NCBI GenBank assembly: GCA_023515795.1
Contig: JALGPX010000002.1
Span: forward strand, 174,449 to 194,448
Length of the DNA stretch: 20,000 bases
Source: Amoeboaphelidium occidentale
Lineage: Eukaryota
Reading direction: 5' to 3'
Shown: piece by piece, positions 1 through 20,000 of the stretch
How the letters are laid out: every line of letters starts with the position of its first letter
Numbering within the stretch: the first letter of the stretch is position 1
Position numbers and translations under genes: made by a program
The notes under the pieces: model-generated
What the model was told of the DNA's origin: nothing
Databases searched by the model: none
The model's input: the letters and a program-made list of their open reading frames with translations, nothing else

Positions 1-2
1 TC

Positions 3-380
3 GATCTTTCTACAAACTTTGTTCATGGAGTTCACTCTTCCCGAAGAATCATTGATGCAAGAAATCCAATCGTTTCGCCATTCTTTGCAAGCAAGGAGTT
101 ACTTCGCGAGTCTTTGCCTCCAGTTCTTATCCAACTTGGACAAAAGGAATGCCTGGTGAATGAGGGTGTTTGGTTGGCAAATCAATTAGACGATTCTCAC
201 TATGAGCTGGTTTCAAAACACACAATTGGTCATGAAGAAAAGTTCTCTCAAAATAATACGTGCTATTGTGAAGTTTATGAAGATATGACGCACGTCTTTC
301 AAATTTTCTTCTCATTCAAGTATGCACCTTCTACAAAAGCTATTGAGCGTTTCTGCTACTTCATCAACAAAAACGCCTAA
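3..380 (+). CDS. 3' end of an HSL/Abhydrolase_3-family alpha/beta hydrolase (5'-truncated by window)
   Basis: Frame is open from base 3: ...NPIVSPFFA...LPPVLIQLGQKECLVNEG...EVYEDMTHVFQIF, matching the C-terminal acid/His region of HSL-family esterases; TAA at 378-380. Confidence 0.75.
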   Translation, partial: DLSTNFVHGVHSSRRIIDARNPIVSPFFASKELLRESLPPVLIQLGQKECLVNEGVWLANQLDDSHYELVSKHTIGHEEKFSQNNTCYCEVYEDMTHVFQIFFSFKYAPSTKAIERFCYFINKNA

Positions 381-385
381 GTCAC

Positions 386-2340
386 TCATTTAGATTTACA
401 AGTAATATCTTTGCATAATTCAATCAATAAATTCCATAATTCTGCTTCTTTCAAGTAATATCCTGTCCAGCAGGAGAGAATTTCATTCAGTAGTCTGAAG
501 TGCATGATGCCTTTTGACGAGCTGCGTTTCAGAATGATATCTTTACGAACGTGCCTTGCTAAATATTCATCGCATTCTTTCAACGGTACAGCATGAACAT
601 CATTCTTGTAGAGTATGTTAATCCATCCTTCGTTACTGGATTCTGAAGACCATGAAGGCAGTGGAGTAGGATGAGAAGCACCAAACCAAGGCAAAGGATT
701 TGCAATGCTCAAGAAATATTTCAGCTTCAAACCAGAACCTTTCCCAAAGATCTCTGCAGCAGTGGGAATATTCAACTCGTCTTGTAACTTTCCAAGAGCA
801 AGTGCCGATACAAGTGCTCCTGTTGTGTATGCAATTATCATTACTATTGCGCTTGTATTCCGATATTCATTAGATAAGGAATTCAAAACCTTTTGGAATC
901 CATCATGTATCTTAGTTCGAACATAATGCTCCGCCCAATAAGATAATGCTATAGGAAATCTGCATAGAATTTGATGTCGACCATAGGAATAGATGGAACT
1001 TACAGGATCTAATCCTTTCGTGCGAATCTCATTATCCTTCGACATCAATAAATCATATCGAAGAAGGTGTAGATCAAAAGTAATGTTCTTTTTTGAAGCC
1101 TTCGCTAGCTGTTCCATACTACTACTCAAACCAATTTTTACTTGCTCGATTTCGGAATCGATTTGAGAAGCAGTAGACATTCCATGCACATACACAAAGA
1201 CAAAACGTTGTTCTTTTGCGGCACTATCTGAGATGATCGTTCTGGTATAAACTTTTTCAATCGAAACTGCTTCCTCATCTTTATCCCAAGGTGAAACAGG
1301 CGATCGAAGCATAGGGACTTTTTCATTGAAGTCCATGTTTTCCTTTATCTCAGAGGCCATAGTTTTGTACACATCATCATCGTAGAAATACATAAAATGA
1401 CTAAACGGTGTTATTCGCCCTATGAAAATCAGCAAGAACGTCACCATACTTTTGAATAGCCCAAACAGCACTTGAATAACCGAAAACACACTCACAGACT
1501 TCAGCTTCTTGGTATATTGCGTGATCTCGTTCATATCTGGCATGAATCCAAACTCAACATCTTTCACATGAGCAACTTCCTCACCTTGAACGCTAATACC
1601 ACTCGAGAGAATATCAGAAGTGTAATGAATATTAGTCCAAGGTATCTGAACTTTCCTATGAAATGGCCTAATAGGATGATGCCAATTGACAGCACAACCA
1701 AGGGTGATCAACAGCTTGAACTGTTGCAACAACAAACGCCCTTCCAAAGTGAAACCATCTTGACACTCTGATTGCAAATAATTAGTTAAAAATTCCACAC
1801 CCAGCGTAGCACCCATGCTAAAACCAACCAAAACAAAAGAAATATCATCATCATCGCTACTTTGAGAAGAGTCTTGCATCATTTCCTGTCCAAGTTCGTT
1901 CACAGTTTCAATAACATGATGAAACATATCCTGNNNNNNNNNNNNNNNNNNNNCAAAACAAAAGAAATATCATCATCATCGGTACTTTGAGAAGAGTCTT
2001 GCATCATTTCCTGTCCAAGTTCGTTCACAGTTTCAATAACATGATGAAACATATCCTGTCGAACGCTCTCCGAACCCCAAAACGAAAGGCCCATATTCAG
2101 AACCCTTAAAGGAAGCATTCTAAGGATTGTTTTCCAGTCTAGCCAACTGTACTTGAGTCTTTTACACATTTTTAACTGACGGTCCTCATGCAAGCGAGCA
2201 TAATTAACATACTTCACAACAACCTTCAGGTCTGAGCCTTCAAACTCTTTTCTTATTTGCTTCTCAAAGTGCTTATTAACAATATCAACCTGATCAGCAA
2301 AGCTTAGTCCGTGCAAGAACAAAACACCAATCTGTTTCAT
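386..2340 (-). CDS. Protein with two tandem alpha/beta-hydrolase-like domains; one gene split by an assembly gap
   Basis: ATG at 2340 (MKQIGVLFLHGL). ORFs 1900-2352 and 386-1927 join once the 105-bp duplicate around the N gap is collapsed. Domain 1: LHG, GFSMG, WTNIHYTSD, SHFMYF. Domain 2: VHG, AYTTG, NPLPWF, WINILYKND, WTGYY. Confidence 0.7.
1829..2058. repeat. 105-bp duplicate across a 20-N gap (1829-1933 and 1954-2058); contig-overlap artefact
   Basis: Copies are identical except C1857/G1982 and abut Ns at 1934-1953. Confidence 0.9.
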
Positions 2341-2385
2341 CTCGAAGAGCAAGAAAACATTCGAACTGACAGAGGCATTTTATTT

Positions 2386-2511
2386 AAGCGTACAAGACGC
2401 AGCAAAATATCGCGTATAAAGACGGAAGTACCTCATTGCGCTTTAAGCAAGCAGTGGACCCAGCATCTCTGTGGGGCCAAGACCTTCTGCTAAATCATTT
2501 GGAGCACCAAA
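2386..2511. repeat. Direct repeat copy 1 (126 bp; copy 2 at 4723-4848)
   Basis: AAGCGTACAAGACGC...GGAGCACCAAA; one mismatch (C2487/T4824). Similarity extends about 12 bp further left with an indel. Confidence 0.95.
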
Positions 2512-2712
2512 AATAATACCTCAATCCAGACCTCTAACTTGCCGATCAAGTAGAAATACATCAATATCCGCAAATCAAAAACCCATAGGACACTGGACGG
2601 GGTATATCAGCAAAAAGTTTGATTTGGATTCCGTGGAAATGAAACGAATCGTATTGCACATAAACGCCCAATCAAGTGGACTCTTGTGAAACGGTGCCTT
2701 TGATTTTATTCG

Positions 2713-4509
2713 ATGAATCAACGGCTACCGAAAGAAGGGTTATTGGAATTCTTGCGCAAATTGAAACCAGAACCATCTGATCTAATTGAAGAATTGAACG
2801 CTGATTATGAGTTTACCGTTGGTAAGTGGATAGAGCGCTCAGAAGAAGGCTGGTTGCGACGCTATCCAAACTACGGAGACGACATCTACAATCACATCAA
2901 GGCAAAAATAGGACGACAAGCAGGCTCCGTTCCACCTGATAGTATCGCTCTGGCTGCTGGTATACCACATAACGGATATCTCTTGAGAACTGCTGTTTCT
3001 GCATTAGATCCCGATACAAATGAAGGTGTCCCTGGGACATTCAATACACAAAGAAAGGAACTAGTTGATAGTATTTTACATCTTATGGAACGTAAAGGAT
3101 TGTTCTACATCAGGGCGCCTCCATTCTGCGGGAAAACGGGCCTTTGTCAATTGTTATGCATGCGACTACTCGAAGCCGAGCCTGGTGCCGCTGTTTTACA
3201 TATTAGATGTAATGAATTGGATGAAGGTGAAAGCTTTCGCGAATTTTTCAAAAGAAAGTACAAATGCGCGTGGGAGGATTTTGTGGAACAACCATTCAAA
3301 AAGTATTTGTTGTTGGATGAAGGGCAGTGCACATATGCTGATATCTGGCTGTGGAAAACGCTGTGCAAGAATCAGTTATCACGGATTGAAAAAGGCCTGC
3401 ACTTACTAGTAGCGTCCGCCTATGGTAGCTTTGACTCACTCAGGGCACGAAGGCGTTCCGGAACCCCAATACAAATTCCTGCCCAGAACATGTTTGAGTT
3501 AAAAGATCTTATTTTAAAGAGAACAGAGTTTAATGAGATGGTTTCTGGGAGTCGTTTTGAACAACATTCTGATATAATTTGGCAAGCTTGTGGTGCTCAT
3601 ATAGGTGTAGCTTCAAGAATCTTAATCACGCTTAATCACAACCGCCGGCCTAATGAACAATTTACTCCTAATTACATTGCTAACTGGTTATACTCTGATA
3701 GTATGATCCGCTCGTTGCCTGCACAAAGAGGTTTTATCGATATGCCAGCAGTCGAAACTATCAAAACGATTTATGAGATTTCTGATGCGGCATACTCGCG
3801 AATGCTTAATGTTTTACGAGAGGTAGCTGAAGGCAAAGACGTCCCTACTAAGGATCCTGATCGGTCGCCTGGAAGCAAAGAAGCCGTGACCATTTTGCTG
3901 AAGCATGGGTTTCTATTCGACACATCGGAAGGATTTCTGACATTCGCTTCCAATGCGCACTTGAATTTCTGGTTGGCTTCCTTTCGCACTGATAGCAGCA
4001 TTTGGTTCTTTGATTCTGGTGACATCGTATCATTTGTAGTCGAATCCGTTTCCCGTATGAGCAGGAAGCTATTATCTGACGTTGTTAAAGAAAATCATGG
4101 TCGTAGTCGTGAGAGACAAATCCATGCTGTTTACTATAATGCGGTAACTTCTTTAGTTCCCAAGAAGCACCGAGTGGTTACCGAATGGCAAACTACCGAC
4201 CGTGATGGTTATGTTGACATAGTGATAAGGATCAGCGACTCCGATTTATGGTTCCTGGAGTTGTTGGTTGATGGAGAGCGAGCCCAGCAGCACAATGACC
4301 GCTTTGAATCTTATGGTAATTATTCAAAAGATGTCCAGGCTTACGGTGGAAAGTATGCTCTGATTGATTTTCGCTTAACTACCCGTATTAAAAAAAGAAG
4401 GACGGATTTCGTTTATGTTACGTTTTCAGAGAATTACAAGAATGCGACAATACAGTATGGCACATCTGAATCTAACTCTTCCACCATTACAAGAGAATTG
4501 AATGAATAG
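2713..4509 (+). CDS. Crinkler/RHS-like (CR) protein: short helical header + P-loop NTPase + PD-(D/E)XK restriction-endonuclease-like domain, 598 aa, intronless
   Basis: Walker A APPFCGKT, Walker B LLLDEGQ, ASAYGS...GTP; C-terminal ERQIH...GYVDIVI...WFLELLVDG...H..RF...YALIDFR, typical of fungal CR-NTPase+REase proteins. Confidence 0.8.
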   Translation: MNQRLPKEGLLEFLRKLKPEPSDLIEELNADYEFTVGKWIERSEEGWLRRYPNYGDDIYNHIKAKIGRQAGSVPPDSIALAAGIPHNGYLLRTAVSALDPDTNEGVPGTFNTQRKELVDSILHLMERKGLFYIRAPPFCGKTGLCQLLCMRLLEAEPGAAVLHIRCNELDEGESFREFFKRKYKCAWEDFVEQPFKKYLLLDEGQCTYADIWLWKTLCKNQLSRIEKGLHLLVASAYGSFDSLRARRRSGTPIQIPAQNMFELKDLILKRTEFNEMVSGSRFEQHSDIIWQACGAHIGVASRILITLNHNRRPNEQFTPNYIANWLYSDSMIRSLPAQRGFIDMPAVETIKTIYEISDAAYSRMLNVLREVAEGKDVPTKDPDRSPGSKEAVTILLKHGFLFDTSEGFLTFASNAHLNFWLASFRTDSSIWFFDSGDIVSFVVESVSRMSRKLLSDVVKENHGRSRERQIHAVYYNAVTSLVPKKHRVVTEWQTTDRDGYVDIVIRISDSDLWFLELLVDGERAQQHNDRFESYGNYSKDVQAYGGKYALIDFRLTTRIKKRRTDFVYVTFSENYKNATIQYGTSESNSSTITRELNE

Positions 4510-4722
4510 TAATAAAGAAATATCCAAATGCCATAAACGAAAAGAAACTGACCGATCAAAGACTCTCGCAACACTTGCATGAGAGAACTACATAGAGGGC
4601 TACGGTAATAAGATCTTAAGCTCTATCTGACTACATTTTTTTGAAGTATCAGATGGTAAAGGTTGAATGGCAACTTGGGTGACCGGCGAATCAACGGAGA
4701 ACACCAACAAGGGCATTTATTG

Positions 4723-4848
4723 AAGCGTACAAGACGCAGCAAAATATCGCGTATAAAGACGGAAGTACCTCATTGCGCTTTAAGCAAGCAGTGGACCCAG
4801 CATCTCTGTGGGGCCAAGACCTTTTGCTAAATCATTTGGAGCACCAAA
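4723..4848. repeat. Direct repeat copy 2; the last codons, stop and 3' UTR of the 4780-5568 gene
   Basis: Matches 2386-2511; on the minus strand it encodes FGAPNDLAKGLGPTEMLGPLLA* plus 3' UTR. Confidence 0.95.
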
Positions 4849-5568
4849 CATTTCTTTCAAACTTTTCACACTGAAGTAACTCACGCTCTTGTCTTCTTTC
4901 CGAGGATCATTTGGTGTTTTAACAATATCAAATAATACACCATAACGATTAGAAGTAGAACTGTTGTACCAGTCAGCACGTATTGTGTCCTTCTTTATGA
5001 TCACCACATCCCCGCGATTGTAAGTAACTTTCTCAAGCTTCTTAGTGCTCTTGTTGAACACCACCAAAGTACTTTCTGATTCCAGACCACCGAATACTAC
5101 ATAACCTGCCCTTTTTACGCTGTCACTGTGAAGTCTTTCAGCAAGAGTGCCTGGTGCAGACTCTAGATATGTCAGGGTGTGCTCCCAACCTTCTTCTGCT
5201 GGATACAACTCTTTCATTACAGATACCAACTTATCTAACTTGGGGTAAAGACCCTTTCTATAAACGCTTTCTTCAGAAACATTATAGTAACTTCGGCCAT
5301 GTGGAGGTTGAACAACAATGAAATCTTCTTCATATGGAATTGTGTCTCTTAGATTTAACTACCTTTTGTATGTAGACTCGACCATAGTTCTTAATACCTT
5401 CTTAACCACTATGTAATCCTTGTCGTTCTGTTCAAGATCTTCTATCGCAGGTCTTACTATGTGCACCGCTGATCTCGCCTGGCGCTTCCTATCTCTATCG
5501 TACACTCTCAATGCCACAATTTGCTCTGCCGTTTTATTTCTGTAATTTTTTGATACTCTCTTTGACAT
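4780..5568 (-). CDS. DSBH / 2OG-Fe(II) oxygenase-like protein, interrupted by one in-frame TAG (intron or nonsense)
   Basis: ORFs 5359-5577 and 4780-5229 are the same frame, separated only by TAG at 5361-5359. Motifs ESAPG...LHSD and RGDVVIIKKDTIRA resemble the PhyH-like HxD and GD.hhh.GD.hHA motifs; the distal His is replaced by Arg. Confidence 0.5.
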
Positions 5569-5687
5569 GACGAACAATGTTTACAAGAGTTTGGGATGAA
5601 ACAACTTGATAGCGCAGAGAAAACAGGCTCGGGTTGAACATTCTAATGCGATTTTATGAATTACTCGACTTCATATACTTGAAACGG

Positions 5688-6803
5688 TTATTTTTCTATT
5701 AGGGCTTGCAGAACGTCGTTGACGTGCTTGTGGGAGGAACTATCCCGAAATTGTTTTGAGATCGTAGGACTTAGTAGCGATAGTATATGGCAAGTATGAG
5801 TACTCTCGTTGCATAAGAATAGCTTCGACTCAACATTCTTGCTCTTCAATGCTTCATAAAAATTAATGCTTTGACTCGCAGGTACTGTTTGATCATTCAA
5901 ACCATGAACCAAATGAACTTTGCAAGAGAGATTATCCGAGATGTTATAAAGTGGCGATGCTTCAATAAAGTCTTCCTCGGTATTGCGCATTAACCTTCCC
6001 ATAGCACTAATCTCTTCAACACCACGCGAGGTTTCATACTCAAAATGCTGCGAAATATCATAAACACCACCGATTAAGAGTAAGCCTTTGACACGAAATT
6101 CAGAACCCTTACTCGAAGAGCTTAAGAAGCATTGAGCCGCTAAATGAGCTCCAGCAGAATGAGCAATAACATGGAACTTGTCGGAATCGCCATTATAACT
6201 GTTACAGTTGTGTAATGACCATTTCATAGACTTGAGAATGTCTTGCAGCATGTCTTTAAGCTCAGTCACTACAGGGAACAATCTGTACTCTGGAATTATC
6301 ACGGTGTAGCCTTGAGAGGCCAAGTGAAACCCAATGGAACGATATAGAGCTTTGGACCCGCTCATCCATGCGCCACCATACAAAAACATAATGACAGGAC
6401 TTTTAGTTGAACCTTCATTCCAGAACACATCCATCTCCGGAAACCCTTCTTGTTTTACGGTCTTGCTAAAAATCAGAAGGTTATGTGCTATTGAATCTTA
6501 CTGCTGCGCCACTTTAGAACAGTACTCATATTTGATATAATCATACAAAACTCTCCAGTAATCCATATCCACGTACATTGATAAGCTCTCGACCAGGGCC
6601 TTGTTAATTAGGAGCACCCTCTTGAATCCATAAGGTAACTTTAAAAGCACACCAGAATTCGTTTGAGCATACACCAGATACACAAGACTCGCATTGATAA
6701 ACATCATAATCATCACAGGAACACATAAAAATAAAGAAGATATAATGGAAAAGTGCAGCATAAAGGAAGCTGAAGTCGATACGAATTTCTTGACAAAAAC
6801 CAT
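5688..6803 (-). CDS. Isoprenylcysteine methylesterase-like (ICME / BD-FAE-type) alpha/beta hydrolase; exons 6803-6502 and 6465-5688
   Basis: A 36-nt GTAAGA...TTTTAG intron (6501-6466) joins the two ORFs in frame. YGGAW oxyanion motif, AHSAG nucleophile, HGLNDQTVP, distal His; hydrophobic N-terminus. Confidence 0.75.
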
Positions 6804-6912
6804 CCAATAGTGCCCGATGGACTCTTTTAAGAGGACAGAGGGTGTAAAGACATGGACTCGCGTTTTTTTCAGGGGTACGAATGGCGTGATTCTTTTGGTT
6901 CATTTGCTGATG

Positions 6913-7476
6913 GGCGTTCAACTTTTAGGTTTCGAATAGATTTCATATTTTCATATACAAAGCGTATCTGTTGCATCCTTAGGTAGATCTATTTGTTTCT
7001 TATACTTTCCATTCTTAACTATCTTCTTTCATCTTGCCGTTTCAAGTAGCGCGGCGTGAAGGGCGCAGAAGAACCTAGGCAAATTTACCAGAGCAGTTGA
7101 TTTTTTACATTTAAAAGTGACTGCTGATATCAAATCGTCCGTGTTCTGTAAACAGTGATCATCTATCTCCGGTTTTCGCTTTCTACNTGATTTTGTGATT
7201 GGCGTTCAACTTTTAGGTTTCGAATAGATTTCATATTTTCATATACAAAGTGTATCTGTTGCATCCTTAGGTAGATCTATTTGTTTCTTATACTTTCCAT
7301 TCTTAACTATCTTCTTTCATCTTGCCGTTTCAAGTAGCGCGGCGTGAAGGACGCAGAAGAAAACAAAGCAAAACTTATCAGCACTGCTGATTTTTTACAT
7401 TTAAAAGTGACTGCTGATATCAAATCGTCCGTGTTCTGTAAACAGTGATCATCTATCTCCGGTTTTCGCTTTCTAC
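6913..7476. repeat. About 275-bp near-duplicate across a single N (6913-7186 and 7201-7476); probably two haplotypes
   Basis: Near-identical copies with one divergent patch (about 7062-7097 vs 7350-7387) and N at 7187. Confidence 0.85.
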
Positions 7477-8738
7477 AGTTTGGTTGCGGTTGATTAAACA
7501 ATCGCTAAGAGCGTTGTTTCAGCTGTGTGAATGCTTAGCAATCTTGGCTCAATTAGCTGTCTGTCTATGCAGTATTGTAGAACAAAAACGATGATCTAAG
7601 AGATTCAAATGTAATGCAAGCTTGTGTGCGCGACATAGAGCTTCATGCAACAATTGCCACTGTAAATTAAAGGCTGACTGTGGCTCATGTATTTACAATT
7701 TCGTGCCAGTGCTACTTAGTATGCTGGTCTCCCTTGATATGATGATGTATGCCCTTTCCTGCTGTAATTGGTTGGATGGCTAAAGTGCTCTGCGATCATC
7801 TCGTGGCGATACCATCACTGAAACAACCGAAAATTCTATGATGACACCCAATGTTATTTCATTAAACAAGCAGGAAAAATGATCATGGAAAGAAGAATAA
7901 AATAATACATGTCTATTGAACGCCCAGAGATTTCATCCAAGGTTTTTCGTGCTGAAACAATTGAGCGTATTGTACAATATTCCATCATCGAACAAAGAAA
8001 CACCTGATAGAAAACGATCTTTATTTGCTCTCCCCAATTATTCAACCCTCGGTGGAATTGTAATACGAGGTCAACCTTTACCTGAATCTCCAGTTATCAT
8101 CAGTTAACTCTGATACGCTTGAATGGATGATGATAGCTCTGTAAAATCCAATAAAAATATGCTTTAGCAGCTACTGCAAGTGTGATCATAGTGAAGAATC
8201 AATTAGTAGTAGTAAAGCAGGCGTGTCTGAAGCGTTAAATTGAAATCCTTTCAAAGGTTAATGTTTACAGGGCCGCTGGCCCTGTCTTTCTACAACTAAT
8301 TTAACAAAACTTCTTATCTGCGAGAACTTTCGTGGTATACAGTAAATCTTGGGGTCAATATAACTCCACGCATTATCGCTCTCTTTTTGTTGCTAGAAGA
8401 GTATCGCTGCGCTCAGCTTTATTCATAAATACAACAGATGCCTGATACTCTCGGATGAACTTATAAAGTGTTGGAATGTCCACAGAAAGCCTTGCTTTGT
8501 GCGACATCTTTGCCTTATTTCAATGCAGATTCGTCACCTCATTGCAACTCTAGTAATCACAATATATCTCCTTATGATTTCACAAATAAAAACGTCCATC
8601 GGACTTCGTGTAGCAATGAAGAGCGCATTCGATGCGTGCTGAAGCGTCTACCGCTAGTATAAATCGCCAACCGAAATCACGATGATCGGCTCAACAAATT
8701 TTTTCTATTCAAACGAAAGTTTAACACACAAAAAGAAA

Positions 8739-9705
8739 ATGGTACGCTTTAATGGACCATCTGAGATTCTAATACGTTCTCTGTAGCCTGGATATTTGCC
8801 TAAAGTTTACAGCAGAAAGAAGAGAGTACGTGCTTTGCTTTAGAGGCCCTGATCGTGTTGCTAATGATGAGCCTTTTATTTCTGACACCTCTTGTTTGAG
8901 TACTGTCGTACAATGAACTTGGCATACCCGGCCTTATGGGGTCTGAGCGCAACACGGCCTCTTTTGTCTGAGGAACTTGATCTAACTTTTGTAGTTTGTC
9001 GCTGATGGTGTCTTCTACGCTGAAGTTAATGAATTCTTCACTCGTGAATTGGCTGAAGACGGTTATGCCGGTGTTGAAGTCAGAGTTACTCCTTCAAGAA
9101 CTGAAATTGTTATCCGTGCTACACGTACTCAGCGTGTTTTGGGTGAAAAGGGTCGTCGTATCCGTGAATTGACCTCTTTGATCCAAAAGAGATTTGGTTT
9201 CGCTGAAGGACAGGTTGAATTATTCGCTGACAGAGTTCTTAACCGTGGTTTGTGTGCTATGGCTCAGGCTGAATCCCTTCGTTACAAATTGTTGGGTGGT
9301 TTGGCTGTTCGTCGTGCTTGCTACGGTGTCTTGCGTTATGTCATGGAATCTGGCGCAAAGGGTTGTGAAGTTGTTGTTTCTGGTAAATTGAGAGGTGCTA
9401 GAGCAAAGTCTATGAAGTTTGTTCAGGGTTTCATGATCCACTCTGGTCAGCCAAAGCGTGACTTCATTGACTACGCTGTCAGACACGTCTTGTTGAGACA
9501 AGGTGTTTTGGGTGTTAAGGTCAAGATCATGAAGGATACTGACGAAGAAGGAAAGGTTGGACCTAAGCATCCTTTACCTGACTCTGTTACCATTTTGGAT
9601 CCAAAGCCAGAAGAGAACTACCAGACTGTTATTCAATCTGAAGATCTAAGTGGAAGCGCTCCTGCTCCTGGTGCCCCAGCTGCTGCTGCTCCTGTTCAGG
9701 TTTAA
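8739..9705 (+). CDS. RPS3: 40S ribosomal protein S3 (uS3); exons 8739-8741, 8787-8825, 8995-9705
   Basis: Spliced product [38 protein letters not shown]...[11 protein letters not shown]...[20 protein letters not shown]. Introns are GTACG...CTAAY...TAG (8742-8786, 8826-8994). Strongly biased codon usage. Confidence 0.97.
8854..8956 (+). ncRNA. Intronic box C/D snoRNA, snR48/SNORD60(U60)-like
   Basis: Box C ATGATGA 8864-8870, box D CTGA 8943-8946, terminal stem CGTGTTGC/GCAACACG. Guide TTTCTGACACCTCTTG (8879-8894) before D' TTGA (8896-8899) is complementary to the conserved LSU rRNA segment GAGGTGTCAGAAA. Confidence 0.85.
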
Positions 9706-10907
9706 ATGAAATAAATGGGGGATTTTCACTTAAAATTTTTTTGTGATATGCAAACTTTTTGCAAAATCGAGCTCACGAAGTTCGAGTTAGCTGGTCAGCG
9801 AGTCCGAGTTAGCTCCTCACGCGAGAAAACGTAATAAAAACACTCGGAAAAGTCCTCTTACCTTCTTTTATTGTTTCTATCGGGCTAACGGTCGATTAAA
9901 ATTATGATATTGCACAATGAACAGCCGTTCAAAGTCACGATTTCGCTGATACTACAGCCCTGAGACGTAACTGGTGACTTGGAACTTCAGATATGCTCCG
10001 ATTTATCAGGCTGAGCTGTTTCAAGGTCATATTGGAGAGATCGAATGTTCTGTGTGGAGTACACGCTATTGGAACCCGACTATAATTTGAAACTCTTTGT
10101 GAAGCCTTGTTTCAGTGAATGTTTCAGGCAAGGACATGCAAGGATGAGAGTGTAATTGGTGTAAAGATGAGTTCTGGTGCCTTTTCATACTCTTTATTGA
10201 TAGGTTGTTTGAATGCGTCTCCGATTTACTGCGTAGAATAGGAAATGGATCAGATCTCCCTTAGGCCAATTTCTACAGATTTTGTCCTAAGAGAAATCTT
10301 TCGATTGGATATATAGAGATTGGAAATTAATGAAACCACTACAGCACGCCCACTACAGGAGTAGCAGGCATTAATGCAAGATGATTTCGACGCACTTTGT
10401 TCAGGGTATGCATGACATTTAAGCTTGAAACTCTTTATTGAATAGATTCTCATTGCATTGCATTCCCCAAAGTACTGTCATTAGCCAGTAAATCAATTGA
10501 AACTTAGTCTTTCGTATTCAATGTAGTCAATTGCACTTCTCGAGTCTCATTTAACCCGCTCTCTAACTTCACGCTCTCCGTCTGACAGATGAAACCAAAT
10601 ACCACCGGATCTTGGTGAAGACGAAATGCGACAAGCGAATACGTTCCGATTCGTCCATTTGGATTAAGTTATAGACATTGACAGACTTGGCACGAAGAAT
10701 GTCTACATTTTCTGTTGGACTCTTTCAGTGATCAGTTTAGCGATTAGGTCAAATATCACACCTCAACACCACTTTAAATTGAATCAACAAGGCTAGTGTA
10801 ACCGGCTTTGAAACGCAAATAAATATCATATTCGTACGTTTCTATCATGCGTCTTTCCTGCTATAGCTTGTTTGGGTGATCTTCGGTTTCAGGCTTGTTT
10901 TGTAACA

Positions 10908-13060
10908 ATGCCTAAAAGGAAGAAAAAGAAAGAGCCGGAAATGGCTTTTAGTACCGTAATCCCTTCTCTAGAAAGTGCCACGGTTGTTTCAATTGATGCT
11001 GCTGATGTTGCTCGTGTGAATGATGAAAGTCCCGAGGAGACCTCTACAAAACGTTGCAAGTCATGCGGTGGGACGGACCATCAAAGAGTTTCGTCATAGA
11101 AAAGCGCCAATTACAAACCTCCAGTTAACATGAGAAGCGTAGATGCGTCCTATGAGTATGCGACGTCTACAATCAAGTTTGGCCTGTTAAAGAATGTCAA
11201 GTCTCAAGATTTTCAAATGAAACTGAAACGTTATGTTGAAAGGATGAACTTAATTAGGATTCATGCATCAAACCTATTTAACTTGTACTTGATAGATATG
11301 TTGGCTGCTGGAAAAAGTATTGGGCTTGTTACAACAGGAAAAGATGGAACCCTGTGCAATTTTTTTGTTGCGGCTACTTGACGCACAAAAGACGTGCATT
11401 CAAATAGTCTGGAGGGTGACTTGGAAAGAATAGTTAGCGATTATGCTTCAATGCTGAAACAGGTTGGTTTTGAATTGCCCAATGGAGACGGGTTGTCACA
11501 ATCAATGGTGCATCTGGCTGGAGAATATGAAACAAGATGCAAAACTTTCGTTTCAACTACTTTGCTCGGCAGAATAGCACGCTGGTTGAAGTTTTTGTTA
11601 GAAACGGCATTGCCAGAGGTGTTCGTGAGCATGGCGCGCAGTAAAAGCGCTGCTGGTTATTTGATAGCTATGTTCATATATGAAATGTCTGATGATCCTA
11701 AAAAAACAAGAACCAACGTTGGCCAAGAAAGTGGTTGAATATTGCAAGAATTACAGTTCGATTGGGTTAATGGGTACAGCATTGGAGCAAGTGTATTGCG
11801 TTTTGAAGCAAAAAAACAGCGGTCATAAGGCTGAGTCTAGAAAAGTTAAAGATCAAGACGAATTGGCACCATTACTTGACGCTACTCTACAAAATTTTGG
11901 ACTTCTTTAGAAACCATCAAAATGAAGATGCTGCTTTCCGCGTTGAAACTCAGCAAAGAGGTAGGCGGCTTAGAACATTTACATTGGCGCCCATCTATCA
12001 AAACCGTAACGGATACGTCAACATTGACACTTCTTGCCTATTTGAAGTGTAACAATTCGAAAAAGAAGACCGACGCGACTGGGGTTTTCCTTTTGATAAG
12101 GACTTGATAGAAAAAGGAAAAACAACACGACAGTACTTTATGGAAACAGCAGAAGCTCGCTGGGGAGAAACAGTTGAGATGAAGCCTTGGTTACCCAAAT
12201 GAATGACATTTGGGTATTCGATGGTAACTGATGGCGTTTCGGTTGAATTTCATGTCATGAAAAAAATCCATGATGGGGACAAAGGTCCCGATGATTTTGG
12301 TTTGAATATGGTGGACGACAAGAAATTTTATGTTCCGGTTGATTTAAAAGATACTGTTGTCATTGGCTTAGACCCTGGGAGGAAAGATTTGTTTGATGCG
12401 TATGATGAAAATGGGTCTTTTGGTTGTTCTGGGGGAGAATGGAGACGATTGTCTGGTATTGAATTCTCTGCGAAGAACGAAAGTTTAGGTTGAGTAAACG
12501 GACTGATATCGGTAAAATCAATGCCGATATGCCTTCTGCAAAGGTAGCCACAGTCCTTGAGTTCAAACAATATTTGAGTTACTTTGCAAAAAATTTGAAT
12601 ACTTCAGTGTCTTTTTACGGATCTCACCAGTGGCGTCTTTCTAAGAAGAACGTGTGACATTCATAAACAATGGGCTTATGATCATTTGATCAAGCGTATC
12701 AAAAGAAGGGGAAAGAAAGTCTTTGTTGCTTTTGGTGGTGGCAAGTTTTCTAGTTGTTCACGTGGTCACGCTCCAATTCCGAAGGTTGGCTTTTACAAAG
12801 CGTTGAAACAAAGAAAGATTCCGTGTAGATACGTTTGGGAATACAATACCAGCAAGATTTGCGCTAAATGTTTCACTGTTCTACCAAAAGGAAGGAAATG
12901 GCGTCTGAAGATTTGCTCGAAGATTACTTGTGGCAGATACTGGAACAGAGACGTGAACGCTGCAAAAGACATGAAGTTCGTATTTACTTTCATGAACAAG
13001 AACAACGGAGAAAGACCAGAACAATTCAAACCAAAACCTACAGAAGCAGGAACAAAATAA
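10908..13060 (+). pseudogene. Fanzor1 (eukaryotic TnpB-family RNA-guided RuvC nuclease), inactivated
   Basis: Stitched frames give PKRKKKK (NLS-like), CKSCGGTDH (Zn knuckle), STIKFGL, WHHYLTLLYKIL, FTLAP...YVNIDT, TDGVSV, RuvC-I IGLDPGRKDL (D 12371), AFGGGKF, RuvC-II WEYNTSKICAKC (E 12839), RuvC-III WNRDVNAA (D 12950). In-frame stops at 11097, 11379, 12050, 12200; frameshifts near 11700, 11760-11860, 12478, 12650. Confidence 0.92.
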
Positions 13061-13264
13061 CAACAACAAAACCGAGGTAACAGAGGGACGCAAGTCCGCT
13101 CAAGACCACAATAGGGACCATGTTACGAACGTTACCTCTGATGTTGATGTAGTTACGGTTGCGTGACTACATTGACTGTTCGTATGTTGAGTCAATTAAA
13201 AGTGAAACGGGAGTCAGATTTACGAGTCTCTTTTGCGTTCTTTCTGATTGAAATCAACAATAAT
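13061..13264 (+). ncRNA. Candidate Fanzor omegaRNA scaffold / element right end
   Basis: Lies directly 3' of the Fanzor stop. Hand-derived stems: 13074-13081/13131-13138; 13147-13157/13162-13172; TTGACT/AGTCAA; 13081-13094/13232-13246; terminal TGAT-TGAA-ATCA. Confidence 0.65.
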
Positions 13265-13295
13265 AGAACCGCAGGACGTTTCTTTGCAACGAAAT

Positions 13296-13407
13296 ATGAC
13301 AGAATTTCCCAAACTTCAAAATGACACCATTTTAAGAGTAATTAAAGGCCAAAAGGTTGAGCAGACCCCGGCATGGATTATGCGCCAGGCTGGTCGTTAT
13401 TTACCGG
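13296..13407 (+). CDS. HEM12: Uroporphyrinogen decarboxylase, first exon only (cut off at N 13433)
   Basis: [37 protein letters not shown] carries the URO-D signature [11 protein letters not shown], followed by a GTAATT donor at 13408. Confidence 0.9.
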
Positions 13408-13433
13408 GTAATTTGAAATTGAAGTCAGGAGCN

Positions 13434-13570
13434 AACGTTACCTCTGATGTTGATGTAGTTACGGTTGCGTGACTACGTTGACTGTTCGTATGTTGAGTCA
13501 ATTAAAAGTGAAACGGGAGTCAGATTTACGAGTCTCTTTTGCGTTCTTTTTGATTGAAATCAACAATAAT
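13434..13570 (+). repeat. Second copy of the Fanzor right end / omegaRNA 3' part (copy 1 at 13128-13264)
   Basis: 137 bp with 2 substitutions (A13171/G13477, C13244/T13550). Starts right after the N and has a different 3' flank. Confidence 0.95.
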
Positions 13571-13577
13571 TCTTCCA

Positions 13578-14741
13578 ATGGCTTCAGCAAAGCGCAAATC
13601 GAAATGGGACGCATTCGATGACGACGCGGAAGAGGAAACGCAGAGCTCCAAACTGACAAGAAAGCCAAAGAAGAGCAAGGAACTTAAGTCCGCGGAGAAG
13701 GCATTAAGCATAGGAAGCGTGTTACAAGCACAACAGTTTCCGGTAGAAAACATAACAAAGACCTCTGATTATTCTCATGTTCAAGAGGTATCAACGGAGT
13801 TCGATTACCTTTCGCAACCTACCAAAGGATTATTTATAAGATCATGTTCTGATGTTACGGAAGAATACGATATCGTTTGCTTAATTCAGGAAGGAACCTT
13901 TGGTGCTGTTTACAAGGCAAAACATCGAGAAACTGGTCAAATAATGGCTTTAAAGAAGATCAAGGATGATGCTAATGAACAGAATGGGTTCCCATTGACA
14001 GCTTTACGTGAAATTACTGCATTGCAACGATTGCAGCACCAAAATGTTGTAACCCTGAGTGAAATCTTGTCTGAAACTGAACAGGATTTGGGAACTATTC
14101 GTTTCTATTTGGCTATGGAATATTTTCCTTATGAGTTGAGGCAATGGGTTCGAGAAAAGATGCCAAAGCTCGATGAAACAGCCTCCAAGTTGCTATTTCG
14201 GCAAGTTCTTCAAGGTCTAGAATTCTTACATTCAAACTATTACATTCACAGAGACATCAAACCTACTAATATTCTTGTTACGGAAGAAGGCACGGTTAAA
14301 TTGGCAGATTTTGGATATGTCAAAAACTACGAAGTTCCAATTAAAGACATGACACCATCTGTAACAACACTTTGGTATCGTGCTCCTGAAATACTATTTG
14401 GTAAAACAGATTATACAGAGAAGATTGATATATTTTCTGCTGGCTGTGTGTATGCTGACATACTTCGTGGTGGCATGCCGCTGTTTGAAGGACAGTCTGA
14501 GATTGACCAAATTAGACAAATATTCACTGTACTTGGAACTCCTTCGGAAAGAGTACTCGCTAAGTATCCTAATGGAACCGATTTTAATTTTACAAAGTAT
14601 TCGTGCACTTTGAAGGATCGGTTACAGGTAGATGTGTCTGATGAATGTCTAGAGTTTCTCATGCTACTTTTGGAGCCAGATTACGACACAAGGCTTTCAG
14701 CGAAGGAAGCCCTGATGCGCCCTTACTTGCAGCTTAAATAA
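13578..14741 (+). CDS. Cyclin-dependent kinase, CDK10/CDK11 (PITSLRE)-like
   Basis: EGTFGAVYKA, ALKK, GFPLTALREI, HRDIKPTN, DFG, TLWYRAPEILFG; first ATG at 13578. Confidence 0.88.
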   Translation: MASAKRKSKWDAFDDDAEEETQSSKLTRKPKKSKELKSAEKALSIGSVLQAQQFPVENITKTSDYSHVQEVSTEFDYLSQPTKGLFIRSCSDVTEEYDIVCLIQEGTFGAVYKAKHRETGQIMALKKIKDDANEQNGFPLTALREITALQRLQHQNVVTLSEILSETEQDLGTIRFYLAMEYFPYELRQWVREKMPKLDETASKLLFRQVLQGLEFLHSNYYIHRDIKPTNILVTEEGTVKLADFGYVKNYEVPIKDMTPSVTTLWYRAPEILFGKTDYTEKIDIFSAGCVYADILRGGMPLFEGQSEIDQIRQIFTVLGTPSERVLAKYPNGTDFNFTKYSCTLKDRLQVDVSDECLEFLMLLLEPDYDTRLSAKEALMRPYLQLK

Positions 14742-14813
14742 TAAAACATTTATCCAAAAGAGAGCTCCTGAAACGTTTCTACTAGTTCTTTTTTGCGTGC
14801 TGCGGCAACTGTG

Positions 14814-17800
14814 ATGAAGTTTGGAAAGTTCATCTCGTCGAACGCCATCCCAGAATGGTCTACACAGTATATGAACTACAAGGCCCTGAAGAAAATAATT
14901 GGAGTAGCGGAGAATAAGCCAGAGAAGCATCAATTAACTGTGGCAGCGCAGTCAGTTTCGATGAGCCCGGATTCTAATGCTGCATTGACTGTCGATGGGT
15001 CGCCGATACCGCACAGCTTTGAGGGCGCAAAGACGCATTTCTTCTTCAGAATGGAAAGAGAGTTGGAGAAGGTCAATGCATTTTACTTGCGCAAGGAAGC
15101 AGAGCTGAGATCGAGGTTGAAGAGCTTAGTTGAGAAGAAGTCGTTGTTACTCAGCAGGAAAGGGAAAAGCTACGGAAGTGTATCATTGATTTCCTTGCGC
15201 GATGCTTTGAATGACTTTCAGCACGACTTGTCAAAGTTGCTGCGCTTTGTGGAGTTAAATGAGACTGGATTCAGAAAGATCTTGAAGAAGTGGGACAAGC
15301 GCTCAAAGATGCACACGAAGGAATTGTATTTATCGAGGCAAATTGAAGTTCAGCCCTGTTTCAATCGCGATATTCTTAATGAAATTGGTGACTTGGCCTC
15401 TGTTGCATTGCATGAGCTTGCTGCCCTAGACTCAAACGGAGGAAATGTTCCTTTGTTGAGAGAAGTCCATGAGAGCGAAGATGCGAATTACAACGCAGCG
15501 TCTGTTGAAAATGAACAAGAGAACGCTTTACTTAGAGCCTTGGCAATTGGAGGGTCTGTTTCGCTGTTAAAGGATCTGATCCCGAAAGTTGACATTGAGA
15601 CTGTAAACAGAGTGTTCTGGAAACTTTGCTCCAGAAATGATACCTCTGAAGATTCTGTTGATATTCTTCAGGAGCATTTTAAAATCGAGTTTAATTATTC
15701 TGATGATGTTTCTGATAAGACCTGTGTTCATAATGCTGCTTCAAGTGGAAACCTTGTCTTATTGAAGAAATGTGCTATTGGTGGTGGAAGTATTAAGACT
15801 CAGGATATGTATGGAAGAAGACCTTTGCATTATGCGGCAATGAATGGTCATTATGATTGTTGCAAGTATTTGTTGGATTGTGGTGCTGTTGCAATGGACG
15901 AAGCTTTGTCGCCGTCAAAAATGGCTGACTCTATTGACCATGATGGGTTTAGTCCTTTGCTATATGCGATTATCCAAGGCCACGAGAATGTTGTTGCTTT
16001 GTTATTGGAATCTGGTGCTGTTCTTTCATCTGGAGTTTATTCTCGCAATGTTCCTTTGTGTTTGGCTTGCGAATATGGTCACGTTAAGATCACTGAACTT
16101 TTACTCAAGCAAGGTGTTTTGCTAAGTGTAGCAAACGATTCTGGACTGTATCCAATCCATTTGGCTTGTAAAGAAGGACATGTTGAAATTTTGAAGTTGT
16201 TGTCAAGTCAATCTGCATTTGCGGCCGAAATTGACCGTCGTGACAAGTATAATGGATGGACGCCTTTGTTTTACTGTGCTTCTGAAGGATACTTGGAATG
16301 TGCGAAAATTCTTGTTGATAAAGGCTGCACGACTTTTGTTTTAGATGAGACTAACTGGACTCCTTGGAGTTATTCTCTATGGAATGGTCATGTTCAAACT
16401 GCTGCATTTTTGGAATCTAGTATTACTGTTGAACAAAGAAATGAAGTTGGGTCCCCGTCTAAATTAAGAATGGAATCTCTTGATGAAGCGCTGCCTCCGT
16501 TATCTTTGGATGCAGGTGTTGCAAGCGATTCTGAATTACCCTCGTTGAGCTTGCCTCCTCCAATGATACCCGTCTATGGTCACAATTACTTGGATAGAAA
16601 GGCCGCGATTTATGTGTATTTGGGAAATGTTCAGAGTCCTCTAAAGTCTGCTGTGTCGTTTTACAATACAAAGCAGTTGTCGGTCAGTCTAAACATTTCT
16701 TGCCATTCAAAAAATGGAGCTATTTCTGGTATACCATATATTGTCATTCTTCCATCAGAAGAAAACAATGAAGTGTATAAGTTTACTTTTGATGACCCGA
16801 AAGAATGCTCGATTAACTTTGCTATCTTACCTTCTTTTGGATCCAAAGCTATTGGCAAAGCGTTTGTGTTAGTTAAAGACGCTTTAATGCACTTACATGA
16901 TGTTTCATACAATTCGAATACTGTATCGACAAATGGTCGATTTTCCACAACGCTGCCAATTATAGATTTCAGGTCTAAAGTTGTCGGAGAGATTGCAGTT
17001 GAATTATTTGTTGTGATGCCATTCAGTCATCCAATGATGGATATTGGGCAAGTTGGAACATACTGGAAGTCTTCACATGTTGTTCAAAGCTTTTCACCTG
17101 CTCCTCCAATTGGATCTCCTGCCATGAAAACATTGGGCAGACGACTGATTACAAGCCCAAAGAAAACAAATTCAGCTGCTGGAAACAGCGTCAGTCTTGC
17201 TTCATTGGTCGTAGCAACGTCTCTTTGTCCAAAGAATGCCCATTTGGTTGTACAAGTGACAAAGGATATGATTCCGATTGTTTGCCCAGATTTGTTCATT
17301 GCTGAGAATGGTTTGAAATTGTCTGTATCACAGTTGTCATTCCAACAGTTGAAGGAAGCCCAAGTTGGACGAGAATCGATGTCGGAAAAAGTCCATGACA
17401 TTGGAAGTTACGTCAATGAAGTTTATTCTAATATTATGACTCTTCGGGATGCTTTAGATTATTCAATGGATTTAAATGATGGTGTGCAGATAGAGATTAA
17501 GTATCCATTTTACAATAAGAAAGATGTTCCGATTGTCGGTGTTAGCTTGAATGAAGCTGTCGATGCAACTCTATCCGTTGTATTTGATTACTTGAGTCGT
17601 TGCGCTTCCCTGGATAGCGATTCGAAACGAAGTATTCTTTTTTCATCTGGGAATCCGTTAGTATGCATGGCTGTCAACATGAAACAGCCCAACTTTCCTG
17701 TGTTTTATCAATGTTGTTGCGGTTTCAAGATTGATGATGACTTTGTACCTGTAGAGGAGTTGGACAAGAGGAAAAGGAAAACAGGGTTACATTCACTCGG

Positions 17801-17993
17801 AAGTCTAGGTGCCCCATCGTTCAGGCCAGATTCGCTTAAAGAGGCAGTAAGGTTTGCCAAAAGAGAAGGACTTCTAGGTTTGATGGTCAATAACAAACAC
17901 ATCGAAAAGATACCTATACTATCCCGAACTATCAAAGAGTCTGGCTTGGTATTGTCATTTACTGAAGATGGTCATACTTCAAGCATTCTGTGA
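14814..17993 (+). CDS. PHO81: SPX + ankyrin repeats + degenerate GDPD protein (phosphate-pathway CDK inhibitor Pho81/NUC-2)
   Basis: SPX motifs MKFGK...YMNYKALKK...FVELNETGFRKILKKWDKRSK; ankyrin repeats (GRRPLHYAA, GWTPLFY); LPPPMIPVYGHNYLD and GTYWKS motifs of Pho81/NUC-2; GDPD-like C-terminus. An extra 3' exon cannot be excluded. Confidence 0.88.
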   Translation: MKFGKFISSNAIPEWSTQYMNYKALKKIIGVAENKPEKHQLTVAAQSVSMSPDSNAALTVDGSPIPHSFEGAKTHFFFRMERELEKVNAFYLRKEAELRSRLKSLVEKKSLLLSRKGKSYGSVSLISLRDALNDFQHDLSKLLRFVELNETGFRKILKKWDKRSKMHTKELYLSRQIEVQPCFNRDILNEIGDLASVALHELAALDSNGGNVPLLREVHESEDANYNAASVENEQENALLRALAIGGSVSLLKDLIPKVDIETVNRVFWKLCSRNDTSEDSVDILQEHFKIEFNYSDDVSDKTCVHNAASSGNLVLLKKCAIGGGSIKTQDMYGRRPLHYAAMNGHYDCCKYLLDCGAVAMDEALSPSKMADSIDHDGFSPLLYAIIQGHENVVALLLESGAVLSSGVYSRNVPLCLACEYGHVKITELLLKQGVLLSVANDSGLYPIHLACKEGHVEILKLLSSQSAFAAEIDRRDKYNGWTPLFYCASEGYLECAKILVDKGCTTFVLDETNWTPWSYSLWNGHVQTAAFLESSITVEQRNEVGSPSKLRMESLDEALPPLSLDAGVASDSELPSLSLPPPMIPVYGHNYLDRKAAIYVYLGNVQSPLKSAVSFYNTKQLSVSLNISCHSKNGAISGIPYIVILPSEENNEVYKFTFDDPKECSINFAILPSFGSKAIGKAFVLVKDALMHLHDVSYNSNTVSTNGRFSTTLPIIDFRSKVVGEIAVELFVVMPFSHPMMDIGQVGTYWKSSHVVQSFSPAPPIGSPAMKTLGRRLITSPKKTNSAAGNSVSLASLVVATSLCPKNAHLVVQVTKDMIPIVCPDLFIAENGLKLSVSQLSFQQLKEAQVGRESMSEKVHDIGSYVNEVYSNIMTLRDALDYSMDLNDGVQIEIKYPFYNKKDVPIVGVSLNEAVDATLSVVFDYLSRCASLDSDSKRSILFSSGNPLVCMAVNMKQPNFPVFYQCCCGFKIDDDFVPVEELDKRKRKTGLHSLGSLGAPSFRPDSLKEAVRFAKREGLLGLMVNNKHIEKIPILSRTIKESGLVLSFTEDGHTSSIL

Positions 17994-18109
17994 GCTTTAA
18001 CTTTATAAAACGAAATAGACTTTATCGCGCAGAGCTCCAGCTCAAGCGTCTACATGCTGCGAGCTGGAGTGCGAATGCGCTTTCTTAAAGGGGGTATATC
18101 TATCTCAAT

Positions 18110-18215
18110 CAAAATCCTGCAATATCATTGGCCAATTCGTCAAAATCCAGCGATATCATTGGCTGATTTGATCGTTCAAGGTGACATGTGTGTACAAACA
18201 CTCAAATATCATTGG
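18110..18215 (+). repeat. Two imperfect 31-bp tandem repeats plus a third ATATCATTGG core
   Basis: CAAAATCCTGCAATATCATTGGCCAATTCGT (18110-18140), CAAAATCCAGCGATATCATTGGCTGATTTGA (18141-18171), AATATCATTGG (18205-18215). Confidence 0.8.
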
Positions 18216-18575
18216 ATCTTGAAATCTAATTGTTTTTGAAGCAACTTGTTTAAACTCTAAAACGTCGTTGCATACATCTCTATTAGATCATTTGGTTGAC
18301 TCTTCAGTTCTGTTTCGAAGTATTCGCTCTCCTTTGAACCCATTTGCTGCAAAGATCGCAAATCGCGGAGAATTTTAAGAGAATAGAATATCATTCTGCG
18401 AAGTAACCAGAAGCTTAATCGTAGAATACAAATAGTTTTGCTCCCCGTGAGATATTCTACACTTCATTCCCAAGCTTTCGGTTGCGCTGTCGCCGATCAG
18501 AGAATGTTTTCGCTTTTTTACGAAAATTGTCATTTAACTCACTCGTCTACTACTACTACAAAATATAATAATTCA

Positions 18576-20000
18576 ATGGGCATTAAAGGGTTTAGTGCTT
18601 TTGCCAAGAAACATCAGCTGTTATCTGAGACCATCAATCTCCAAGAGTTCAATGAATTATATAAGAATCACAGGATCTTTGTGGATCTCTATGGCAGTTT
18701 CTATGATCTTATTCGTTATTATGTATTGGATGACAAGTATGAGGCTCTAGTCACTATTTTCAGCAAAATGTCTAGTGATCTAGACGTAACGTTCGTTATC
18801 GATGGCAGCCGGTCCGCTGAGAAGCATAAAACCCATGCTGCAAGAGATCAGCAACGCTTTCTTAAACTGCACTCATTTCAGGACATTATTCATTCTTTTG
18901 ATCCACAGAATAATGTTTCCAAGTCAAAGTGGCGCTCAATGGAAAAGTTCAGATATTCTTGCTTTAGAATTACAGAGCATCACACGAAACAACTATTTCG
19001 CGCACTTGAATCGGCTAATTTGCCAGTAATTCTCGCAAAGTTTGAAGCGGATGTTGAGATCGGGCGTCTAGTTGCGAAATTAAAATCGAATGAGTTATCA
19101 AATACAATAGTTGTTTCTTCGGATTCCGATCTGGTATTTTATGGATGCTCTGTTGTTGCAAAGCCTTTTTTCATGAACAAGTTTGATTGGAAATCTTTGC
19201 GTTTTACTCTCTTTCGAAAAACAATTGCACTTAAAAAGATTGGAATAACCGAAGAGTGTTGGAACGCTTTGGCAGTTGTTGCGGGGAACGATTACGTTTC
19301 CAATTTGAGGGGATTCGGCATTGCGAGATGTTTGAAGGAATTTCAAAAAATTAATGAAAATGGCGCTTGCACTGCTGAAGAAATGGTGGAAACATTTGAG
19401 CAATCGCACGATAAAAAAAGGTCATTTTCAGATTGCCAGTGCAGTGTTTTTGAATTATCAAGAGACAAGTTGTGCGGTCTGTGTTGAAAGTCTTCAAGAG
19501 CAAATGTTTAAAGATTGCTGTAGTCAACTTCAGCTTTTAAAAGAAAAGTACAGAGCTGCCCGCGCCGCAAAGCGTCAAACCACTCAAGGAAGGTCTTTGC
19601 AAGAGCTGAAACATTTAAAATTTCCTTCTCGAAAGAATGCGTTTAGCCCCGTGGTTCATACTCAACTCGGGCGTTATAAAGTGAAAAAGATCGCAAAAAT
19701 TAAATTAACACAATCTGATGTGACTTCGGCTGAAACAATTGCTGGCCCTGTTTCTGTACAATCTTCAACAAGAAAGAAATCTACCAGGAGACAAGGGACG
19801 AAAAAGAAGAAGAAAGCTAGATACTTGAAGTCAGCAAAGCAAACTAGGACCAAGCCTTCTTTAAACCCACATGGTAAACACAAATTGGCTCAAACTACTG
19901 TAGACATGTGCACTCTTAAAAAACAATATCAGATTAAATCATGGCAGCTGGGAACTTTGCGAAGCCAAATCAAGAAGTCTTCCTTGGATACTGAAATTCA
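18576..20000 (+). CDS. PIN (XPG/FEN1-like) nuclease domain protein with long basic extension; frameshift at A7 19413-19419; 3'-truncated by window; candidate PIN-Fanzor fusion
   Basis: MGIKGF, IFVDLYGSFY, FVIDG...EKHKTH..R, FEADVEIG, VSSDSDL, GNDYVSNLRGFG (H3TH). Removing one A gives a frame open to 20000 (KGHFQIASAVFLNYQET...TKKKKKAR...IKSWQLGTLRSQIKKS). Confidence 0.75.

What the first reader, a model, noticed from the sequence alone, without database searches (positions are those of the whole stretch)
2386..4848. CR-type NTPase-REase gene flanked by a 126-bp direct duplication of host sequence
A 2.2-kb single-gene cassette (about 2512-4711) sits between two copies of the 3' end and 3' UTR of the neighbouring gene (1 mismatch, no Ns nearby). 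Removing the cassette and one copy restores a tight head-to-tail pair of minus-strand genes, as expected for an empty site. This looks like a recent insertion with an unusually long target-site duplication and no TIR, transposase or poly(A) tail. CR NTPase+REase proteins have been linked to transposon origins. Inference: the gene may itself be mobile, through widely staggered nicks or integration of a circular intermediate.
Basis: partly seen in the sequence, partly recalled or inferred. Interest (0 to 1): 0.7.

Follow-up and report, generated by a model that had tools for sequence, protein, structure and literature searches.

The report
Crinkler-type gene inserted with long duplication
A 2.2-kb piece of DNA holding one intact Crinkler-type gene, predicted to encode an ATPase and a DNA-cutting domain, sits between two copies of a 133-base stretch of the neighbouring gene and is missing at this spot in close relatives, so it is likely a recent insertion, most likely made by DNA repair at a staggered break, though the gene may have moved itself.

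Summary
The repeat is 133 bp (2379-2511 / 4716-4848). Contigs of run X1, which may be the window's source, carry it at twice the depth of the 2.2-kb insert. The N-adjacent repeat at 1829/1954 collapses in X1 as an artefact. In 4 of 6 other runs laid, from four studies, a contig bridges the site, always empty; the flanks are 96-98% identical. The insert encodes an intact CR-type protein: aphelid helical header, STAND/CDC6-like NTPase and restriction-endonuclease fold, 36% identical to a Phytophthora Crinkler C-terminus. Self-mobility is not shown. There is one copy in X1, no donor, no terminal repeats and no poly(A). None of six homologous loci shows a host duplication, though most are too short to tell; one has 55-nt inverted repeats and one is a tandem array. 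Best reading (0.45): one-off repair capture at a staggered break. Self-mobilisation by the gene's own nuclease (0.25) would be new. Long target-site duplications (TSDs) are known from R9 and Dualen LINEs, and host 3'-end duplications from WHO10 elements. My searches found none reported for CR genes.

The parts
2379..2511 (.). Left copy of the 133-bp duplication (displaced copy of the host gene's last 23 codons, stop, 3' UTR and AATAAA); extendable to 2374 with one T-run slip
   Evidence: single unbranched 133-nt contig at 192x in X1
2512..4715 (.). Insert, 2204 bp; no TIR, no terminal direct repeat, no poly(A); GC 0.42 and GC3 0.40, like neighbouring genes
   Evidence: absent from the bridging contigs of X2, X3, X4, X6
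2512..2712 (+). 5' flank of the CR gene inside the insert (201 bp)
   Evidence: sequence; covered by one X1 record only
2713..4509 (+). Intact, intronless CR-type gene, 598 aa (P0001): helical header (about 7-70), disordered linker (67-112), STAND/CDC6-like NTPase (Walker A near 135-142, Walker B near 199-205) with helical domains, REase fold (about 430-598; E467, D502, E516, H527, R530, D552 kept)
4510..4715 (+). 3' flank of the CR gene inside the insert (206 bp); AATAAA at 4511, about 200 bp before the insert end; ends in GGCA, which matches the host DNA just outside the left repeat
4716..4848 (.). Right copy of the 133-bp duplication, attached to the host gene
4780..5568 (-). Target (host) gene, 262 codons, orphan of unknown function; premature stop at codon 70 in the window and X1, open frame in relatives
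   Evidence: P0181 92% identical and open
386..2352 (-). Downstream neighbour (alpha/beta-hydrolase-like, weak DUF676); split only by the artefactual 125-bp duplication around the 20 Ns

Best explanation
This is a strain-variable insertion, likely recent, of one intact Crinkler-type (CR) NTPase-plus-nuclease gene, most likely made once by host DNA repair, which would have filled in a break staggered by about 133 bases (or re-copied those bases after a template switch) and joined a gene-sized DNA fragment between the two ends. Shown: the duplication, the single intact gene, the empty site in relatives, the domain folds. Inferred: the direction (gain, not loss), the recency, the origin of the fragment within the aphelid gene pool, and the repair route. 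What made the break, and where the donor copy is, are not known.
For: Empty site in 4 of 6 other runs laid, from 4 studies; 5 bridging contigs, 0 filled, one of them a more diverged allele. Both window copies share the bases at 2408, 2429, 2431 and a 3-bp segment that differ in the X2-type allele, so both copies come from the window lineage's own allele and not from a foreign 3' end. The copies are identical in X1 (unbranched 133-nt contig) and 2 of 133 apart in the window, against 1.7-3.7% between window and X2 flanks (9/525, 73/1981). One X1 record covers the insert at >=80%, the nearest proteins are 41% identical or less, and there are no element ends; this fits a single event. There is a 4-5-base microhomology (GGCA/T) at the right junction. 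The target is a dispensable-looking orphan with a premature stop in this lineage. The header is shared with an Amoeboaphelidium protein that has another C-terminus (43% over 76 aa), and GC3 is like the neighbours. Fill-in of staggered breaks giving duplications is established (PMC8355091, abstract).
Against: No donor copy is seen in X1, which simple copy-repair needs unless the donor was lost or came from another strain. A homologue (L003) is bracketed by 55-nt inverted repeats, one starting at its stop codon (score 71, best of 1000 shuffles 32), so members of this family do sit in mobile-looking contexts. X6 holds a 151-nt depth-2 contig identical to the insert beside an empty site: a minor filled strain, or the same insert at another locus.
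Confidence: 0.45

Rival explanations
1. Self-mobile element: the CR protein's REase domain nicks opposite strands about 133 bp apart, the NTPase sets the spacing or loads on DNA, and the excised or extrachromosomal gene is joined in (cut-and-paste or arrival from another strain, hence no donor).
For: Gene-sized unit with symmetrical 200-bp margins. Putative catalytic residues and Walker motifs kept. REase fold, best match OkrAI Z 7.6, rmsd 4.0, 126 aligned, with BglII, BstYI and BamHI next. Empty site with a clean single copy of the repeat. Family tied to prokaryotic transposons and to the Medea1 mobile element. L003 homologue inside inverted repeats. A 5-bp-stem palindrome ends exactly at 2511/4848 (0.5% of positions; post hoc).
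Against: One event only; one X1 record covers the insert; no conserved ends could be shown; 0 of 6 homologous loci with a host duplication (2 of 6 informative). No strand-transfer domain is recognisable, and the protein keeps a shuffled effector-type header.
Confidence: 0.25
2. Retroposition in trans: a non-LTR retrotransposon that makes long TSDs copied a read-through transcript of the CR gene into the site.
For: Long TSDs are known from R9 (126 bp) and Dualen (median 900 bp) LINEs (PMC9977147 section 8). The ORF has no intron.
Against: No poly(A) at either end. The insert runs about 200 bp past the gene's own AATAAA at 4511. Long neighbours are also intronless. No parent gene is seen in X1. 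No RT in the window.
Confidence: 0.12
3. WHO-like homing or circle integration: the element carries a copy of the host gene's 3' end and enters by homologous recombination, leaving the old 3' end on its other side.
For: Same layout as WHO10 insertions in Torulaspora globosa, where the insert duplicates a host 3' end (PMC7282813 sections 10 and 12). The repeat ends at the host's AATAAA. A 3-bp indel polymorphism lies inside the repeat. The X1 contig graph is also compatible with a circle.
Against: The two copies are identical in X1 and both are of the window lineage, with no foreign 3' end. There is no cluster and no other insert in 5 of 5 bridging contigs. The target is a broken orphan, not an essential gene. 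No LAGLIDADG domain. Insert depth equals flank depth.
Confidence: 0.1
4. The insert is ancestral and relatives lost it by recombination between the repeats.
For: Such a loss leaves exactly the empty form seen.
Against: The copies are near-identical while the lineages differ by 2-4%, and a more diverged allele in X3 is also empty. This needs repeated loss plus homogenisation.
Confidence: 0.05
5. Assembly artefact.
For: This assembly has artefactual duplications (1829/1954 collapses). X1 may be the source run, and no listed X1 piece spans the whole stretch.
Against: No N at this site. Both junctions lie inside the X1 insert contig (2482-4745), and the repeat is at 192x against 99-107x.
Confidence: 0.03

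Closest known systems
CR (Crinkler-RHS) NTPase+REase proteins (Zhang et al. 2016, seen only through PMC5289972 and PMC11342252 passages)
   Same: Header + STAND/CDC6-like NTPase + helical domain + REase; 36% identical over 492 aa to a Phytophthora Crinkler protein; header shuffled onto other C-termini.
   Different: Helical aphelid header, not the ubiquitin-like PF20147 header. Caught here as a filled/empty polymorphism with a 133-bp duplication, which my searches did not find described.
WHO10 elements of Torulaspora globosa (PMC7282813, sections 10 and 12)
   Same: Endonuclease gene in a 2-7-kb insert downstream of a host gene with the host 3' end duplicated; integration route unexplained there too.
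   Different: REase instead of LAGLIDADG; one copy; no fossil fragments of earlier targets seen; the repeats are near-identical native copies; the target is a broken orphan.
R9 and Dualen non-LTR retrotransposons (PMC9977147, section 8; R9 only as cited there)
   Same: TSD over 100 bp, explained by widely spaced nicks; R9 uses a REase-type endonuclease (recalled).
   Different: No reverse transcriptase, no poly(A); a single NTPase-REase ORF.
AACRNL (PMC12957317, abstract and sections 4, 8) and Medea1 (PMC11342252 passage)
   Same: CR-like genes that behave as selfish or mobile loci.
   Different: AACRNL hitch-hikes inside hAT or mariner TIRs; no TIR or transposase here.
Repair-generated tandem duplication with captured DNA (PMC8355091, abstract)
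   Same: Fill-in of a staggered break gives a direct duplication; short microhomology at a junction.
   Different: Here the captured piece is one whole nuclease gene with no donor seen.

Membership tests
CR NTPase+REase proteins | STAND/CDC6-ORC1-type P-loop NTPase | tested here: met
   Foldseek best hits 2fna and 2qen (archaeal AAA+), then NLR, RFC and ORC structures, E 7e-7 onwards; G140 K141 T142, D202 E203 invariant or nearly so among 30 homologues
CR NTPase+REase proteins | C-terminal restriction-endonuclease fold with acidic active-site residues | tested here: met
   Domain model pLDDT 93; VIA top rows nearly all REase-fold, OkrAI Z 7.6, rmsd 4.0, 126 aligned (middling Z); Foldseek weak, E>=0.005; Atlas PDDEXK_3 0.93; E467, D502, E516 kept. 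No canonical Lys; activity untested
CR NTPase+REase proteins | Modular N-terminal header shared with proteins of other C-termini | tested here: met
   Residues 1-75 43% identical to P0142 (Amoeboaphelidium protococcarum), with no significant similarity beyond
Canonical Crinkler (CRN) | Ubiquitin-like LxLFLAK header (PF20147) | tested here: not met
   No Pfam hit for P0001; 3 of 31 aligned homologues carry PF20147
Canonical Crinkler (CRN) | Delivery into host cells and toxicity | not testable with these tools
   needs experiment
Mobile element (any) | Filled and empty alleles | tested here: met
   5 bridging contigs in 4 of 6 other runs, all empty
Mobile element (any) | Several copies with shared ends at unrelated sites | tested here: inconclusive
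   One X1 record covers the insert at >=80%; genome not held; one 151-nt identical piece in X6
TIR DNA transposon | Terminal inverted repeats, DDE transposase, short fixed TSD | tested here: not met
   TIR score 16 against shuffled mean 16.2; only ORF is NTPase-REase; duplication 133 bp
Non-LTR retrotransposon or retrocopy | Reverse transcriptase in cis or poly(A)/tail at the 3' end | tested here: not met
Non-LTR retrotransposon or retrocopy | Long variable TSD | tested here: met
   133 bp; precedent
WHO homing elements | Duplicated host 3' end beside the endonuclease gene | tested here: met
WHO homing elements | LAGLIDADG/zinc-finger endonuclease; replacement by a diverged resistant 3' end | tested here: not met
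   REase fold; copies identical in X1
WHO homing elements | Allele-specific cleavage of the empty target | not testable with these tools
   needs experiment
Helitron or tyrosine-recombinase elements | TC/CTRR ends with 3' hairpin and no TSD, or a recombinase ORF (features recalled) | tested here: not met
   Insert ends AAT.../...GGCA; end folds z -0.15 to -0.79; no such ORF

The most novel reading that the evidence does not exclude
CR NTPase+REase genes are still autonomous DNA elements in aphelids. A 2.2-kb unit with no terminal repeats, no transposase and no reverse transcriptase moves by its own restriction-like nuclease, which nicks the two strands about 133 bp apart and so restores the 3' end of the gene it lands behind. 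This would be a new class of eukaryotic mobile element and the living link between transposons and Crinkler effectors.
Probability: 0.25. Interest if true: 0.85.

Novelty: new variant of a known kind. Interest (0 to 1): 0.55.

Why it matters
CR NTPase+REase genes were proposed to descend from transposons and perhaps still to move (seen through), but my searches found no case with defined ends and an empty site. This locus gives both junctions to the base, an intact protein, and natural empty alleles in four studies, so the question becomes directly testable: does the protein cut the empty site at the repeat boundaries? Even as a one-off, it shows one way effector-type genes appear as presence/absence differences between strains of a probable algal parasite.

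Tried and rejected
Own genome not held, so no paralogue survey. No RNA holder listed; this says nothing on expression. The insert has no cover in X2, X3, X4 (>=85%) or X5, X9 (>=80%); contigs show presence, not absence, so I do not count this as absence from those genomes. No related locus in viral contigs or prokaryote genomes. The first broad alignment was too divergent for a locus scan. Sequence search of PDB gave only weak P-loop hits and nothing for the C-terminal domain. VIA search of the full-length model was never run. TIR, terminal direct repeat, end hairpins and tandem repeats: none. The repeat folds well as ssDNA on one strand (z -3.1), but 4 other of 99 windows do too and the reverse strand does not (z -0.8): rejected as evidence. 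Foreign origin by composition: rejected (GC3 0.40 against 0.35-0.42). The tree (42 rows chosen from the hits) puts P0001 on a long branch with P0002, not with the aphelid P0035; it names no donor. L001's 202-nt repeat is a tandem copy of the gene's own 5' part, not host DNA. Earlier-findings look-ups returned nothing. Zhang et al. 2016 could not be read; its text or supplements may already describe repeats around CR elements. Literature searches for a CR gene with a long TSD listed none by title or abstract start.

Full report
Setting. The window is a compact eukaryotic genome with few introns (rpS3, a CDK, an SPX-ankyrin-GDPD gene). No whole genome is held. The header of the gene in question matches Amoeboaphelidium proteins (P0142, P0035), so the organism is inferred to be an aphelid-like parasite; I did not identify the record.

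The observation. A direct repeat of 133 bp lies at 2379-2511 and 4716-4848, with mismatches at 2385/4722 and 2487/4824. With GGCA and a one-base slip in a T run it reads 138/137 bp. It contains the last 23 codons, stop and 3' UTR of the minus-strand gene 4780-5568, and ends at that gene's AATAAA. Between the copies lie 2204 bp with one ORF, 2713-4509, and 201 and 206 bp of flank.

Is it real? The three other long repeats of the window abut Ns, so an artefact was the first worry. Run X1 (96% of sampled words; possibly the source) gives four contigs: left flank 107x, an unbranched 133-nt repeat 192x, insert with both junctions 99x, right flank 106x. In X1 and X6 the N-adjacent repeat 1829/1954 collapses. 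This repeat therefore behaves as two real copies while the control does not. Contig graphs cannot tell integration from a circle beside an empty chromosome; the 1:1 depth favours integration. X1 differs from the window at 2366, 2385, 3660, 5556 and, by inference from contig overlaps, 4824, which makes its two copies identical.

The empty site. Seven of 12 listed runs were laid. Of the six other than X1, four have a contig across the site: X2, X3 (two alleles), X4 and X6, from studies P2-P5. All five contigs are empty. The joint 2484->4825 skips 2340 bases (2337 plus a 3-bp indel). The second X3 allele is more diverged, with 119 letters where 121 are expected. X5 and X9 do not bridge. The X2 flanks differ from the window at 9 of 525 and 73 of 1981 bases. 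Inside the repeat the X2-type allele differs at 2408, 2429, 2431 and the 3-bp indel, and both window copies share the window state. So the duplication was made from this lineage's own allele after the split (inference; gene conversion could mimic it). X6 also holds one 151-nt contig at depth 2 identical to 3868-4018: either a minor filled strain or the insert elsewhere.

The gene. P0001 has no Pfam hit. HMMER found 322 representatives at E<=0.001, the best 41% identical. Named relatives are from chytrids, Phytophthora (Crinkler-annotated), Amoeboaphelidium and an amoebozoan. It is 36% identical over 492 aa to Crinkler protein P0171. The model (pLDDT 79) shows a helical header, a disordered linker and an NTPase matching archaeal AAA+, NLR, RFC and ORC structures. 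The C-terminal model (pLDDT 93) matches restriction-endonuclease folds, best OkrAI Z 7.6, rmsd 4.0, 126 aligned; Foldseek gave only E>=0.005 for it, and the Atlas gave PDDEXK_3 at 0.93. Of 102 columns conserved among 30 homologues, P0001 differs at 14. It keeps G140 K141 T142, D202 E203, E467, D502, E516, H527, R530 and D552, but has H-A-V for the usual Q-M-E at 471-473. Residues 1-75 are 43% identical to an Amoeboaphelidium protein with another C-terminus. It is a CR-type protein, not a canonical PF20147 Crinkler. Activity is untested.

Is it an element? For: it is a gene-sized unit, the enzyme looks intact, the empty site is clean, and the family is linked to transposons and to Medea1 (passages of PMC5289972 and PMC11342252). 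Homologous locus L003 has 55-nt inverted repeats, one beginning at the stop codon (score 71, best of 1000 shuffles 32), though they run to the contig edge, so their outer ends are unknown. Against: only one X1 record covers the insert at >=80%, and no donor is seen. There is no TIR (score 16 against shuffled mean 16.2), terminal repeat, end hairpin or poly(A). None of 6 homologous metagenome loci has a host duplication, only 2 hold a whole gene with DNA on both sides, and L001 is a tandem array of the gene itself. The target gene is an orphan with three homologues and has a premature stop in this lineage only, so the site is probably tolerant of damage.

Mechanism. A direct repeat around an insert follows from any break with opposite-strand nicks that is filled in and end-joined, or from a template switch that returns upstream (PMC8355091 abstract; the rest is inference). 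A 4-5-base microhomology at the right junction fits this. I put 0.45 on one-off repair capture, 0.25 on nicking by the gene's own product, 0.12 on retroposition in trans, 0.10 on WHO-like or circle integration, 0.05 on loss in relatives and 0.03 on artefact.

Comparison with what is known. Long TSDs are known for R9 (126 bp) and Dualen LINEs (PMC9977147 passages and section 8). Host 3'-end duplication beside an endonuclease gene is known for WHO10 (PMC7282813 sections 10 and 12; abstract of the 2026 preprint). CR-like genes moved by flanking hAT or mariner elements are known (PMC12957317 abstract and sections 4, 8). Searches listed no report of a CR gene with a long TSD and empty site. The founding paper (Zhang et al. 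2016) and its supplements could not be read, so novelty is provisional.

Verdict. Real, likely recent, one case. A new variant of a known kind; interest 0.55. If the protein proves to cut the empty site, or further loci show the same pattern, it becomes a new class of element.

Noticed in passing
L003:2-56 and 2103-2156: A CR NTPase+REase homologue (P0013, with an upstream exon) is bracketed by 55-nt inverted repeats, about 85% complementary; the right one starts at the stop codon and the left one runs to the contig edge. Possible TIR-type CR element or a pair of dispersed repeats.
   Followed up: partly
L001:406-789 and 2474-2871: Head-to-tail tandem array of a CR gene with a period of about 2080 bp.
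   Followed up: partly
window 3868-4018 in run X6: A 151-nt depth-2 contig identical to the insert in a run whose main allele is empty.
   Followed up: no
window 4780-5568 (-): The target gene has a premature stop at codon 70 in the window and X1 but is open in relatives; 11 of 19 listed differences to the X2 type change the protein, against 3 of 10 in the esterase next door (tables were truncated).
   Followed up: partly
window 2498-2511 and 4835-4848: A 5-bp-stem palindrome ends exactly at the repeat boundary; 0.5% of positions do so by chance, post hoc.
   Followed up: partly
window about 10900-13264: Degenerate Fanzor/TnpB-like element (PF07282 at 12686-13060) broken by stops; its right end recurs at 13434-13570 after one N, with the 5' end of a URO-D gene between, likely a scaffold join of two loci.
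   Followed up: partly
window 18438-20000 (+): XPG-like nuclease ORF (PF00867) followed by a lysine-rich ORF running off the window; possibly part of another mobile element.
   Followed up: no
window 6806-6870: Short high-copy interspersed repeat: many contigs in X1-X4 match only here (summed depth about 1800 in X1).
   Followed up: no
window 1829-1953, 6902-7476: N-adjacent duplications; the first is shown to be an artefact, the second (91-97% identical copies) was not tested.
   Followed up: partly
window 6466-6501: A 36-nt minus-strand intron is skipped in X4, X5 and X9 contigs, which suggests those runs are RNA-derived.
   Followed up: no
window 5534-5568: Another locus in X2-X5 shares only this 35-nt stretch of the target gene's start, which may mean a paralogue.
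   Followed up: no

Follow-up and report, generated by a model that had tools for sequence, protein, structure and literature searches.

The locus raises the question of what kind of nuclease gene lies broken between a ribosomal protein gene and a kinase gene of Amoeboaphelidium occidentale, what brought it there and what it may once have done. It was analysed within the window, meaning the whole stretch of 20,000 nucleotides taken from contig JALGPX010000002.1. In the explanation favoured here, at a probability of roughly 0.9, a broken Fanzor1 gene sits in a 3.5-kb element between the RPS3 and kinase genes; a transposase from elsewhere probably mobilised this element, whose intact ancestor would have cut alleles lacking it by means of a right-end RNA with the flank as guide.

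Three-frame translation from the ATG at 10908 to the stop at 13058-13060 gave a single interrupted gene of 715 codons, with X written at the breaks. A preliminary description of the sequence had stitched together a full-length Fanzor1 of about 715 codons, decayed by at least four stops and about four frameshifts, and both the length and the decay were borne out. The features of the gene are:

10908..13060 (+): Fanzor1 pseudo-ORF, 715 codons, four stops and four frameshifts
10914..10931 (+): basic run KRKKKK, resembling a nuclear localisation signal by its sequence motif; also present in the sister copy KAI3658356.1
11055..11105 (+): N-terminal C-x2-C-x4-H-x7-C motif, broken by a stop at 11097 and a Cys-to-Ser change at 11103
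12371..12379 (+): RuvC-I Asp in a DPG motif (GLDPG), an invariant column in the homologue alignment
12839..12841 (+): RuvC-II alternative Glu (WEYNTS), followed by six residues and then the first zinc-finger Cys (E-x6-C)
12860..12931 (+): intact C4 zinc finger, CxxC-x14-CxxxxC (Pfam PF07282, E 2e-8, above the cut-off)
12950..12952 (+): RuvC-III Asp (NRD)
13041..13166 (+): probable ancestral C-terminal tail in a shifted frame (P0001 alignment, X1 deletion), overlapping the predicted omegaRNA

The D-E-D catalytic residues (codons 12371, 12839 and 12950) and the cysteines of the C4 finger are retained, as had been claimed. An alternative Glu six residues ahead of the zinc finger defines Fanzor1 in the account of Yoon 2023 (PMC10711439), and the gene has both this residue and the DPG at RuvC-I. 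A regular expression for the Bao and Jurka pattern, D-x(125,275)-TS-x2-C4 finger-x(5,50)-RD, also matched. The stricter TnpB-search expression of Yoon did not match the ORF because its second cysteine pair is CxxxxC.

Homology searches gave the same assignment. The preliminary description had proposed a profile match of the stitched protein as a check, and against a profile built from 133 homologues the X-joined protein reached 412.6 bits (residues 73-707 of 708), compared with 1.0 bit for the best of 200 shuffles; the homologues had been drawn via a profile containing a sister copy, so this score is not fully independent. The 133 were restricted to proteins of 500-900 aa, without P0001, P0030 and P0013. 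A profile search returned 8853 relatives at E <=0.001, one of them P0030, the gene model of the locus itself. Profiles of the relatives matched each of the three solved Fanzor1 proteins for the greater part of the length (SpuFz1 E 8e-59, PpFz1 2e-47, GtFz1 2e-47), and positions 21-612 of 644 matched 8GKH, thus including an extended REC/WED N-terminal half like that of the solved Fanzor1 proteins. Single-sequence PDB searches gave weak matches only. Four of the five nearest longer proteins are annotated as A. occidentale, the best being 95% identical over the C-terminal piece. On these sequence grounds the gene is confirmed as a decayed Fanzor1. A Fanzor2 gene or a bacterial TnpB contaminant would account for the weak match of TnpB models to the zinc-finger end (E 2e-4, far below cut-off), but Fanzor2 (9B0L) and TnpB were matched at the zinc finger alone, over about 60 positions at E 3e-12 or weaker, and only Fanzor1 structures over the full length. 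The neighbouring genes are eukaryotic, the FZ1 label is already in print, and a 27-nt right-end pattern had no exact match in prokaryotic genomes, which leaves that origin next to no credibility.

One element of the preliminary description did not hold, namely a zinc knuckle at the N-terminus. A zinc knuckle (CCHC) has four ligands spaced C-x2-C-x4-H-x4-C. The spacing found here is H-x7-C, with an internal stop and with Ser as the last ligand; in sister copies the stop codon at 11097 is Lys (including KAI3658356.1) and the T read at 11103 restores Cys. The C-x2-C-x4-H-x7-C motif is present in 8 of 134 homologues of at least 550 aa, and no Pfam zinc-knuckle model matched it, either here or in P0015 and P0037.

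The stops of the Fanzor1 ORF are at 11097 (TAG), 11379 (TGA), 12050 (TAA) and 12200 (TGA), and the frameshifts near 11700, 11811, 12475 and 12641. The copy at 10908 would encode a peptide of 63 aa, ending at a stop in codon 64. An alternative genetic code was ruled out, all three stop codons being represented among the lesions and RPS3 terminating with TAA. Sister copies, which differ by 4-10% in DNA, have sense codons or open frames at 11097, 11700, 12475 and 12641, and Cys at the position of the 11379 stop. The letters of the window at 11097, 12200 and 12641 were found in contigs of run X1 at a depth of 103-120, approximately single-copy (flanking genes 105-108); the assembly may have been made from X1, which is not independent of it. 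Since the X1 contigs showed solely the in-frame form at 11700 and 12475, these two frameshifts, both in homopolymer A runs, are unconfirmed and could be assembly errors. No listed identical contig spans the stops at 11379 and 12050.

A fifth frameshift, of 1 nt at 13038-13040, probably shortened the tail, since most other X1 copies are one base shorter there (deletion at 13038 or 13040, depth 265/373) and the tail of P0001 aligns to 13041-13166. The ancestral frame thus probably ran to 13166, giving about 750 codons. Other X1 copies carry indels of their own at 11374, 11813, 12206, 12236 and 12565, an X4 copy carries one at 12260, and no intact sister copy was found among the X1 and X4 contigs covering the element. 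A match of Rfam IS009 at 11290-11351 (23 bits, cut-off 117) was taken as a chance match.

It is very improbable that the gene is instead intact, as the deposited gene models would have it, with the breaks explained by small introns or by errors of the assembly. The models P0001 and P0030 do skip the broken stretches, the organism has introns, and the two A-run frameshifts were without confirmation in X1. Against this, P0006, P0005 and P0012 have conserved coding sequence where the models skip. P0006 is colinear with the ORF through three stops and two frameshifts, with 55% identity over 374 residues and 2 gap positions. X1 contigs carry the stops at 11097 and 12200 as well as the shift at 12641, and the sister copies differ at those codons by point changes.

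The Fanzor1 fragment of this locus is already known and is ordinary; new here are the exact element ends and a predicted guide RNA. P0030 is letter for letter the 251-aa KAI3662498.1, the C-terminal model of the locus, which is listed as FZ1 in Supplementary Table 1 of Saito 2023 (PMC10432273), where its span of 858 nt corresponds to 12203-13060, and stands also in Table S2 of Yoon 2023 (PMC10711439). The Saito table has 26 A. occidentale rows, at least 21 labelled FZ1 (21 of the 23 rows examined), and the fragment stands among about two dozen A. occidentale relatives in these published Fanzor tables. Among the FZ1 entries, KAI3659908.1 and KAI3658356.1 are sister copies; the sister P0001 is 95% identical over the C-terminal piece. 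In the portions of the tables consulted, the FZ1 rows are protein fragments with predicted introns over the lesions and without element ends, RNA or pseudogene status. The published entries of the subfamily are thus fragments with false introns over pseudogene lesions, although a dead copy of a catalogued Fanzor1 matters little in itself. None of three terms looked for occurred in the two supplements of Jiang 2023 (PMC10530073). No main text was found that has Fanzor and Amoeboaphelidium together, the organism appearing in supplements only, that joins Fanzor with zinc knuckle, or that combines five reconstruction terms. DNA scans for sister copies gave one locus from 62 metagenome stretches and one from 7 viral stretches, both short, weak matches, and the element end patterns had no matches in viral and prokaryotic contigs. 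Within the annotated Fanzor1 proteins P0007, P0013, P0019 and KAI3658356.1, tandemly duplicated segments or fused copies were seen, either real rearrangement or assembly artefact.

The inserted element extends well past 10908-13060, the span of the preliminary description. Its limits were read from alleles that lack it:

8995..9705 (+): main exon of ribosomal protein S3 (RPS3), left neighbour (Pfam PF00189, PF07650)
9739..13260 (+): whole inserted element, 3522 bp, from empty-site joints; the left boundary may be one base rightward
13261..13432 (+): stray piece, flank and first exon of uroporphyrinogen decarboxylase (Pfam URO-D; X1 and X3 contigs)
13434..13566 (+): second right-end copy, adjoining the kinase gene, a 99% duplicate whose last stem closes at 13565
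13578..14741 (+): protein kinase, right neighbour (Pfam PF00069, E 9e-61)

The kinase is taken by us to be CDK-like on the basis of its motifs. A 2435-nt contig of X3 joins 9738 directly to 13567, and in X8 9738 is joined to 13568 with a single C between; in the empty allele 44 bp separate the RPS3 stop from the kinase ATG. Empty alleles were found in two of the four runs compared, from two studies, using metagenome contigs at a likeness of 94 (95 advised). An empty allele at the same locus marks the insertion as a transposon, here probably a non-autonomous one (X3 and X8 joints).

These joints place the right end truly belonging to this copy at the duplicate ending at 13566. A 15.8-kb X1 contig with 13261-13432 runs on for 15.6 kb into sequence absent from the window, and a 38-kb X3 contig holds 13261-13432 without the element upstream. 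Because these contigs place 13261-13432 at the decarboxylase locus, the stretch comes from another locus, the scaffold has fused two loci at the N at 13433, and the element has a second insertion, 35 nt before the uroporphyrinogen decarboxylase gene. The element length is accordingly 3522 bp, since 13261-13432 belongs elsewhere. The N runs at 1934-1953 and 7187 likewise have near-identical sequence on both sides, probably from assembly overlaps.

TAAT follows both right ends, and the left flanks end in ATTT and, from X8, in ACTT plus one base. The empty sites of X8 differ from those of X3 at the insertion-point base itself (C and G versus T; two low-depth contigs only), and these differences are either strain polymorphism or target escape. 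The insertions end 11 nt (kinase) and 35 nt (decarboxylase) before the host ATG, on the same strand, and the element may supply or displace the host promoter.

The next question is how such an element moves. No terminal inverted repeat was found; the best inverted match between the first 20 and the last 60 nt was 6 nt, equalled by 226 of 300 random stretches. The target site duplication is 0-1 bp, so the element lacks the hallmarks of a cut-and-paste transposon with inverted repeats (Spu-1, Mariner). A TA duplication with 4-bp TTGT/ACAA ends would require one changed base at 9740. Upstream of the ORF no Pfam or NCBIfam transposase match was obtained in six frames, in agreement with the earlier remark that no transposase is recognisable nearby, and none of 146 candidates of 145-462 aa for one upstream frame gave a match, although an old dead ORF could have escaped notice.

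The closest structural relative by sequence profile is SpuFz1 of the Spu-1 element (PDB 8GKH). Both are single-ORF elements with the D-E-D triad and an RNA region at the right end, predicted in our case. Spu-1 is described as having inverted repeats of 30 nt and 19 full-length genomic loci, whereas the A. occidentale element has no such repeats, a longer left part and a broken ORF. The left part has the following features:

9739..10598 (unstranded): left module of about 860 bp, far more repetitive than the Fanzor ORF (X1, X2 and X3 depth)
9749..9763 (+): small predicted DNA hairpin, 10 nt inside the left end
9779..9819 (+): subterminal direct repeat of 22-nt period, two units; loose ends at 9801 in X3 and X8

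The summed contig depth in X1, which is not equal to copy number, was 1900-5000 over 9714-10541, 300-680 over the ORF and 105-108 over the flanking genes, and the depth step at about 10540-10600 recurs in X2 and X3. Some other copies of the element appear to hold one 22-nt unit instead of two. The predicted fold of the first 162 nt does not stand out from shuffled sequence (z -1.2). Neither Pfam and NCBIfam scans of six upstream frames nor a one-frame homology search gave a family or homologue for the module. In one plus frame, 4 of the 25 variants listed abolish stops and no variant introduces one, while the number of stops in that frame, 13 in 263 codons, is close to random expectation (16.4 +/- 3.8 in shuffles); this is a hint, not significant, of a dead ORF in the module.

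The sharp depth step, together with other contigs that exit the sequence at loose ends at 10087 and 10598, would also follow if the left 860 bp were an independent high-copy repeat that had inserted next to, or within the end of, a shorter Fanzor element whose start would lie near 10570-10600. We regard this as quite unlikely, as the module and the ORF are jointly absent from both empty alleles. The Fanzor-side contigs of X2 and X3 both begin within the shared part, at 10570, and the module-Fanzor junction therefore recurs in other strains. A similar pairing has also been described for CMe-1A and TE-N2_CMe of Cyanidioschyzon merolae (Bao and Jurka 2013, PMC3627910, section 12). According to that section, CMe-1A is a TIR-less Fanzor1 element of unknown superfamily whose 5' 635 bp are common to another multicopy repeat; the likeness is by description, not by sequence, and CMe-1A differs in its host and in that its target site duplication was undetermined.

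With the module taken as part of the element, one speculative and rather doubtful suggestion is that it is the end used in common for mobilisation by an unclassified family of DNA transposons, which would lack TIR and TSD and insert at TT^TA-like sites a short way before host start codons. Such a family would have carried many different aphelid Fanzor1 genes, with nuclease and omegaRNA swapped behind one left end. The repetitive module raises a checkable question on what moves TIR-less Fanzor1 elements.

A non-autonomous, rolling-circle transposon of the Helitron2 type, like the Fanzor1-bearing CRe-1/2/3, could be the carrier; such a reading bears on the mobiliser alone and does not conflict with the favoured explanation. 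The element begins with T at its 5' terminus and has a small hairpin close to it, and a long hairpin on the 3' side stops at the boundary; it is inserted after a T run, with no TIR and a TSD of 0-1 bp. These features, weak ones, agree with Bao and Jurka 2013 section 9 (PMC3627910), where the CRe elements are described as non-autonomous, with a T-rich target, terminal hairpins and no TSD when full length. In contrast to them, no asymmetric inverted repeat of 8-15 bp was found in this one decayed copy, the 6-nt match mentioned above being the best, and the copy excess is at the 5' end, not at the 3' end as described for the CRe elements. No Rep/helicase remnant was detected in the upstream frames with Pfam and NCBIfam, and a Helitron2-like mobiliser is considered unlikely.

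Whatever its carrier, the favoured reading gives the right end a function in the intact ancestor:

13040..13260 (+): predicted omegaRNA scaffold region, RNA fold z -3.81, 0/200 shuffles as good
13567..13581 (+): right flank, predicted guide from the boundary and the TnpB/Fanzor rule, covering the kinase ATG at 13578

The kinase-linked right end folds similarly (z -3.72, 0/200 shuffles as good), and its final stem closes at 13565, one base before the independently found boundary. No Rfam family matched the right end. The fold suggests that the right end is an omegaRNA scaffold with the right flank as its guide, a guide beyond the right boundary being the TnpB/Fanzor rule as given in Yoon 2023 (PMC10711439). 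The two empty-allele sites read TT then TAAT, or one base different, which points to a T-rich TAM or target. TTTA and TTA are among the TAMs described for tested eukaryotic Fanzors; they fit a T-rich TAM here by analogy and do not prove it. The empty alleles thus give exact ends, and from these a predicted scaffold end, guide and T-rich TAM for a Fanzor1 subfamily of a fungal relative.

By analogy with the known biology of TnpB and Fanzor, on which the proposed mechanism rests, the intact ancestral protein would have entered the nucleus through its basic N-terminus and bound the right-end RNA, with flanking DNA from 13567 onward serving as guide. It would then have cut empty alleles beside a T-rich TAM, favouring retention of the element, which was itself probably moved in trans by a transposase from elsewhere. 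The RNA of the dead copy could still load into the protein of another copy.

Two observations concern X4. One X4 contig exits the window at a GT at 13407-13409 and continues in frame as the decarboxylase would, and X4 is therefore likely spliced RNA. X4 contigs cover the sister Fanzor ORF region at about 10970-13008 and not 10542-10955, a weak hint that a sister Fanzor ORF is transcribed in a related strain.

Elsewhere in the window, a 601-aa ORF at 2704-4509 (+) has no Pfam match; its P-loop-like and restriction-endonuclease-like motifs may indicate a Crinkler-type effector architecture. An XPG/PIN-like ORF at 18578-20000 (+) (Pfam XPG_I, E 5e-7) has a frameshift near 19480 and runs off the window. 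Since some A. occidentale entries in the consulted part of the Saito table, one of them labelled FZ1, show PIN-like-looking N-termini (PMC10432273), this ORF may be a second Fanzor-type element. The ORF at 14814-17993 (+) encodes an ordinary SPX-ankyrin-GDPD protein, Pho81/Gde1-like.

What the first reader, a model, noticed from the sequence alone, without database searches (positions are those of the whole stretch)
13061..13264. Structured 200-nt tail after the Fanzor stop: candidate omegaRNA with pairing-compatible variation
By hand: an 11-bp hairpin 13147-13172, an 8-bp GAGGTAAC/GTTACCTC pair, a TTGACT/AGTCAA hairpin, a 14-bp long-range stem (13081-13094 with 13232-13246) that would be pseudoknotted with the 8-bp pair, and a small terminal TGAT-TGAA-ATCA hairpin. 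Both differences between the two copies turn Watson-Crick pairs into G-U pairs (U13148-A13171 to U-G; G13083-C13244 to G-U). This fits selection on RNA structure, though two transitions are weak evidence. TnpB/Fanzor omegaRNAs are known to derive from the element right end, with the guide read from flanking DNA.
Basis: partly seen in the sequence, partly recalled or inferred. Interest (0 to 1): 0.75.

Follow-up and report, generated by a model that had tools for sequence, protein, structure and literature searches.

The report
Guide-RNA tail of dead aphelid Fanzor
This stretch is the shared right end of a broken, multi-copy jumping gene whose RNA-guided DNA cutter (Fanzor1) is already catalogued in this algal parasite; it is predicted to fold strongly and likely encodes the cutter's guide-RNA scaffold, an ordinary design, and its copies show no sign of current selection on the fold.

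Summary
The tail is real. It follows the stop of a broken Fanzor1 gene whose annotated C-terminal piece is identical to an Amoeboaphelidium occidentale protein already listed as FZ1 by Saito 2023. It folds well on the sense strand only (z -3.95 against -1.56). Six right-end junctions in four sequencing runs share sequence to 13262, not 13264, and one relative holds the empty site. The long-range 'pseudoknot' stem, the TTGACT hairpin and the terminal hairpin do not (pair probability 0.00). 'Pairing-compatible variation' fails on a larger sample: of 22 changes, 11 break a pair, 6 keep it and 5 are unpaired, against 10.4, 5.0 and 6.6 expected, with no compensatory pair. A more distant Fanzor keeps 21 nt of the 5' tail and a 7-bp hairpin. 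Best reading: the omegaRNA scaffold of a decaying family; expression is untested. The scan has noted such tails on other DNA. This is a new member of a known kind.

The parts
10908..13060 (+). Fanzor1 pseudogene with in-frame stops and frameshifts; RuvC-I D (GLDPG), rearranged E (WEYNTS), C4 zinc finger and RuvC-III D (NRD) are still readable
   Evidence: Translation; Pfam PF07282 E 1.6e-8; frameshifts relative to other copies at 11700, 12475, 12641; annotated piece 12203-13060 identical to P0004 = KAI3662498.1, FZ1
13061..13262 (+). Non-coding right-end tail, candidate omegaRNA scaffold of about 190-200 nt; its 5' end is unknown
   Evidence: z -3.95; shared by all six junctions
13074..13138 (+). 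P1: 8-bp stem 13074-81/13131-38 closing a three-way junction
   Evidence: Pair probability 0.98-0.99
13083..13101 (+).
   Evidence: Probability 0.99; kept with a shifted bulge in a more distant Fanzor (tables 5 and 7, read by eye)
13104..13119 (+). P3: 4-bp hairpin present in the other copies and broken in the window copy by changes at 13117 and 13118
13143..13176 (+).
   Evidence: z -7.7 for 13140-13180; probability 0.99
13185..13259 (+). P5: long interrupted terminal stem capped by a UACG-loop hairpin (13216-13229), ending three bases before the shared end
   Evidence: Outer helices probability 0.96-0.98, inner 0.5-0.6; z -2.6
13261..13262 (+). TA present in all six junctions and in the empty site; likely target-site bases, so the element proper would end at 13260
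   Evidence: tables 7 and 8 (X4 contig 19)
13263..13277 (+). Copy-specific flank, the inferred guide of copy 1
   Evidence: Position by analogy with PMC10432273 (14-15 nt past the conserved end); not shown as RNA
13296..13407 (+). Exon 1 of a host uroporphyrinogen decarboxylase gene, 33 nt after the element end; the gene is cut off by the N join
   Evidence: PF01208 E 3e-10; spacing
13433..13433 (.). Single-N scaffold join between two different insertion loci
   Evidence: the 15,830-nt X1 contig is laid only on 13214-13432 (table 8)
13434..13568 (+). Last 135 nt of a second copy's right end, 9 nt before the ATG of a protein kinase gene (13578-14741)

Best explanation
The stretch is the shared right end of a multi-copy, broken Fanzor1 transposon of an aphelid, and it likely encodes the omegaRNA scaffold, predicted to fold into five stems without a pseudoknot. 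Inferred mechanism: a transcript running through the Fanzor gene and about 15 nt past the element end would be trimmed to an RNA whose scaffold binds Fanzor1. Its last bases, copied from flanking DNA, would guide a cut at the empty allele beside an AT-rich motif that includes the TA, and repair from the occupied allele would keep or spread the element. Shown: the gene family, the broken gene, the shared end, the variable flanks and one empty site. Predicted: the fold. Inferred: transcription, processing, binding, guide and cutting. The window copy cannot make the protein, and the sampled copies appear to drift.
For: A profile of 34 relatives hits SpuFz1 (3e-41), GtFz1 (4e-31) and PpFz1 (1e-30) over long stretches, but ApmFz2 only at the zinc finger (8e-11). 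The window's own annotated protein is listed as FZ1 in Saito 2023 supplementary file 3. Folding is specific to the sense strand and stronger with RNA than DNA parameters (z -3.95, -1.56, -2.78), and the four stems checked survive adding 150 nt of coding sequence. 6 of 6 junctions share the tail to 13262 and then differ; the terminal stem ends at 13259. A more divergent Fanzor on contigs of X2, X3 and X4 still matches 13076-13096 (at the 80% threshold), although about 100 nt before it does not align; the next five letters (GCCTC, X3) close the same 7-bp GNRA hairpin with the bulge moved by one base. Three solved Fanzor1 RNAs have a 7-bp first stem (PMC11423790 section 5).
Against: There is no selection signal among close copies. 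Of 22 changes, 11 break a pair, 6 keep it and 5 are unpaired (expected 10.4, 5.0, 6.6; P(break<=obs) 0.71). Mean energy cost is 1.78 against 1.21 kcal/mol for random changes, and no pair changed on both sides in one copy. The pair 13150-13169 is broken in two different ways. Tail divergence from relatives (4/128, 5/129, 5/124, 6/90, 13/222) is like that of the catalytic half of the gene (33/652, 47/815) but also like that of a host gene (5/172), so it does not show constraint. At about 190-200 nt the tail is longer than the three solved Fanzor1 RNAs (75-150 nt), so only part of it may be scaffold. Two other repeat-like regions of this window fold about as well (z -3.6 and -3.3). The cross-family match rests on one short piece read by eye.
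Confidence: 0.75

Rival explanations
1. The fold serves as a DNA or replication signal for the carrier transposon (a Helitron2- or Crypton-like end without inverted termini) and is not, or not only, a guide scaffold.
For: No terminal inverted repeat and no target-site duplication longer than 6 nt was found upstream in the window. Fanzor1 genes ride in Helitron2 and in unclassified elements without inverted repeats (PMC3627910 passages and section 12). The tail also folds as DNA (z -2.78). In the empty site a run of four T ends at the insertion point.
Against: The stems use many G-U pairs and GNRA/UNCG-type loops and favour one strand. No transposase was recognised upstream (0 of 6 frames matched Pfam). 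The two roles are not exclusive, and the missing left end may be due to the scaffold join.
Confidence: 0.12
2. Only part of the tail is the mature scaffold, either the 5' three-way junction with P4 or the 3' part P4-P5 (about 120 nt); the rest is 3' untranslated or precursor sequence.
For: Known Fanzor1 RNAs are 75-150 nt, and the part beyond the first stem is variable. 13140-13264 alone folds with z -4.8.
Against: The piece kept in the more distant Fanzor is at the 5' side (13076-13096), which argues that the RNA starts near 13074-13083. This rival is a variant of the best explanation rather than an alternative to it.
Confidence: 0.3
3. The folding is incidental and the second copy an assembly duplication, so there is no functional RNA.
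For: The second copy begins at an N, and the two other N joins of the window are also flanked by duplicates. Variation is neutral. The A13171G letter is not seen in the X1 contig that covers it (contigs drop variants).
Against: The second junction stands on its own contig, and four further junctions occur in three other runs. 0 of 200 shuffles fold as well, and the fold lies exactly between the stop and the element end.
Confidence: 0.1

Closest known systems
SpuFz1 omegaRNA and Spu-1 elements of Spizellomyces punctatus (Saito 2023, PMC10432273; passages and supplementary file 3 rows seen)
   Same: Fanzor1 gene followed by a conserved structured right end and copy-specific flanks; no pseudoknot; best structural-database hit of the family profile.
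   Different: The scaffold is 75 nt there against about 190-200 nt here. Spu-1 has 30-nt inverted repeats and intact genes; no inverted repeat was found here and this copy is broken.
GtFz1 (150-nt RNA) and PpFz1 (75-nt RNA) (Xu 2024, PMC11423790; abstract, sections 5 and 6 read)
   Same: Multi-stem scaffold with a 7-bp first stem-loop; AT-rich target motif (TTAA for GtFz1).
   Different: Here the 7-bp hairpin is predicted to sit inside a three-way junction closed by an 8-bp stem, and the tail does not overlap the coding sequence as in GtFz1. Correspondence of stems is by analogy only.
Amoeboaphelidium FZ1 entries KAI3662498.1 and KAI3659908.1 (Saito 2023 supplementary file 3; the second also in Yoon 2023, PMC10711439, supplement)
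   Same: The first is letter for letter the annotated piece of this gene; the second is a sister copy whose predicted protein reads on into the tail.
   Different: The rows seen list proteins only; I found no description of their RNA or element ends.
MCi-2 Fanzor1 elements of Mucor circinelloides (Bao and Jurka 2013, PMC3627910; section 12 read)
   Same: No inverted repeats, near-identical 3' regions, and an ATAAT-type sequence at the boundary.
   Different: MCi-2 has 11-12-bp duplications; no such duplication was found for either flank in this window.

Membership tests
Fanzor1 protein | RuvC D - rearranged E - C4 zinc finger - RD motif | tested here: met
   Motifs GLDPG, WEYNTSKIC..C and NRD in translation; D, E, T, S, four C and RD are near-invariant in 34 relatives
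Fanzor1 protein | Closer to Fanzor1 than to Fanzor2/TnpB over its length | tested here: met
   Profile E-values 3e-41, 4e-31 and 1e-30 against 8e-11; labelled FZ1 in the published table
Fanzor1 protein | Intact reading frame able to make a nuclease | tested here: not met
   Stops and at least three frameshifts in the window copy; whether other copies are intact was not resolved
Fanzor omegaRNA | [quoted passage not shown] | tested here: met
   6 of 6 junctions share to 13262 and then differ
Fanzor omegaRNA | Stable multi-stem fold on the sense strand | tested here: met
   Predicted only:
Fanzor omegaRNA | Structure conserved by covariation | tested here: inconclusive
   None among close, decaying copies; one hairpin kept in a more distant Fanzor; no full divergent tails could be fetched
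Fanzor omegaRNA | Expressed as a small RNA ending about 15 nt past the end, and bound by Fanzor | not testable with these tools
   Needs small-RNA or RNP sequencing
Fanzor omegaRNA | Directs cleavage next to a target-adjacent motif | not testable with these tools
   Needs a biochemical assay with an intact family member
TnpB/Fanzor2-type RNA | Pseudoknot between a 5' loop and the bases next to the guide | tested here: not met
Cut-and-paste transposon with inverted termini | Terminal inverted repeats and target-site duplication | tested here: inconclusive
   None found upstream in the window; TA shared with the empty site; left end not located and the scaffold may join different copies

The most novel reading that the evidence does not exclude
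This aphelid family has an unusually long Fanzor1 scaffold with a 5' three-way junction shared between families, and it lands by preference just upstream of host start codons, facing them. Its guides would then match host 5' leaders and start codons, and the tail RNA would run into host genes, so dead copies could act as promoters or RNA-guided regulators of their neighbours. Basis: both ends in the window lie 33 and 9 nt before verified host genes, and 5 of 6 junctions have an ATG within 35 nt. Only two of these are verified genes, I ran no control, and my rough chance level is 40-50% per junction.
Probability: 0.07. Interest if true: 0.7.

Novelty: new member of a known kind. Interest (0 to 1): 0.25.

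Why it matters
If true, it supplies the RNA part and the target bases for a Fanzor1 lineage so far listed only as protein, in aphelids, with a scaffold longer than the three solved Fanzor1 RNAs. That is a usable design for reconstitution and one more data point on how Fanzor1 scaffolds vary. It does not change the known mechanism. It also shows that two wobble-compatible differences between copies are not evidence of selection.

Tried and rejected
No whole genome is held, so all genomic copies could not be aligned and the left end was not located. Rfam gave 1 match at E 0.7 on the other strand, below threshold. No RNA holder was listed among 21 runs; this says nothing on expression. A metagenome protein scan gave 0 relatives among 453 pattern matches. 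Tail patterns: 0 viral hits for the hairpin; 3 metagenome and 1 viral hit for an 18-mer, none beside a Fanzor, so taken as chance; 0 in prokaryote genomes. The 80 viral loci kept (of 138) are 23-29% identical relatives with no tail similarity. A 14-nt piece of the empty site's left flank had 2 matches in the window against 2.96 expected. No Pfam match was found in six frames of 9720-10909, and none of 166 fetched proteins matched there. The forced terminal hairpin was entered one base out of register and is disregarded; one search has the right register. A structure prediction of relative P0025 was still queued at the last collection, so no fold search was run. The bacterial promoter/terminator scan was at chance level and does not apply. 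Saito 2023 supplementary file 2 (a picture PDF) could not be searched and 18 of 38 Amoeboaphelidium rows in file 3 were not paged through; they may bear on what is already described.

Full report
Setting. The window is eukaryotic. Upstream of the finding, 10908-13060 reads as a TnpB-like gene spread over three frames, with internal stops. Contigs of other copies show frameshifts in the window copy at 11700, 12475 and 12641. The C-terminal piece is 100% identical to an Amoeboaphelidium occidentale protein, and five more relatives were found, four from the same species. A profile of 34 relatives matches the three solved Fanzor1 proteins at E 3e-41 to 1e-30 and the Fanzor2 only at 8e-11. Saito 2023 lists this protein (KAI3662498.1) and a sister copy (KAI3659908.1) as FZ1 (supplementary file 3); its gene length of 858 nt equals 12203-13060. 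So the gene is a catalogued but broken Fanzor1.

The fold. 13061-13264 folds at -62.4 kcal/mol, z -3.95, with 0 of 200 shuffles as good. The reverse strand gives -1.56 and DNA parameters give -2.78. It is the lowest raw energy of 768 windows and third after composition correction. A quick 20-shuffle scan of mine gave a weaker -2.7. The predicted structure has five stems: P1 13074-81/13131-38; P2, a 7-bp GCAA-capped hairpin at 13083-13101; P3, a 4-bp hairpin at 13104-13119 in the other copies; P4, 15 bp at 13143-13176; and P5, 13185-13259 with a UACG-capped tip. The folding program cannot form pseudoknots, but the long-range stem needs the same bases as P2 and P5, costs 6.7 kcal/mol when forced, and is matched in length by 12 of 150 shuffles; no extra pairing of five bases exists among unpaired positions. 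Published Fanzor1 RNAs lack a pseudoknot.

The boundary. The second copy begins right after a single N, and the other N joins in this window are also flanked by duplicates, so an artefact had to be excluded. In run X1, which may be the source of the assembly and is then not independent, one 15,830-nt contig carries the first junction and a separate 4,507-nt contig the second. The N therefore joins two real insertion loci. Runs X2 and X4 share two further junctions and X5 has two more. All six agree to 13262; 13263 is shared by 5 of 6 and 13264 by 3 of 6. A 38-kb contig of X4 holds the first site empty and joins the window at 13261, so the TA at 13261-13262 likely belongs to the target, as target bases are part of other Fanzor1 scaffolds (PMC10711439 section 27). 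This rests on one empty site in a relative with 3 differences in 70 nt. No inverted repeat or long duplication was found upstream, and a piece of the empty site's left flank was not found in the window. The upstream element may belong to the second flank rather than the first.

The variation. I pooled 22 single-letter differences: 19 listed, one and the two between the window copies. The tool appears to list differences only when they lie about 31 nt or more from a contig end, so the tail's ends are under-sampled, and contigs drop variants. Against the majority fold, 11 break a pair, 6 keep it and 5 are unpaired; random placement of the same kinds of change gives 10.4, 5.0 and 6.6. The mean energy cost is no lower than random (1.78 against 1.21 kcal/mol). 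No pair is changed on both sides in one copy. Some changes favour the fold: in X5 two G-U pairs of P4 become Watson-Crick, and two adjacent changes re-pair the P5 tip in a shifted register. Others break it, including two in the window copy's P3 and two different breaks of pair 13150-13169. Drift is expected in dead copies, so this removes the argument without refuting the RNA.

Evidence across families. In X2, X3 and X4 a contig of a more divergent Fanzor aligns to the RuvC-III coding stretch, fails to align for about 100 nt, and then matches 13076-13096 at the 80% threshold. In X3 it continues with five letters that close the same 7-bp GNRA hairpin with the bulge moved by one position (tables 5 and 7). 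This is one short piece read by eye, but it is the best sign of constraint and it favours P2 over the long-range stem. The three solved Fanzor1 RNAs have a 7-bp first stem. Full divergent tails could not be fetched.

Mechanism. By analogy with SpuFz1 and insect-virus Fanzor1s, a transcript would cross the right end by about 15 nt, be trimmed, bind Fanzor1 through the scaffold and use the flank as a guide against the empty allele. Only the anatomy is shown here. The window copy cannot supply protein, though standalone RNA copies are known to work with protein from elsewhere (ghost loci).

What is known. Papers seen: PMC10432273 (passages; supplementary file 3 rows; file 2 unreadable); PMC11423790 (abstract, sections 5 and 6); PMC10530073 (passages; 0 hits for the genus in 2 supplementary files); PMC10711439 (passages, section 27, supplement rows); PMC3627910 (passages, section 12). 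Main-text searches found no paper with both Amoeboaphelidium and Fanzor and one unrelated paper for aphelid transposons (listing only). The names GNRA and UNCG for the loops are recalled knowledge. Earlier notes of this scan report the same design in other genomes, and none on this DNA.

Verdict. Observation partly confirmed; interpretation partly supported. Likely the omegaRNA scaffold (0.75) of a catalogued, decaying Fanzor1 family, with a corrected structure and boundary. New member of a known kind; interest 0.25.

Noticed in passing
window 10190-10430, minus strand: Folds well as RNA (z -3.6), lies in a repeat with about 20 times the single-copy depth in X1 (depth is a rough guide), and is flanked by a 12-nt direct repeat at 10189-10200 and 10430-10441. 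It may be another structured insertion or part of the carrier element; no protein match.
   Followed up: partly
window 18504-20000: An XPG-like nuclease frame (PF00867) continues past a stop into a lysine-rich frame to the window end. Long Amoeboaphelidium FZ1 entries in the published table begin with XPG-like sequence by eye, so this may be the start of a second, different Fanzor1 element.
   Followed up: partly
window 17990-18260: Non-coding stretch upstream of that frame folds with z -3.3 and holds a 31-nt-spaced direct repeat; possibly the left end of that element.
   Followed up: partly
window 13262-13296 and 13568-13578: Both right ends sit just upstream of host start codons (URO-D, protein kinase), facing them; the inferred guide of copy 2 would include the ATG. 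Three of four other junctions have an ATG within 30 letters.
   Followed up: partly
window 13150 and 13169: One base pair is broken in two lineages by changes that would complement each other (G at 13150 in X1, C at 13169 in X2/X4); the G-C form was not seen.
   Followed up: no
window 10700-13260: The window copy differs from other X1 copies by 8-11% in the 5' half (22/202, 20/244) but by 1-2% in the 3' part (3/323, 3/179), suggesting conversion between copies or collapse in assembly.
   Followed up: no
window 1829-2058, 6902-7476, 2379-2514 with 4716-4851: Duplicates flank the other N joins (likely assembly overlaps); a 136-nt direct repeat brackets the 598-aa ORF 2713-4509, which had no Pfam match.
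   Followed up: no
proteins P0017, P0019, P0021: Gene models of a second Fanzor1 family in the same species are tandem or nested repeats of Fanzor pieces, suggesting insertions into or beside earlier copies.
   Followed up: no

Follow-up and report, generated by a model that had tools for sequence, protein, structure and literature searches.

The window, a 20,000-nt stretch of the Amoeboaphelidium occidentale genome, contains an RPS3 gene, an element carrying a Fanzor1 gene, and an intact gene for a CDK-family kinase, with a short piece of a second locus lying between the last two (Table 1). The stop of RPS3 is at 9705, and its start and introns were inferred from the sequence. The kinase reading frame has CDK3, CDK11B, and CDK1 as its best PDB matches. 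The original spacer between RPS3 and CDK is 44 nt, made up of the 33 nt and 11 nt that now flank the element, and the next spacer, between CDK and a PHO81-like gene, is 72 nt. The piece of the second locus includes exon 1 of HEM12 (uroporphyrinogen decarboxylase), with an ATG at 13296 and the first 38 codons (Pfam URO-D, E = 2.4e-10), followed by an intron that would start at 13408. The names HEM12 and PHO81-like, as well as the intron calls, are our own provisional assignments.

Table 1. Features of the RPS3-CDK locus and of the intruding second-locus piece, in window coordinates
Feature	Coordinates	Strand	Evidence
RPS3	8739..9705	+	Pfam Ribosomal_S3_C, E = 2.6e-26; KH_2 on 9001-9702; X1 depth 108, single copy
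Left 33 nt of RPS3-CDK spacer, T run at insertion point	9706..9738	+	Joints 9738>13567 (X2, X4) and 9738>13568 (X8)
5' module, common to a high-copy repeat family; small hairpins at left end	9739..10598	+	X1 depth; other copies branch off at 10598
Decayed Fanzor1 gene	10908..13060	+	PF07282, E = 7.2e-7; best homolog P0001, E = 1.1e-158
First right-end copy, as at HEM12, with C at 13244 (predicted omega-RNA)	13128..13260	+	Fold -40.5 kcal/mol, z = -3.47; X1 contig 13214-13432
Stray second-locus flank: TAAT, 35-nt leader, HEM12 exon 1	13261..13432	+	URO-D match; X2 and X1 contigs
Scaffold join, no real adjacency	13433	.	Single N, spanned by no joint or listed record
Second right-end copy, at CDK; genuine terminus of the element from 9739 (predicted omega-RNA)	13434..13566	+	Fold -43.0 kcal/mol, z = -4.55; X1 contig; empty-site joint
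Right 11 nt of RPS3-CDK spacer, on the TAAT target side; predicted guide start	13567..13577	+	Present in X2 and X4 empty alleles
CDK-family kinase, intact, 387 aa	13578..14741	+	Pfam kinase, E = 8.7e-61

On its sequence, the gene inside the element is a Fanzor1, as the signature motifs are present and the closest relatives belong to the Fz1 clade. When aligned to the best homolog, P0001 (KAI3659908.1, A. occidentale), the window pieces show LDPGRK, WEYNTSKIC..C, C..CG, and WNRD, among which are the DPG, rearranged-glutamate (Ealt), C4, and NRD motifs. DPG, the rearranged glutamate, C4, and a terminal RD are given as Fanzor1 signatures in PMC10711439 and PMC3627910. P0001 is labelled FZ1 in supplement file 3 of PMC10432273 and is among the Fanzor HMM matches of Table S2 in PMC10711439. 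Its best PDB match is SpuFz1 (8gkh, E = 1.3e-7). The window pieces share 84% identity with P0001 over 192 N-terminal residues and 92% over the C-terminal piece, and five of the six homologs matched are A. occidentale proteins. The window copy is broken by in-frame stops and frameshifts, and the frameshifts at 11700, 11813, 12475, and 12641 are absent from other copies in the metagenome contigs described below. Where a copy is one base shorter at 13038-13040, its frame extends to 13166, into the repeat that follows the gene, as does the C terminus of P0001. A reading made earlier from the letters of the window, here called the sequence-only reading, had assigned this repeat to the right end of a Fanzor, which is correct. 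Whereas the census rows for KAI3659908.1 give proteins, the window copy, though broken, adds the ends of the element, its target, and an empty site.

A database gene model, P0007 (1,479 aa), consists of three tandem Fanzor pieces with the C-terminal domain in the last only and no transposase domain, and represents either tandem copies or assembly stacking like that at 13433. No longer or fused Fanzor forms were found, which is weak evidence. A protein scan of viral and prokaryotic contigs gave one weak, distant match each, at 28% identity, and a motif scan of viral and prokaryotic contigs gave none. A metagenome scan with a 21-nt end motif returned five matches, all limited to 21 to 32 nt and all rejected as chance.

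The region downstream of the Fanzor1 gene contains a 137-nt direct repeat (13128-13264 and 13434-13570; E = 3.6e-64), which the sequence-only reading had also recognized in two copies. The copies have two differences, A at 13171 versus G at 13477 and C at 13244 versus T at 13550. A single N lies at 13433, and copy 2 begins directly after it; the 5' limit of the repeat is simply the start of the contig after the N and not an element boundary. All three N gaps of the window have near-identical duplicates on both sides, which points to assembly stacking of overlapping contig ends.

To check the junctions, we compared the window with contigs of public metagenome runs, using X1 to X4 over 10500-14800 and X1, X2, X4, and X8 over 7600-14800; these are five of the ten runs listed, with X5 to X7, X9, and X10 left out. 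Joints were called at a likeness of 88, in metagenome runs of relatives, which are strains other than that of the window. The best-matching run, X1, contains 83% of the words sampled. Because the window may itself derive from X1, this run tests the assembly and not the biology. A 15,830-nt X1 contig covers 13214-13432 with no differences and continues past 13432 for 15.6 kb into other sequence. A second X1 contig (4,507 nt) covers 13539-14800 with one difference and consists of 32 nt of the repeat, followed by CDK; support for the CDK junction in X1 is this 32-nt overlap, made up of 28 element bases plus TAAT. A third (1,184 nt) covers 8629-9812 with no differences and spans the left junction of the element. 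All three have depths of 105 to 108, which is single-copy. X1, X3, and X4 exit the window at 13432, 13407, and 13431, respectively, into a common other sequence, and an X2 contig likewise goes on. No joint or contig piece spans the N at 13433 among the pieces listed (32 of 169 and 32 of 1,371).

As the end joined to HEM12 and the end joined to CDK are on separate contigs and no listed contig crosses the N, both junctions are real but lie at different loci, and their tandem layout is a product of the assembly. The sequence-only reading had suspected that the N joins two loci through the repeat, and the separate X1 contigs bear this out; it had also allowed that one junction might be chimeric, and both are present in X1 contigs. 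RPS3, element, and CDK is the true long-range order, the scaffold error being the last 306 nt before copy 2, and 13261-13432 is a stray flank from a second locus that intrudes in the RPS3-CDK locus.

In relatives, the RPS3 side is joined directly to the CDK side: position 9738 meets 13567 in X2 and X4 and 13568, with one extra base, in X8. This empty-site joint occurs in three of four runs, from three studies, with shorter sides of 255, 54, and 46 nt in X2, X4, and X8, respectively; none was found in X1, and contigs drop rare variants. The X2 contig with the joint (2,435 nt) has 7 differences from the window on the RPS3 side and 58 on the CDK side, and X2 is therefore a relative with an empty site. 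The differences are uneven along this one contig, with 7 in 1,080 nt at 8660-9738 and 58 in 1,228 nt at 13567-14794, and could stem from tighter constraint on RPS3 or from recombination with a breakpoint at the insertion. The HEM12 site is likewise empty in X2, where a 38,367-nt contig matches the window only at 13261-13432 and has 31,000 nt of other upstream sequence. The earlier claim of at least two insertion sites is correct.

X2 contigs begin to match at 13261 and 13567. As the empty alleles keep TAAT, the element ends at 13260 and 13566, and TAAT is host target; the right boundary is at these positions or one base further, since a T fits both sides. The sequence-only reading was right that the two copies have a common end and placed that end 4 nt too far, within the host bases. 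Its distances of 31 and 7 nt to the HEM12 and CDK start codons are correct from the end of the repeat and become 35 and 11 nt from the true end. The element starts at 9739 and has its right end at 13566, within the RPS3-CDK spacer, and the interior at 9813-13213 may belong to the CDK-locus copy or be a mosaic. At the one fully resolved site there is no target duplication, the joint shares one base, a T, and the insertion point is T-rich (TTT/TAAT, the slash marking the insertion). Right flanks begin with TA in five of five cases, two in the window and three among the 24 of 40 loose ends listed; the latter are found in X2 at 13267, 13568, and 13569, with 13569 also in X4.

The element combines the Fanzor part with a 5' module of much higher copy number. 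Summed X1 depth is 1,777 to 4,714 over 9769-10491, compared with 108 for single-copy sequence, and by these depths tens of copies carry the left end of the element but not this right end. The Fanzor part has an X1 depth of about 250 to 610, or about 3 to 5 copies, depth being a rough guide to copy number. Since X2 and X4 contigs also begin at 10570, within the shared module, the composite of 5' module and Fanzor is probably a family trait. The module was rejected as a transposase gene, with no Pfam match in any of the six frames and no coding-like codon scores, and no homologs were found for the two of six frames searched. The last 13 nt of the element recur in near-identical form, as 12 nt, at 10779-10790, 117 nt before the Fanzor start; this match may be a relic of an earlier end, a binding site, or chance.

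With respect to transposon class, the one fully resolved site has the 5' T, the insertion after a T run, and the lack of target duplication of Helitron2-type elements. The asymmetric inverted repeats of Helitron2 (8 to 15 bp) were not detected in this one decayed copy, for which the best match is 5 nt (542 of 3,000 shuffles; reverse, 2,744 of 3,000). A direct-repeat test of the ends gave nothing significant, Pfam detected no RepHel within the element, and the ends, folded as DNA, have z values of -0.89 (left, where short hairpins are predicted) and -1.28 and -0.73 (right). The element resembles the Helitron2-Fanzor1 elements CRe-1/2/3 of Chlamydomonas, in which the 5' end starts with T and is common to commoner repeats, and in which full-length copies follow a TTTT run with no duplication and have hairpins near their ends (PMC3627910). 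In contrast to CRe-1/2/3, it has no significant asymmetric inverted repeats and no RepHel was found in it, and either T or A follows the cut, depending on the side to which the ambiguous T is assigned. The missing asymmetric repeats lead us to leave the class open despite this likeness. The CMe-1A Fanzor1 family of Cyanidioschyzon merolae, compared by description only, is similarly reported as unclassified and without inverted repeats, its 5' part being common to another repeat family (PMC3627910), but has about 150 old copies as opposed to about 3 to 5 here.

The 133-nt right end is predicted to form a stable RNA structure. For each copy, none of 200 shuffles was as stable, and the interval 13030-13280 has a z value of -2.61. 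The predicted fold is a 15-bp hairpin plus a long terminal stem, closing 1 nt short of the boundary. Both differences between the copies, and a 13226 G>A change in relatives, fall in predicted stems with pairing kept or improved, as read from the structures. No Rfam family was found at gathering level, and a match to IS009, with 23 bits against a threshold of 117, was rejected. We regard the right end as a candidate omega-RNA scaffold on the basis of this modeling. Tested Fanzors take their guide from the flank past the end, and SPu-1/SpuFz1 similarly has a structured 3' noncoding end with the flank as guide (PMC10432273), the counterpart here being a predicted fold. The right end would be transcribed outward to give an omega-RNA with the flank as guide, and each predicted guide would, by analogy, match its own site in the empty state. 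An active Fanzor would then cleave the allele lacking the element, beside a T-rich TAM, and favor re-copying of the element; such guide-driven restoration after loss has been proposed and is not settled (PMC10530073). The sequence-only reading had singled out the guides as the leaders of two housekeeping genes in sense orientation. The flanks are as it described, but they are simply the flank of each site, would be a by-product of using the flank as guide, and need no further explanation.

Taken together, the two right ends are likely to be separate insertions of one Fanzor1 family that an assembly error placed in tandem, with their nearness to ATGs arising from short spacers and from the survival of insertions that spare coding DNA. 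The element beginning at 9739 inserted at TTT/TAAT in the 44-nt RPS3-CDK spacer with no target duplication, presumably mobilized by a rolling-circle (Helitron2-like) enzyme encoded elsewhere, and a second copy of the family sits 35 nt before HEM12. The assembly took the HEM12 exit from the repeat and stopped there, and one N then linked it to the CDK contig. Insertions that spare coding DNA would survive, adding to the nearness to ATGs. The element is real, as are its polymorphic insertions at two sites; the tandem is artefactual, and targeting is unproven.

A genuine scaffold-guide-scaffold-guide array, with two guide RNAs against housekeeping genes, is an extremely improbable source of the repeat, in keeping with the low rank that it had in the sequence-only reading. 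It would explain the layout of the window, but the N sits exactly at the start of copy 2, the scaffold-guide units are on different contigs with no listed record over the N, the HEM12 contig of X1 goes 15.6 kb elsewhere, loose ends of X3 and X4 match it, an X2 contig also carries on, and relatives join RPS3 directly to CDK. Concerning class only, the element could instead be a decayed, TA-targeting cut-and-paste transposon of Tc1/mariner type, like SPu-1 of Spizellomyces punctatus, with the left TA and the inverted repeats mutated. The TA at the start of all five right flanks (three of them from 24 of 40 loose ends listed) and the private changes of the window copy near its left end, at 9775 and 9782, are consistent with this, and SPu-1 has putative TA duplications along with 33-bp inverted repeats (PMC3627910), neither of which is detectable here. 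We consider such an origin improbable, however, as the left flank is TT and TA occurs on the right side only, terminal inverted similarity in this one decayed copy does not exceed chance (matched by 1,611 of 3,000 shuffles), and the tens of copies without this right end have the same left end.

From the position of the insertions relative to genes, the sequence-only reading drew a preference for inserting near start codons. Both insertions face a host ATG in sense orientation, yet these are two sites, and because the spacer is 44 nt, any insertion in it falls within 44 nt of the CDK ATG. The chance of two sense sites within 35 nt of an ATG is 0.065 to 0.15 with short spacers (44 and 72 nt) and 0.01 to 0.03 (0.025 and 0.01) if spacers of 150 to 400 nt dominate, under a crude null that draws on two measured spacers. 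The sequence TTTTA occurs 3 times in 198 nt of three spacers versus 40 times in 11,860 nt of ORFs (15.2 versus 3.4 per kb), making it about 4.5 times denser in spacers. Comparing further ends with the nearest ATG, as had been suggested, is uninformative: two of the three further flanks of relatives have an ATG within 35 nt, and so do 49% of all 35-nt windows. The data neither show nor exclude a bias, start-codon targeting remains unproven, and the nearness to start codons probably follows from how little DNA separates the genes, not from targeting.

It is plausible, as the sequence-only reading also proposed, that the element end now supplies the promoter or 5' leader of CDK, of which 11 nt of native upstream DNA is left and the frame is intact. 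With 11 nt remaining, the CDK transcript would start in or just after the element end, and a start within the end would make sense-oriented insertions the tolerated ones. Among 14 listed differences between the CDK of the window and that of relatives, 9 are synonymous and 5 nonsynonymous (P = 7e-4 against neutrality); they are a subset of the 58 X2 differences over 13567-14794, with 14748 excluded as past the stop, and could reflect selection from before the insertion. We judge it unlikely that the family is truly biased to 5' leaders in sense orientation, whether through open-promoter targeting or through an outward-transcribed end that replaces the promoter, the assembly error still holding in either case. 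The sense orientation of both sites, 11 and 35 nt from the ATG, fits such a bias, as do the chance values of 0.01 to 0.025 with longer spacers and an insertion that looks fixed in X1 next to an intact, largely synonymously varying CDK ORF. Against it, the pattern rests on n = 2 and was noticed through the pattern itself, proximity at CDK is forced by the spacer, the ATGs of the other flanks are candidate starts with a chance of 49% each, an unrelated repeat also ends 81 nt before RPS3 in sense, and the CDK differences do not place selection after the insertion. A broader version, which we hold to be rather doubtful, follows from the need to transcribe the guide RNA through the end into the flank: Fanzor right ends would be portable outward promoters that land in the leaders of housekeeping genes of compact genomes, take over the transcription start, and become fixed, such that host mRNAs would begin with the omega-RNA scaffold and guide RNA and mRNA would be one transcript, as a general rule across unrelated compact eukaryotes. 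Takeover of leaders, if true, would explain the persistence of RNA-guided transposons in gene-dense genomes.

On the preferred reading, of separate insertions placed in tandem by the assembly, the locus provides exact ends, proof by empty sites, a candidate omega-RNA, and a target motif from which a T-rich TAM is predicted, all for a Fanzor1 family otherwise recorded only through protein entries in censuses. It also flags a local misassembly that mimics a guide array. In the literature, we found no main text pairing Fanzor with Amoeboaphelidium or an aphelid, although two census supplements do list these Amoeboaphelidium proteins; no Amoeboaphelidium Fanzor proteins were found in the supplements of PMC10530073. 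Going by the titles listed, we found no report of a Fanzor start-codon preference.

Several further features of the window were noted. The N gap at 1934-1953 splits a hydrolase-like gene and lies between 105-nt duplicates (99%; 1829-2058), and that at 7187 lies between 287-nt duplicates (94%; 6902-7476); both pairs are probably stacked contig ends or haplotypes. A high-copy repeat at 7800-8657 (X1 summed depth of 910 to 2,383 over 7841-8804), unrelated to the Fanzor element, terminates in sense orientation 81 nt upstream of where RPS3 is inferred to start. Its end is a short hairpin and CTAG, then T, and many different flanks follow after 8658 in X1, X2, and X4. This arrangement reads as the canonical 3' end of a Helitron1, in features that go beyond the CTRR rule of PMC3627910. 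An ORF at 2713-4509 (598 aa) has no Pfam match and, by eye, a P-loop-like motif and a nuclease-like C terminus; 141-nt direct repeats (97%) bracket it at 2374-4851 with no N nearby, and the interval is possibly a mobile unit. Finally, an XPG-like ORF at 18504-19998 (Pfam XPG_I, E = 4e-7) overlaps a second frame, which continues past the window edge, and by eye it resembles the N terminus of a 1,219-aa Amoeboaphelidium protein among the TnpB/Fanzor-like census entries; another nuclease-bearing element may begin here.

Follow-up and report, generated by a model that had tools for sequence, protein, structure and literature searches.

The last part of the window, the stretch of 20,000 nucleotides from Amoeboaphelidium occidentale that was analyzed, carries the 5' part of a gene that very probably extends beyond base 20000 to encode a RuvC nuclease of the Fanzor type, like the genes of its full-length relatives. 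The encoded protein begins with a nuclease domain of the FEN-like PIN type, and the window also includes a basic linker and the start of a Fanzor-like moiety; the RuvC half lies outside the window. The FEN1/EXO1-Fanzor-like fusion is probably intact in the lineage of the window copy. The window is part of a compact eukaryotic scaffold, in which Pfam matches identify an SPX-ankyrin-GDPD gene, a protein kinase and hydrolases.

Table 1. Features of the fusion gene and of its upstream region in the window
Feature	Position	Strand	Basis
Candidate left end of element; sharp boundary common to a very high-copy repeat	18021..18130	+	X1/X2 contig joins, depth
Subterminal hairpin	18028..18073	+	Fold z -2.63; perfect 9-bp arms 18035-18043 / 18061-18069
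Upstream non-coding region common to copies	18131..18575	+	X1 depth 300-1,800
FEN1/EXO1/XPG-type (FEN-like PIN) 5' nuclease domain	18576..19470	+	Pfam, PDB sequence matches, profile
A7 run with one-base frameshift; X1 contig one A shorter	19413..19419	+	Protein alignments, X1 contig
Lys/Arg-rich linker (26% Lys+Arg), NLS-like by composition only	19567..19911	+	Composition
Start of Fanzor-like moiety, open at window edge	19897..20000	+	Profile via relatives, structure model of P0016
Motif IKSWQLGTL	19933..19959	+	Within start of Fanzor-like moiety

The nuclease ORF starts with the ATG at 18576 and matches Pfam XPG_I above the cut-off (E 3.4e-7). Human EXO1 and FEN1 are the top matches in a sequence search of the PDB (E ~1e-7). 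The motifs FVD, IDG, EAD, DSD and GND are present, and G2, D37, D76, K83, R90, E157, D159, D183, D185 and D239 are all found in the window protein. In the alignment, the window agrees with three canonical rows at the columns of the seven acidic metal ligands and of the arch Lys and Arg. A previous reading made from the sequence only had described the XPG/FEN1-like acidic motifs as intact, and indeed all seven acidic residues are retained. Judged by these comparisons, the domain is of the FEN1/EXO1 type with complete catalytic residues; together with the fold match of a relative to EXO1 (below), it agrees with the XPG N- and I-regions and their H3TH motif. Its terminal helices fall beyond a frameshift.

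The window protein can be separated from the nucleases that eukaryotes use in DNA repair. On a PIN profile derived from ten fusion proteins with RuvC, and not from the window protein, window residues 1-298 score 205.8 bits, versus 39-99 bits for canonical XPG-family matches. A tree made with FastTree only, from 134 of 164 rows, places the window in a group of 35 rows (SH-like 91) together with five RuvC-bearing proteins. All 26 canonical rows, labelled by Pfam score only, are on one branch of 34 rows (SH-like 87) that does not include the window; both supports are below the tool's mark of 95. The rows dropped from the tree were 9 near-duplicates or fragments and those with fewer than 170 aligned residues, P0021 among them. 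The window protein thus groups with the fusions and not with host EXO1, FEN1, XPG or GEN1. Grouping with Exo1, Gen1, Rad2 or Asteroid was the outcome that the sequence-only reading had named as fatal to it, and neither profile nor tree points that way. The gene might nonetheless be a host DNA-repair gene (an orthologue of EXO1, FEN1, RAD2/XPG, GEN1 or Asteroid) with a long tail, as the XPG_I match above cut-off and EXO1 as the best solved relative would permit. However, the XPG_I score is 31 bits versus 55-93 in 29 canonical matches, the window is off the canonical branch, and the read depth of the ORF is elevated. Also, the tails of canonical proteins reach at most 0.3 bits (10 reported of 12) on a profile of the fusion C-terminus, versus 32.5 and 32.9 bits for the tails of the two closest relatives of the window protein, P0001 and P0021. 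A host-repair gene is highly improbable on these grounds, and this explanation is already largely refuted.

The frame of the gene is interrupted in the window. The sequence-only reading held that the gene continues past 19487 after a one-base shift; the shift is real, but it occurs in the A7 run and not at the stop at 19487. About 190 more open codons had been claimed, and the second frame has 195 codons without a stop (19414-19998), for which the chance is ~1e-6 given the composition; the other two frames have 10 and 14 stops. P0001, which is from A. occidentale, aligns across both window frames as one ORF, and P0021, a Logan protein, is 84% identical to the window over 243 residues that span the break. 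A contig of the public run X1 lacks one A of the run at a depth of 224.9 of 224.9, and X1 has only 4 differences in 4,507 nt from the neighboring host genes of the window. Because this contig, from a nearly identical run, lacks the extra A at full depth and the relatives form one chain, the extra A probably reflects an error in the assembly or a private feature of the window copy or strain. Programmed frameshifting was also considered, and is ruled out by the open frame in the X1 contig and in both close relatives.

After the break comes the Lys/Arg-rich linker, which agrees with the previous description; the stretch of the P0016 structure model that matches it is of low confidence. The start of the Fanzor-like moiety, taken from the window alone, gives just 10-12 bits on the C-terminal profile. 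The likeness that had been proposed between the motif at this position and the corresponding motif of the window's own Fanzor is not significant in pairwise comparison (BLASTP E 0.18; hhalign probability 1.5%, in register), but family comparison and the structural alignment both support it. The scores of the P0001 and P0021 tails, which cover about 100 residues beyond the window edge, compare with at most 4.5 bits for shuffled sequences (213 and 228 reported of 300 each). The X1 contig reaches ~487 nt beyond base 20000.

P0001 is encoded on a 62.9-kb contig. Its alignment with P0021 has no gaps over 131 residues, and the two cease to match at the same Glu. This common end, the frameshift of the window copy and the many short proteins in the family could mean that the window lineage is a truncated derivative that consists of PIN, linker and the first Fanzor helices, and that has lost its RuvC domain. 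However, the end of P0001 (E-Y-V) and that of P0021 (E-end) are compatible with the coding sequences GA|GTAYGT and GA|GTAA, which, as far as the proteins reveal, would correspond to read-through of one common intron donor. The donor GTACGT is in use in the relative at locus L005, and introns split the genes at L005, L006 and apparently L007. Moreover, P0001 and P0021 share 40% identity in the remaining Fanzor-like helices. From these sequence features, an intron probably explains why P0001 and P0021 terminate about 100 residues beyond base 20000, and truncation is improbable.

The family to which the window protein belongs gives 314 matches at E<=1e-3 among 1.84 billion representatives, and its description rests on the 150 of these that are listed. 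Named sources among the matches listed are Amoeboaphelidium protococcarum, Linnemannia gamsii, L. zychae and Dissophora globulifera, and shorter members come from Modicella and Podila. The closest named relative of the window gene comes from an aphelid. In relatives from aphelids, Mortierellaceae and metagenomes, this head, linker and motif recur and precede a RuvC of TnpB/Fanzor type. In the ten long representatives (907-1,302 aa, one for each cluster at 50% identity), the order is PIN, basic linker, a T/W-x-I/L-G-x-L motif, a helical region and RuvC. All 17 family proteins of at least 750 aa, which fall into these 10 clusters, score on a RuvC profile, a result that is partly circular, since 10 of the 17 went into the profile. 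Loci L005 and L006 are outside the profile and score 70 and 108 bits on it. Pfam Cas12f1-like_TNB is above its cut-off in five of the ten cluster representatives and below it in a sixth. The other 85 of 102 family proteins are shorter than 750 aa and have no RuvC, and 50 of them are shorter than 330 aa; they may be exon or contig fragments, or true PIN-only genes.

Eleven loci were fetched as DNA. Locus L001 is a single ORF of 1,281 codons without introns, and for this reason the fusion is not an artefact of gene models. Both PIN and RuvC are present at L001, L005 and L006. PIN and the post-linker motif are found by profile at L008 and L010 and by eye at L007, and L002, L003, L004 and L011 end shortly after PIN. 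L005 and L006 have a common intron just 5' of the RuvC-II Glu, which explains gene models that lack this residue. Candidate intact members of the family are L001/P0015, P0016 and P0034, and the window's own family appears open in frame in X1. The large proteins of early-diverging fungi such as Mortierellaceae that the sequence-only reading described, with this PIN variant and a C-terminal TnpB-type RuvC, thus correspond to an existing architecture, seen in long homologues, some of them from Mortierellaceae, and once as a single ORF on DNA.

Searches for still other relatives gave little. Word-index searches, which are weak, returned one match for the longer proteins, four for P0001 and two for alignment A1. 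In the ESM Atlas, P0016 belongs to a eukaryotic cluster of 58 members named Cas12f1-like TNB (score 0.99), which may be its own family, and the P0021 tail has no usable match there. Pattern-based, weak searches found no relative among prokaryote genomes, plasmids or viral contigs, and a phage search gave just weak TnpB-like matches (best E 9e-3). One fetched locus includes a different PIN fusion: a 933-aa ORF (L009:719-3517, + strand) has an XPG/Asteroid-like N-terminus, and the profile does not recognize its long, unassigned C-terminus as Fanzor.

The RuvC half of the relatives has the anatomy of a Fanzor. The D-E-D triad is present in all seven complete proteins, and at L005 and L006 it is distributed across their common intron. 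The pattern D-X(125,275)-TS-Zn-RD is also found in 7/7, with a spacing of 169-216. The distance from the RuvC-II Glu to the first zinc-finger Cys is 7 residues in five of the seven, 6 in one and 9 in one; the relatives thus show the shifted Glu, about six residues ahead of the zinc finger, of the signature of Yoon et al. The zinc finger has two CxxC in four of the seven proteins, CC plus CxxC in P0016, and one Cys in P0008 and P0015. The last two are intact fusions (P0015 corresponds to L001) whose C4 zinc finger is reduced to this single Cys with the D-E-D triad retained. DPG is absent from RuvC-I in all 12 proteins inspected; most members have D-hydrophobic-G in its place, L006 has DLG, and DPG occurs only at L005. 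Yoon et al. (bioRxiv 2023.08.09.552727) describe TnpB proteins of one clade that likewise have the shifted Glu but lack DPG.

Structure models point in the same direction. Foldseek with the P0016 model (mean pLDDT 69, from 9 sequences) puts SpuFz1 first (E 2e-9), then FEN1, PpFz and GtFz, and a model of the P0015 C-terminus again has SpuFz1 and PpFz on top; the Foldseek rmsd values are high, and thus the domain packing in the models is unreliable. With VIA, P0016 residues 15-304 align with EXO1 at Z 18.8 (rmsd 2.8, 264 residues), and P0016 aligns with GtFz1 at Z 11.5 (rmsd 4.9 over 449 residues); GtFz1 ranks no higher than CasPhi3, Cas12f and Fanzor2. The match of P0016 to Fanzor, TnpB and Cas12 chains begins at residues 479-481, which is the motif at the window edge. 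The cues for placement as Fanzor1 differ: Foldseek favors Fanzor1, VIA is tied among Cas12, TnpB and Fanzor chains, and a sequence profile of the zinc-finger region against the PDB favors Fanzor2 (E 9e-11, versus just 0.011-0.015 for Fanzor1). The family is Fanzor-like by anatomy, and it may or may not belong to Fanzor1.

The 3' end of the gene might supply a guide RNA. A fold with a z-score of -4.06 is predicted for the final 214 nt of L001, and the structured stretch overlaps the end of the ORF. Folds at the 3' ends of L005 and L006, in windows picked after a scan, have z-scores of -2.1 to -2.5, and the opposite strand is similar. Rfam has no match for the 3' ends, and blastn among the fetched loci reveals no common ends and no common 3' sequence. 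The overlap at L001 raises the question of whether the FEN domain acts on RNA, perhaps by trimming a guide from the 3' end of the mRNA or by clearing the RNA-DNA hybrid after a cut. Relatives with the FEN fold include XRN1 and T4 RNase H, which is compatible with such a role. However, in the fold comparison the DNA enzyme EXO1 matches best (Z 18.8), and XRN1 follows only at Z 13.1; also, to our knowledge, characterized Fanzors function without a FEN-type domain. We regard a role on RNA as quite improbable and prefer a role on DNA ends.

The fusion gene is likely mobile and present in multiple copies. In Linnemannia gamsii, six members with 90% identity are on contigs of five different sizes, and the L005 copy has an SF3B1 gene on one side and a second host-like gene on the other. 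Depth in X1 is 225-255 on the window ORF versus 105.9 on host genes, and variant contigs are seen; this suggests that the window gene is present in two to three copies, with the caveat of the tool that contig depth is not copy number. Farther upstream, an X1 contig over 18169-18468 has a depth of 300. At 18019-18021, many X1 and X2 contigs join different flanks, and the summed depth at this boundary is more than 20,000 versus 105.9 on the adjoining host genes. Because depth is at least 300 up to 18021, there is no gap of single-copy depth ahead of the ORF, and we infer that the boundary belongs to the window element. We read this left end as one that is common to abundant non-autonomous derivatives. 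Alternatively, an unrelated repeat may have been inserted ahead of a duplication.

No transposase ORF is seen beside the gene at L001, L005 or L006. Perhaps the FEN domain serves transposition itself, by removing the displaced single-stranded flap when a Rep/helicase provided in trans mobilizes the element in a Helitron2-like rolling-circle manner, with a separate role for the Fanzor moiety. The first base of the candidate left end is a T, and a subterminal hairpin is present, as in Helitron2; a 12-bp hairpin lies upstream of the L005 gene, and L001 ends in a hairpin. Non-autonomous Helitron2 elements that carry Fanzor1 are also described in the available text of PMC3627910. Against this, the window hairpin starts 7 nt from the boundary and not 0-2, L001, L006 and L007 have no comparable upstream hairpin, and a Rep/helicase is seen in no fetched locus. 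The window does not reach the right end or a possible asymmetric inverted repeat. Also, such a mechanism leaves the retention of both domains in a single polypeptide unexplained. Rolling-circle transposition as the purpose of the FEN domain is unlikely. At locus L010, a decayed PIN-Fanzor copy is preceded, at a distance of ~1.5 kb, by a Tc1/IS630-like element (L010:2612-3988; DDE_3 E 7.9e-28) with its own inverted repeats of 52 nt.

The window also contains a decayed gene of conventional Fanzor1 type (10909-13270, + strand), which has stops and frameshifts, DPG and a Cas12f1-like_TNB match (E 1.6e-8). X1 depth over it is 260-470, with variant copies, and its 3' tail (13075-13224) is structured (z -2.9). 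A link between this gene and the fusion was rejected, as the decayed gene has DPG and no PIN, and on the family profile nothing but its RuvC end gives a score (45.8 bits). Its right end occurs twice (13128-13570) around the N at 13433, and between the two copies a URO-D gene begins (Pfam E 3.9e-11). A 15,830-nt X1 contig matches only 13214-13432, and thus the scaffold probably joins two insertion sites here. Other N gaps of the window are bordered by duplications, of which 1829-2058 and 6902-7476 are near-identical, and these are probably scaffolding artefacts. Just upstream of the decayed Fanzor gene is another repeat (10000-10667; X1 depth 1,500-1,850). Finally, a 598-aa ORF (2713-4509, + strand) with a P-loop-like motif and no Pfam match is flanked by 136-nt direct repeats at 2379 and 4716. 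This ORF may resemble Crinkler-type nuclease effectors.

Resection of the EXO1 type commits breaks to homologous repair. In the explanation that we favor, the RuvC moiety would cut the empty site of the element under control of a guide RNA, which may derive from the structured 3' end. The tethered FEN domain would then trim the 5' ends or remove 5' flaps at the guided break, and the break would be repaired by copying the element back in. The element itself would be non-autonomous and would reach new sites by a transposase in trans. Given the fusion, chances are about even that the job of the FEN domain is such resection or flap removal, which would favor homologous gene conversion over end joining in the repair. 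The whole reading, with RuvC fusion, guided cut and FEN resection for homologous copying, has somewhat less than an even chance. In a more radical version, the element would be self-sufficient without any transposase, with one protein that cuts by RNA guide and resects, so that it spreads in early-diverging fungi by recombinational copying only; this version is rather improbable.

Fanzors and TnpBs that have been characterized cut on their own and have no known part in processing the ends, which falls to the host. A lineage-wide fusion with EXO1/FEN1-type and RuvC sites both intact suggests that the element has control over what follows the cut. According to the available portion of PMC13565253, which reviews the role of TnpB and Fanzor in homing, the reliance of eukaryotes on end joining makes homing less adaptive. 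The fusion makes it possible to test how RNA-guided homing pays off where end joining competes with homologous repair, and it is a natural counterpart of engineered nuclease-exonuclease editors.

No description of a FEN1/EXO1-Fanzor fusion was found in those parts of the Fanzor/TnpB literature that were accessible; subscription papers, Repbase and further supplements are outside this scope, and papers there may list fusion proteins as Fanzors without comment. The accessible text of PMC3627910 has 0 occurrences of XPG, flap or fused, and that of PMC10530073 with two supplementary files has 0 matches for XPG, FEN1 or the host genera. The fusion is likewise not described in the accessible parts of PMC10432273, PMC10691335, PMC10288648 or bioRxiv 2023.08.09.552727. 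Conversely, TnpB and OrfB have 0 occurrences in the accessible text of a paper that classifies FEN-like PIN domains (PMC5499597).

Several known systems resemble the fusion family in part. With EXO1, FEN1, XPG/Rad2 and GEN1 it has in common the fold, the seven acidic residues, the Lys and Arg of the helical arch and the N-terminal Gly, but the family is a separate clade, has a RuvC module attached and is apparently mobile. The mechanism proposed here for the family resembles restorative homing by TnpB of IS200/IS605 (available portion of PMC13565253), with a guide from the right end, cleavage of the empty site and gene conversion. In that system, however, resection is performed by the host, and the fusion family is without TnpA and, in the weak searches described above, without a prokaryotic, plasmid or viral relative. 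Non-autonomous Helitron2 elements with Fanzor1 (CRe-1/2/3) similarly have a Fanzor cargo without a transposase and, like the candidate left end in the window, a 5' T and a 5' hairpin, but a FEN domain is not described for them in the text available. The Fanzor1 proteins SpuFz1, PpFz1 and GtFz1 (Bao & Jurka 2013, PMC3627910; Saito 2023, PMC10432273; as far as available) are also eukaryotic, tolerant of introns and multi-copy. These have the same WED/REC-RuvC-zinc finger order, D-X(125-275)-TS-Zn-RD pattern and C-terminally shifted RuvC-II Glu. In contrast to Fanzor1, the fusion proteins mostly have D-hydrophobic-G, lack sequence-level significance to solved Fanzor1 structures, and have no transposase seen in cis. 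They are also larger (1,100-1,300 aa versus ~600 aa), and they add at the N-terminus a catalytically intact (as predicted) FEN-type nuclease of ~300 residues and a basic linker.
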